Below the pieces are notes generated by a model, which searched no databases, was not told where the DNA came from, and was given only the letters and a program-made list of their open reading frames with translations. Both the position numbers and the translations under genes were made by a program. From Eledone cirrhosa (taxonomy: Eukaryota), in NCBI GenBank assembly GCA_964016885.1, contig OZ024743.1, forward strand, positions 247,070,001-247,134,000: 64,000 nucleotides of DNA, given 5' to 3'. Positions 1 through 64,000 of the stretch are shown here, in pieces. Each line of letters opens with the position of its first letter. The first letter of the stretch is position 1.

Positions 1-74
1 TTGTTTTTTAAATATAATTGTAATGATAATGCTATTTGTGTCACACAGACACATTTTAACCCAATTGTCGTACA

Positions 75-253
75 ATGAACGAAGTGCACGCTATGGGGGA
101 ACACTGTTTACTATCAGTTATTGATGAAGAGTCTCAGCTGAAGGTACAAAAAATGGATGAAATTGAAGAATTAAAAGAAAAGCTCAAACAGAGTCAAGCT
201 GAAACTGGGAGAGTTCTAGAACAATTAAATAACCTAATTCTCCTTATAAAACG
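75..253 (+). CDS. Gene 1 coding exon 1 (uncharacterised coiled-coil protein, 344 aa over 7 exons)
   Basis: Acceptor cacacag|49, in-frame TAA at 57-59 upstream of ATG 75, and donor CG|gtatgt at 253/254 (phase 2). Peptide EELKEKLKQSQAETGRVLEQLNNL looks coiled-coil. Confidence 0.8.
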
Positions 254-599
254 GTATGTAATATCATTGTTCTGCAATCTTCCTTCTTTGTCCCTCATTT
301 ATTCATAGTAATCAAGGTGTTGTATACATACATACATATATACATACATGATGGCTGCAACTCAATTTCCAGTAATGCCATAGCTTGATACATAAGCATG
401 AGCATCACAGACGTGGCTTTCTAGTTCTGCTAGGGACTTGTCTATGGCCAGCAATGCCATGCATCGCAAAAAATGTCACATATCAAGTGATGTCTGTGCT
501 TGAAACTTTTTTAAGTGTGGAGAGGCTTTGCACAGGGCCAATCCCCCTCTCTAAACATCGAATACATTTGCCCAAAAAGTAAAATTAGTCTACATCATT

Positions 600-895
600 G
601 GATGCAAACGATGTCGCAGTTTTATATCAGAGTGACCTTCTCTTAGAAAGATGTCTTAATGAAGACTAGGAGTCTCTTGCTCCATAAAAAAAACGTTATT
701 GGATGGCCGTTGACTCTCCTGAGTTCCTCCACCATATGATGAGTTTTGTTTTTCATCCCCCAGGATGTCCAAAATCACCCTCCTCACCAAGCAAGCTTGG
801 TGGGGTTGCCGGTTTAGTTGCCGATGATCTGACCATGCACAGGTTGTACTGGATTTCATGTTCCCAGTAACACAGAAGAGCAACCTGACATAACA
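600..895 (-). mobile_element. Dispersed non-coding repeat, possibly retroelement-derived (second copy about 15060-15435)
   Basis: Shares ttggatggccgttgactct...caccctcctcaccaagc...gggttgcc.gtttagt...gagcaacctgaca with 15242-15435. Strand and origin are inferred. Confidence 0.55.
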
Positions 896-2007
896 TACAT
901 ATATACCAAAAATGCTGACCAGCAATTTTAGGGTCAAGCTGATCCAGCAATAGCCTATGACTTGGGAATGGTTTACATAAAGTTGTTCATAGACTTGTTT
1001 GAAGGTTTTTATTAATATCCTGTTTTTTAGCAAGTTCCCTGTAATGGAAGCCCATTCATTTCTTTGCCCATCTGCACTGAATTTATCTTGTTGGTGAAGT
1101 GCAGTAATACGAGTGGAACTACTTGACATGCATGTGTATGTTGTGTATACCTCTAGTGTAGTAACACAACACACCCTCTCCTCAGTCAGCTGGCTTATCT
1201 GTCAATACATGTAGATATTGCTCTTCATAGGTTAAATAAATACTTGTTACAATATTACATAATATAACATGAAGAACTGTAGATTTTAATGCAACATTGT
1301 GGGAGATTGGCTCTTCCTCACAATTGTTGCTTGCCTTATACTATGTGAAGCTTCAAGTAGAAAAAAAACTGTTTTTGTCACATAATGCTGCCATGCAGTT
1401 TTTCTTTCATTTAAATGTTCTCTCATTTCTTTCATTTAAATGTTCAGAAAATTTATCTGTTGCAACATACCTTTTCAAAAGCTGAAACTGGCTCTCCATT
1501 CAAAATTCTATTGTTACTGTTATTTGACAAAACTATACTGTGTGTGTGTGTGTGACTGTTGGTGTTTTGGTCAAACATATTGCTCAGCAATATTAATCTC
1601 CACAAAAATGTCAATATTTTGCCTCTTTAAGGTGTATGTATCTTCCGGTAAAATGCTCTAGTTAGTTTTCTTTTTTGTGTGCCTAAAAAAAGGAAAAGGA
1701 AAGAACCAATCATCTGATCAGACCACTGCCAGATTTACCATTGTGCTTAGGTGTGCTTAAGCACAGGGCCCCGTTGGCCAGGGGAGGAGAGGGGCATCTT
1801 CCTGTCCAAAAAATGTTTATGATGAATTTTTCAAATTTTTTTCAAATGTCAAACATTCAAAAGAATCTCTTAACCTAACTAGCATAGGACCTCATTTGTC
1901 CTAAATCCGACACTGGATCAGACCATGGATATTATATTTTCATTGGTCTTTCCATTGCTGATACTATCTACCGGTTGCAAATTTTGGCAGAGAGAAGCAA
2001 GATTTAA

Positions 2008-2250
2008 CCCTTTAGATACCAAGCTACCTGAAACTGTCCCTGATTCTATAGCACAAAACTTTATGTATTTATGTTTAATTAAAAAACTTCCATCACAATT
2101 TTATGTAAGAGCCTTTGTTATGCTCCAAATACCAGTTTAATAATTAGAAAGTTTGTTATATTACTAAATGCCTCTAAGTTGTTGATTATTTTAAAATTTA
2201 TTTGTAAATAATTTACAGTGTCTTTCATTAGAAATACAATAAAGAAAGGG
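2008..2250. mobile_element. TTAA-flanked MITE (piggyBac-type ends)
   Basis: ttaa|cccttt ... aaaggg|ttaa. Confidence 0.6.
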
Positions 2251-2474
2251 TTAAACTTTGAACCCACAGAATTAGATTAGATACTGCAAAGCATACCATC
2301 TGGCTTTTTAACAATTCTGCCAATCCATCGCCCCTGGATTAGTACTTTATTTATTGAACTCAAAAGGATGAAAGCCAAAGTTGACATCAGCGAGATTTTA
2401 ACTCGTGTAGAAAACCAGAACAAATACTATGGTATTATATCCCACACTCTAATAACTCTTCCAATTGTGTTTAA

Positions 2475-2693
2475 CCCTTTAGCATTTACATTACTTTATA
2501 TTTACTATTGTATTTTAATGTTAAAGGCTTTACCTCATATAATTATCTCACATAATATCAAATCTATGAGATTTGATATTATTTATTTTGAGAACAATAC
2601 CTTAACATCAGTATGAGCACCGGTTACAGCCGGTTTAAACAGAAAGAATTGAGAGAATTCTGGCCAGATATGGCCAGTTTAAATGCTAAAGAG
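2475..2693. mobile_element. TTAA-flanked MITE (piggyBac-type ends)
   Basis: ttaa|ccctttagcattta ... taaatgctaaagag|ttaa; 14-bp TIR with one mismatch. Confidence 0.7.
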
Positions 2694-3193
2694 TTAAATT
2701 CTGTGGAAATATATTCACCTTCATGGTTTAATGAGCATTACTTTTGCCATGTTATATAGGTACTCTTTTCTTTTATTCCTTTATTCTTCCAATAATTCCA
2801 GTCATTAGACAACAGCTATGAACATGTGATGCAAAATGAATGGTTTCAATAACTGGCTGTTTAGTTTGACCATCAAACAGGTGTTGCTGTACAGAATAGT
2901 GCTCCAACCTCAGAAAATGAGATCAAAATAGGCAGCTCTTAAGGCTTTGGACTGATTTAAATTGACCATCACTCCACTGAAGCCAGATCCATTCTTAACC
3001 CACTCTTTGATGAATCTCATATGGTGAAGATATGGCCTACACATAATGAAATTATTAAACTATACTAGATAAAATATTTTAGTCAATTAATATGCCAATC
3101 AATTATGTCAATTATGCCACACATTATAACCACATATGCTAAAGGTTAACTTTAAGTACATCAATATTCTTGGTTCTATTTCTCACATTCCAG

Positions 3194-3243
3194 ATCCTGG
3201 AATGGGGATGCTGACGCCACTGCTCATATTTTGAAGATTATTG
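3194..3243 (+). CDS. Gene 1 exon 2 (R-SWNGDADATAHILKII-G)
   Basis: cattccag|A...TTG|gtcagt; phase 2 in, phase 1 out, matching both neighbours. Confidence 0.8.
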
Positions 3244-3564
3244 GTCAGTTATTGCGATTTATTTAGTTATCTCATATATAACCTGTAAAAATAGATGTGT
3301 TTTATTTAGATTTTTATGATTTGTATTTAAAGAGGTTTGTTGACCAGTACATATCTCTAATAACCTTTATATTCCTTCCTTTCTTGGACTCTCAAAACTT
3401 GATGGAGTTATAGGTGTGTCGTGATGACACACTGCATGTCATAGGCATTTTAAACCTGATGTAACTCAATCCTCTTCAGATCTGAACACAGACGATTTCT
3501 TCCAGAAAGATGGTGGGAAACAGGGTAGGAGAAAGAGAGAGAAGAGAAGAATGGATCCTTCGAA

Positions 3565-3715
3565 TGATATTTTATCGTCCCTAAAATAATGAAAGGAAGA
3601 CAAGATTGACCTTGACATGATATTTTATCGACCCTAAAAGAATGAAAGGAAGACAAGGTTGACCTTGACATGATATTTTATCGACCCTAAAAGAATGAAA
3701 GGAAGACAAGGTTGA
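3565..3715. repeat. Three tandem copies (about 53 bp) of a SINE segment
   Basis: tgatattttatcgaccctaaaagaatgaaaggaagacaaggttgaccttgaca repeated. Confidence 0.7.
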
Positions 3716-5439
3716 GCCAGAACAACTACTACAAGGCATTCTATTCAATATTCTAACAACTCTGCCATCTTGCTGACTTTAATCATTACATGACTTTTTC
3801 TCCAATAAATGATTGTTTCTACTTTTGGCACAAGGCCAGCAATTACCCAGTGCATTACTGGTACTTTATTTTATCGACCCCGTTAATGATGCCATTGAGT
3901 TATTGGCAATGCTATTTGATATTGTAGTTTCAAATTTCTCTCTTGTCTTAAAATATAATTGTTTTTTCTCTCTCTATTACACTATGAAGACAATCCCCCA
4001 ACATTTATTTGAATCTATTTCTGAAATCCACTGTGTAATTATAATCCTTTCATTGGCAAGGGGATGTAGTAATATGATGGGAACTACTTTACATGTGTGT
4101 GCATGCTACATCTAATATCTCTAGTGTAGTAACATAATACAGCCCTTCTTAATTTTCTCCTAGCTTGCTATCTGTATGAATATAATACTTGTTATATGAA
4201 ACTGTTTTCATTATCATTACATCACATAACAACTTCTACATATATTCTGAATTAAAGATTTAAACACCACAGAAAGCAACTTTGAATGCAAAACCTGAAA
4301 AACTCCTTAAATATAAAACTGTAATCTGGTTTGATCGCAAGTCACCATATTTGAATTTGAGTTGAAATATCTGTTTGTTTTTGTTTTTTTAAATTTCCAA
4401 TTTTCATCTCTTGCATCCTTACAACTTTATCTATATACTTGAAGGTGAAAAATTGTCAAAATATCAGTATTTGTTCCAGCTTATTGCACTCTGAGTTCAA
4501 ACCCTGCCGAGGTCAACTTTGTCTTTCATTGTTTTGGGGTTGATAAATAATATATCGATAAGTGGCAAATTTGCAGAGTCATTAGAATGTCAATTAGAAT
4601 GCTTTGCGGTATTCATTCTCTTCTCTCTGAGATCAAACCTTGCCAAGGTCAACTTTGCCTTTCATCCTTTCGAGGTCGATAAAGTACCAGTCTAGTACTG
4701 GGGTTGATTCTTCCTCTATATCTCTTTCTCACTTTCTCTCACTCTCTATCCTTCTCTGGAAGAAATCTGCTGTGTTCAGACCTGGAAAGGAGTGGGCTCT
4801 GCCAGGCTTAAAATGTCCAAGAAACGTTGTATGCCACTATGGCGCCCCTATGACTCCCTTAAGAGTTATGGGACCAAACCACCACCAAATAACATATCAG
4901 TCCAAGAGCAGTGAATTGACAGAAATATTAAAAAGTTGGAAGGGATACTTTGTGGTATCTGATCCAGCTCTATATGCTCTGAGTGCAAATGTTGCTACCT
5001 TCTGCCAGCAGTTGTGGCCAAGAGAAATTATAAGCAATGGAAAGATGAATGGAAACATCGTTTTCTTGGTCCGATCTAATGATTGGCCCTTTCCTTTACT
5101 TACCATTGTTACTATCATAGGTCTACTTTTATAGCCATCATCATCATCATTTAATGTCCATTTTCCCTGTTAGCAAGGTTTGGATGAGTTGTCACAAACC
5201 AAGTGAGTTATTGCTAGGAGTTACTGACCTCTCAGATGAGCTAGAACTGCATCATGCTTAGGTACATTCCTTTACCCTACAGGGAGGACCAGGTGCATTT
5301 TATTGTGACACCAGCACTAGTGAGGTTGTCATGTCTTTGACATAATTGAAGAGTCCTCTCCACTCTTTGTTTGGCAAAGTTTCTATGTCTGGATGTCATT
5401 CAAGGCACTGCTGAAATAAACCTACTGTGAGCTATGATT

Positions 5440-8400
5440 AATAGTAATTTATTTTATAACCTTCTCGCTCGTTTTCTAAAATAACCTTCCTGCTCCCTCC
5501 TATTCTTCACCCCCCCCCCCCCCCCTATATATCGTATACGCGCCTGCTGGTTCTCTCTCTCAATCCCTTCCTTCTCTCTCCAAATATAAAATAAACCTGT
5601 TGCAAGGTACGAAACTCAGAATTTGTCAATCCCTTATTATTGGCTAGACCGCTCGCTCCTCTGTGAAATGTAATGTACAATGCTATTTTTTTCTCTTCTC
5701 TCCATCTTCCCCCGGTCCATTCAGCTATCCGTATCATCGTCCAGAATCCAATCATTGCTTTTTTTTTTGCTTTTTTTTTTTTCAATGCTATTCTATAATT
5801 CTGTCTGATTGTTCAAAATAATCTTCTTGTATTTTAAAATCCCATAATTCTTCTCTTATTACTGTTATATGCTTGTTCAATTATACCCAAAATTCGAGGA
5901 TTTTATTTAAACCTTCTCGCTACCTACCCCATACCCCTCCCAGCCGCCCCCACTCACCACCATTATTACTTGGACCAATCATAAGTCAGTGGCCTATGCT
6001 ATCACTTCTTAAGTTCAGACCTGGTTGCCTTTCGATATGATGGATGGAATACGGAATTCTGGAGAGTCTGAAAAATCTGAACACTCAGTGACAATGCCAA
6101 AGATAAAGACAAATTCACCTCATGCTGCCGGACGAGAATGCAAGGACTCCTCCTCTTTATTTCGGCCGCGGATGGCCAACATAACCCCCATCTCCCTCAC
6201 CCCTCCCTGCGCCCCACCGTTCCCACCCACCAAATGCAATCCAAAACTTCAGAGTTGGTACCATGAATGTAGGCACCTTAAAAGGTCGCTCTAACGAGGT
6301 TGTAGAAATTCTTGAACGTAAGGAGGTTGATGTTTGCTGTATCCAAGAGACCAGGTGGAGGGGTGGGTCTGCTAGATTCATTGTGGGTAAAAAACGATGC
6401 TATAAGCTTTTCTGGGTGGGAAATGACAATGGGCTGGGTGGAGTAGGAATCATGCTAGCAGAAAAATGGGCAGATAAGATAATAGACGTAAATAGAGTGA
6501 ACGACAGAATAATTAAAATAAGACTTGTCCTAAATAGAACTACTTTGACAATAATATCTGCGTACGCTCCCCAATCCGGACTGCCTGGCGTTATAAAAGA
6601 CAGATTCTATGAGTCATTAATGCTCACTACCTCCCAAATAACCGACAGTGACTACATAATTATTGCTGGTGACCTAAATGGTCACGTTGGACAACATTGT
6701 GATGGCTATGACGGAATCCATGGAGGCTATGGGTTTGGTACTAGAAATGAGGAAGGCTCCAGAATCCTGGAATTCTGTGACGCAAATAACCTAACTATCT
6801 GTAACACTAACTTCAAAAAACGAGACAATCACTTGATCACCTATAGATGAGGGGAACACGCCAGTCAGATAGATTATATCCTTACCAGAAGACGTGACAG
6901 AGTGTCTGTTGTAAACACTAAATCCCTCCCCCATGAAGAATGCACCTCCCAACATAGACTCATAGTTAGCGACCTAATAGTCAGGACAAGACGTACTCGA
7001 CAACAGAGGAGGACTATCCTCAGGAGAAAAATATGGAAGCTAAAGGACCCCACAGCCAGTAATAAATTTAAAAGCATATTACTTGATGCTTTTGACAGTA
7101 AGGAAGAGCAATTAGAATCGTACAATATAGAGGAACAGTGGGAATTCCTGAAAGCTAACCTGCTGAAGGCGACAGATGAAATCTGTGGCTGGAGCAGACC
7201 TATAGGCAGGAGGAGAGTAACGTGGTGGTGGAACAGTAAGGTGGGGGAGTCAATCAAGACCAAAAAGCAGGCTTGGAAAGTATGGCGGGATGGGGAAGTA
7301 GAGAAGACTATCAAGTGGCCAGGAGGGAAGCTAGGAGACAAGTGTACTTTGCAAGAAGGGAAGCAGAAGAAAGAAAGTTCAAGCATGTTCTACAACACGA
7401 GGACCAAAAACGTGAGGTGTTCAGGATTGCTAGGTAATGTGTCAAGGAAAACCGTGATATTGTCGGGGAGAAGTGTGTCCTTAATGATGATGGTGTACTT
7501 GCCATCACTGACGCTGATAAGAAGGTAGCTTGGAAGTGTCACTACGAAAGGCTACAAAATGAGGAGAATAAATGAGAGAAAGAGAGTCTCCCCCACATCG
7601 ATCCAATAGAGGGACCAGCAGTGCAAGTTGAAGGTAGTATAATAAGTAAGGCAATCAAAGATATGAAGACGGGCAATGCAGCTGGGCCTTCGGAAATAGT
7701 TGCTGAAATGCTGAAAGCATCTGGAACGGTGGGACACACTATGGTCACCCGGATAGTAGACCAAGTCATACAGAATGGGGTTGTACTGAAGGACTGGCGT
7801 AGCAGCATCATCATTAACTGCTACAAGGGTAAAGGAGATGCCCTAGATAGGGGAAACTATAGAGGCATTAAATTAATTGACCAGGTCATGAAGGTCACAG
7901 AAAAAGTAATAGCGCAACTAATCAGAGAGCGAATTGATCTGGATGAAATGCAGTTCGGGTTTGTGTCAGGTAAAAGTACCACAGACGCTCTTTTCATTGT
8001 ACGACAACTACAGGAGAAGTACTTAGCTAAAAGTAAACTCCTATACTTAGCTTTTGTTGACTTGGAGAAAGCCTTTGACAGAGTCCCACGCCCCATTATC
8101 TGGTGGGCTCTCAGAAAACTAGGTGTTGATGAATGGCTTGTGAGAGCTATACAAGCCATGTATAAAGAAACAGTCAGTAAGGTTAGAAATAACAACGAAT
8201 ATAGTGAAGAGTTTAGCGTACAAGTTTATGTTCATCAGGGCTTCGTCCTTAGCCCCCTCCTATTTATTATTGCCCTTCAGGCTATAACAGAGGAGTTCAA
8301 GACCGGCTGCCCATGGGAACTCCTATACATTAATGATCTAACGCTTATAGCTGAATCAATGGCTGAACTAGAGAAGAAATTCCAAACATGGAAGCATGGC

Positions 8401-9657
8401 CTAGAATCAAAAGGCCTTAAAATTAACCTGTCTAAGACCAAAGTTCTAGTATGTAGGAAGGAAAATAGGGCACTGGTCCCATCTGGGAAATGGCCATGCT
8501 CAGTGTGTAGGAAAGGAGTAGGCAGTAACTCCATTTTATGTCCCAAATGCAAAGTATGGGTGCATAAAAGATGTAGTGGGATCACAGGTAAGCTAACTAA
8601 GAATATAGATTTTATATGTGGCCGGCACTCAGGTGCAATAAGTAGCAGCAAGTGCCCACAGAATACTAGCTCAATCCATTGCACAGATGGTTCTATAGAA
8701 ATAGTGGACACCTTCTGTTACTTGGGTGACAAAATCAGCAGTGGTGGAGGGTGCTCTGAAAGTACAGTAGCTAGAGTCAGAACAGGATGGAAAAAGTTCA
8801 GAGAGCTTATACCACTATTGGCCGCCAAAGGTTTCTCTCTAAAAATGAAAGGCAGGCTGTATGATGCCTGCATACGAACAGCAATGTTACATGGCAGTGA
8901 GACTTGGGCATAGTGTGCAGAGGATCTACGCAGACTGGAGAAGAACGAAGCTTGCATGCTCCGTTGGATGTGTAATAGTAATATACGTGAATGGCAAAGC
9001 ATAAATGAACTAAGTGATAAATTAGGAATAAGAGGGATCAGATGCTGTTTACTTGAGAGAAGACTACGTTGGTATGGTCACATGATGCGCATGAAAGACG
9101 ACAGCTGTATAAAAAAAATGCAGGGTGATCAAAATAGATGGTAGCCACGGAGTAGGCAGATCCAGAAAAACCTGGGACGACTTGATAAATTCCGACCTCA
9201 CACACTTACACCTCTCCAAGACAATGTCACTGGACCGAGATCTTTGGCGTTACGCAGTAATACAGAAGACCCGCCTTGCCTAAGTGCAAAGCGAAACCTA
9301 CTGTCAGTAGGCACCTCTTCCTAAAATACACCCCCTTCCGACTACCCCCCCCCCCATCCATCCACCCCACCCCCCTTCCGATGTAAAGTTATGTTGGTAC
9401 CACAACATCCAGTCCTAAATAAATGAGGTCGTGTAGATGTCACGACAAAAAAACACACAGTCCACGCTGTAATGTGGGCATGTAGGTAACACGGTAAAAA
9501 CATCCCAGTCCACACTGTAAACGTGGTTGGTGTTAAGAAGGGTATCCAGCCGTAGAAAACCCGCCAGGCAGTCCTATACGAGCAAGACAACCAATCTTGC
9601 CTCAAGTGGGAAAATTCCCGTCCAAACCTATGCTAGTGTGGAAGATGGACGTTAAAC

Positions 9658-9688
<31 letters not shown>
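5440..9688 (+). mobile_element. Near full-length RTE-clade LINE, degenerate
   Basis: APE endonuclease (NVGTL, CIQETRW, SAYAPQ, AGDLNGHVG), RT (FVDLEKAFDRV, HQGFVLSPLLF), RTE-type C-terminus (RRLRWYGH) and a (GAT)n tail at 9658-9687. 5' boundary approximate; no TSD found. Confidence 0.9.
6263..9280 (+). pseudogene. RTE endonuclease/reverse transcriptase ORF with stops and frameshifts
   Basis: ORF pieces 6263-6850, 6902-7528, 7621-8913 and 8956-9144; catalytic YADD degenerated to YIND. Confidence 0.9.
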
Positions 9689-10208
9689 CATCAAATGAAC
9701 TGTATGGAGACATTTTGAAAACAAAATATATAGTAAATTATTGTTCACACTTTAATTGATTTTTATCAGTTATCTCATCTATGAATATAAGATAAATACT
9801 TCTAATATATAGTAAAGAATACTAGCCACCTCTACAAAAATGTCCATAGTTTGTTCATTTGCTAAACATCCATTTTCCCTGTTAGCAAGGGCTAGGTGTA
9901 TCATCACAGACTGCTCAAACAGAGATCTTTCTGACCTCCAAATGGGCCAGGGGCTCGATATATGATCCCATATTCAACTGAGTGCATTTTATCACGCAGC
10001 AACATTAGAGAAATTGTCATGTCTTTGGCATAGCTGAAGAGTCTTCCCAGCCCTTTGTTTTGGCAGGTTTTCCATGATCAGACACCCTTCCTGATACTAT
10101 GTAGTCAAAATAATAGTTCAAAATGTTTCTTTCACTGTATTTTTATCCAAATTTTGATGTGATTTGACCATTAATCTTAGTTCTTAATTCTGTGCCTTAT
10201 ATATCTAG

Positions 10209-10249
10209 GAAGAGATAAAACAAACAATGACCAATGGCCAGATCAAAAA
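10209..10249 (+). CDS. Gene 1 exon 3 (G-RDKTNNDQWPDQK)
   Basis: atctag|GA...AAA|gtaagt; phase 1 in, phase 0 out. Confidence 0.75.
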
Positions 10250-11275
10250 GTAAGTAGTTCTTTTTAAGCAAGTTTACTCTTCCATACAGATTCATCATTA
10301 ATTCTTACCTCCTCATCTCTCTCTCATATCCATATATAAATATACTTTCCAAAATGTCTTATTTTTCCCCGTTTTCTTTCTTTTCTTACTTTCATCTACC
10401 TTTTTATTTTTTATTTTCTCTCCTAAACATTCTTTCTTCTTTTTCACATTTTATCTTCCAATGAAGGACTAAACAAGGCTTTCTTCCTATTATATCAAGC
10501 CTTACACTAATATATATAATCAATGTATTGTATTGTTCTCTTGTGTTATTTTCCCTTGTTGACTTTTCATGTATTGTGCAGTGCACCATTGCAAGCTTCT
10601 TCATTTTCTTTGAAACCATGAATACAGTGCTGCTCAAACTGCTGGAATTGTAATTGATGTGTGTTTCCATCTTCCATATATATTTAAATATACTTTAACC
10701 AGATGTTGTTGGACTTTCATCAATTCTGACAATAAATATTCCAGTTGTTTAAACAACAGAACAGTCTGCCTGTGAAATTAACATGCAGAATGATCCAGTA
10801 TGATACAATGTGTGACAAGGCCAACACTTTGTATTACTGGTGAACTCATTTTTGCTAGCTGAGTAGACTAGAGCAACATGGGATAAAGGGTCTTGCTAAA
10901 GGGCATAGCATATCGCTGTAAATTGAACTCATGACCTTTCAATTGTAATCTAAACACTGAAACATTAAGCCACATACCTTCATCCTCAATGTTGTATACA
11001 GCCACTGTCATATCCAACACTGAAATATGGATGAGTACACTACATACTATAAAACGGTGGACACAGTATAGCCAAATGGTTAAGGAGTTTGATTTGCAAT
11101 CATTAGGTCTTGGATTCAATCCCACTGAGTGACATCTTGAGCAAGTGTCATTTACCATAGCAAAACACAGGATTTCTGGCCAGAATTTTGGGGTGTGTGT
11201 GGTTTATAGCTAAATAACTAGGATATTTTTAGGGAGCTGCTTATTGAAGTTAGTTTTCATTGTACAATATTGCAG

Positions 11276-11503
11276 TCAGTGCGAATACATAAGAACTGGA
11301 AAGCAATAACACTGTTGCTGTTACATAGAAAAGAGAAGGAAAATCAAGAGAAAATCAGAATGAACCAGCTTGAACATTTGCGACAGAGATACAATTTCCT
11401 TGAAGATACACTATTAGATCATCAACATCTAATAGGGCAAGCTGATTGTTATAACCCTTTAAAATCTGGATCAAGACAAAGTTCTAGTCACCGTCATTCT
11501 AAA
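11276..11503 (+). CDS. Gene 1 exon 4 (SVRIHKNWK...SSHRHSK)
   Basis: attgcag|TCA...AAA|gtaagt; 76 open codons, phase 0-0. Confidence 0.8.
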
Positions 11504-11794
11504 GTAAGTGTCTCATTTTGATAATCACTGTTGGCATATATATTATAAATACTATCAACTTTTAGTTCTATTATTATCATTACAAAATGTTTTGCAGCAT
11601 TTAGTTATGGCCCTTGATGTTCAGAGTTCAACTCCCACTGAGGTCACTTGAACTCATGATTTATGAGTAAGTTGCATGATATGTTATCAATTTAGCCATC
11701 TGATCACTGCACACTATCAAGATTATCAATACTTGACTCTTTTAGCATTCAATGTATGAATGTTTAAAATGACAAATCAAATCAGTGTTTTTAA

Positions 11795-12004
11795 CCCTTT
11801 AATGTTCAAACCAGCCAAAACCGGCCAAAATTCTCTACCTCTTTTTGTTGAAACCAGCTGAAACTGGTCGCTTAAACTGATGCTAAGGTATTGTTCTCAA
11901 AATAAATACTTTCAAAATCTCATAGATTCGATATTATGTGAGATATTATGTGAGGTAAAGCCTTTACCAAATAGTATATACAGAATAATGTGAATGTTAA
12001 AGGG
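11795..12004. mobile_element. TTAA-flanked MITE (same end family as 2475-2693)
   Basis: ttaa|ccctttaatgttca ... tgaatgttaaaggg|ttaa. Confidence 0.7.
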
Positions 12005-12039
12005 TTAAAGAACAACTTGCTAGAAGAATTTGTTTTCAA

Positions 12040-12400
12040 TGGAGTAAGTTTGTGTATAGACTATCCTATTCTCTTGGAGGTGGTGCATGTGCATTTGTAG
12101 GATCCTTATTATCCATCACCCACTGCTGTTACTTGGATTTCAGTAAAAAAAAAAATGAGAATAGTGGAGGAGATTTTCAGTTAAATTCATTTACTGCCTC
12201 ACTTATTTTCCAAACCCTTCCAAACATCAGGAACTGTTCAATGAACCCTTGTTCTATATAGCAGACAACTATCTCACTCCACAACTCTTTCAAGTGATCA
12301 TTCTTGGTGACTTCAATAGTCACAACTCTTTGGTCTGACACTCCTTCTAACACTAATACTGGGGTAAAAGAGAGACCTTCTGCTAACCCCTATTCTCTAT
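12040..12400 (+). mobile_element. Old LINE endonuclease fragment
   Basis: Remnant motifs GGGACAFV and ILGDFNSHN. Confidence 0.45.
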
Positions 12401-12617
12401 AAACCCCCCTCCCCACACACACACACCCTACCAGTATTCAGAGCTGGTTCCTGGGTATTTAGCACTCCAGATTAGCCCAACAATGTGTGTCTTCTCACAA
12501 ATAAAATAATTTCATCTTACACTTTGGCAAGTTGACGAAACTTGTTTTTGACACTTCTTACTCTGACCAGACTAAAGCTATCTAAGATCCATCCACATAC
12601 AACATCCTGTATATATA

Positions 12618-13080
12618 GGACTGGCACTACCATTAAAGCCAACTAGGCAGCTGCCTAGGGTATTGACTACAAAGAGGTGCATTATTGAACCTTAAAGGGT
12701 CACAGTTTTATACAAACTTGTATAACCAAATTAAATATACATCCAGCCATAGAAACCAAGCCAAAATCAGCCCTGCGTGAGTGAAACACGCTCCTCCAGC
12801 CAGATCTCTCACAAAGGGACAGCCCATCTTACCCATGCTAGCGTGAAAATTGCATGTTAAACGATGATGTTGATGATGATGAATAATTTCCAGTGATCAA
12901 TGAATAAATCCTTAAACATCTTTGCTGTGTAGCAGCATTGTAGAAATATCCAAAGGGGTGGAGAGGGTCCTATGGTGTTATAATCTATTACATGATGTGG
13001 CATGCGTGAGTGTGGACTCTATGGTAGAAAATGCAGGCTTAGTAATTTTCTTAGTGGAGTCAAAGCAAGAAGCTCTGTAC
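12618..13080 (+). mobile_element. Dispersed repeat of about 400-450 bp (probable non-autonomous DNA transposon). Other copies about 18220-18620(-), 19022-19450(+), 58530-58900(-), 60024-60490(+), partial 12450-12580(-)
   Basis: Shared blocks accattaaag.caactaggcagct, cacagttttatacaaa.ttgt.taa and cagcattgtggaaatatccaaag. Confidence 0.7.
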
Positions 13081-13163
13081 CTAAGACATAACCACATATG
13101 ATATCTTATATACACACACCTAGTATTTACAAACTTTTCATATTTTTTCTATTTTCCTTTCAG

Positions 13164-13292
13164 AATTTGAAACAATATGGATCAAATGTAATAGATTCAA
13201 CACCACTAACTACAGATATTAACAATCTATCATTGGAAAATCTCTTAATACAACCTGCACCTTCTGTTAACAAAATACCTGTTACCAATTGT
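13164..13292 (+). CDS. Gene 1 exon 5 (NLKQYG...IPVTNC)
   Basis: ttttcctttcag|AAT...TGT|gtaagt; 43 codons, phase 0-0. Confidence 0.8.
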
Positions 13293-13319
13293 GTAAGTTA
13301 GATTATATTAAAGTGTAAA

Positions 13320-13600
13320 GGTGTGTGGTTTAATCATAAGGTCATGAGTTTGATTTCTAGTGGCACATTTTTTCAATCAGCAAGACACTTTATTTCATGT
13401 TATTCTAGTCTCTGGTCAGCTGACAAAAATGAGTTGTACCTGTAATTCAAAGGGCCAGCTTGTGTCAGCTGAATCTCTATTTTAAGGATGCATGTACCAG
13501 TGAAATGTTCAACTGCTTGCATGTTAATTTCATGGATAGGTTGTTCCATTGTTTGAACAACTGGGATACTCATTGTCAAAACTGACTGAGGTCCAATAAT
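13320..13600 (+). mobile_element. tRNA-derived CORE-like SINE. Other copies about 10740-10985(-), 21700-21820(-), 29960-30090, 31550-31890, 34917-35110, 37730-38012(-), 54625-54740
   Basis: tRNA-like head (clearest at 34917), gcaagacactttatttcacgttgct core, and body cctgtaattcaaagggccagc...gctgaatctc. Confidence 0.7.
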
Positions 13601-13644
13601 TATAGAGTACAGTTAGCAGTAGATATTTAGATAGTATTTATTTA

Positions 13645-13920
13645 TGGTGTCCTTGGCTCCAGGACCACCTCCCTAGTCATCACCAGCGGCATAGAGTTGG
13701 CTACCTGCAGGTGTAAGCCTTGCAAACTGGAATGGCTCTTCCACCGTGTCTCCCTCACTATTCTCCGGGGCAGCGTCTTCTCTATTCTCTATTCTGCCAA
13801 GACTGCGGGGCAGCCAGTGTGTGGGCCCCTATTTGCTTATAATAGTGAAAGATGGGGAGGGCGGGAGAGACAGAGGCAGTGAGAGTGGCAGTTTGGTTCA
13901 GTTGTGTTCGAACCTGGTAT
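13645..13920 (+). mobile_element. CRE-clade retrotransposon 3' fragment
   Basis: Encodes LEWLFHRVSLTILRG followed by the 3' UTR shared with 32400-32520. Confidence 0.75.
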
Positions 13921-16044
13921 ATATCATCATAATCATTTTACGTCCGCTTTTCCCTGCTTGCAAGGGTGGGACAATATATGTATATATTTATTTACCGCAC
14001 CATATTAAATGTATAAAACAGCAATAATTAAGTGACTAATTTCGTGTTGTAATGCAGAAAGATATTTTTCTCTCCTCTCTTCGGCATGTGACCAACTAGA
14101 AAGAAAATTATCATCTAATTTTCCTTTCATTTTTGTTTCATTTAAATCAACGATAATACAGCAACTCCTCATTTAAGAATCAGATTCTGTTCCGATTTGG
14201 TCATAAAGCGAATTGGTTGGTTAATTGTGAATAGATTTCATCCCAAAGACATGGTCATAATATATTTTTAGGTATTGTTTTAATGTCCTGTGACAGGCAA
14301 GAGGTTCAACAAGCGTATAAAAGCTACCAAGTATCAGTTTATATTAAATGGATTATCTGAATAAAGAAATTCATAAAAAAATCGAACTGAAACACTATCT
14401 TAGTAGCTGTAAATTTGTTTTATTTAGCAAAACTCTTACAGACAGGAAAAAATATTTGGAATGTAAAAAAAAAGTATTTGTTGGATAAAAAACATACACA
14501 AATATATAACATAAAACTATAAAAGTACATAACATAGAAATAAGTGTACCCCAAAAATTAACTGTTGTAAGTGTGAATGGTTGTTAAACCAGATGGCCAT
14601 TAAGTATGAAATGGCTGTTATTTAAAATTCAGATACTCATTTGGTAAGTTTTACTATGCTATTAATATGAATGTTATGAGACTGATTTAGATATAAGTTT
14701 CTAGTAAACATTCAGCGATCTTAAGTATTAATCAGTATCTTCTTCATATCCATACTGTATAATTAAAAGAATCTAGTTTCTGTGTAGATTTTAATTTTTT
14801 TTCAACAGCTATGCACTGTAAACTAATGTCATTTCCGATTAAACCCATCACAACCAAGTGTGTGTATGTGCATGTGTGTGCGCGCACACTTGGGATATAT
14901 ATATATATATAATGGCAGCAAACCTTGCTAAGAGTATTGTAATCGCTTGTCAGATTATAGAGTTTGGTGCACTTTTAGGCTACCACCAGCTACACAAACT
15001 TGTAGAATATCCTGAACAAGCAATACCTGTGCTATGAAGGTGTTTTAAGTGAGGAAAGGCCTTGCACTCAACCAATTCTACTCTCTGAGCATCAAAAACA
15101 CTACCCGAAAAGAAGTCAACATCATCGGATGCTTCCGAAGCCTCAGGTTCTTTTTCAGAGTTTCCCTCTCCTAGAAAGGTGTTGTGATAACAACTGGGGG
15201 CCTTTCACTCGCAGGTGAAAAAAAACAAAGAAAACTAACATTTGGATGGCCGTTGACTCTGCTGAGTTCCTCCGCCCTTTGCTGGGTCTTGTATTTCCTA
15301 TCACAGGGTGTCCAAATATCACCCTCCTCACCAAGCTAGTTTGGTAGGGTTGCCAGTTTAGTCGCAGACAACTCGACCATGAGACGGATTGTACTGGGTT
15401 ACATGTTACCAGTAGCACCCGAGAGCAACCTGACAATATATATACATACATAAATTCATACTTACCTACATACCTACATTTAAATATAAATTTGAAAGCA
15501 GAGGCAATGGAGAGAAGTTCCAGCCAGATCCTGTCAACCATATCTCCATACAGTTTAAATACACAAGTCTGAATGTGGTCTGGCCCCTTTAGAGTGTAAG
15601 AAGTTAAGGGCTGAAACACTTGTTTGAGAGGAGGTTTCTACTCTGAAGACCTTCTGTTGTCCAGGTCTACTGAGTGTTTCTTACCACATAGCTACAAACA
15701 TGAATATATTTCAATCAATCACATCCCCACGACTGGTGTAGCCAATTGTTGGGGTATCACTCTAGACACTTAATTGCATGTCTATCACAGCAATCCTTAA
15801 TTGCATGTCTATCCTTAGAAATGATTGGCAGTGCCCGTCTCCTCTCTAAGTGTCTAGTCCCTCTAAGTTTAGCCTGCCAGTGAAAGCAGTTGTCAGGGAG
15901 GAGCTGAAAAATGTCCTAGAATCATGTGAAACTAGTGTACCAATTTCTCCCTAAAGTGGCAACTGCTGGACATCAAAGTATTTTCTCTACTCAAAAACTC
16001 AGGTTTCAGGATGTCTCTTTAAATCCTAGTTAATGGTATGTTTG

Positions 16045-16340
16045 GTATTGCAATAATGGTTCTTTAAATCACTTCACTCTATTTTCAAGGTAACTTTAGA
16101 TAATGCTATGTCAAGTATTGAAAAAACGTTTCTTTAAATCGTCTCACTCTACTTTCAAAGAAACAGTGGGTAAGAGTACATCTGGTTTGGGAATAGTGCT
16201 TCTTTAAATCTTAGATAACGATACATCCAGCATTGAATTAATGCTTCTTCAAAATAACTTCACTTTACTTTCAAAGGAACAATATGTTCAATGTTGGAAA
16301 AAAACGTTTCTCTAAATCGTTTCAGTCTACTTTCACGAAC
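16045..16340. repeat. Degenerate tandem repeat (about 60-70 bp unit), followed by a TG/TATG microsatellite at 16353-16460
   Basis: Recurrent ttctttaaatc...cactctactttcaa blocks. Confidence 0.55.
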
Positions 16341-16370
16341 ACACTCACACCTTGTGTATGTGTATGTGTA

Positions 16371-16403
<33 letters not shown>

Positions 16404-17082
16404 GGGTATGTGTATGTGTGTGTGTGTATGTGTATGTGTGTGTATGTGTGTGTGTGTTTGTGTATTTGTCTCTTTCACACATATGCCAGTATATTTCAAT
16501 TGAGTGGCTTCTAAATATTTTACACTTCCTTATCATACTGCCAACTGAATGAATCAACTGGATGAGAGCCAGTTGTTTTGTTATATATATATATACACAC
16601 AACTCCAGCCTTTCTCGATTATTTACTTTCATTGTCCTGTTAGACGTCTAGATTAATGTTTATTATTGATCATTAACTTAGCACTCAACCATCTGTGTTT
16701 AAAGAGAATAAAATATTTTGTGGGGAAAGTATTTATAGATTGAACTAGAAAGTTGCAGTTTATAGAAAGATTTTCAATAGCTGGTTTGATAAGGAATGAG
16801 ATTAAGAAATTTTCAAAGAACAATGGCCTTGTAATTGACAGGATGTGATGTATGAAAGTGAATACAGTTTCGTGGCAAGTCCTGAGTAACAATAAGTATA
16901 ACTATACAAGCTGTGTAAGATTCAAAATACTGAAAGTGTTGTCAGGCAAAGGAATTAAATGTAGCACAAGTTAAGTATTTCTTAGATAATTAGAATGGAA
17001 TGTGGAAAGGTAGTTATTAATTATACTGTTATCAGGCAGCAAATCACGTAATATGCTGGAAGACAGGAACTATTTCTTGCAA

Positions 17083-17395
17083 TAATGGTTTCTGATTTAG
17101 GCACAAGGCCAACAATTTTGGAGGCGGGAAAAGTCAATTAAATTGACCCCTGTATTTTTACTGGTGGTTTATTTTATCGACCCCGTAAGGATGAAAGGCA
17201 AAACTAACCCCAACGGCATTTGAACTCAGAACGTAAAGGGCCGTAACTCTATGTCATATGGTTTCTGATTTCGGCACAAGGCCAACAATTTTTGGGGAGC
17301 AAAAGTCAATTAAATCGACCCAAGTGCATTACTGGTGCTTTATTTTATTTAAAACACGATGCCTGACACTCTACCGATACTGCCAATCCACCACC
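17083..17395 (-). mobile_element. Two adjacent copies of the abundant tRNA-derived SINE. Further copies about 2260-2460, 4490-4710, 20830-20980, 30150-30375, 30800-30920, 33645-33740, 52890-53070, 53440-53640, 59360-59560
   Basis: ggcacaaggcca.caattttg...actggtactttattttatcgacccc...ggatgaaaggcaaa...tttgaactcag; B-box GAGTTCAAAT on the sense strand. Confidence 0.85.
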
Positions 17396-18032
17396 CTATT
17401 TCCTGCAATAATAAAAAGATGAAAGCTCATCTAGTATGGACCAGACGTGTATTTCACCATGGCTCCCTATCTAAAATCATTCTTTAGGAGGGTGAAGATG
17501 AGGCAGACAAAAAAAATCTTGGTCTGACATCAGAAACTGGAAAAGTCTCAACACTGATACTTCTGCACATGACAGGAGACAGGGATCAGGAGTAATTACT
17601 GAGCATCAATTATGGAAGATGATGATAATGATGATGATCTTCATATAGCTACATCTGATGTTTGTTGTTGGACTAAAAAGACTGGACTCTGGATTCAAAA
17701 CATTTTACTTCTTTATTTAGTCCAGTAAAAAAGGATCACAAAGCATTTTATAAGAATTGATATTGTAATTAGTTTTTTGGGAGGGAAAGTTAAGATAACT
17801 CAACAAATTCTATTTCTAGTTGGAGAATATTAACTAAAGCTTAAAACTTCTTTGCTGATAACCTTCAAGATTAATGTGTCAAACTTTTACTGTGTTCTAA
17901 TATTTAAAAAAGAAAAAAGCTTGAAGAAGAAAAATACATTACTGTTCCTTATTTCATTTTGTTTTATTTATTTTGAGATAATAAATTAAAAATAAAGGAA
18001 GAGTAATTTTTTTTCATTTTCTAAATTTTCAG

Positions 18033-18135
18033 AAAAATTTGACAAGTCTCTATCGTGTAAAGTTGAAACGATCTGCCAGCGCAGTTGTTCCAAAGAAACA
18101 AAATATGAAGAATACCAGCAGACCCAAGAGTGCAG
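18033..18135 (+). CDS. Gene 1 exon 6 (KNLTSLYRVKLKRSASA...SRPKSA)
   Basis: aattttcag|AAA...GCAG|gtttag; phase 0 in, phase 1 out. Confidence 0.75.
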
Positions 18136-19505
18136 GTTTAGAAGATTTCTATATTTTACTCTTTTCATGTTCTAACCGTTGATAATTGAAAATAATAGAT
18201 ACTTCAGTAGCAAGAGCCAGCACCTAGGTATTTAACACTCTACACTAGCCCCACAATGAGAGCCCCATTCTCCCAGTTATGTGTGCTATTCTCCCAAATA
18301 AAATAATTTCATCTTACAGTTTGTCAAGTTGAGAAACCTAGTTTTTGACACTTCTGCTCTAATCATACTAAGAAAATGACTAAGCCTACATTTTTCACTG
18401 CACAGTCCACATTCACTCATGCTTTGGATATATCCACAATGCTGCTGTGTGGCTAAAATGTTTAATGATTAATTTATTCATCACAGGAAATTATTATATA
18501 TCTAATTTAATTATACAAACTTGTATAAAACTATGATCCTTTAAGGTTCAGTAATGTGCACCTTTGAGGTCTGTACTCTAGGCAGCTGCCTAGTTTGCTT
18601 TAATGGTACCTCCAGCCCTTTATAGATGGTTAGCTAGCTAGCTACCCATTGATTCGTTGATGATGTTGCCTTTCTCCATCATATATATCAACGATACCTC
18701 TCATGAATACACCTCTGATGGTAGTGCCAGTCCTGAAACAGTCAGTTTGGATCACTAATAAAATCCAAATTTGGATCACAAAGGAAAAATATTGATAATT
18801 TCAGTTACAGAGTTGCCCATAAATAGCTTTACCATTTAAAAATTTAATATCTTTTTTTTATGAATAATTTATTTTTTTAAATGTTGATAGAAGAAAAGTT
18901 ATTGCATTTTTAAATGGTAAAGTTCTTTATCGGCCACTCTGATTTATCTATTTTTCTAAATTCATATCTATATACAAGCACTACAGGATTTAATCAAAGC
19001 TATGAGAAATGTGAGTAAACAGAACTGGCACTCCCATTAAGACATGCTAAATAGCCACCTCTGATGCAGATCTCAGAGAGGCACATTACTGAAGTTTAAA
19101 GAATTATAGTTTTGTATAAATTTGTATAATTAAATTAAATATATAACAATCACTAAACATTTTTATCATAGAACAGCATTAGGAAAACATCCAAAGCAGT
19201 GGAAAGGGGAGCATGTTGTTATGACCTGTGATATGATTTGGCATGGTTGGGTGTGGAATGTGTAGTAAAAAATGAAAGCTTAGAAATTTCTTTGTCTAGT
19301 CAGAGCAAGAAGTGTTAAAAACTGGATTTGTCAGCTTACCAAACTGTAATGTGAAATTACTTTTATTTGAGAAAATGAGGTGCATAACTGGGAGAATAGT
19401 GTGCATTTTGTAAGACTAGCTTTGGCCCTAAATTCCCAGGCCTCAGCACTGTAAACATATCTTATTCTAAAACATAATTTTCTCATTTTCTTTTTTCTAT
19501 TCCAG

Positions 19506-19810
19506 TATCTTTTGGTCAAAAACAAAAGGAGAAACATAAAAACAGTAAACTTTGTATAGAAATGGATAATTCTCCTGTAATGGTGCCAAATACATCCCTG
19601 GGCAACAAACAAGTTGAACAGAAACAAAGTTTCAACATGAAGGAACCAAAGCAAAGAACTTCCATCAGCTTTTCCCCACATGTTATCGTGTTTCAGACTG
19701 AGTCTTTCATCAATGCAAGGAGACAGTTTCTGGATGGAAATTTGATGCTGAAGCGACTACATGAGTTAGAATCTAAACTAGGTATAGAAGAGAACAGTCG
19801 AGTCTTATAG
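19506..19810 (+). CDS. Gene 1 terminal exon 7 (V-SFGQKQ...EENSRVL*)
   Basis: ctattccag|TA, phase 1, in frame with ORF 19562-19810; stop TAG; AATAAA at 19975-19980. The seven exons sum to 1035 nt (344 aa + stop). Confidence 0.8.
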
Positions 19811-20499
19811 CTGTTTTATACACTGTAAATATATGTATATATAAACATTGTTAATACATAATTTAGAATGTAAGCTGGATATAGAAGAGAACAGTTGAGT
19901 CCTATAGCTGTTTCATACACTGTAAATATATGTAAAGCAGGAATATGGAAATGAATGATTTACATGTTGTCATGAATAAATGTTTTACCATGAAGACTTG
20001 GTTAAGGTTTGGTTGGTGTTATTTTGGGTAAGCTGAGTTATACACAAGAGCACATGGATAGCACATGAAAATGTCCTCAGCAAAGTGTTATTCCACTCCC
20101 ATTAATTTTATTATGATGAAAAGGCTATCAAAAGCAATGTTGGTCGGTACCAACAGAGAAAATGAAGGCAACTGTTTGTCTAAAATAAAGTTTCTTAATT
20201 TTGTCCATCTGATTTGAAAAGTGCACTTCAAATCTCTAAGGAATTTGTGGAATTCACATGGTTAGTAAAAGATAATCATGGCAAGTTGATGAAGCAAATA
20301 TTGTGAATTAGAGAAAATTTGTGTGTAGATGGATTGATATTGTCAACTGAATAATTAATGTAAATGTGAAAACAGATAAGATAAAGATGTGAGTGGGGAA
20401 GTTAGAGAGAGTAAGAGATAGACATCAACAGTTTTCTATAAGTGACAACTCTACAGTCCAGCCAGAGTCAAACTGTTGCTATCAAAATCTGCAACCAAG

Positions 20500-20666
20500 T
20501 GAGAGAAAGATAGATGGCAGTACCATCTTTTATACAAGATGATTTCCTGGTGTATTTGGTTATTTGAAGATGGCGTATTCTAAAATTAGTTATTTATGAA
20601 GATGGCGATGCATAAGATAAGAAAATGGCTATTGTTTTGGAGATAATAATAAACTAACTTGTAAGT
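20500..20666 (+). promoter_or_regulatory. Candidate promoter / non-coding first exon of gene 2
   Basis: Two YY1-type AAGATGGCG motifs (20567, 20599) followed by a consensus donor gtaagt at 20661. Motif-based inference only. Confidence 0.3.
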
Positions 20667-21050
20667 ATGTATGTATGGACTTATAACTCCTGAAGTTGTT
20701 GAGGTTCTGTAGTGACATATTACATTTCTTTGACCTTTTAAACCTGGCGAAGCCCATCTCTCACCGATTTTTTTTTTCCTGAGAAGGAAAAAGAGTGATA
20801 GAGGAAGTTAGAAAAAGATGTCGAGGAAAAATCGACTCCAGTACTGTACTGGCATTATTTTTACCAACCTCGAAATGATGAAAGGCAAAGTTGACATCGG
20901 CAGGAATTAAGCCCAGAATGTTGAAACGAATATGGTTAAGCATTCTCTTTGATGTTCTAACGACTCTACTAATTCTCCGCCTCCTATGGTTATATATGAT
21001 TTCACTACATATGTATATATACATTGTTAATAGTGTATATAGTATATACA

Positions 21051-21114
<64 letters not shown>

Positions 21115-21839
21115 CATAGTCTTTCTTGTACATTGTTTTTTTAACGATTATCTACAGTTTTATGTCTACGTTTTCAAGAAAAAAATATACGTATGACAAA
21201 CGAAACTTCAGGAGAAAAAAACGTAGGATTTGAACTCTGAAGCAAAGATCCTGGATCAACTACCGTAATGCATCTCTGACGCTCTAACAATTCCACAATT
21301 TTGCCATCCCGTACAGGTACTTTATTGACTCTGAAAGGGTGGAAGTCAAGGTTGATCTTGACTGGATTTGAGCACAGAACGCAAAGATTCGGAGCAAATA
21401 CCGCAGTGTTTTTGACCGAGTCTCTAAAGATTCTTCTAGTTTGTTCTGGTTAATATGAGGCTAAGCATTCGGTAAAATATTTTATTCATCAACATGGTTT
21501 GAAAAAAAGATGTCCTCCTTCTGATTATTAGAGCGATCTCCATTCTGAGATAAAATGTTATGCTTTATGCCATCGTATATATTTGCTGACAGCTTTAGCG
21601 CGAACTCTGTGTGCGCGCGCGCGCGCGCGTATGTGTGCGTGTGTGTGCGTGTGTAAGCGTGTGAGCGTGCGCGTGCGTGCGTGTGTTTGTGTCAGTTCCG
21701 GAGATGAGTATTCCAATTGTCTGAACAAGAGAACAGCCGGCTCGTGAAATTAACGTCGAAATAGCTGAACAGTTTACTGGCACGTGCACTCTTAACATAG
21801 TTCTCAATGATTCAGCATAACCCAGTTTGAGCGGTGTTT

Positions 21840-21960
21840 CAGCTGTGCCCCGCAGATAAAATGGCAAAAGTATTGCCGTGGAGAATGATACCTGCTGAAA
21901 CAGCCACTCCATCTCACGGAACTGCTGTCTTTCCGATTTTACGAAGGAAACCAGCAGTGC
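21840..21960 (-). mobile_element. Degraded CRE-clade 3' fragment
   Basis: EMEWLFQQVS, homologous to ELEWLFQRVS of the larger copies. Confidence 0.55.
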
Positions 21961-23321
21961 GGGACCAAGGTTTCGACGGTGACCGGTCCGAAAAGGAAGC
22001 GGCCGGTCAAGCCCCGGTATTTAGTTATCTTCCTCTCCTCTGCGTTGCGGTCAACGGTGGCGGTTTTGCTGCCGAAACGACAAGGCTGGAGGCGGAGAAC
22101 GAGACGCAACACGTCGTGTCCCAGATTAGGGATTTACCTCCTTCGAATGGGAAAGGGGCGCATACCCTCACCATGATCGAGGTCCGCTGGCTCCTTCTGG
22201 TGATACCGTTGAGAGCAGTGTGTCGGCGGCACTGGCGCGTGCTATGGTGGAATGATAGCGGGAGTGTAGAGTCTGTCGCTCCCTCTCCCTTTATTTCGTT
22301 GCTTAATTCCTTTTTTCTTACTCTTTCTTATTTTCCTTTTTTTGTTTCCGTATTGCCATGTATATTGTACTATAAATATATCCTATTTAAAGTATTGTTA
22401 ACTGTTAGCACCCTCTTGTACAAATGTAAGCCTTATGTCTCTGTTAATATTTGTTGCCTAATAATCTGGTTTGGAGATGAATAAAAAGTAGATTCAATTT
22501 ATTTTGTGGTTCGTTCTGCACTTTTTCACTGGAAAATATTTCCCAATATATTTTTACTTGTTTCAGTCAGTAGACTGTGACTATGCTTTGGTACCACATT
22601 GAAGGGATTTGGTCAGTCATATGAACCCAAGTATTTTTTTTTCAAGTCTGGTACTTGTTTTATCGACTTCTTTTGTCGAACCGATAAGTTATAGAGCAGA
22701 AACACATACACATACGCAAAGATAAATAGTGACACACATACAAGGGACTTCCATAAAATTTCCGTCTACCAAATTTCACTCACAAAGCATTGATCAATCC
22801 GAGGCTATATTTGAAGACTTGCCCAAAGTTCTGTGCGAGCTCCTTAACCATAATATGAAGTAAATTTTAAAGAAAGGTTTTTTCCCACATTTCCTCGTGT
22901 ATTCATTTTCAGTTTCAGCTACTCAGATACAGAAAGAGACCGATCGTCAGATCCAACCGCGGAAACTATGTTTCCACTGGTCTTTCCATTGCTTGTACCA
23001 TGTGTCAGTCGCAATTCCTATCAGAAGTGCCTCCACATTTCTGGGATTTAAATTCAGAACACACAGAGACAAGACAGATAGCTTTCCCTCACTACTGAGC
23101 AGCATTCATCCAAAACATCTACAAATGCCCAGATCGCGAAGCTTTCAATATCTTCCATATATTGAACTACAATCGATTTTTCTCACGCATTGCTAAATGG
23201 ATCTTCACTAACTTTGCATACCCTCAATAATGGTAGTTCTGGGAGTAGCATTATACATCCATCTTCCGACTTTACACCACAGGTAAATCTCCTCCAATTC
23301 TGCTGGCCAGGCATAAAAGTA

Positions 23322-26300
23322 AATGCCAATGTAGAAATATAGACGACACATATATATGTACATATATCATCACAGTATACCATATACCCTATCAACATAC
23401 TTAAATATGGAATGTTACGCGATGCCCCCCCCCCCACACACAGCCCCGGCGGACAGGATGGAGAAGGTGTTTCCCCGGAGGACGACAAGGGAGACGCGCT
23501 GGAAAAGCCACTCCAACTCGCGGGGTTCACGCCTGCGGCTGGCCAGCTCAGCGCCTGTGGTGGTGAGTAGAGAGGTAGCCCTAGGGCGGAGGACACCAGA
23601 AGTCTCCACTGCCAAGGTTACAACCGCAAACCTGTCGGAGAGCTACCAGTATTTGAGGAGTTTGGCCTCCTCAGCCCGACGTGCAGCAGAACCTGGGTTT
23701 GTCGCAGACTGCACCAGGTTGCGGCTGCAGAAAGTGTCGGTGCAAGTAGCATCCCAGACGGGGGGTTTGCTACTGCGGAACGGGAAGATGGTCATACCAT
23801 CTGGCCTTTTGCCGTCCCCTCGGTCCAGCCCCACCGGCTCGAGCTGGGAAGGGAAGTCCGCAGCGTCCAAGCCATGCTTTATGACCTCGTTGAGGGTAGC
23901 ATGGCATGGAAGGCGGCTGGCACGGTGGCGACAGGAAAGCGGGTGGAGGCCGAAAGAGTCCACGGTGGATCCGCATCGACATTGGTGTGGCTCGCAGATC
24001 CCCGCGTGAGCCTGCCTGATGCCAGGCTGCAGTGGGTGGCATCCCAAGTGCTTTAGGGGGTCTTGACGTCAACAGGGGGAGAAGGGGGAAGAACGTCTAC
24101 TGGGCTAAGTCTCAGCCGGTCCCACGTCTCACAGGCGGCCTCACGTTCTCAGAAATCAGAGGGTTCTATTGTGTTTTGAAGAACCCTGCTGACGAGGACG
24201 CGGCATGAGGTTACCGACGAAATGATACGCCGGCAAAGCCAGCGAGATTGGGGACCGGAGGCCAAGGCCGCCATATCTGATAGGTAAAGTGGCCTGTTGC
24301 CATCCAATGTCGTCGAACTTGACGTTGCATATCTCCTCGGCTGCTGCTCGGATACAAATATCGAGGTCAGCGAGGAGAGATGTGTGGGTGAAGCAGTTCC
24401 TCAACAGAAAAGAGCTGGGTGGCCGTCGATCAAGCCCAGTTGGCTCGTGAGAGTCTGGAGTTGTTGAAGCCTGGACCTGATGATGGAGCGGATGGCCGGC
24501 GGGTGGATCGGTGACCCGAGGATGAGGACATCCTCTTTGGGGGTCACCTGTACCTGTGGAGAATGGACCGCACGTCCGAGACGGGGGCTGAAAAGCTGAA
24601 AAGCTCTCAGCATCGTTGCTGTCATTCACCACCTCCGACTTGGCCGAGTTGACCTGGAGGCCGATTCCCGCCAGGGCAGGAACCACCGATCAACTTCTTA
24701 CCAGCAATCACTACCACTACCATTAACAAAAGGAAGCCAACTCCAGCATCAGTGACAAGAACAACACCAACAACAACAACACTTATGTTTTCAGGATTGA
24801 ATGACTCACCCCCAGCCACAAGGTCCTATGAGAAACTGCCAACATGTTTGCATGTGTGCGTGCTGAACTCTGGGTCTTTCCGCTGTGAACAACCCCGTTT
24901 TCTCCCCCCCCCCCCCCCACCTGGGGGGGGGGGGTATACATTCATCCATTCACTCATTCATTTGCTAACATTCTACCTTCTTGTGTGTCCACCTCCATGC
25001 ACCCCTTTGTTTTCTCTCTTGTCTTCTGACGCCTCTATATCTGATGTAGGATATGAGGCCCTCTTACCAGCACTTTCCCTTCCACCCACACACGCCAGCC
25101 ACTCACCCCTGATCCCGCTCGGTGTCCCAGTCCCTGGCCCCACGCCCCATCCCCCATCCTCCAAGCCGACACCTGCAGCACTTGCAGCACCACTAATAGA
25201 CGGAAGAGGGGCCGGAACTGTTCGGGTGCGGCTGCTTCCACCACCTCACCTGCGTTGGCTTGATACGTCGAGGTTCCAGTGCCTTCGCAGCGTGGAGATG
25301 CAGGAACTGCCTCTTCCCCGCGTCTGCCCAGCCACGGCCGTCTGGCACACCACCAGATGAGACAGCGAGCTTTCCTGACGCCCAAGCGTCGCTGGTCAAC
25401 ATCGCTCGGCTCCGGAAGATCCCACTCAGGATCCCGAGAGCGGCCCGGGTGCCGGTAGCCGATGCCCTCGCTTCCTCGATTGAGAGCGCACTGGACTCCA
25501 ATCGAGCCAGTGACTGGGAGTGACTCTTTTATTTCGCCCCACTCGCCCTCGGTCTCCCCAGATCTGGCGCTGACCGGGGCAGCCGGTCAACAGCAGCCTT
25601 CGTCAAGGCCAATGTTTCGTCCTTTGGGCAAGCACCCATTCCAAGCGTTCCTAGGGACGCCGCACACCCCACCCTCGGGAACCCCCAATCCTCCACACCT
25701 GAGGCCAGCGCCAAGCGTTTGCGTGACAGCGTAAATGCTAAACTAATCATGGGTGATGTCTCGGCCGCAGTCAGAGTGGTTGCCTCAGAGGACACTGTCC
25801 GCCAACCCACCGAGGAGGTCCTGGCTGCCCTGCGACTCAAGCACCCTGAGCCACCCGCTGATCTCAGACCCATACCCCCACCCGACCCCAACTTGCTCCT
25901 TGTTGATTCCGACTCAGACATCATGTATGCCATCAAGTCCTTCCCAGCTAGCAGCAGCGGAGCTGCTGATGGTCTCCGACCAGGCCACCTCAAGAAGCTG
26001 CTATCCCCCTCTCCTCTGAGGCCGGGCGCCGCCTTCTGAGAGCAATTGTGGAGCTCACCAATAGGCTCATCCATGGCACCCTGGACCCTCACGCCCGAGG
26101 CCTCTTTTTTTCGGCTAGCCTCACCGCTCTCAGGAAGAAAGAGGGTGGCATACGCCCCATCGCTGTGAGCAATGTCTTCCGGAGGCTGGCTGCCAAGGGG
26201 GTCTGCAGGTCCATAACACCCGAACTGGGTGAGGAGTTCAGTCCGGTGCAACTGGGTGTCGGCGTGTCCAGTGGCTGTGAGGGAGCCTCTCATGCAATCA

Positions 26301-26641
26301 GGCAGTTCTTCAACAGCTGCCCACCAGAACCAGCATTCAGGAACTCCAGGCACCTCCTTGTCAAGCTTGACATAAGGAATGCCTTCAACTGCTTACGCCG
26401 GGACCATCTGCTCGATGCCTGCCTCAGCCGAGCCCTCTCTGCCTACCCGCTGGCCTACCTGTCGTATGGAGCCCCGAGCATGCTCCTTGCTTCTGATACG
26501 GTCATACCTTCGGCTACTGGGGTCCAACAGGGCGACTCTTTGGGACCCCTCCTGTTTGCCCTTGGTATAGACCACATCGTCCGGAGTATCACGGCCCCTC
26601 TCAACGTTTGGTATCTGGATGATGCTACGTTGGGCGGGCCC
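23322..26641. mobile_element. CRE-clade non-LTR retrotransposon with inverted 5' half (3' half on -, 24688->23322; 5' half on +, about 24690-24900->26641)
   Basis: RT motifs GIRPIAV, RRLAAK, QLGVG, KLDIRNAFN, GVQQGD and WYLDD on +. ATLPIRYGGLGL, C-x-C...H...C zinc motif and RPDG...WDATCTDT...K..KY...VETSG restriction-like endonuclease on -. TSD ggcataaaagta at 23310-23321 and 26642-26653. Confidence 0.9.
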
Positions 26642-26915
26642 GGCATAAAAGTATCTCCAGGTGTTTCCAACCAACAAAGCCACCGGCTTTGACAATGTTT
26701 TTTTTCCATCACCTCCAAACAATGTGCCCTAGATTTAGCACCTGTACTCACTAAACTCTTTCAGTCTCACCAAACTTTAGAAACACGCTAGAATGTATTC
26801 CATTCTCAAGAAAGGCAACCGCTCTGATTCTGCCAACTATCGCCCTATCCCTCTCGTTCCTGTCTCTAAGGTAATGCAGACAGCCATTAACAAAGACGTT
26901 CACCAGAAACTTGAG

Positions 26916-26917
<2 letters not shown>

Positions 26918-27004
<87 letters not shown>

Positions 27005-27040
27005 ATAATAATAAAATTGAAGACTAAAATCCAAAGAGGG

Positions 27041-27082
<42 letters not shown>
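26918..27082. repeat. (CT)n(AT)n microsatellites
   Basis: Direct observation. Confidence 0.95.
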
Positions 27083-27084
<2 letters not shown>

Positions 27085-28539
27085 TTAATGCCAAAAAAGA
27101 ATGGTTTCTGTAAAGCTAGATTTACTGGAAGCCTACTTTCCTATGTTACTCACTAGTAGTCATCGCCCCCAGAGACATTTGGTGAAAACAATGTTGTTTC
27201 CAGCGACATCATCAAATCATCAAAGTTTAGGACCGTATCTGGCATGCGAATCTCCCATCAAAACTTCCCGCTTTTAGGGTTTATCCGTCTATTATCTATC
27301 GGTAACATTTCATCATATTGCACTATCGCAACGTGTGCTGGCGGTGTTCTCTTTGTCCCACACTCTATCAACCCTGGTGTGCCATAAGATTCGTTTTTGT
27401 CTATCAGATTCTTCCTCCTTTACATCAACGACCTCGAAATCACTTTCTATTTTGGATGATATCAGTCTTGTCTCTTTCAATAGCGACCATAAATAGTGCT
27501 AGTCTCAAGAAAACATATTCGCACCACACTCTCCTTAAGCATGAGTAGCAGGCAACTAGAGCCCTCACGATCGCTCCAAATTCTCTGCCTCATAATCACT
27601 GAAGATTTCTCATGGCAAACGTATATATTTAACGTTAGTGAAACTGCAGTTCAATGATTGTCAGTTCAATCTTCAGAGTCAGAAAATACTTCAACTCCCA
27701 ACAATTGATGATTTCTACAAACCTCATATAAGACCCACAATAAAGTACTTTCCCGACGTCTGAAACAGTGCAGCTGTTCCCTCACACTGACACCACAGAT
27801 CGCATCAAAAGAAAAGCAACTCGGTTAATCAGCATAATAAAACTATGATCCAAAGTCGTGCAATTTCATCCTTCTACCTCTTTTACAGTTACTAAATAAT
27901 AAGGGCAGTGTTTCTCATTGTAGCTATGGATATTGTTCGTGGTAACTAAATCAGTAGCAAAACATATAGTCAAAATAAATGTGACATTTTAATCAAAATT
28001 CTATTGGATTTTCAGTTTACTAGATACTTCTGCCGGTCGCAATTTCCGAAATACGAACAGTGTTGGTGGCGCGAAACATTTGATTCAATCGGAAGACCGG
28101 CTGAGATGCGATGAGATTATCAAGACATCGTTTTAGGCCCCAGTGCGCCGTCACATTAATTATTCAGAAAAATACATTCACTTTATAAGACCACGAGAAA
28201 TGCTTCCTTGTTGCTTAATGTTTTAATGACGGTTAATATGTTCGTGCAAATTTTGTTTTCAAGAAAAGAACGCATCTTTTGTAGATTCGAGTAAAACATT
28301 TATAAATATGAATCACTTATTTTCATTTCAATTCATCATAAATATGACCCCTAAATGCTCGTGACAAAAACATAATACATATTATATCTGTTTCTGTTTG
28401 ATCTATTAGGATGCTTGGAATTTAAATGAATTCTTGATTAAAAAGATTACGAGTTACATCCAAATCTTAATACTTTGGATTTAAAGATATTTTTGCTATA
28501 AATATTTACATTATAAATTAGAACATTTCTCTTTAAATA

Positions 28540-28979
28540 ATGGAAAATATCAAAAATATGATCACATCTAATTTTAAAAGTAAAAGTTGTGAAAGTGTCA
28601 ACCCTATTACATTGCCCCCAAAGTGTATGGGACTCAATGATTTTCATCTTGATAATCGAAACACATTTCTTGATCATCACAATGAACTAGAATTACCACT
28701 TACACCAAAGAAAAGGCGGAAAATGAAAAAGCAGCAGAACAGTAGCTGTTGGCAAATTAACAAAGAATTTAATGAAGAAATCGCATCTTTTTCATCTAAC
28801 AACGAAGATCATATCAACCCTAAGAACCGAAAATACATATCGGAAAATAATGAATTGTTTAATGATGCTTCCAATACGAGCACACCCTTAATACATTCAG
28901 AACCTATGGCGTCAAAGAAAAAAGTACAAAAATATGAAAAGAATCAGTATAAAACCAATTCTATGGAAAAACCAAACAG
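28540..28979 (+). CDS. Gene 2 first coding exon (uncharacterised, N/K/S-rich, NLS-like PKKRRKMKK)
   Basis: 146-codon non-TE ORF in AT-rich DNA; acceptor at about 28409; donor AG|gtatct (phase 2). Confidence 0.65.
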
Positions 28980-29085
28980 GTATCTAAGAATTTGATAACA
29001 TTAAAACTATTTCTTTTAGGATACAACTCGAATTTCGAAAAGTAACATGTAATATCTAGTATAAATTCACATTATGTAAATTTAG

Positions 29086-29380
29086 AAGTACCATTGACTA
29101 GATCTCGTATGAAGAAAATAAAAATATCTCGACCGATTCATCGGATTCATTCCGCATTGTCTGCTCTTTCTCTCTCTAACACACACACGCACTCTCGACG
29201 AACTCTCGACGAACTCTCTGACGAACCCTAAACTAATTAACGAACCCTAAACTAATTAACTCTGCCCTATCTAAACCTAACTTTAACCTTGACATGTATA
29301 TATGCAATGAATCCAATGTATCGGACGACATATTTTAATTTTCTTCATTCTTCATTCGAGATATATTGTCTATGATACTT
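29086..29380. mobile_element. MITE-like element with imperfect TIRs of about 70 bp and internal aaccctaa repeats
   Basis: Left aagtaccattgactagatctcgtatgaagaaaataaaatatctcgaccgattcatcggattcatt matches the reverse complement of 29303-29380. Confidence 0.65.
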
Positions 29381-32300
29381 GGATTTGATATTAATGAGTG
29401 TGAGAAAGAGGATAGCAGCAGGGCCTTTGTACTCCTTTCTTTATTGTGAAATATGTATAATCGGTTACTGTTCAATTTAAATTATTACGGGGGGTGCTTT
29501 TCTAGAATAGCACACCTTATGATAAATTAATATGATAATAATATACTCTGAACTAATTTATTCCAAATTAAGGTTAGGATTAGGATTAATTTCCTGTAAT
29601 GAATTAACTCTAACCCTAATGAATAAATTTGTTCTGATTATAATTAATTTATGATGAGGGAGGGGGGATATTCTGGAGAAGCATTATTACGGGTCAATGA
29701 TTGGAGGGAAATGTAAGTTATGCCTAAAATCTTAATACGACAATATAATTTCACAGATCCTTTTAAAATTAGAGAGTCAGAAAAAGTGTGGGTAGGCGTT
29801 ACGTACTCGTGCTTCTTGAAAAACAAAATAACGAAATGAAAGGAGTTGATCAATAGATCAAATCAATGATTGTATTGATCTTTTCATTGCTGATACATAA
29901 GCCTCAAGTTGACTCATGTATTGTGAGTTAAACTAGATAGGTGGAAAGTGTTTGGAAACCCGTCAGATTGACTGTACCAGTAATTCAAAGGGCCAATCTT
30001 GTCACGCTGAATTTCCCTGAGAATTACGTTAAGAGTATGCGTATCTGTGAAATGCAGCTCCGTTGATCGAACAACTGGAAGACTTACTGTTGAAGGTCCA
30101 TTCAATCTTTCATTGCTATCTTTCAGTCGCAACTCCTAGCAGGAGATGGACTATGAAATCAGAAAGCAAAGAACCGGATCAGTTACCGCAAAACATTCCT
30201 TCCGGCTCTTTAACAATTCCGCTAATCTTCATGGACTGGAGTTTATATATCGACCGCGAAAGGATGGAAGGCAAGGATGACATCTGCTGGATTTTAATTC
30301 AGAGTGCAGTGAGCCGGAACAAATAGCGAGGTATTTAATCCGACACCCTGACGACTCTGCTAATTCGTTGCCTTATTGAAAAGTTCAAAACATTTCAATT
30401 TGTTTAGGATATCTTTTATGATTAATTTTATGATATCATAATAGCAATAGACATTTAAAATGTGTTGGAAACAAAAAATCCACCCCTTTCTAATAATATT
30501 CCCTTGATTTACACTTCAACTAAAGAATTCCCAACTGATAGAGAAAATCGTTTTTTTTTTTTCTTTTTTAATATAAATTCTGAACAATTGATTAATAAAA
30601 TATATTAAGGAATGATAAACGAATGAAATAAAACATTTTTTATAGGAAAACATGATGAGCAGTATAGTTTCATACAGATCAGAAGGTGTGCAGTTGGACC
30701 AGTTAGCATGGGTGAACAATTAATTTTAAGGGGGCCTACCGCCTTAAGTTCTAATTCATTTATATGTTCTGTTACATGAAAGTCGGTTATAATGATTGCT
30801 ACTATAGGCACAAGGCCAGCAATTTTGGTGGGAGGGGGAAAGTCGATTAAGTCGACTCCAGTGTGTTACTGGTACTTTATTTTATCGACCCCGTCAGGAT
30901 GAAAGGCGAAGCTAACCTCTTATCTTTTCGGGGTCAATAAAAGTCGGTTATAATGTAGCCAAATTATTAGAGCGTTGGATATTTGTTCCAGCTCTTTGCG
31001 TTCTGAGTTCAAATCACGCCGAGGTCTTCTTTGTCTTTCATCATTTCGGGGTTGATAAATAAAGTGCCAATCCAATTTTGGTGCACCCTTCTCTCTTTCC
31101 AGCTGTCACATTCTGGATGATCTGCTTGTCCAAGGGAGGAAGGGTCGAGCGGGTGTCTGTGTTTGCTCACGGCTGCATGGTCACCTAAAGTCCTTAGTGA
31201 AAGCATGGTACATACTAGCAAGTCATACTCGATTGCGAATGACAGGTGTAATAGTTTATTACATATAAGTACATCAGAAACATTGTATGTACATGTATAC
31301 ACCCGTAACCCACAATAAAGTTTAGTGCTGATTACTAAAATACTTAATGAGCAGTTTGAAATGGAGCCCATCTTTTACATCTGGTTTGGTTCTATTATCA
31401 GTTTTGAGTGTCTACATTTTACATCTGATGTAAGTCTACTACAAGTTTTGTAAGGGTCTGGTTTGTATTTAAATCTTATAGTTTTCTCGATTGATATGAC
31501 CACTGAAAATTATAATTGTAGTAAAATTTAACAGTGTAAATATAGTGGATGCAGCATAGCCGAATGGTTAAGATCCCTTCGGAATCATTAGGCCCCGGGT
31601 TCGATCCTACTACAAAGTATCTTAGGCGAGGTGTCGTTTATCATAGCCTCGTGTAGACCAATGTGTTGTGAAATTGAGTAGATGGAAACAGTAAGTCCGT
31701 CGAATGGACTATACCTGTAATTTAAACGGCCAGCCTTGTCACACACTACGCTGAATCTCTCTAAAAATTACGTTACGAGTACACGTGTCTATGGAATGCT
31801 CAGGCACTACATGTTAATTTAATGAGCAGGCTGGTCCGTTGATCGTACCGCTGGAACCCCCATCGTCGAAACCGACGGGGGCTCATTCAGTGTCGATATA
31901 ACTTATACTACTATTATAACAAACTATTTATCCACGCAATACCGCGGAAGACTACTCAATAACTTGACATTTTAGTGGCCAAAGGTATCGACCAACAAGT
32001 CATCAACCAGTATCTATTTTTTTCGGAAGAGTGATTATATTGTCTCAAGTTGAAAGGTAAATTCGTTGCTAAATATCGCAAAGCATTTATCTGTGCCAGG
32101 TACTCTTACCTGATCATATGTGTGTGTGTGGTGGTGCTGCTACTGCTGCTGGTAGTGTGTGTGTAATTATGCTATTGTATGTAAAGAAGATTGAATCCTC
32201 GATTTTGCTTGACCTTTTTGCCACTCGGACCATCGCTGTATTTCATTTTACATTCATTTCAATCAATTACAATAATTTTCTGGTGTAAGTGGTTGTGGTT

Positions 32301-32394
32301 GTAGGGTATTGTTCGAAATATTCAGGGCTGTAGGAAATCTTCTACAGTCTTATATAGCCATCGGAATGAAGAATGAATAGAAGTAAACATACAC

Positions 32395-32925
32395 ACACAT
32401 GTACGCCGGGTCCAAATACAGAGGAGCCGAACTCCCACTGTCATCGCCTCCGTCTCTCTCACTCTCCCATCTCTTATTGTTATGAACAAATGGGGTCCCA
32501 CACGCTGGCCGCCCCACGGCCTCGGTGGACAGAATAGAGAAGGCGTTTCCCCGGAGGATGGTAAGGGAGATGTGCTGGATGAGCCATTCCATCTCGCGAG
32601 GCTCACACCTGCGGCTAGCCAGCTCAGTGCTTATGGTGGTGAGTAGAAAGGTAGCCCTAGAGCCAAGGACACTTGGTGGTGAGTAGGAAGGTAGCCCTAG
32701 AGCCAAGGACACTTGGTGGTGAGTAGGAAGGTAGCCCTAGGGCCAAGGACACTTGGTGGTGAGTAGGAAGGTAGCCCTAGGGCCAAGGACACTTGGTGGT
32801 GAGTAGGAAGGTAGCCCTAGAGCCAAGGACACTTGGTGGTGAGTAGGAAGGTAGCCCTAGGGCCAAGGACACTAGAAGACTCCACTGCTAGGGACTCGAC
32901 TGTAAACCTGTCGGAGAGCGACCGA
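32395..32925 (-). mobile_element. CRE-clade 3' fragment containing a 40-bp tandem expansion
   Basis: Encodes ELASRRCEPREMEWLIQHISLTILRGNAFSIL plus the shared 3' UTR. Confidence 0.85.
32634..32873. repeat. Minisatellite, 6 x 40 bp
   Basis: Unit tggtggtgagtaggaaggtagccctagRgccaaggacact. Confidence 0.95.
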
Positions 32926-33198
32926 TCTATATTTTTTTTAATCATTAAGTACTTTGTTATATCTATCTTCGGACTACTATTGAAATTTGTACTTTTTTGT
33001 TGTTGTTATTTTTCTTGTTCAAAGCTAGATACATAAATTGATAACAATAGATGATAGTAAGGCAAACATACAGATAGAGAGGTAGCTAGGGAGAGGGTTG
33101 GGTAGATAGGTAGAAAGGTAGATAGACAGAGAGACAAACAAATAAGTTGGTGGATATATAGACAGTTATGTAAATAGAGAAAGAGAGAAATGTTATTT

Positions 33199-33526
33199 TA
33201 TAGATATATAGCTAGAGATAGCAGCTGCTCTGACCACTGACTGTCTATAGATATATAGCTAGAGATAGCAGCTGCTCTGACCACTGACTGTCTATAGATA
33301 TATAGCTAGAGATAGCAGCAGCTCTGACCACTGACTGTCTATAGATATATAGCTAGAGATAGCAGCTGCTCTGACCACTGACTGTCTATAGATATATAGC
33401 TAGAGATAGCAGCTGCTCTGACCACTGACTGTCTATAGATATATAGCTAGAGATAGCAGCTGCTCTGACCACTGACTGTCTATAGATATATAGCTAGAGA
33501 TAGCAGCTGCTCTGACCACTGACTGT
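33199..33526. repeat. Minisatellite, 7 x 47 bp, nearly perfect
   Basis: Unit tatagatatatagctagagatagcagctgctctgaccactgactgtc. Confidence 0.95.
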
Positions 33527-34079
33527 ATTGTCAACACGGAGAGAAAAAGAAAGAGGTAGGGAGGAATATATCAATTATCATTTTCCCAAACATATCTAGC
33601 ACAAAGAGGTTATCATATGACACTTGAGTTTTATTACATATATATCCCGCCGAGGTTAACTTTGCCTTTCATCCTTACGGGGTCGATAAAATAAAGTAGG
33701 AGTAATTGCTGGCCTTGTGCCAAAAGTAGAAACAATTATATATATATCCCACCCCTCCATACTCTCTCCAGTTTCACTCCTTAGCTACTGTCCCCTCTAA
33801 AGCCCTTAGATACCTTTAGCTACTTTTTACATCACTACATCACCCTTCCCGCGCTATTGACCACGCTTCCAACACTATCTCCCCTTAAATGTTCTCACTA
33901 CCACTACATCCTCTCTCCCCATGCTATCAAAAAATCAACCCTGCTCCTTCCCCATTCATCGCCCTGTCACACCACACAACACCGGCCATAACTTCATACT
34001 TATCTCCCTTTTCCTCTCGTCTCTCCCACTAACCCTACGGAGCAGAGAGAGCTCTTCAGTTGGGATACCATCAACCTCT

Positions 34080-34528
34080 CTAGTGTTGGTGCCACAAAAA
34101 TGCACATGGTACACCCTGTAAGGTGGTTAGCGATATGAAGGACATCTTGCTGTAGAAACCATGTCTAAAAGAGTTGAGAGGACCGTTCAGTTGTGTCAAC
34201 GGCGCGACGTCTCTAGTGTTGGTGATCTACATGATAAACGCACACAGTATACACTGTAAAGGGGTTGGTTACAGTATACACTGTAAAGGGGTTGGTTATT
34301 ATCCGCAAGCTTGCCAAACAAAGGGTTGGGAGGACCCTTCAATTGTATCAAAGACATGACAACTTCTCTCGTGCTAGTACCACGATGTACTCAGTAGAGC
34401 ATGGGACCGTATGTAGGCGAGATGCAGACCCCTCGCCTGCATGGGGGGTTATTATACACACTCCAGTAATGACTCGGTCAGTGAAGGCCTGTCCAGCCTT
34501 TGCCAGCAGAGAAAGCTGACGTTTAATG

Positions 34529-34560
<32 letters not shown>

Positions 34561-34586
34561 AGTGATGATGATGGTTATGATGATGG

Positions 34587-34626
<40 letters not shown>
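34080..34626 (+). mobile_element. Non-autonomous element or 3' fragment ending in an RTE-type terminus and long (GAT)n tail
   Basis: ctgtaaggtggttagcgatatgaaggacatc...gtagaaacc and gtccagcctttgccagcagagaaagctgacgtttaatgaggatgat resemble the RTE 3' UTR at 9510-9687. Confidence 0.65.
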
Positions 34627-35869
34627 CAAATAATTTACGAAATGAGATAAACTTTGTGATTGAGGGAAATATTTTCTCCGGTTTAAAATAACAGAACAAA
34701 TTTCAGTAAGATATTTAATTTTAAATTGTCTAGATAGTCTTTATAAAATAATCAAATAAAATTCAAGATTTTCAGCATTGAAAAAAAACCTGAACAACAA
34801 CAAGAACGTCACAAGGCGTTCTTCTCCAACGTTGAACTCCACTTGGGACAACCAGCAATCGCGCTTTTAACGTTTTACGATTTAAAAATTTTAGAACAAT
34901 TATATCTGTGATCGTGAAGGCGCGCGGCTTAATGGTTAGAGAGTTCAGCTCACAATCGTAAAGTCGTGAGTTTGATTCCCAGCGGAGCGTTGTGGCTTTG
35001 AGAAGACACTATTTCACGTTGCTCTAGTCCACTCAGCTGGTAAAATATTAGTTGTTCCTGAAATTCAGTGGGCCATCCTTGTCACACACAGCCATGCAGA
35101 ATCTCCCTTTTCATTGGCTGGTTCGTGATGTTACCGTTGTCCTCTACATGCACACATCTATGCACTACATACATGCATACATAACTGCACACATTAATAC
35201 ATTTAAATGGTAACGGTTAAAGTGAATATATGTAAATCTTTTGACATCTTCAAATATTTTCTAATTGTTTTAATTATGAGGGAGATTTTTAATATTTTTA
35301 TTTTACAAACATTAATTTTTTTTAAACAACAGTGTATTTGTTGTTGTTCCAATGGAGGTGGTGGGTGCCAAATCTAGCGGAGCCCATCACTCTCCAGAGC
35401 CAATTCCTTGCAGAGAGAGGCGGGCGGAGAGAGGAGAGGGGAGAATCGGAATCACCTTCGGTATAGAACTAGTACTATATTTATCGACCTCGAAAGGATG
35501 AAAAGCAAAGTTGACCTCGGAACAAATACCAAAACTCTGGCAATTCGCGCCTTTAAAAAAAAGAGCAGTACTGTGCTGGATAGAACTGCTTTGCAATATT
35601 TAGTTCAGGGATCTGAAACACGCTGCTCGCGTGCTGGAAACTACTTATCTATGACACATGACAGAACAATTTTCGTGACAGAGAAAGAATAATAGCTAAA
35701 TGCTGGTTGATAGGAAAGGGCATTGAAGGAAGTCAGGATGAGCAGCATGATGAGATAGATATTCAATTGAGCAATGTTGTGGCAGGCTATTGAAATTCTT
35801 CAGAAATAGGCCAGCCTGTAACTGAAAAATGATAACATAACAAGTCAGTCAATCATATTGATGGCCCAC

Positions 35870-37331
35870 CCACAGCCCCGGCGGAGGACGGCACGGGAGA
35901 CGCGCTGGAAGAGCCATTCCAACTCGCGAGGCTCACACCTGCGGCTGGCCAGCTCAGCGCCTATGGTAGTGAGTAGGGAGGTAGCCCTAGGGCCGAAGAC
36001 ACCAGAAGTCTCCACTGCCAAGGGTACGACCGCAAACCTGTTGGAGAGCGACCGGTACTTGGAGAGCTTGGCCTCCTCAGCCCGACGTGCAGCAGAACCT
36101 GGGTTAGTCGCAGACTGCACCAGGTTGCGGCTGCAGAAAGTGTCGGTGCAAGTGGAATCCCAGACGAGGGGTTTTCCACCGCGGAACGGGAAGATGGTCA
36201 TACCATCTGGCCTTTTTCCGTCCCCTCGGTCCAGCCCCACCGGCTTGAGCTGGAAAGCGAAGCCTGCAGTGTCCAGTGTCCAAGCCATGCTTTATGGTCT
36301 CGTTGGGGGCAGCATGGCGTGGAAGGCGGCCGGCACTGTGGCGACAGGAAAGCTGGTGGAGGTCGAAAGAGTCCACGGTGGATCCACAGCGACATTGGTG
36401 TGGATCGCAGATCTGGAGGCCAAGCCTCAAGGAAACGCCGATGCGCAGGCTATTCTTATCCAGCTGCTTGCCAGTGGAGAAGGAAGGCAAGGCATGGAGC
36501 CAGGCACGACTAAGGTTTCGAGGCCGCACGAAAACATGCAAGGCGGTGCTGCTCGAGCTGGCGCGTGAGCCTGTTTGGGGCCAGGCTGCACTGGATGGCA
36601 TCCCAAGTGCTTTGGGGGGACTTGACGTCAACAGGGGAAGAAGGAGGAGGAACGTATACTGGGCTAAGTCCCAGCCGGTCCCACGTTTCACAGGCGGCCT
36701 CACGTTCCCTGATCACAGAAGGTTCTATTGTGTTTTGGAGAACCCTGCTGACGAGAATGCGGCATGAGGTTACCGACGAAAGAAACGCCAGCAAAGCCAA
36801 GAAGATCGGGGACCGGAGGCCAAGGCCGCCATATCTGACAGGTAAAGTGGCCTGTTGCCATCCAATGTCGTCAAACCTGACGTTGCATATCTCTTCGGCT
36901 GCTGCTCGGATACAAGTATCGAGGTCAACGAGGAGAGATGCGTGGATGTAGCACGGAACGCTGCAAAGGGTATAGAGGAGCTTCGGCATGGCGAAGCAGT
37001 TCCTCAACAGAAAGAGAGCTGGCTGGCCGTCGATCAAGCCCAGTCGGCTTGTGAGGATCTGGAGTTGTTGGAGCCTGGACTTGATGGTGGAGCGGATGGC
37101 CGGCGAGTGGATCGGTGAACCGAGGATGAGGACATCCTCTTTGGGGGTCACCTGTACCTAGTGGAGAATGGACCGCACGTCCGAGACGGAGGCTGCAAAG
37201 CATCGTGGCTGACATTCACCACCTCCGACTTGGACGAGTTGACCTGGACGTCGATTCCCGCCAGGGCAGGAACCACGTATAGTAGGTCATGGCAGACAGT
37301 CTCTAAGGGCCCGCTCAATGTAGCATCATCC
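35870..37331 (-). mobile_element. 5'-truncated CRE-clade retrotransposon (RT C-terminal part + restriction-like endonuclease)
   Basis: Starts at DDATLSGPLETVCHDLLYVVPALAG; includes ORFs 36510-37151 and 35845-36288 (RPDGMTIFPF...KLSKY...LAVETSGVFGP). Confidence 0.9.
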
Positions 37332-38564
37332 CTATTTAAGGAAAATTTGAAACAGAAAATTTGTTCCCCTACATTTTGTTTTAATTCATATATCCCACTT
37401 ACGTATTCATTTTCATGAAAAAAAAAAGCCTATCAGCTGTATTGTAGATTAGCATTATAACTGGTGGAAATCACGTCCCCCCCCCCCCCCCCCATCACAT
37501 CTCACTTTTTGCCTGCTGCGTTTCTACCCCAGGACGTAATGGCTCTTTTGAGTCTCTGAGTTTAAGATTCCTGATTTAATTAAACCTTTCTACGTTCTAA
37601 GTTCAAATCACGCCCAGTCCAAAACAACTTCTCATGGTCCTGGGTCCGATAAAATATATACTAGTCAAATATGTATGATAGACTATAATGTAGTTATTGT
37701 TGTTGTTGAGCTAGCACTGCTTTGGGGGGAATGTTCCAGTTGTTTCGACCAAAGGGACAACCTGCGCGTGAAATTATTGTGCAAGTTGCTAATAATTCCA
37801 CTGACACATAAACCCTAAGTCTCAGGGAGATTCAGCGTGTCAGTGTAAGACAAGGTTCACGTTATAAATTACAAGTAAAACTATATTTTTCCGGCTCAGT
37901 GGGGTGGAAGAACGGGAAATAAAGTGTCTTGCTGAAGAACACAATGTGCCCCAAGAAATCGAAATCACGACGACTTTACGATCGAGAGCCGAACATCCTC
38001 ATCACTAGGCCACACAATGCAATGCAAATTCGAAATAATTCGTGATAATTCGAGGTTAGGATCTCTTTCTCAAAAGAAAGTAAACGGTGTGACGTGTTGT
38101 CAACACCATATTCCATTTATAATCTTTTGAAAAAAAGGTTATAACCTCGACATATCATGAAACATAAGGTAAAAATGTAAATTGTTGTTTTCTTTTTCTT
38201 ACTTGACTCTTCTCTAGTTTTTCACTCGGGATTTTCTAAATCACATTGTACTGTCTTTCCCCATAAAATCATAACCACAAATATAATGGACTTATAAGCC
38301 AATATGGAAACTTGTAATCATTCTATTAACTGAGTAGTGTTAACAACCAAGTCTCTCTCAAATCACACTCTGCCGTCTCAAAAACATTTATATCGAATAA
38401 TGTAGTCTTAGATGCACTATGTCTGAAAAAAATACGGTATAATCACAGCTAGAGCGTTGTTGTGATCTTTTTCGACGTCTGTTTCATGAGCACTAGAGAT
38501 GTGTTGCGCTAAACACTGACCAAACAACTTTCGCCATTGAACCTTAGCCACGTCAAGATCGATA

Positions 38565-39690
<1,126 letters not shown>

Positions 39691-39900
39691 TCTTTACTAG
39701 ATGTAACATAGTATCTGTCTTGCAGTATTGCCAATTTGGCGCGAAACGCTCTAGATTTGACGCGTTTTAGCAACGCTTAACAAATGAACTTTAGATTTGG
39801 CGCAGTCACAGTATTTTAACACTAGCAATTTTTATCGCATTTTGGAGTATTTTGTAGTTTCTCGTCATTGGAGATAAAAGTAATTTATATTTTGTTTATA

Positions 39901-39947
<47 letters not shown>

Positions 39948-40196
39948 TTTCTTTATTAACCACAAGGGTTTACATAAAGTAGACATTAAGGACAGTGCAG
40001 GACAATACAGGACGGTACAAATGGGCATTTCTGCGTGTAAAAAACAAAAACAGAGGATGTAACAAAAAAATAACAATGAAAAATTCCCCAATAGGGGGGA
40101 GACTTCGGAGGGACATTTGTGGAGAAAGCCCAGTAAAAGGCCACAGTGACCCTGACCACCAAGGCAAGTGCCCTCTCCCAGTTTTCCATCTTTAAT

Positions 40197-43100
40197 TTAC
40201 AGATATATACTCAGAGTAGGCCCATTCACTCGGGCCATTCTTGCTTCTCTCACCCATCTTTCAACAAAATGCTGGGAAGAGAGTACTTCCCTCTCTACTC
40301 TGATCTTCCTTTTCAAATGAAATTTGAAAAAGTCAATCAGAGCATCACCGAAGAGGTAAGTGCTCGTCTTCAGCCCTTTCAAACGTGTCCACCATACTAT
40401 CTCTTTCGCCATGGCCACCAGACAGATAAAAACTTCCTGCCCTTCCCGGCTAAAGGAGGAGGGCGGGGCAATCCTCACGATGGACTCAGATGATAGCCGG
40501 ATCCGTCCTACACGCGACAGCAGGTGTTCGACATAAACCCACAAGTCAGCAATTTTCGGACACTGGACGAGTGCGTGCAGGACGGTTTCGTCGCCCTGCG
40601 CGCATCTCGCACATGCCCGGCTGACGGCACCTCCATGCCTGTAGAGTTTATCCCGAACTGGCAAGGCTCTTCGGTAGCACTACCAGGCCAGAGATTTCTG
40701 GAAGTTGTCCATAGGCCCTGGCCCGAAAGTTCTTCCGAAGAGATTGGCTAGTTGATTTTCGTCGACGCCTAGAGTTTCACCAAGTACGTCGTCACTCATC
40801 CCCTCCACTAATCCTCTATAGAACGCCGAGGTGGAGTTTCCACCGATCACATTGCCTGATTGGTCGAGGGCTGTGAGCGCCTGAAGACATTCCAGTCTCC
40901 AGGCGCTCCCTCTCGGTCTTCGCTTGACCCAGGACTGCAGCTCCGTCAAGGAAACGAGCTGGGGAAATACGTGTCTAGCAAACGACGACCACACCTGATC
41001 ACCGTCGAGGAAGAGGTGGAGATGTCGTAGCCTGAGCGCGTGCCTGCGCATCATCAGCCACGGCATGCCCAGCCCTCCACGTAGCGGGTGTTGACAACAG
41101 ATGGACTGCCTGACCATCGGAGCGCGTCCCTTCCACAAAAAGCGAAAGAGCACCGCTTCGTATTCTCTTAGTGTAGTGCCGATCGCCTCGATGTGTTTGG
41201 CGTTCGACACCACTACGGTGACATCGTCCGCATATGCTGACACAGATCTTCCGCATCCTAGTTCGCGCGGGACGCCCCTCAACGTCTCCAGTTTGTGCAG
41301 TAATGGCTCGAGAGTCAATACGTACAAGAGGGACGAGAGGGGACATCCTTGGCGGACCGAGCGCATGATGTTGAACGGTTCCGAAAGGTGACCGTTCACT
41401 CTCCCCACAGAGCAGATGTCGCTGTGCATGGCAGCGATCCAGCCTCTGAAGACGGGCCCAAAGCCAGCCGCCCTCAGGACTGCCGCTAGGTAACGATAGT
41501 CGACCCTATCGAAAGCTTTCGACTGATCTAAATTGATCAAGGACCCACCCGTGCCAGGTTCCCTAGCTACCCTCTCTACGATGTATCGCATGAGGTGGAG
41601 GTTGTCGTGGATGGATCTGTCTGGAATGGCGCATGTCTGCGCCCCTCCCACCAGACCACCAACGACAAGCGCCAACCTCTTTGCTAGCACCTTGGCCAAA
41701 ATCTTGAACTCTGTGTTTAGCAGAGTTATGGGCCTGAAATTATCTATGTTATCCCCCTTGTTCGGATCCTTTCTCAGCAGTGCCACCGTTCCTAGGCTCA
41801 CAGAACTGGGAATTCTTCCGTTCTGTTGCCAGTTGCAGTAGACGTCCGCCAAGAGGCCTCCGAACAAGTCTGGCATCTGTACGTAAAGTTCATAGGGCAG
41901 ACCATCCAAACCAGGCGATTTACCCCTTGTGCAGCCAGTCATTGCCTCCCTTACTTCAGCGGCTGTTATCGGCTTTTCGCAACACTCCGCCTCAGTGGCC
42001 GAGAGCCGCGGCAGTCCGTCGAGGTAGACACTAAAGTCCATCCCTCGACCCGGCCCACCGCTGCCCCCGAACAGCTGAGTGAAGTGTCGCTGAAAAGCTT
42101 CACACATTTGCCCGGGATCGAGTAGCATGCGCCCGTCGTGGTCCACCAAAGACCGGATCGTGGCTTTGTTGCAACGACGCGCTCCGCCACTCGGGCCCAT
42201 TGAACGGCTTTCGTCCCCTCGTGTCTGAGAGCACGCACCCTAGCTCTGACAACGCAGCCTTCGTGCTTTGCATTGAAGAATTGGTCAAGGGCCAATTTCG
42301 CCGCAAGCACGTCAGTCGCAATGCCTTTGCTAAGCGCCTCGTCTAATTTTCTAACTAGTTCTCCCTCTGCTCTATTTTTCTCTATTGCTAAAGCCTTACT
42401 AAACCTAATGGATTCTATTCTAATCGCTCTTTTCAGAGCAAACCACCACTTGTTGTTGACGATGGCCCCCGTTAACGCCCGCTTAACTAGTTCGCTAATC
42501 CGGTCTCTGTAGGCCTTGCGCGCTGGTAAGGACGCGTTTAGCTTCCAGTAGCCGGGTCCTCGTCTATGAAGCCTATCTAAATCAAGCACACAGATCACGA
42601 ATTTGTGGTCCGTGTAGCTGACTATCTTGAATTGTGAACAGCCTATGCTAGACCTATCTATTTCCCTACAAAATACTCTATCTAGATATGATCTGGATGA
42701 CCCTATGCGATTTGTCCAAGTCCACATTGGCACATTCGGGAAATCCAATCGGTACCTGTCAGACAGTTCAAAACGCCTGAGCAGGTTGGTGAGGCTCTTG
42801 CACCCTCCACCCCTATCCGCTAATCCCACACAGTCCCAGCGTGCATCTAAGATCCCGTTCCAGTCGCCCACTAACACTAAAGAGCGGGACGTTCCAAGAA
42901 AGGTCTCCAGACGCCGGAAGAAATCAGGCCGCCCTGCTCCTGTCGGGGCATAGACGGCCACTAGCCTGAAAGCTTGCCCGTCTCCGCTGGTCACGTCCAG
43001 CACCACCAACTTACCCTCTGGGTCCAGGAAGATGGCCCGTATGGCGAGATCCAAACCTCTCCGAAAAAGCACAGCAACTCCTCCCCCCGATCCAGGACGG

Positions 43101-43285
43101 CTGGGAGATGCGTACACATCGTAGCCGCCGAAGATCGGTGCGAAGGCCCGTGCTTCGGAGATTCTGGTCTCGCTGATGGCCACTACATCTATGTTTAGTG
43201 ACCTGAGGTCGTTGAGCAGGTGACCCTGCTTCCATGACGACCCCAAGCCACGCGCATTTATGCTGCCTATTCTGAGTGAGGTCAT
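40197..43285 (-). pseudogene. Tx1-like ORF2 endonuclease/reverse transcriptase, disrupted
   Basis: SINARGL, ISET, GDWN, SYLDR, TDH (APE); LDQSKAFDRV, RQGCPLS, YADD (RT). Frameshift near 42190, stop near 40680, internal deletion at 41150/41151. Confidence 0.9.
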
Positions 43286-43320
43286 GTTTAAAATAGAGTG
43301 GAAAAGATGGGAAAGACCAC

Positions 43321-45319
43321 TTACCGTACTTTTCGTAGAGGAGGGATGGAAAAACCATCCCTTTTCACTTGATCGTCTGGTGAAGGGACCGTTGAATCGT
43401 CCCTTCGGCTGGTCGTCGGCTCTTCTATGAGTATGTCCGAATATACTCTTCGATTGAGAGTCCCTCCTAGGTCTCTGAAATCACCAACTGCGTTGGGGAA
43501 TTTCGTTTTAATGTTTGTGTGTTGTTTCTGTGCTATTTTTAGCAGTCTTATGTTAGTTGGCGTTTTGATTGGTGCTGGTATTATGTAGTCGTGTTGTGAA
43601 ATGTCTGTGTGTTCAATTATGTAAGTCATTAGTTTCTTGTGTGTATTTATTGCCGTGCATTTGTTTTTCTGGGGGTGGGGTGTGGTTCTGCTATTTTCTT
43701 GTCGTTGTTGCTGGGTGTGTGTGTTTTGTTGTTGTGTTTGCGATGTTGGTGCTTGTGGTGGTGGTGTTGAAGGTGCTGTTGTTGTTGGCGGTGGAGTTGT
43801 CGCCGGTGGTGATGGTGGTGCTAGTGTGGGTGGTGATGGTGTTGGTGGTGTTGCTGCTGTGAGTCTCTTTGCAGTAGCCTTTACCCTTTTTTCATTTCTT
43901 TCCTCCCTTTTCGAAGGCGACGATGCGCTGCTTCTGCGTTTGTGCCTTCTTACGACCTTTTGCCATCCCTCTCCCACCTCACACTCCATGTCTGATTCTG
44001 TGAGGTCGGGGAGGGGTACCAGCTCCACTCTTTCACTTGTTGTTGTTGGTGATGTTTGCACTGGAGTCTCTGTTGCAGCTGCATTTGGTATTGCTGTTGT
44101 TGTTGTTGTTAATACTTCCACTGCTGCTGCTGTTTTTGATTTCCGTGGCGTGGGTATGGGTGCCACGGACCTATCGTTCCTGGTTACCGCTTGTCCTGTT
44201 GCTGGTAGCCGTGGAGCCGGTTTCGGAAGGAGTGGGGTTTTCTCCTTTCTCAGGGTCTTCTCGTTGCAGAAGGCCCTGAGGTGAGTCTTCGATCCACAGC
44301 GAAAGCATTTCAGGCGTTTGCCCTCAACACTTATGGGCAGTTGAGTGCCGTTATCGAAGTCTATCACATCCGGGATAGCTTCGATGCACTCCTGGTTGGT
44401 TTGGATTAACATCTCAATGGAGGTGCCGCCCCAATCTTCTCTTACTTTTTTCTGTACTTGCAGTACAGTTGTTTTGTCCTCGATTCCGACGAGGACAGAC
44501 GCGTCCAGCCAAGAAGGGGCCATCCCGGGGGGGGACGTGGGTCAGTTTGACCCTCACAATTGTTTGCCCGCAGTAGGAGGGCACCAACACCATTTCCTCG
44601 CTCCTTAGGGTCACTAAGGATTGAGCCTTTGCCTCCTGGGGTGTGGCAAAAAGTACGTCTGCGGTGGCATATTTCTTGCCTCGGGTGATGTGCGTTTTCC
44701 GCTGCCACACAGACCCCAAGGCTTTTTGTATTTGAGCCTCTGTTGCTCTTTCAACCCTACGGGATTTTGTACTTACTGTACGGTACGTGACCGTACAGTG
44801 CTGTTGGGTTTCGAAAAATTTTTCGGCTGCCTTGCAGATTGCTCGGTGTCCAGTTTTTGTCACCATCTTCTTCGCTTCCTCTAATTCCTCATTTGTTATG
44901 AGGATGGTTTCCAGGTTCTTTGCGATACCTGCAAACGAGATTGGTTTTTCTTTGCTGCTGTTGTTGTTGTTGTTGTTGTCGTCAGAGCTGCTGTTACTTT
45001 TGTTGTTGTTGCAGGTACTACGACTACTGCCGCCGCCGCTGTTGCTGTGGTTGTTGTTGTTGTTGCTGCTGCTAATGCTATTGTTGTTTATGCTGCTGCT
45101 GATGCTGTTGCGGCTGCTACTGTTGTTTTCCTTGTCACTGTTGCTGTTATTACGGCTGCTACTGCTATTATTCCTGACGTCAGACGAATGAAATGGGTTT
45201 TCGTATTTCCCGCACACCTGTTTCATCGTTGTCGTCGTCGTGGAGAAATCTTGCACGCTTTGCACGAGATTTTTCTTTTCTGTCGTCGCTTGCGAAAGAG
45301 AAGGGAGGGAGAGAGACAC
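43321..45319 (-). pseudogene. Tx1-like ORF1 (gag-like, CFRCGSKTHLRAFC knuckle, N/S-rich N-terminus, P/T-rich linker) with one frameshift
   Basis: ORFs 44414-45319 and 43321-44523 overlap at a G/C homopolymer near 44524-44535. Confidence 0.8.
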
Positions 45320-45647
45320 ATTTAAAGAAGGGGGGAGAGAGACAATCTTCTCTCTGCTGTAGTGACGATTGAGGAAGAAGAAGACGGAATGAGTGGGAGT
45401 GACCTATGAAAATTCTTTTTCGTAGCCATGTTGTTGTTTTTTTGTTTAAAATAAATATTGGGCACAAAACCCCAATAAGCGGTTATTTAACCCCGAAGGG
45501 CCAAATAACGGGCAGAAAGACTCCTCTCACGAGGAGGAGGGTGTTTTTGTCTACAATTTGGTTAAAGTTTTAAACAATTTACAATTGTTATAGCAGTCAA
45601 AATTTACAATACCTTACAGAGCCGAGCCTCCGTCAACCATAGCATTC

Positions 45648-47543
45648 AATAATAATAATGATAATGGTTTCTTTATTGGCCACAAGGGCTAACATGAAGA
45701 AAAACATTACAGACGGCACAGGACGATACAAAGTGGGTTTTGGCCGTGTAAAAATGTTATAACAAGACAGAAACGTGTAAAAATAAATTAAAAAATTTTC
45801 AAACAACAAAAATTTCCCCAAAAGGGGGAAACCTCCGAGGGTCACTCGTGGCGAAAACCACACAAAAGACCACGGCCACCCTGACCACCAGGGCAAGCGC
45901 CCTCTCTCAGTTTTCCCACTCCTCAGTCTACAGGCGCATACTCGCCACTTTCACCCACCTTTCAACAAACTTACTAGAAGATAGCACTTGCCTTTCCACC
46001 CTGATTTTCCTCTTCAAGTGAAATTTGAAAAAGTCAATTAGGGATTGGCCGGATAGGAAAGTGTCCGTCTTCAATCCTTTCAACCTTGTCCCCCACACAA
46101 TCTCTTTCAGCATGGCCACCAGGCAGATGAAAATTGCCTGCCCTTCCTCCTCTGGTGAGGCTATCTGCACAATGGACTCAGTCGATAATCGGATCCGTCC
46201 CACACGCGACAGCAACTGTTCGACATAGCTCCATAAGTCAGCAATCCTCGGGCACTGAAACGAGTGCGTGCAGGACGGTTTCGTCGCTCTGCACGCATCT
46301 CGGACAGGCTCGGCTGACAGCACCTCCGTGCCTGTAGAGCTTATCCCGAACCGGCAACGCTCCTCGGTAGCACTGCCAGGCCAGGGCTTTCTGGAAGTTG
46401 TCCATAGGCCCCGGGCTGAAAGTTCTCTTGAAGAGAGCGAACAGCTGATCGTCCTCGACGTCCAGGGTCTCCCCGAGAACGTCGTCGCTCTTCCCCTCCA
46501 CTAACCCTCTATAGCACGCCGAGGTGGATGTTCCACCGATATCAGTGCCCATCTGGTAGAGGGCGGTGAGCGCTTGGAGACATTCCAGCTTCCAAGCGCT
46601 ATCCCTCGGTCCTTTCCTGATCCAGAACTGCAGCTCCGTCAAGGAGACGAGCTGGGGAAAAGTGTGTCTGGCAAACGGCGACCACACCTGTTCACCGTCA
46701 AAGAAACACCAGAGATCTCGCAGCCTCAGCGCATGTTTGCACATCATCAGCCACGGCATGCCCAGTCCTCCACACAACGGGTGCTGACAGCAGATGGATC
46801 ATCTGACCATGGGAGCACGTCCCTTCCACAAAAAGCGGAAGAGAAGGCGCTCCATTTTGGTCAGAGTTGGGCGGGGGCAAGGTACGACGGTCAGGCGGTA
46901 GCAGATGACGGACGCGATGTACGCATTCGCCACCTCCACCGACCTTTCAGACACAGCCACCTCTCGGCCCATTTCTGGGTAAGAGAAGCCACCCTGCTCG
47001 TCACCTCGCTCCAGTTTTTCTCCATCTGGAGGTCTGGACCGAACCAGACCCCGAGCAATTTAACCGTTCCTTCCGTCCAGCGCCCCACTACGCTGTCGGA
47101 CGGCATGGACTTGCCTCTCCAGTGCCGAGTTGCAAGCCCACCGACTTTTCCTGATTTATCTTTGCTCCTCTCACCGCTTCGTATTCCTTGAGAGCGGTGC
47201 TGAGCATCTGGGCGTGTTTGGTGCTCGACACCACCGCGGTGACGTCGTTGGCGTAAGCCGACACGGATCTCCCGCATCCCAGTTCGCGAGGGAGTCCCCT
47301 CATGGTCTCCAATTTGTTCAGTAATGGCTCGAGGGCCAGTACGTACAAGAGGGACGAGAGAGGACAACCCTGGCGGACGAAGCGCATGATGCTGAACGGC
47401 TGCAGCAGATGACCATTCAGCCTCACAATCGAGCAGATGTCACTGTGCTTCGCAGCGATCCAGCTCCTAAAAACGGGCCCGAAGCCGGCCGCCTCGAGGA
47501 CCGCAGCCAGGTACCGATGGGCGACCGTATCAAATGCTTTAGA
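45648..47543 (-). mobile_element. Tx1/L1-clade copy 2, 5'-truncated, diverged from copy 1
   Basis: From KAFD through the C-terminal zinc motif; ends AATAAAGAAACC(ATT)n directly against the 5' end of copy 1. Confidence 0.9.
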
Positions 47544-47775
47544 TTATAATGATTTCTAGTATAGGCACAAGGCCAGTAATTTTTTTTTTTGGGGGGGGGG
47601 GGGGGAGTCGATTAAATCGACACCAGTACGTTACTGGTACTTTATTTTATCAACCCCGTAAGGATGAAAGGCAAAGTTAACCTCGGCAGGATTTGAACTC
47701 AGACCGTAAATGGCCGTAACTCTATGCTAAAAAGCATGGCGTCCGACCCTCTACCGATACTGCCAATCCACCGCC

Positions 47776-47777
<2 letters not shown>
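47544..47777 (-). mobile_element. Complete tRNA-derived SINE between Tx1 copies 2 and 3
   Basis: Sense head GGCGGTGGATTGGCAG...GAGTTCAAATCC; 3' end ggccttgtgcctatactagaaatcattat. Confidence 0.9.
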
Positions 47778-47830
<53 letters not shown>

Positions 47831-48680
47831 TTTCTTTATTAACTACAAGGGTTATCATCAAGAAAAACATTAGGGCTGCACAGGACGAAAACAGTGTATG
47901 TTGGTGTGGCGGGTTTGTGTGTAATCAAATTTAACAATGTTAAAAAAGAAAGATAACAATAAAAATCAAAACGGGATTCCTCAAAAGGGAGGAGACGTTC
48001 GAGGGTCACTCGTGGGAAAAACCCCATAAAATCACGATGCTCTGATCTCTAGAGTAAGTGCCCTGTCCCTGTATTACTCCTCCAATTTACAGGCTCACAT
48101 TCCCAGCAGGTCCATTCACTCGGGCCATGCTCACCTCTCTCGCCTACCTTTCAACAAATTGCTTTGATGGCAGCACTTCACTCTCCACCCTGATTTTTCT
48201 CTTCAAGCACGTCCACCATATAACATATTTTGCCATGACCACAAGACAGATAAAAACAGCCTGATCTTCCTGACTAAGGGAAGGTGGTGGGAAATCTTCA
48301 CAATGGACTCGGCTAATATATGGATTCATCTTACACGCGACAGCAGGTGTTTGACATAAACCCACAAGTCAGAAATGCCTGGACACTGGACAATTGCGTG
48401 CAAGACGGTTTCGTCGCCCAGTGCGCATCTCGGACAGGACCAGTTGACGGCATTTCCATGCCCGTAGAGTTTATTCCGAACTGGCAAAGCATCTCGATAG
48501 CACTGTAAGGCCAGGGATTTCTGAAAATTATCCATGGGCCCTGGACCGAAAGTCCTCTCGAAAAGAGTGGCTAGTTGATTTTCGTTGATGTCTATAGTTT
48601 CCCAAAGAACGTCGTCGCTTTCATCTGCCACTAACCCCGTATAGAACGCCAAGTTGGAGGTTCCACTGATCATACTGCCT
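47778..48680 (-). mobile_element. Tx1/L1-clade copy 3, short degraded 3' fragment
   Basis: GPMDNFQKSLALQCYRDALPVR...CPRC...ETVLHAIVQC; ends AATAAAGAAATC(ATT)n. Confidence 0.88.
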
Positions 48681-49189
48681 CTGTGGCTCTCTCTCTACTT
48701 TTCTCGTTTTCAACCCAATAATACGATATGACACTGCGATCTATCGTGCTTTGAATTGTTTCGACAGAAGTCTTAAGGCTGACAATATGGCCATCTTCAG
48801 AAAAGCTTATTTTCCTGAAAGTTGACTTGATAGCACTAGCAAAAAAAGCTTTGATAGTGCTATTAACTGTTTTGTTCGTTGGTTCGTTGTTGTCGTCGTT
48901 GTTGCTGTTATTCTTGTTGTTTTCACTGATATTGTAGCTGCTGTTATTGTGTTTGCTGTTGGTTTCTTCGTGCTTCTTGTTTTTATTTTCAGGTGATCTT
49001 ATTTATCACTGTTTTCATTGTTGCTGTTTCTATTATTGTCTTTGTTGTCATTGTTGTTGTTGGTATTACTATTAAGCAATATCATTCAAAATTATATTAT
49101 TTTTCATTTTCAAATTCACCTTCATTATACAGACGCTGTCACCTTTCTTCAAATCAAGCGTTGACAACGTCTCCCTCTCTCTATTTTAT

Positions 49190-52020
49190 CGCCCTGGGTA
49201 CATTTCGGACAGGCTAGGCAGATGGCACTTCCATGCCTGTAGAGGTTATCTCGAACTGGAAAAGCTCCCCGGTAGCACTGCTAAACCAGAGATTTACTGA
49301 TGTTATCCATAGGCCCTGGACAGAAAGTCCTGCAGAAAAGATTAGCTAGTTGATTTTCATCGACGCCCAGAATCTCCCCAAGAACATCATCGTTTTTATC
49401 CGCCACTAACCTTATATAGAACGCAAAGGTGGAGTTTCCACCGATTGACTGAGGACTGTGGGCGCTTGAAGATATCCTAATTTCCAAGCGCTCCCTCTCG
49501 GACTTAACTGACTAAGGAATACAGCTCTGTCAATGAGACAAGTTGTACAAATACGTGTGTAGCGGATAAGTGGTATTCTTGATGGGTGTTTGTTGAAAAG
49601 AACAATGCCATGATTGAGTTGTTAACAACGTTTATTTTGTAATAACAATATTCACTTTGAACATCAAGTAATAATATTTATGACATGAATTATCCCTACA
49701 TTGATTACTAGCTACTACGAGCTAGCGTAAATGCATGTTTCACAGAAAACGATATAGTAAAAGTTGTGTTGTATCTTACGGATACAATATGACAGGAAGA
49801 ATAGGGTGAGCGTAGAATGTAAATAATATGAACTTACTATGTGTGTGTGTGTGCCTATTCTTAGAATACATTATTGTCGTAGTGGTAGTGGTCAATCTGT
49901 CAGGCAGGCATGGTTGGCTGTCTGGCTGTGTCTGTGGTCGAGAAGGTGACAACCAGTGAGGGCCAGGAGAGAGATAGAGTGAAAAGTCTGCTACATCGTG
50001 AACCTTAACACGGACAGCTTGCTCCGGTCTCTCTGACTTTTATATTCCTTAACTCCTTGTATTTATAATAGTGCTATAGTTATAAGGGTGTGTATATGAG
50101 GTTGATTTATGATCAGCCATGTGGATATTTTCTCCCAAGAAGCTGTGGTCACAGGTCAACCTGCAACTCAGCGCCTAGAAAGGCAAGTCCATGTCCAACA
50201 GCATCGCCGGGCGCTGGATGGACCAGTTAAATTTCTCTGGGTCTTGTTCGGTCCTGCCCTCCAACTGGACAAAAGCTGGGACGAAGTAATGACCAGGGTG
50301 GCCACTCTCACCCAGACATGGGCTGAGAGAAAACTATTCCTGAAAGGTCGGACAGAGGTTGCGAACACACACATCGTGCCATCTACTGCCAGCTGACCGC
50401 TGTGTCTTGTGATCGACGTCTGACCGCACTGGAGCGTTTATTATCGTTGTCTTTGACAAGACAATGGTGGGAACTTTCAACGATAGATGGTCCCAGAGGC
50501 GAGAAATCTCAGATTCGGTTTCGAATCTTCGCCAGTAAAATATAGGAGTATTCCATTATACGTGCCCAGCAAACGGCGACCACACTTGTTCGCCGTCAAG
50601 GTAAATCTGGAGATGACGTAGTTCGAGCACATGTTCACGCATCATCAGCCTCGACATGCTCAGTCATCCACGCAGCGGGTGTTGGCAGCAAATGAACCGC
50701 CTGACCAGTGAAACCTGTTCCTTCCACAAAAAGCGAAAGAGTAAACGCTCCAGTGCAGTCAGACGTCGATCACAAGACACAGCGGTCAGCTGGCAGTAGA
50801 TGGCACGATGTGTGTGTTCGCAACCTCTGTCCGACCTTTCAGGAATAGTTTTCTCTCAGCCCATGTCTGGGTGAGAGTGGCCACCCTGGTCATTACTTCT
50901 TCCCAGCTTTTGTCCAGTTGGAGGGCAGGACCGAACAAGACCCCTAGAAATTTAATTGGTCCATCCAGCGCCCGGCGACGCTGTTGAACATGGACTTGCC
51001 TTTCTAGGCGCTGAGTTGCAGGTCCACCGACTTGATTAATTTTTTCTCCTGTTATCACTTCATACATTTGCTGCTTGACACCCCAACGGTGACATCGTCG
51101 GCGTATGTTGACACAGATATTCCTACCGCCTAGTTCACGCGGGATGCCCCTCAATGTCTCCAATTTGTGTATTAGTGGCTTGAAAGTCAATAAATACAAT
51201 AGAGATAATAGAGGACAACCTTGGCGGACCGAACACATGGTGTTGATCAATTCCGTGAGATGGCCGGTCACTCTGACCTCAGAGCAGATATCGCTTTGCC
51301 TTGCAGCGATACATCCTCTAAAATTCTGGTCTCGCTGATGGCCATCACATCTATGATCAGTGACCTGAGGTCGTTGAGCAGGTGGCCCTACGTCCATGAC
51401 GACCCCAGGCCACATGCATTTATACTGCCTATTCTGAGTAAGGCCATATTAGATAAAGAGTATGGGTAAAGGGTTACCTATTCGTGTGGAAGAAGGGATA
51501 GTAATTCCTTTCCCTAGCCAGTTGTAGGCAGACACCTCCACAAGAATGTCAATGTATATCCTTTTAGATATCGTTCCTCGGAAATCCCCAATTGCACTAG
51601 GGAAAATTTCTTTAGGGTGTGATTATTTTTATGTTTGCGGGCAGTGCGATATTTTGGGTGTGGGGTGGGGTGGGTGGGGTGGGGTGGGGGATAATCTATT
51701 TTTCCTTCTGTAATGTTGATGTGCTGTATGTGGCGAATTACATTTCTGTTGTCTGTATTTACATTTCTGTATGAAACGTGTGAAATTATTGTTTACGTTT
51801 GTTGTTGTTTGTGCGGGTACTAGATGGATTGTAGATGTTGGTGTCTGTGGTGTTGATGGTGGTGAGCTTTGTGTAGGTGTTGGCATTTGTTGCCTCACCG
51901 TTTTGGCATTTTTCTTTTCCCCACTTTCGTCCTCTCATTTCTTTTCTTTTCTTGGGGGTGGGGTGGACAAGACGGAGTTTTCTTTTTTTTTTTTTTGTTC
52001 TTGTGGCTGCAAGTTATATT
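49190..52020 (-). mobile_element. Tx1/L1-clade copy 4, rearranged (ORF1 tail, EN start fused to mid-RT, LTR-like insertion)
   Basis: NAIGDFR..ISKRIY (ORF1 end, near 51560); RIGSINACGL...ISETRI joined to FRGCIAA...RQGCPL near 51320; GPMDNI near 49310. Confidence 0.8.
49558..50560 (-). mobile_element. Probable solo LTR inserted in Tx1 copy 4
   Basis: The Tx1 sequence is interrupted and resumes across duplicated (ata)cgtg. Ends tgtagcgga...tccattata form an imperfect TG..CA-type inverted pair. TATA-like motif (about 50040) and AATAAA (about 49631) on the minus strand. Confidence 0.5.
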
Positions 52021-52029
52021 AAACTGTTT

Positions 52030-52620
52030 TGTTTTCGATAAGTCTTCGTATTATTAATGCAGCCTTACAATTTTGTAATTGTTAGTATCATGTCTCAACC
52101 TCTATTCTTTGCTAGGCAATAATATTATTTTTATATCTAAACTTAGATAGCTAAACTCCCCTTTTAAGTGCCGTCACGGTAGATTGACTTCTCTGAAAGA
52201 CAACCGATATATCTTTAGATCTCTGCGACAGTGTAGCCCCAACCATAATTAAAGAATGACATTATCTAAGAAGGATGTTTACGTCGTCACTTGACCGCCC
52301 CTAACCCCTCCACCACACCTACCAACCCAAAAAACTGGCATCGAGTGGCATTTGGGGACTGCCTCCTACTGATATAACAGCATTTTTACAGGCGGTCCCC
52401 GAATCGAATTTTCAATTTTCTATTTCCTTTCTTTATTTTTCATTATATGTTTGGGTTCAACGTAATCCTGTTAAGTAATTCTGTGTATGACACCTGATGA
52501 GATCGCCCTGTCTTGCATCATAATTAGATGATGGAGCTAGACCATCGAAATATGTATAGTGATTTCATGGAATTAAAATTCTAAAGCAATTTTTCCAGCC
52601 TGGCCTTCTGTTGTTGTTTA
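52030..52620 (+). mobile_element. Penelope-like element 3' remnant / pseudo-LTR
   Basis: Degenerate FCN...NSPFKCRH resembles the Penelope GIY-YIG C-terminus (CxxC...KCRH) and is followed by a hammerhead motif. Confidence 0.55.
52487..52568 (+). ncRNA. Type I hammerhead ribozyme motif
   Basis: CAC-CTGATGA-GAT[...CATCAT/ATGATG...]ATC-GAAA-TATGTA-TA-GTG: both core boxes and stems I, II and III are present. Confidence 0.65.
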
Positions 52621-52627
52621 ATGTATA

Positions 52628-52704
<77 letters not shown>

Positions 52705-53691
52705 ACTTATAACATTCATGTATGCCTTACTTCTACAAGAAAAACAAGAACATATATAATTCAAAAGCATCTTTTGATTCATATAAAAGCTCATTAAATA
52801 ACGCTAAATAACTACTCTTGTTATTTGGAGAACACCAGAATCTATAGAACACTTAACAAAGTCAGATTACAATATTTAGTGACATTAAAAGGCGGTAGAT
52901 TGGCAGTAATGGTAGACACCATGCTTTTCAGCATAGAGTTATGGCCCTTTACATTCTGAGTTCAAATCCCGCCGAGTCTAACTTTGCCTTCCATCCTTAC
53001 AGGATCGATAAAAGCACCAGTAATGCACTGGAGTAATTGCTGGCCTTGTGCCAAAAGTAGAAACAATTATTTACATCCTGAATTCAAATCCAAACAAGGT
53101 CAGCTTTGCCTGTAATACTTCCAGGGCAGGTTATTTAATCAATTATCTTTTCCCATAATGTGCATCAAATAATGTTAAATCAAATCCTGTGGATGTCAAC
53201 TTTACATTTCATTTTTTTTAGGTTGATAAATATAATACCAGTCCAGGAGTAGGGCATTGGTGGAACCATTATAGAGTTGAATCAAATGCTTTGTGGCATC
53301 AGTTTCAGCTCTTGGCACTATAACTTCAAATCCCAACTACTTCTGCCAGGAGTTGCAACTAGCAACTAGTATCAGCAATGGAAAAGGCAATGGAAATATT
53401 GTTTCCTTGGTCTGATCCGGCGAACAGCTCCTTTTCTGTTATTAATGGAGGAATTGGATTGGTATTCTTGGACAAAATGCTTTGTGGTATTTAGTTACGA
53501 CTTTTTAAGTTCTGAGTTCAAATGCCGCTGAAGCCAACTTTTCATCCTTCCAGGATCAATAAAATAAAGTACCAGTTATAATTGGCTTTTCCTTCCCCCA
53601 AATTATTGGCCTTGTGTCAATGTTAGAAAGAGTTATTAGGAGAGACATTATTTGCTTGACATCAACAACTTTAATATTGTGTCTGTGTCAG

Positions 53692-53793
53692 GTCACGCAA
53701 CTCAAGTTCAAAAAACAGGAAACGTAAGAAAAATCCCAATTCCTTCCTCCATTACACTTTGTTGGACCAACAAGCATTCCTGTTATGGTTCAG
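53692..53793 (+). CDS. Gene 2 candidate exon (R-SRNSSSKNRKRKKNPNSFLHYTLLDQQAFLLWF)
   Basis: tgtgtcag|G...CAG|gtgaga; 102 nt, open, phase 2-2, compatible with both flanking exons. Confidence 0.6.
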
Positions 53794-53889
53794 GTGAGAT
53801 GACCATTTGATTTTACACTTTAGTATTTATCTTTTCTTTATTAACTTTATAAAGTATTCTCTGTTAGAAACACTGAGGAGGAGACCCAA

Positions 53890-54610
53890 CTCAGTCATGA
53901 CTGATCATGGGTTCGCACCTAGAAAGTTGCTCTCCAAAGCACAAGCTTGGCCAAGGTGTTTTTGAGGAAGACCAGCTATCATCCATACATTCAAGTCCCT
54001 TCTCTCCTCTCGAAGCCACTGATATTATCCAAAAGAAAGGCAAAGACCAATACATATGATATCGCAGTAAATTTTTTCCAGCTGAGAGGAATGGAGCAAG
54101 AGAGAGGTTAGACTTTCTGTGTGGCAGATGCACAAGAGTAGTTAACACTAAAGGTTCTCAAGAAATAAACTCTCTCAAATGTTCAGAAGGCTCACTGGAA
54201 GTGGTAGAAAGCTTTTGCTGTCTAGGTGAAGGAGACCTAGGATGACATGAAATGAGGCTGTGAGGAATGACATAAAAAAACTGAACCTCATGAAGATGAC
54301 TCAGGACTAAGCTGGTGATATTGTATAGTATAAAAGACCCATCCGTCAGTACAAGCACTGTGACGCTAAAAGTAAATGTGAGGAAAGACCAGAAGCTACA
54401 GTGTTTAGCAATTGAATGGGGACAATATAAGGTTTGAGAGGACTCTTCAGTCTGGCCAAGTATGTGACAACCTCTTTAGTGCTGGTGCCATGATAAAACA
54501 CACCCAATACATTCTGTAATGTGGTAGTGTTGGCGTCAGAAAAAAGTGTACCCAGTACACCCTGTAAGGTGGTTGGTTTTAGGAAGAGCATCTAGTGGTA
54601 GAGACCATAC
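53890..54610 (+). mobile_element. Degraded RTE fragment related to 5440-9688
   Basis: DFLCGRC and GSLEVVESFCCLG match DFICGRH and GSIEIVDTFCYLG; includes the 3'UTR block ctgtaaggtggttgg...ggaagagcatc. Confidence 0.65.
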
Positions 54611-55055
54611 CAAATATATAATGTGTTGAGCTCATGATCGCAATGTTATGGGTTTGATTCTTAGATGGAGTGGCATATTGTGTCCTTAAACAAAATACTT
54701 GATTTCATGCTGCGCCAGCCTACTCAGTTGAAAATTAGTCTCAATCTTATATATTTGGTCGCTTAATATCAATGGAACTCGTGTGATTAGCCTCTGTAGA
54801 ACTTATTTTATCTTACCTTTTTATTGTGGTAGGACATGATTTAACTGTTATTTCTAGCGTGTCAAGGGACCACGTAGAGGTCCATTGTTAATTCGTCCAA
54901 ATGTATGTCAATGACTGTGTGATGTCTATGGGTTGTTCTTGCAATAAAAAATATTTTTACTTTAGTAGACAGTTAGGTCTTAAAATTATCAGACTGCTGA
55001 AGACCAGAGGCATGTTTTCTCTGTTAACCTAAGGTGACAACAACTGACTACTGAT

Positions 55056-55281
55056 GGCTAATGGTATGTTCTCACTGCTCAGCTAAGGCAACACTAACTA
55101 ACAGACTACTAACTGCTGAGGGCCAATGGTATGTTCTCACTGCTCAGCTAAGGCAACACTGACTAACAGACTGCTAACTGATGAGGGCCAATGGTATGTT
55201 CTCACTGCTCAGCTAAGGCAACACTGACTAATAGACTACTAACTGCTGAGGGCCCATGGTATGTTCTCACTGCTCAGCTAA
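55056..55281. repeat. Minisatellite, about 3.5 x 65 bp
   Basis: Unit ggccaatggtatgttctcactgctcagctaaggcaacactgactaacagactactaactgctgag starting at 55056, 55121, 55186 and 55251. Confidence 0.9.
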
Positions 55282-55599
55282 TGTTGTGCTCTATTTTCAC
55301 TTTCATGTAGCAACTATGACTTCATTTTTTGTGACATTTTTTAAACTGTTATTTTTTTTTAATTAACTTTTTTAACTCAGCCTAGCATTGTCCAAATGGC
55401 CATATGACTAATCTGCCTCTCACTACATATATAATAAATAGTGTAACAAATAACGTTTTGCACAATTTAAATAGTGGCTGGTCATTGTTGAAAGATATAG
55501 TTAATAAATAGAGTCAGTGCTTAAAGGTTTATGAGTAACTCAATGAATAAATAGATACCCACAACAACTGGCAATAAAAAAAAATGAAAAAAACTCTGG

Positions 55600-58385
55600 G
55601 AAACTAAATCAGAACAACCTGCCATCCCCTGCACATAATCATAGACTGAAATCAAGGTACAAATTGTTGTCCTTAAATGCACGTAGTCTATGCAATAAAA
55701 TACATCTTTTTGACTCCTACGTCAAAAGTATCAACCCTGACTTCATTATAGTCATGGAAACATGGGCACATTCCTTACTCTGTGATGGGGTTTTCAGTAT
55801 AACTGGCTACAACTTGTTTCATAAAGAGCGCATTATTCGTTGTGGTGGTGGTGTAATGGTCTACGTTTGTTTAAACTTTTCAGCGATTCCTTGCGTTGAT
55901 TTGAACCAATTGTAGCAATGAGTATTTTTCTGCGATATACATATGACCATGTCAACACTGCTACTTGGAGTCGTTTACTGTCCTCCAAATTACCATCAGG
56001 ACACTCAACTTTGTGATATCCTCAGAGCTGCTGCCAGGAAAACAGCCACTTATGTTTTTATTGCAGGAGACTTCAATTACCCTGAGATTGACTGGGAAAC
56101 CTTTCGATGGCTGCAAAGTGCAAATGATTTCCTTGAGCTAGTGCTGGACTCACTGAGATGACAACACTTTGGATCTACTCTTCACCACTACTCCTGAAAC
56201 GGTTATTAGTGTTATTACTGAGGAACCTTTAGGTGACTCTGATCATGCTATGATCATTGCCAATCTGTCCCTCATGGCCAGTAACAAAAACCACAACCAT
56301 CTCCAAAATGCTCACTTTGACTGGAATAAAGCAGACTGGAACTGTTACTGTCCAAACTGGCTTGAATTTTACGACTCTGGAGATGTCAACACTGTACTCC
56401 AGAATCCCCTAAACTCAATATGGACAGCATGTGCAGCATCGGTGCCACGTAAGCAGAAAAAACACCCCAAAAGTGCAATTTGGGAGACTGCAGCAGTCCA
56501 TCTTGCCAGGAAAGAATGTTGTAATGCTGAACGTGAGTACAAATTGCATAAATCAGATTTCAACAGGAAAAAGCGAAATAAATCATGTAACCATCTCAAG
56601 CAGGTGACAAAAAAGGCAGTGCTTGAATTTGAACAGCGCATAGCAACCAACCCTGACAGTGAGGTGTTCTGGAAGTATGTACACTCAAAGCAGAGGCCTC
56701 ACTCTCCAGTTGGTCCACTTCGCAATCCCCACACAAGCCAGATTACTGACGACCCCAATGAATGCGCAGAACTCATTGCTGAATGCTATGCAGGCATTTT
56801 CACTGTTGAAGACCAAAATCTGACATCCGATTCTATTACAACTATGGAATTTACACCTTCAATGCTGCGACGTCACCTTAAAAATAAACGCAACTATGCC
56901 TCTCCTGGTCTTGATGATGTTACGTACCTGCTTCTCAAACATGGTGGGTACTTCCTTCTGCACCAGCTTTCACTCTTCTTTCAATTCTGTCTGAACAACA
57001 GTGCTACTCCGGAACAGTGGAAAACTGCCAGTGTCATTCCTCTTTTTAAAAAGGGTGACCGCACATCACCTGTCAACTATCATTCAGTCAGTCTTACTAG
57101 CTGCATTGCCAAACTGATGGAATCCTGCGTCAGAGAAACACTTTGAAACTTCTGGAACTCTCACAGTCTTATCCGGCCCTCGCAATTTGGATTTATCCTT
57201 AACTCCAGCTGCTGTGATCAACTTATCGAGTTTCTTGAAGACATCACCCGGATCACTGATGGCGGCTCATGGGTGGATGTTGTTTACCTTGACTTTGCTA
57301 AAGCTTTCAATTCTGTGCCACACAAAAGACTTATGACAAAACTCTCTGCAATATGTGTGAAGGCTGATCTTTTTAACTGGTTGAAGTCCTTCATTCTCAG
57401 TTGAAGAGAGGTAGTCATGGTTCTAGGACAACATTCTTCACCATATGAGATGTCATCTGGTGTACCACAGGGATCTGTTCTTGGTCCCCTTTTGTTTGTG
57501 GCATATATTAATGACATAGATGCCAACTTAAAGAATGCCACAGTACTGAAATATGCAGATGACATCAAGCTGTACCTTGAGATAAAAAGGACAGATCCTG
57601 AACACTATAGATCTTTCCTGCAAACTAATATCAAGAAGTCTTCTTGTGAACATGACCTGGGCATTACTGTCAGCAGCGATTTTCATTAGACGAAGCACAT
57701 CTCTAAAATTGTCAAGAAGGCTGAGGGTGTCTTAGCATCACTCAGCAAGACCTTTGTTAGCCGCTCTACGGCCATCTATTTAAAGCTGTATACAGCTATG
57801 GTACGACCACACTTGGAATTCGCATCATCAGTCTGGAACCCCTATCTTGTTCAGAACATTGACCTCCTGGAAACTGTTCAGAGACGTGCAGCCAAGCGAA
57901 TACCCTCTATCAGGCATCTACCATACTCTGAACGCCTTGCTTCCCTGGGCATGGATACATTGAAGCTCCGACGTCTGTCAACTGACTTGGTAAACACCCA
58001 CAAAATTATTAACCATCTTGCCAACAACAACCCTGAGCACCTTTTTGATTTCCATGTGTCTAACACATGTGGGCATGCCTACAAAGTCAGAAAACAGCAC
58101 AGCTCCGATGACTTTCGGAAACATGTTTTCACGCTCAGAGTTGCTGAAGCATGGAACAAACTACCTGCATCAGTTGTTAGCTGTCGAAACACTGCTTCCT
58201 TTAAAACCTCCATGCTTCCTGAGATTCGCCAACACTACACCTGATGTCCCCGCTCCATACACACGCACACATGTATTTCATGACTCATACACTGTTGTAC
58301 ATTATTCTATGTACTATACATGCACCTTTGAAGAGTTGTAGTGCACCTGAGCACTATACACAATAATTTCATTATTATTATTATT
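55600..58385 (+). mobile_element. CR1-clade LINE ORF2 region, degenerate, with (ATT)n tail
   Basis: LNARSL, METW, AGDFNYP, LGDSDH (APE); YLDFAKAF, SGVPQGSVLGPLLF, YADD (RT); VRPHLEFASSVWNP; ends aataatttc(att)n. Confidence 0.9.
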
Positions 58386-61300
58386 GACTATCTTTCTTTA
58401 AACACAATCTTATTTGTTATTGAGATAGATTTGACAGTGGGATTAGTGGTGGTTTTATAGTATGTGTAGAGATTATAAAAATATGGGCAGCAATCACAAT
58501 TGATGTGTGTCCTGCACAGAGCCTATGCCTGGGTATTTAGCACCCTCAGCTAGTCCTACAATTTGTGCTTTATTCTCCCAAATAAAACAATATCAACTTA
58601 TTGTTGGGGAAATTGACAACTCTAGATTTTTACATTTCTTGCTCTGATCACACTAAGAAAATTACTATGACTGCATTTTCTACAACACAGTTCACATACA
58701 CCCACTCTAAATTATGTGTCAGGTCATAACACCATATAACATTCTGTGTCACTTTGGATATTTCCACAATGCTGCTACACAGAAATTATTATATTTAATT
58801 ATACAAATTTGTATAAATATATGATCCTTCAAGGTTTATTAATATACCTCTCTGATGTCTGTGCTCAAGGTCGCTACCTTCTTAATCTTCATGGTAGCGC
58901 TGATTAACATTATCACAAATTTATAGGCTACAGCTATGTTGCTGGTACTTTTGATCGGCTCCACAGATAAATGACAAAATCTACTCTGGTAGAATTCACA
59001 TTCATAATAAAAAGGTAATGTAACATTGCAAGCCTTTTTGTCTGCAGTCTACTGATTGTGTTATTCACTGCCTTGGGATAAGCTATCTTATTTTCCTTCT
59101 TCAGTTCTTTTGCCTCCTTCTGGAGCATTAAGTCATTTCAGTAGCAATTTTGATTAATGGAGGTAAGGTTGTTATCCCTCCTCCCTTCTCAACACAGACG
59201 AAAAACTAACCTAACAATTTGAAGTCGGGGGTGAAGGGTCCATAACCCTGGAAAGAGGTTCATTTCAGATATTGTCAGCTGAAGCCAGCTGAGCCAGAGA
59301 CTCAAACACTTCACTCTATTTTGAAGAGAACATTAGTATTGAATTTTATCATTGGAACAAAGCTACAACTTTGGGGGTAGGGAACAGTCAATCAAATCAA
59401 CCTTAGGATTTAACTGGTACTTACATTTTATAGACACCCCCTCCCCACCACTCCTACCAGAGAAATGAAAGGCAAAGTTGAACTTGATGGGGTTCGTAAA
59501 CGGTTGTGAATAAATATATACCACAAGGAATTTTGTCTGATACTGTAACAATTCTGTGAATTCATTGCCCTTAGCTGAAGCTATAATATTGATTTATTAC
59601 ATAGACACAAGGACACACAATATATTATTTCAGTACTACTTGTTTTGTATTTATTTTATCAACCCTGGAAGGATGGAAGACAAAGTCAGCCCTGGTGGTA
59701 TTCAAACTCAGAACATAACTAATTACTGCATTTTACCCTACAACATTAATACTGCTGGTTAATTCAGAATACATCATTTTTCTTGTATTTTTTTTCATGT
59801 TGTCACTTCCTGATCAACATACATATAGATTTAAATTCTAGTAATCCATCATGAATTCATTCAGCCATTTTCACACATTTCCAATCCGCATCTTCTCTTA
59901 TGTTGTTATATCTTTTCTGTTAGATATATGAACCCTCAATAATCTCTGTTTCAATGACAGATATCATAAAAGGCTGAAGTAATGTTTGCCATAGAAGTTT
60001 TTTATCTAACATCTGCTACTGCTAGGGCTGGTGTTACCATTAAAGGCCAACTAGGCAGCTATTCAAGGCACAAACCTCAAAGGATCACAGTTTTATACAA
60101 ATTTGTGTAATTAAATTAAATAAATAATAATTTCCTGCAATCAATAAATAAATTACTAAACATCTTTGCAGCAAAGCAGCATTGTGGAAATATCCAAAGT
60201 CGTGGAGAGAGCCTTATGGTGTTATAACTTGTCATGTGATTTTTGGTAGGTGAGTGTGGACTGTATAGCAGACTTAGAAATTTATTTTAATGCAGTCAGA
60301 GTCAGAACAAGAAGTATCAAAGCTAGGTTCATCAGCTTGCCTAACTGTAAAGTGAGATCATTTTATTTGGAAGAATGGGATGCATAACTGGAAGAAGGGT
60401 GGTAGTGGTGGTGGTGGTGGTGTGCGTGGTGGGAGCCTGGGCTCTCCTTGAGTGTGTAGCTATCCGAGAGCGCTAAATACCCTAGCTACTGCTTTGATAT
60501 TGTTTGCTTTTGGTATTCAGCTTCTGTTGGTATAGTCTTGGAGGCTCGCTCACCAGTTTTCAATATTGTATGGTCTGTCTCTACACATAAAGAAATCTGT
60601 TCTAGTAACATCTCTCTTATTGTTTACAACCATGACACTGAAGTAATTTAGCAGTTTATGGTCACTGTGATGCTGCCACAACAGTACTGTAAATTGGTTT
60701 ACATTTTGTTACTATTACTGTTTTCACAGAATAATATCTATAGCAGCACATGGGCATCAAAGATCTTGTTATACTATTTACCACCTACTCATATGGTTTT
60801 GTTTCAGATAAAAATATCTCATTACCTCTGCTGTTGTAGTTTGTTCATTCCATGTGGTAGGTGAGTCTCATTAAGATAAAGATAGGTGGTGGTTTGATTA
60901 AAGGTATGTTACTTGAGAACAACATTCTGTTAGAAATAGTTTGATACTAACTAGGTCAAAACCGACTCTTATTTTATTGAAGAAAACTACCCATTTTAAG
61001 GGGTTGCTTTTTAATATGCTTCTAATATAATTTTACATAAGTGCTATTTGTTAAGATATAGTACAAATACTATTTTAGTAATGAATAATTTTAGCAAATC
61101 CCACAAAATTCTTCATTATTTAATTGAAATAGAGTGTATTTCATTGGAAATATCGTCATTAAAGAGCTAAACAATCCTAACAGTGATACCTTCTTTGGGA
61201 CAAGTTGAATATTTCCAGTACATCATTATCAAGAGGTAGATGTACCAAAAGTGTTGTAGCCAGAGTTAGAATGGGATGGAATAGGTTCAGGGAGCCTGGC

Positions 61301-61779
61301 TCAATTCACCAAGGTAGTTATTGCCAATCATTGGAACTCAAAAGTCATGAACATGACTGTAAAATGAAATGAAGTAAATTTTTTCTGCTCTGAAATCTGA
61401 CATGAAGATTGGATGGTGAATAGTTAGTTTAGAGCAGTAATTCCTTAAGTGGGTAATACCACCTTTTGAGGAACACTGGGAGATGCAAGAAAAGCACTGG
61501 GGCAAAATATAGAAATTAGTTGTTGTTAGTAAAACTGTCACATTTAGTATTTATAAAATTTAATTTTCAATGTATAATATTTTATCAGTTTTACACAGTG
61601 AGGTGGAGGGTTTGATGAAACATATTCTCTGAAAGGTATTGGAAACTGATTGAGAGTGATGAGGCTTACCAACAAAATATAGCACTTTGTCTTATACTTA
61701 TCCATTTGATTATCTTGTGTAAATGTTATTGATTATATTTATACGAAAATCAAGATGAGCAAATTGGTTGATTTTACAG

Positions 61780-61979
61780 TGAGCAGTATTTTGAATGCAG
61801 TCAACTTTACCCATATGATACCCACCAGGAACTCCAAGACAGAAAGAAACCAGAATGGCAGGAACTAGAAAGCAAGCGAAAAGCTTTCTATTATCTGCGA
61901 GCTCAGAATGCATCACGGGATGAATATAAACATTCTTACACAGATACACCTACAGAATCTCAAACAAATGCACATAATG
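61780..61979 (+). CDS. Gene 2 candidate exon (S-EQYFECSQLYPYDTHQELQDRKKPEWQELESKRKAFYYLRAQ...)
   Basis: attttacag|T...G|gtaaaa; 66 open, protein-like codons in phase 2. Absent from the ORF track because it has no start codon. The gene probably continues downstream. Confidence 0.6.
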
Positions 61980-63583
61980 GTAAAAAAATTGCAAATCACT
62001 TGCAAGTACTCCTTTTTAGTTTGCTTTATATAATTTCAAAATAATCACAGTGTGTGGGTATTTTGAATAACTATATGTCTTTTGCACTGTCTATATTTCT
62101 TCTTTTTCCTACTCCCACTTCATCAGAACTTTTAGTCTTTTTCCATTTCCTTTCTTGAATCATTCTTGTTTTACCTCAAAAGTACATTAGACCTGAAATT
62201 TTCTATTCATGAATTATTCTGGGATGGACTTGGATGTCTTGAATGAAATTTTGTGAAAATTTGTTGAGAATTGGTGTTTATTATATAAATTTAGTCATGC
62301 AGTAAATGTAATTTCCATGTTTAAACTACAAAGCTTTCAGCAACTTCAAATTAGGATCAAACAGACTAATTTCAAAATTCGTTAACGATTTATTATGTAT
62401 CACTTATTTCTATCCTCTGAATGCAAAACTTCTTGTAAGATTATACCAAACCATAATATAATTACAATTCTGTACAAGATTGAATTTTTCCAGATTACTT
62501 TTATGTAGATTAAGCATTCCAAATAAATGTTAAACTCTGTAACTTCATGGAAATTCACATTTATATTTTAGTTTTACTGAAAGACAGTTCAATCTGGCTC
62601 ATTAGAAATTCCTATGAATTTTGCAGTTGACCATATCCGTGTGTTATAAGAAACAACTAAAAGGGTTGGTATCAGGAAAAGCATCTGGCTGTAAAACAGT
62701 TTCAAAAGTCCCACCCAACCCATGTCAGCATGGAAAAGGTGACATAAAAACGATGAGGATGATGATGAGACTTCAATACTTTCCAAAATACTTGCAAATA
62801 GTTCATGTATACTCCAGTAGTTTATAATCAGTTCAATAATATTTCCTTTCATGAATTGGAGTTGATAATATCAATGTCACTCACTCCTCCAAATTTGTTG
62901 CTTTGTGTAAATGCATAAAATCAATAGTAAGTAAAACAAATTTAAATAGATTATTAATATCTATGGGTTTTCTTTTCCTTGCAGCTAGTTTCAGTTTTGT
63001 ATACTTGATGTGATTCTCCTCATTGATTTTTTTTTTCTCTGTGATGCTCTATGAGTTTCATTTTTTTTTCTGACTTTCCATGTGAATATTATCATTTTTC
63101 AGATCAGATTCAAAACAGTTTTTGTATCTTAACTTCAGTTTGTGTGAGGTATCAATTCCCAGAACATGGATTTTCATAGAGTAAATACTTTGGAATTCTT
63201 TCCTATTTCATGCAAATTACATGGCCTTTCCACAGTCTACTAAGAAAGAATGTTTCTATGCTTCTAATATTTGCTGAGTCTAAAATCTTAACATTACTCA
63301 TAATCTTTCTAAGATATATGCAAAATTTGTTTAAATACACATTTGCTGAGACTGATGTAACATGTTTTGAATAATGTCCGTTTCCCAGCCATACAATCAG
63401 ACAAAATATATGTTTTCATGTAACATTGAAAACATTATGAAGATTTCATATTTCCCAAAAGTTATCCATCACCTCTAAATTTAATTTGCAATTTCATCAT
63501 TTGAAAGAAGATATGTTCAAGGTTTACCATAAACTAATATGTTTTTAGATTTCACTTTTCAGGGCAGGGCTGATAAAGAATAA

Positions 63584-64000
63584 GTTGTATCTAGATTTAT
63601 GGTGAGGTCTAACATGTTACAAGGTTGCATCTAGATTTATTGTGAGGTCTAACATGTTACAAGGTTGTATCTAGATTTATTGTGAGGAGGTCTAACACGT
63701 TGCAGGGTTGTATCTAGATTTATTGTGAGGTCTGACATGTTGCAGGGTTGTATCTAGATTTATTGTCAGTTCTAACATGTTGCAGGGTTGTATCTAGATT
63801 TATTGTGAGGTCTAACATGTTACAAGGTTGTATCTAGATTTATTGTAAGGTCTAACATGTTACAAGGTTGTATCTAGATTTATTGTGAGGTCTGACATGT
63901 TGCAGGGTTGTATCTAAATTTATTGTCAGTTCTAACATGTTGCAGGGTTGTATCTAGATTTATTGTGAGGTCTAACATGTTACAAGGTTGTATCTAGATT
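63584..64000. repeat. Satellite/minisatellite, more than 10 x 40 bp, runs off the window end
   Basis: Unit gttgtatctagatttattgtgaggtctaacatgttacaag with variants. Confidence 0.95.

What the first reader, a model, noticed from the sequence alone, without database searches (positions are those of the whole stretch)
23310..26653. CRE-clade retrotransposon with a TSD-bounded 5' inversion: twin-priming architecture in a restriction-like-endonuclease element
Seen: the 5' half runs on + and stops at WYLDDATLGGP (26641). The 3' half runs on - and starts at VVPALAG (24688). The collinear copy at 35870-37331 shows these two points are only about 30 nt apart in the intact element (GP-LETVCHDLLY-VVPALAG). 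The block is flanked by a perfect direct repeat ggcataaaagta (23310-23321, 26642-26653), extendable to ggcc(a/c)ggcataaaagta, where ggcc is shared with the element. Removing the insert restores one old CR1-like LINE. Established: TSD-[inverted 5' part]-[sense 3' part]-TSD with a small junction deletion is the signature of twin priming in mammalian L1. Inference: the same mechanism acted in a CRE element, where I am not aware of it being described. It implies a staggered second-strand cut made before reverse transcription finished. The 3' end has no poly(A).
Basis: partly seen in the sequence, partly recalled or inferred. Interest (0 to 1): 0.75.

Follow-up and report, generated by a model that had tools for sequence, protein, structure and literature searches.

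The report
Twin-primed inversions in CRE-type retrotransposons
This dead jumping-gene copy has its front 2 kb flipped between two identical 12-base target repeats; seven more copies of the family are flipped the same way, so both cut DNA ends likely copied one RNA, a trick known mainly from mammalian LINE-1.

Summary
The structure is real: a 12-nt direct repeat (23310-21, 26642-53) bounds a CRE-like retrotransposon whose 5' 1.95 kb is inverted, with 28 nt missing at the flip. Both halves belong to one subfamily and are equally old. Short-read contigs carry both outer junctions; none was seen across the inner one (inconclusive). It is not a one-off: 8 of 257 family copies examined (7 of 256 without this one) have the same 5'-terminal inversion, all with twin-priming polarity and none with snap-back polarity. 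Qualifications: the family normally leaves no long target duplication (10 nt or more in 3 of 132 collinear copies), microhomology at the priming site is 1 nt, 73 nt of unknown origin precede the 3' repeat, and no empty allele was found. Best reading: insertion-time twin priming at an unusually wide staggered break (0.7); who cut the second strand is open. My searches found no report of this in CRE or other natural RLE elements. The scan noted similar flips before in RTE copies of other genomes and in Penelope-like elements of this genome. New variant of a known process; moderate interest.

The parts
23310..23321 (.). Target-site duplication, copy at the element's 3' end
   Evidence: inside one unbroken short-read contig 22768-23424
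23322..23394 (-). 73-nt non-family tail between the element's 3' end and the duplication; likely read-through flank of an unsampled source copy or a captured piece
   Evidence: one 30-of-33-nt look-alike elsewhere, with no element beside it
23395..24688 (-). Sense 3' part: end of RT region, CCHC knuckle, RLE, short 3' tail without poly(A); two internal deletions (45 and about 150 nt)
23640..23981 (-). CCHC knuckle and restriction-like endonuclease motifs (RH..LN, RPDG, WDAT)
   Evidence: same motifs in the 930-aa frame of L008
24689..24690 (.). Inner (inversion) junction, 2-nt microhomology AT
   Evidence: not bridged by short-read contigs at 99% likeness
24689..26641 (+). Inverted 5' part: truncated leader, PHD-like finger, RT up to WYLDDATLGGP
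25174..25310 (+). PHD-like finger, broken by a 1-nt frameshift in this copy
25973..26641 (+). Reverse transcriptase (Pfam RVT_1, E 1.9e-9)
26642..26653 (.). Target-site duplication, copy abutting the inverted part; first base also fits the element (1-nt microhomology)
   Evidence: short-read contig 26613-26900
23140..23321 (+). Left piece of the old host LINE
   Evidence: profile match E 1.4e-4, profile positions 427-655
26654..26915 (+). Right piece of the old host LINE
   Evidence: profile positions 685-972

Best explanation
This is one dead insertion of an abundant CRE-like retrotransposon whose 5' part is inverted between 12-nt target repeats, likely because both ends of a staggered DNA break primed reverse transcription of the same RNA (twin priming). 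Shown: the structure, the 28-nt gap, one subfamily and one age for both halves, and seven more copies with the same polarity. Inferred: (1) the bottom-strand end primed near the RNA's unfixed 3' end and made about 1.5 kb of cDNA; (2) the top strand was already cut 12 nt away, and its 3' overhang primed inside the RT coding region on about 1 nt of pairing and copied about 1.95 kb towards the 5' end; (3) the two cDNA ends were joined on 2 nt of microhomology. The family usually joins nearly blunt and primes with no poly(A), so its RT likely accepts almost any 3' end; a wide stagger is occasional and may favour, but is not needed for, inversion.
For: Repeat flush with the outer breakpoint. Halves 95.7% and 96.0% identical to the subfamily-1 majority. 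Seven more 5'-terminal inversions: L010, L182, L185, L210 (38, 39), L303, L316, L320 (64, 65). In all 8 the inverted piece comes from upstream of the sense start (7 deletions of 12-2025 nt, one 63-nt overlap), as described for L1 (10.1101/2024.08.27.596794, passages). Breakpoints lie within 190 nt in 5 of 8 (p 0.0008 for two independent RNAs; 4 of 7 without this copy, p 0.004). Eight inversions are 5'-terminal, one is internal (L212), and none was seen carrying host flank inside. L010 has an 11-nt flush duplication; L303 an 18-nt one offset by 38 nt. Both outer junctions are in short-read contigs at single-copy depth.
Against: Five of 8 inverted copies show no duplication. The link between inversion and long duplication is weak without this copy: 1 of 7 flush vs 3 of 132, p 0.19; 2 of 7 counting L303, p 0.02. 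Outer microhomology is 1 nt, no more than chance. No contig crossed the inner junction at 99% likeness (depth 0 at 24692-24695; the tool warns that holes prove nothing). No empty allele. L212 and L230 show that other inversion types occur in the family. The 73-nt tail has no traced source.
Confidence: 0.7

Rival explanations
1. A collinear copy inserted first; its 5' part was inverted in place later by break repair.
For: Gives the same small junction deletion and short microhomologies; L212 (internal inversion plus deletion) and L230 show that such rearrangements exist; copies carry many internal deletions.
Against: One break would have to fall within 1 nt of the duplication's edge here, and within a few nt in L010. 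Terminal inversions outnumber internal ones 8 to 1, and none was seen with host DNA inside.
Confidence: 0.13
2. Two RNAs of the same subfamily were primed, one from each end of one break, and the two cDNAs were joined.
For: Three of 8 gaps are over 1 kb (L316, L210, L303); five lack a duplication; subfamily identity cannot tell one RNA from two sisters.
Against: Gaps are small in 5 of 8 and never a large overlap (p 0.005; 0.01 without this copy). For this copy the gap is 28 nt.
Confidence: 0.08
3. Snap-back or template switching: the cDNA end folded onto its own product, as described for R2 transgene insertions.
For: Antisense pieces at R2 5' junctions are documented (PMC11371274, passages); L303 carries an extra switched piece.
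Against: Snap-back recopies sequence already in the cDNA. Here the inverted 1.95 kb is absent from the sense part; 0 of 8 copies are inverted duplications of the sense part.
Confidence: 0.05
4. Assembly artefact.
For: Inner junction not seen in contigs of runs X1-X3.
Against: Each unique flank is joined to element sequence of opposite orientation in short-read contigs of three runs (one sample, possibly the assembled one); the flanks share a 12-nt repeat and one host LINE.
Confidence: 0.04

Closest known systems
5'-inverted (twin-primed) mammalian L1 insertions (Ostertag and Kazazian 2001, not held; seen through PMC2912911, PMC4245944 and 10.1101/2024.08.27.596794, passages)
   Same: Duplication - inverted 5' part - sense 3' part - duplication; junction deletions more common than duplications; short microhomologies; 10-20-nt duplications on some inverted copies.
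   Different: RLE instead of APE endonuclease; no poly(A); long duplications rare in the family; about 3% of sampled copies; several gaps over 1 kb.
CRE clade (SLACS, CZAR, CRE1/2; MoTeR/FoTeR endonuclease motif) (PMC12278014, PMC12857005, PMC4640811, passages)
   Same: RT followed by CCHC knuckle and PD-(D/E)XK-type RLE; one long frame (930 aa in L008); a 45%-identical relative is auto-named 'SLACS protein'. CRE types are reported from cephalopods (PMC10294476, passage).
   Different: Dispersed, no fixed target; no poly(A); N-terminal PHD-like finger; duplication usually absent.
R2 snap-back 5' junctions in engineered insertions (PMC11371274, passages)
   Same: RLE element, antisense element sequence next to the upstream target.
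   Different: Snap-back recopies existing cDNA; here the inverted part is sequence that the first cDNA never reached.
Nimb-2_DR single 5' inversion in DT40 cells (PMC4245944, passages)
   Same: A non-L1 element with a roughly 12-nt duplication peak gave an inversion.
   Different: Not an RLE element (recalled: I-group, APE); one cultured-cell event, against eight natural copies here.

Membership tests
Twin-primed 5' inversion | Inverted part derives from upstream of the sense start, its 5'-most end at the inner junction | tested here: met
   same in 7 more copies
Twin-primed 5' inversion | Target-site duplication flush with the inverted part | tested here: met
   12 nt here; flush in 2 of 8 inverted copies, offset in 1, absent in 5
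Twin-primed 5' inversion | Small deletion or duplication and microhomology at the inner junction | tested here: met
   28-nt gap, 2-nt AT
Twin-primed 5' inversion | Complementarity of the top-strand end to the RNA at the internal priming site | tested here: inconclusive
   1 nt flush; GGCC lies beyond a mismatch that carries the element's base
Twin-primed 5' inversion | Both halves from one RNA | tested here: inconclusive
   same subfamily and age; gap statistics favour one RNA; source copy not identified
Twin-primed 5' inversion | Empty allele with a single target copy | tested here: inconclusive
   no skip joint in X1-X4; X4 does not cover the flanks
CRE clade | RT plus C-terminal CCHC and RLE motif (pattern in PMC12857005) | tested here: met
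   L008: CRC-x9-H-x3-C, RHAALN, RPDG, VWDAT; RH followed by A/T rather than D/N, and x9 rather than x7-8
CRE clade | Single ORF with N-terminal zinc-finger-like motif | tested here: met
   930-aa frame; PHD-like finger, one spacing in 46 of 54 copies, open in the example translated; Pfam PHD below cut-off
CRE clade | RT phylogeny groups with SLACS/CZAR/CRE1/2 | not tested
   no reference sequences in hand; only an automatic name on P0024 and weak R2/L1 matches, E 9e-5 or worse
CRE clade | Site-specific insertion, poly(A) tail, routine TSD (trypanosomatid members) | tested here: not met
   unrelated flanks and variable tails; duplication of 10 nt or more in 3 of 132

The most novel reading that the evidence does not exclude
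An ancient-type RLE retrotransposon family twin-primes as a regular by-product of insertion: its RT primes from any 3' end at any RNA position, the second target strand is opened before the first cDNA is finished, and wide staggers switch the outcome from truncation to inversion. Twin priming would then be a general property of target-primed reverse transcription, not an L1 speciality, and some inverted copies go on to found sub-lineages.
Probability: 0.4. Interest if true: 0.65.

Novelty: new variant of a known kind. Interest (0 to 1): 0.45.

Why it matters
The timing of the second-strand cut is an open point for RLE elements: R2 models put it after cDNA synthesis (PMC6895275, passages), and a 2026 paper names nick timing as something still to be tuned (PMC13486585, passages). 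5' inversions have been called nearly exclusive to L1 in human cells (PMC4245944, PMC2912911, passages). A natural RLE family with thousands of copies and about 3% inverted ones gives a countable data set for when the second end becomes free and whether overhang length decides the outcome. It changes a detail of mechanism, not the class of element, and the copy itself is dead.

Tried and rejected
Source of the 73-nt tail: DNA search (28 matches) and pattern search found no element copy with it. Tail as host DNA: pairwise scores favoured it in 4 of 9 relatives, the empty site in 1, equal in 4 (no control); with equal-length flanks the empty site won in 2 of 3 and a profile called 58 of the 73 nt an insertion; up to about 30 nt stay unresolved. 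GGCC as priming microhomology: rejected as direct evidence. Long TSD as a family trait: rejected. False inversion flags from a SINE inside one leader reference were discarded by eye. L206, L207 and L240 share one inherited inverted leader piece and were not counted as events. RAD-seq runs X4 and X5 do not cover the flanks or the inner junction. A majority-column reading gave no long frame because of reference indels; single copies were used instead. PMC2718515, PMC5389967 and PMC6007223 mention twin priming only in reference lists; PMC7367193 and PMC9977147 passages held nothing on it. No supplements were read; Repbase reports are not in the library and may describe such copies.

Full report
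Observation. The 12-mer GGCATAAAAGTA stands only at 23310 and 26642 in the window. From flank composition a given 12-mer has p 4.9e-8, or 2e-4 over 400 positions and 10 offsets. Between the copies lie, on the minus strand, a sense 3' part (24688 to 23395) and, on the plus strand, a 5' part (24689-26641) that ends inside the RT at WYLDDATLGGP (Pfam RVT_1 E 1.9e-9). Read on the element's sense strand: duplication, inverted 5' part, sense 3' part, 73-nt tail, duplication. The window's second copy overlaps the 5' half by only 25 nt, but all 24 collinear genome copies listed have 28 nt between the two breakpoints. The first of these equals the duplication's first base and the last two (AT) equal the end of the inverted part, so 25-28 nt are lost. 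The inverted part is 5'-truncated: L015 and L019 continue upstream.

The family. The genome is 3.0 Gb; first looks gave 4188 candidates for the 3' end, 1660 for the RT and 755 for the 5' region. Named relatives include Octopus sinensis proteins at 42-50% identity, so the host is likely an octopod (inference). L008 holds a 930-aa frame with RT, CCHC knuckle and RH..LN / RPDG / WDAT motifs, close to the SLACS/CRE endonuclease pattern in PMC12857005 (passages). One relative at 45% is auto-named SLACS protein; R2 and L1 structures match weakly. No RT tree was made, so 'CRE' rests on architecture and that name. A PHD-like finger opens the frame, as earlier scan notes said for other copies. CRE types in cephalopods are in print (PMC10294476, passage).

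One element or two. Forty long copies split into two subfamilies (21 and 19) with 127 strong diagnostic sites. The 5' half has the subfamily-1 state at 83 of 90 sites (subfamily 2 at 5), the 3' half at 25 of 25; identities to the subfamily-1 majority are 95.7% and 96.0%.

Assembly. Short-read contigs of three runs of one sample, possibly the assembled one, run unbroken over 22768-23424 and 26613-26900 at matching single-copy depth (15.4/14.4, 9.6/7.8, 4.5/4.9). The right contig has 29 element bases, below the tool's 31 for a bridge. The two flanks thus meet element sequence of opposite orientation, which requires an inversion inside. No joint skipping the element was listed. At 99% likeness no contig crossed the inner junction, and depth was 0 at 24692-24695; a filter or a one-base difference can cause this, so it is inconclusive, and it is the one result that does not fit cleanly.

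Host site. The right flank matches 12 old repeat copies at 68-81%. Left plus right flank aligned better than with shuffled left flanks in 2 of 3 relatives (1 of 300, 0 of 300, 17%). A profile places the left flank at 427-655 (E 1.4e-4) and the right at 685-972. An uncontrolled first test was mixed. One old LINE is likely; 'CR1-like' is recalled from motifs, untested. The 73-nt tail matches no family tail among the 27 other loci; one 30-of-33-nt look-alike lies elsewhere with no element beside it.

Recurrence. I held 373 loci, 274 distinct places, 261 with the element: top hits of nine element queries, biased to long, well-kept copies. Four lacked the 5' junction; 246 were collinear and 11 had opposite-strand pieces. 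Eight of the 11 are 5'-terminal inversions: this copy, L010 (63-nt overlap), L320 (gap 12), L185 (141), L182 (189), L316 (1212), L210 (1563), L303 (2025). The other three are L212 (internal), L230 (3'-terminal scrap) and L240 (array with an inherited inverted leader). Without this copy the rate is 7 of 256 (95% interval 1.1-5.6%); 0 of 63 places found by 3'-end queries and 7 of 197 others (p 0.2). Inverted pieces under about 28 nt or from unknown leaders would be missed. In all eight the inverted piece lies upstream of the sense start, with its 5'-most end at the inner junction. Inner microhomologies are 0-4 nt.

Target signature. Of 133 collinear copies with both ends, 4 have a flush repeat of 10 nt or more (18, 16, 10, 10); I dropped the 16 (L072, an internal tandem), leaving 3 of 132, one doubtful; controls gave 0 of 532. 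Among 139 copies, 6 sit in repeats that let the site be rebuilt: four show 1-3 nt overlap, one 1 or 9, one is unclear. The family thus joins mostly near-blunt. Inverted copies have flush duplications in 2 of 8 (12 and 11 nt), an offset 18-nt one in L303, and none in five. Enrichment: p 0.026 with this copy, 0.19 without, 0.02 without it but counting L303. Suggestive only, though it is the direction reported for L1, where inverted inserts carry 10-20-nt duplications and a 5-nt overhang was thought too short to prime (PMC4245944, passages).

Mechanism. Snap-back, known from R2 insertions (PMC11371274, passages), recopies cDNA already made and predicts an inverted duplication: 0 of 8. Two independent RNAs predict broad, symmetric gaps; observed are 5 of 8 within 190 nt and no large overlap (p 0.0008 and 0.005; 0.004 and 0.01 without this copy; uniform-breakpoint model). 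Later inversion predicts mostly internal or flank-carrying inversions; observed are 8 terminal, 1 internal, none seen with flank, and here a break within 1 nt of the duplication. Twin priming fits all of this, including deletions outnumbering duplications as in L1 (10.1101/2024.08.27.596794, passages; PMC2912911, passages). The priming steps are inferred. Whether the RLE made the 12-nt stagger or the RT used an existing staggered break is open, since wide staggers are rare in this family.

Novelty. Nine full-text searches and passages of 15 papers showed no report of twin-primed inversions in CRE or any natural RLE element. PMC6895275 mentions twin priming only for L1; PMC4245944 found one non-L1 case. 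The original twin-priming paper was not held; subscription journals, Repbase reports and supplements were not seen. Inverted 5' copies of Penelope-like elements are known (recalled; listing of PMC8557442 only). Scan notes report single RTE cases in other genomes and Penelope-like cases in this one, unchecked by me.

Verdict. Observation confirmed; interpretation supported and widened from one copy to a recurring minority class. New variant of a known kind, interest 0.45.

Noticed in passing
family 3' ends, e.g. L008, L022, L023, L031, L044, L046, L053-L078: No poly(A) and no fixed 3' end: copies fall into nested groups that share different tails and stop at different points, as if each source copy is read through into its own flank and primed at variable positions.
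   Followed up: partly
L206:4570-5400, L207:5250-5690, L240: Three places share a 384-nt leader holding an inverted piece of another subfamily's leader: a rearranged source copy appears to have propagated. L240 is a tandem array of about 1.57-kb units of it.
   Followed up: partly
family leaders, L201, L015, L200, L183: At least three unrelated 5' leaders, up to more than 1 kb and holding other repeats, precede the same body; suggests transcription from upstream host sequence.
   Followed up: partly
158 truncated copies: 5' truncation points cluster mildly: 37 pairs within 2 nt against 23 expected after jitter, p 0.005; six copies at reference 2249-2254. L124, L129, L316 and this copy break within a few nt of reference 2329. 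Query choice may contribute.
   Followed up: partly
L212:3871-6125: Internal inversion of about 470 nt with a 930-nt deletion; later rearrangement or twin priming into an older copy.
   Followed up: partly
L230:5256-5298: Copy lacking its 3' end and closed by a 43-nt inverted piece from just downstream.
   Followed up: no
window 32515-32923 and 13640-13790: Two short 3' fragments of related elements; the first carries a 40-nt tandem array made from element sequence. Four family members in 64 kb.
   Followed up: no
window 50154-50440 / 50742-51028: 287-nt inverted repeat, 97% complementary, 301 nt apart.
   Followed up: no
window 40567-51322: Three to four diverged copies (72-83%) of several 200-300-nt segments, with threonine-rich-looking repeats at 43700-45200; possibly a tandem gene family.
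   Followed up: no

What the first reader, a model, noticed from the sequence alone, without database searches (positions are those of the whole stretch)
39901..48680. Tail-into-tail chain: Tx1-like LINEs and a SINE stacked head-to-tail through their (ATT)n tails
Seen on the minus strand: copy 3 -> (ATT)n -> SINE -> short att tail -> 5'-truncated copy 2 -> (ATT)n -> full-length copy 1 -> (ATT)n. All share one orientation with essentially no spacer at the junctions (47777/8, 47543/4, 45647/8). The copies are clearly diverged, so this is not a tandem duplication. Integrity rises from copy 3 to copy 1, and a fourth rearranged copy lies further upstream (49190-52020). Established: many Tx1-clade elements are sequence-specific, some for microsatellites. 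Inference: this family targets (ATT/AAT)n and deposits a new (ATT)n with each insertion, so each copy creates the landing site for the next. That would give a self-renewing, polarised array, here antisense within a host intron.
Basis: partly seen in the sequence, partly recalled or inferred. Interest (0 to 1): 0.75.

Follow-up and report, generated by a model that had tools for sequence, protein, structure and literature searches.

The report
ATT-repeat-targeting LINE stack, unpolarised
Three unrelated-age copies of a jumping gene (a Tx1-like LINE) and one short passenger repeat sit head to tail, joined only by ATT repeats, likely because this family lands in ATT repeats and leaves ATT on both sides of each new copy, so stacks would grow at either end or in the middle rather than only at the tail.

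Summary
The chain is real at the stated junctions: copy 3 - (ATT)17 - SINE - ATTAT - copy 2 - (ATT)6 - copy 1 - (ATT)15, all on the minus strand. The LINE copies are 77-83% alike, so this is no tandem duplication. ATT targeting holds genome-wide: 40 of 41 distinct full-length heads abut at least 4 perfect ATT units (chance 1.8e-4 per position), and neighbours are head-to-tail in 138 of 140 cases. (1) Age polarity holds for the LINEs here (83, 93, 98% to nearest relative) but not across stacks (37 downstream-younger, 45 upstream-younger of 115 scored). (2) The SINE's 'tail' is a target-site duplication starting at ATT, with no units added in 29 of 41. Full-length LINEs need longer tracts than truncated ones (5 of 51 rows), as for Drosophila melanogaster-type R1. 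No host exon was shown. This is a new member of the microsatellite-targeting Tx1 kind (Kibi, Koshi), with a target I did not find in print for Tx1. The scan had already noted this family on other DNA of this genome at least eight times.

The parts
39901..39945 (-). (ATT)15 tract 3' of copy 1; target remnant plus duplication
39946..45647 (-). Copy 1: Tx1-like LINE with both ends (starts GAATGC, ends GAAATC), youngest; 328-bp deletion at 41151/2, frameshifts, one stop
43321..45429 (-). Copy 1 ORF1 region, broken into frames; holds a CX2CX4HX4C knuckle read from the translation; no Pfam hit
40197..43285 (-). Copy 1 ORF2 region: APE endonuclease (PF03372, E 6e-15), reverse transcriptase (PF00078, E 5e-24), zf-RVT (PF13966, E 5e-7)
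39959..39969 (-). Predicted 3' hairpin with CUUGU loop (ACC/GGT stem), followed by AATAAA; copy 2 has GCC/GGC, the SINE GGC/GCC
   Evidence: single folds are not significant (z -0.2 to -1.5)
45648..45665 (-). Linker ATTATC(ATT)4 between copy 2 and copy 1
45666..47543 (-). Copy 2: 5'-truncated LINE of another subfamily (starts inside RT), about 93% to nearest relative
47544..47550 (-). Linker ATTAT(AA) between SINE and copy 2
47551..47777 (-). SINE, 227 bp, abundant family (about 2.2% of 600 kb sampled); shares the CTTGT hairpin and GAAA(T/C)C end with the LINE
47778..47828 (-). (ATT)17 tract between copy 3 and the SINE
47829..48679 (-). Copy 3: 851-bp 5'-truncated, oldest LINE copy (about 83% to nearest relative); 5' junction not ATT
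49189..51461 (-). Older rearranged LINE pieces, one inverted, no tail; outside the ATT chain

Best explanation
This is a stack of separate insertions of a Tx1-like LINE family and a SINE that it likely mobilises, all in one orientation and joined by ATT repeats, likely built because the element's endonuclease and RNA end prime at ATT and each insertion duplicates the target on both sides. Shown: the anatomy; ATT at the 5' side of nearly every full-length copy; 10-24 bp target duplications that begin at ATT for the SINE and some truncated LINEs; strict same-orientation stacking; no genome-wide age polarity. Inferred: first-strand nick and priming at ATT; a second nick about 17-19 bp downstream; SINE use of the LINE machinery through the shared 3' hairpin. 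Inferred with about even odds: the full-length RNA starts inside the upstream tract, so the end of its cDNA pairs with the ATT tract at the target; this would explain why full-length copies need about 4-6 units or more and never show a unique duplication, and with slippage why tracts lengthen. Because ATT is left on both sides, later elements can land downstream, upstream or between earlier ones. Here the likely order is copy 3, then copy 2 and the SINE (order open), then copy 1.
For: Full-length heads: 30 of 30 best 5'-end matches have an ATT tract upstream (includes this copy and one duplicated locus); 10 of 10 full-length copies picked by their 3' end; 40 of 41 distinct heads with 4 or more perfect units abutting, the last with a 3-nt break; 10 of 10 heads of a subfamily with a different 5' end have 7 or more; 116 of 118 genome-wide SINE-tail-to-head sites have an ATT linker, none a unique spacer next to a true head. 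Background 1.8e-4. SINE: ATTAT starts 8-24 nt upstream in 20 of 30 random heads against 4.8% background; of 87 SINEs with both ends, 41 have a duplication with a unique part (shuffled mean 1.3), 8 an all-ATT one, 38 none found; 35 of 41 begin with ATT; 29 of 41 add no unit. Truncated LINEs L002, L015, L244 show the same, and 9 other copies of the L015 host site hold a short tract of 3-4 units. Orientation 138 same, 2 opposite. Full-length LINEs pick SINEs that already lie in tracts: 13 of 19 against 1 of 45. Growth: a host site with (ATT)5 and (ATT)4 in 28 of 30 empty paralogs has 13 and 18 units around a LINE; genome-wide only 1 empty site reached 8 on the left and 3 reached 7-8 on the right. 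Precedent: R1 (PMC2718515, passages).
Against: No empty allele of this array was recovered. The RNA-leader step has no direct support: no RNA data, and 0 of 3 candidate junctions showed a duplication followed by a leader; none of 32 full-length copies with both flanks did. Many truncated copies have no ATT at the 5' junction (28 of 51 rows lack ATTAT within 26 nt, about 8 rows being false junctions), nor does copy 3. The age proxy is crude and the loci were picked with this window's copies. The 3' hairpin is short and its folds are not significant alone; the SINE could use another LINE. Some stacks hold recombinant copies, so insertion is not the only builder elsewhere.
Confidence: 0.75

Rival explanations
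1. One reading: each copy writes a new (ATT)n tail from its RNA and the next copy lands in it, so arrays are polarised with the youngest at the 3' end.
For: The LINE ages in this array fit (83, 93, 98%). LINE-LINE pairs lean that way at a 2-point threshold (7 against 4 of 16). LINE 3' tracts are longer than SINE ones (median 5 against 2).
Against: 37 against 45 over 115 pairs; 4 against 4 for LINE-LINE at 3 points. Young LINEs lie upstream of older elements (L003, L018, L019, L028, L062). The SINE here is not older than copy 2 (95 against 93%). No unit added in 29 of 41 SINEs.
Confidence: 0.12
2. Pure endonuclease specificity: both nicks must fall in ATT for a full-length insertion, the RNA carries no ATT leader, and long tracts come from picking rare long targets plus later slippage.
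For: Host SINEs already lie in long tracts (13 of 19 against 1 of 45). Linkers below 4 units are rare (2 of 118), near the 5-6 units that a 17-19 bp duplication would give. No leader-type junction confirmed.
Against: It does not say why truncated copies made by the same enzyme accept ATTAT plus unique DNA. L066 has 19 units 5' but only 2 units 3', which an all-ATT duplication would not leave. The 13+18 units at a site that is 5+4 when empty.
Confidence: 0.35
3. The stack is a passive pile-up: elements land near each other in permissive DNA and recombination between ATT tracts joins or duplicates them.
For: A triple array on contig C1 holds a mosaic middle copy.
Against: The copies here are 77-83% alike and of different subfamilies; solitary full-length copies with unrelated flanks also abut ATT; target duplications start at ATT; 138 to 2 orientation bias.
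Confidence: 0.05

Closest known systems
Kibi, Koshi and crocodilian (TTCC)n/(TTTC)n Tx1 families (PMC4494074, passages read; the 2004 primary paper not read)
   Same: Tx1-like APE/RT LINE that inserts into a microsatellite.
   Different: Target is (ATT)n, not a pyrimidine repeat; invertebrate host; a SINE shares the target. Not placed on a tree with those families.
R1 of Drosophila (PMC2718515, passages read)
   Same: Tandem arrays separated by the target duplication; in melanogaster-type R1, full-length copies join precisely through upstream target sequence on the RNA while truncated copies carry duplications.
   Different: R1 clade, single rDNA site; its arrays are said to grow into the 5' duplication only. 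Here the target is a dispersed microsatellite and growth is on both sides.
SINEU-3 / Tx1-Mar of crocodilians (PMC4494074, passages and section 14 read)
   Same: A SINE shares its target with a Tx1 LINE; tandem SINEs sandwich a target duplication and are read as sequential insertions.
   Different: Target is a Mariner element; snRNA-derived SINE head.
Dong (R4 clade) (PMC7998251, passages read)
   Same: Targets (TAA)n, the same repeat.
   Different: Restriction-like endonuclease, unrelated clade; such elements face the opposite way here.

Membership tests
L1/Tx1 group non-LTR retrotransposon | ORF2 with N-terminal APE endonuclease, RT and C-terminal zinc motif | tested here: met
   PF03372, PF00078, PF13966 in order; best solved relatives are human L1 ORF2 (E 1e-32) ahead of R2 (E 1e-19).
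L1/Tx1 group non-LTR retrotransposon | Separate ORF1, in Tx1 often with a CCHC knuckle (recalled) | tested here: met
   CX2CX4HX4C read in the ORF1 translation; no Pfam hit.
Tx1 clade | RT groups with named Tx1 families on a tree | tested here: inconclusive
   The only clade-named hit among the best 120 is an alligator 'transposon TX1 149 kDa protein' (42% identity, E 2e-53). No tree with Kibi, Koshi, Keno or Tx1L was built: their sequences came from no call.
Microsatellite-specific Tx1 families | More than 20% of flanks in one repeat type (criterion in PMC4494074) | tested here: met
   40 of 41 and 10 of 10 full-length heads; weaker for truncated copies (9 of 51 rows with 3 or more units).
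Microsatellite-specific Tx1 families | Endonuclease cuts the repeat in vitro | not testable with these tools
   Needs protein.
Kibi / Koshi proper | Target (TC)n or (TTC)n | tested here: not met
   Target is (ATT)n.
Stringent SINE-LINE pair | Shared 3' end sequence and stem-loop | tested here: inconclusive
   CTTGT loop with three differently paired stems and a GAAA(T/C)C end, only about 25 nt; the search patterns were seeded with these motifs.
Stringent SINE-LINE pair | Same insertion signature | tested here: met
   Duplications that start at ATT in the SINE and in truncated LINEs.
   37 against 45 of 115 pairs; stable over thresholds.

The most novel reading that the evidence does not exclude
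The full-length LINE RNA is bracketed by AUU repeats at both ends and pairs both ends with the target, so each full-length insertion writes extra ATT units on both sides. The family would then be a main source of the genome's long (ATT)n microsatellites and of landing sites shared with its SINE and with opposite-facing Dong-like LINEs: an RNA-pairing route to site choice in an L1-group element.
Probability: 0.35. Interest if true: 0.65.

Novelty: new member of a known kind. Interest (0 to 1): 0.45.

Why it matters
It adds (ATT)n to the targets of Tx1-like elements and gives a young, abundant system in which the second half of LINE integration can be read from junctions: full-length copies always abut ATT, while truncated copies and the SINE often show ordinary duplications. 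That contrast makes testable how cDNA ends are joined and how retrotransposons lengthen microsatellites. It also warns that head-to-tail order in such stacks is not a timeline.

Tried and rejected
Empty allele: laying four runs on 39560-49500 was swamped by other copies; the joints that skip about 5.7 kb join copy 1 to copy 2 at homologous places and are mapping artefacts. No RNA holder was listed. 5' ribozyme or known RNA: Rfam gave only six sub-threshold matches; the 5' UTR folds well (z -2.9) but I assign it no function. ARAGORN found no tRNA in the window, so a tRNA origin of the SINE head is untested. Leader-type junctions: 3 of the interrupted linkers were fetched and none confirmed. A second full-length LINE in the fixed host site was sought and not found. 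Empty-site search over 32 full-length copies gave one clean case; the other rows were self or family matches. Tandem duplication rejected for this array. Fourth copy rejected as a chain member. The PHD hit at 8497-8620 lies inside an RT reading frame, so it is not taken as a host exon. In one search about 8 of 51 'truncated' rows were internal positions and a few junctions (such as L017) were misplaced; corrected by eye, about 6-7 of 43 abut 4 or more units. In one search, 4 pairs with a third repeat were left out and 19 of 134 could not be scored. Literature: searches found no ATT-targeting Tx1 family; Repbase, Dfam and most subscription papers were not searchable, so it may be catalogued there.

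Full report
1. Observation. The window lies in a 3.0-Gb animal genome. That the host is a cephalopod is my recall of similar SINEs plus earlier notes, not a test. On the minus strand the order is copy 3 (48679-47829), (ATT)17, SINE (47777-47551), ATTAT(AA), copy 2 (47543-45666), ATTATC(ATT)4, copy 1 (45647-39946), (ATT)15. The three junctions are as stated. The LINE copies are 77-83% alike. Copy 1 has both ends but carries a 328-bp deletion, frameshifts and a stop. The upstream pieces (51461-49189) are older, partly inverted, tailless and outside the chain. No host exon was shown.

2. What the element is. ORF2 has APE endonuclease, RT and zf-RVT domains. Human L1 ORF2 is the closest solved protein. 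The only clade-named protein among the best 120 of 822 hits is an alligator Tx1 protein at 42%. I call it Tx1-like; no tree with named Tx1 families was possible. First-look candidates number 635 for the 3' end and 1724 for the 5' end, both lower bounds. None of the 20 long copies fetched has both ORFs whole.

3. Target. All 30 best matches to the 5' end have an ATT tract upstream, with unrelated DNA beyond (one is this copy, two share a flank). So do 10 of 10 full-length copies chosen by their 3' end. Of 41 distinct heads, 40 abut 4-30 perfect units; 10 of 10 heads of a subfamily with another 5' end abut 7-21. In 600 kb of evenly spaced genome a random position does so with frequency 1.8e-4. 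Genome-wide, 118 sites have one SINE tail motif within 40 nt of the head motif; 116 linkers are ATT or nearly so and 2 are chance matches; linkers of 2, 3, 4, 5, 6 units number 1, 1, 5, 8, 18, the other 83 are longer. Yet 36 of 81 random tails have 2 units and only 4 have 6 or more.

4. The 'tail' is mostly target. In the random sample ATTAT starts 8-24 nt before 20 of 30 SINE heads (background 4.8%), and none abuts 3 units. Of 87 SINEs with both ends, 41 show a duplication with a unique part (shuffled mean 1.3), 8 an all-ATT one, 38 none that my search found. Lengths are 10-24 bp, mostly 17-19; 35 of 41 start with ATT; the 3' side has the same number of units as the 5' side in 29, fewer in 8, more in 4. 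Truncated LINEs L002, L015 and L244 show the same signature. So the element ends at GAAA(T/C)C and the ATT after it is largely the duplicated target.

5. Full-length versus truncated. Only 5 of 51 truncated rows abut 4 or more units (about 6-7 of 43 after removing false junctions by eye), against 40 of 41 heads. SINEs that host a full-length LINE in their tail already lie in tracts (13 of 19 against 1 of 45), so longer tracts are chosen. Tracts also seem to grow: one host repeat has (ATT)5 and (ATT)4 in 28 of 30 empty paralogs and 6 units in 2 (chosen by likeness to an empty site), but 13 and 18 units around the LINE in L067 and 12 and 25 around an opposite-facing insertion in L334. Genome-wide patterns found only 4 empty sites with 7-8 units among at least 1525 candidates. 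These are two cases at one site. Melanogaster-type R1 shows the same split between full-length and truncated junctions, explained there by target sequence on the 5' end of the RNA (PMC2718515, passages). I infer the same here at about even odds: 0 of 3 candidate leader junctions were confirmed and no RNA was seen.

6. Stacking and polarity. Among 396 distinct tails, 138 have a same-orientation LINE or SINE directly downstream and 2 an opposite one (these loci are enriched for the family, and the opposite-facing Dong-like elements were not in that library). In the random sample 7 of 30 SINE heads follow a tail within 60 nt, background 0.3%. In this array identity to the nearest fetched relative is 83% (copy 3), 95% (SINE core), 93% (copy 2), 98% (copy 1); genome searches gave 82-83, 93, 95 and over 99%. 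The LINEs are thus ordered old to young; the SINE and copy 2 are not resolved. Across 115 scored pairs of 134, the downstream member looks younger in 37, the upstream in 45, and 33 tie (p 0.44); pairs with a LINE give 23 against 20, and no threshold shows a bias. The proxy compares different regions and the loci were picked with this window's copies, so a slight lean is not excluded. Clear counter-cases exist: copies at 99-100% lie upstream of SINEs at 86-90% (L003, L018) and LINEs at 94% (L019, L028). This is what a duplication that leaves ATT on both sides predicts. Recombination adds copies elsewhere: the middle member of a triple array is a mosaic.

7. SINE partner. LINE and SINE end in a CTTGT loop with stems ACC/GGT, GCC/GGC or GGC/GCC and then GAAA(T/C)C. 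The lead came from earlier notes; single folds are not significant. With the shared target signature this makes mobilisation by the LINE likely, not shown.

8. Known systems and novelty. Kibi (TC)n, Koshi (TTC)n and crocodilian (TTCC)n/(TTTC)n families are microsatellite-targeting Tx1 elements, and tandem SINEU-3 copies sandwich a duplication (PMC4494074: passages and section 14). R1 forms tandem arrays by inserting into the 5' duplication. Dong targets (TAA)n (PMC7998251, passages). Octopus repeat surveys list L1-Tx1 and Dong-R4 as active or expanded; I saw no target in what I read (PMC13282606, first third of the text; PMC8967140, passages). PMC4640811 and PMC3747384 (passages) gave background only. 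Searches found no ATT-targeting Tx1 family; supplements, Repbase and subscription papers were not seen. The scan noted the family before on other DNA of this genome; those notes are unreviewed and are not counted as support. Verdict: real, a new member of a known kind; targeting confirmed, polarity not; interest 0.45.

Noticed in passing
L334:470-3293; 3' flanks of L004, L011, L022, L023, L026, L030, L075, L076: A LINE with a C-terminal restriction-like endonuclease motif (Dong/R4-like by my reading of the translation) and an (AAT)n end faces the opposite way in the same tracts, often tail to tail with the Tx1-like LINE.
   Followed up: partly
L116, L123, L129, L130, L244: A subfamily shares ORF2 (about 95%) with copy 1 but has a different 5' UTR and diverged ORF1, switching just before ORF2; its heads also abut 7 or more ATT units.
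   Followed up: partly
L335-L336 (G000 C1, about 57.085-57.104 Mb): Three full-length copies in tandem share a variant 42-bp linker; the middle copy is a mosaic of the outer two and the first 500 bp are identical in all three.
   Followed up: partly
L014, L033, L036, L062, L065: A further short repeat ending ...ACAATATTTC plus ATT forms tandems and serves as a landing site; it lacks the CTTGT hairpin end.
   Followed up: no
window 7576-8913 (+): RT reading frame of another LINE with a PHD-like cysteine cluster (PF00628, E 5e-6) inside the frame right after the RT match; the element ends in (GAT)10 at 9658-9688.
   Followed up: partly
window 45425-45530 (-): Three hairpins, one with a UUCG loop, lie just before the ORF1 start; the 5' region folds better than 198 of 200 shuffles.
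   Followed up: no
L251-L280: A repeat with an RT-like frame on the other strand carries a fixed internal (ATT)5-TCTTCG-(ATT)4 site in about 1500 or more copies: a natural panel of empty targets.
   Followed up: partly
L007: A SINE cut in mid-body is fused directly to a truncated LINE with no ATT between: template switch or target deletion.
   Followed up: no
window 13164-13292 (+): Single weak exon candidate (splice signals, open frame, not matched by other loci).
   Followed up: no
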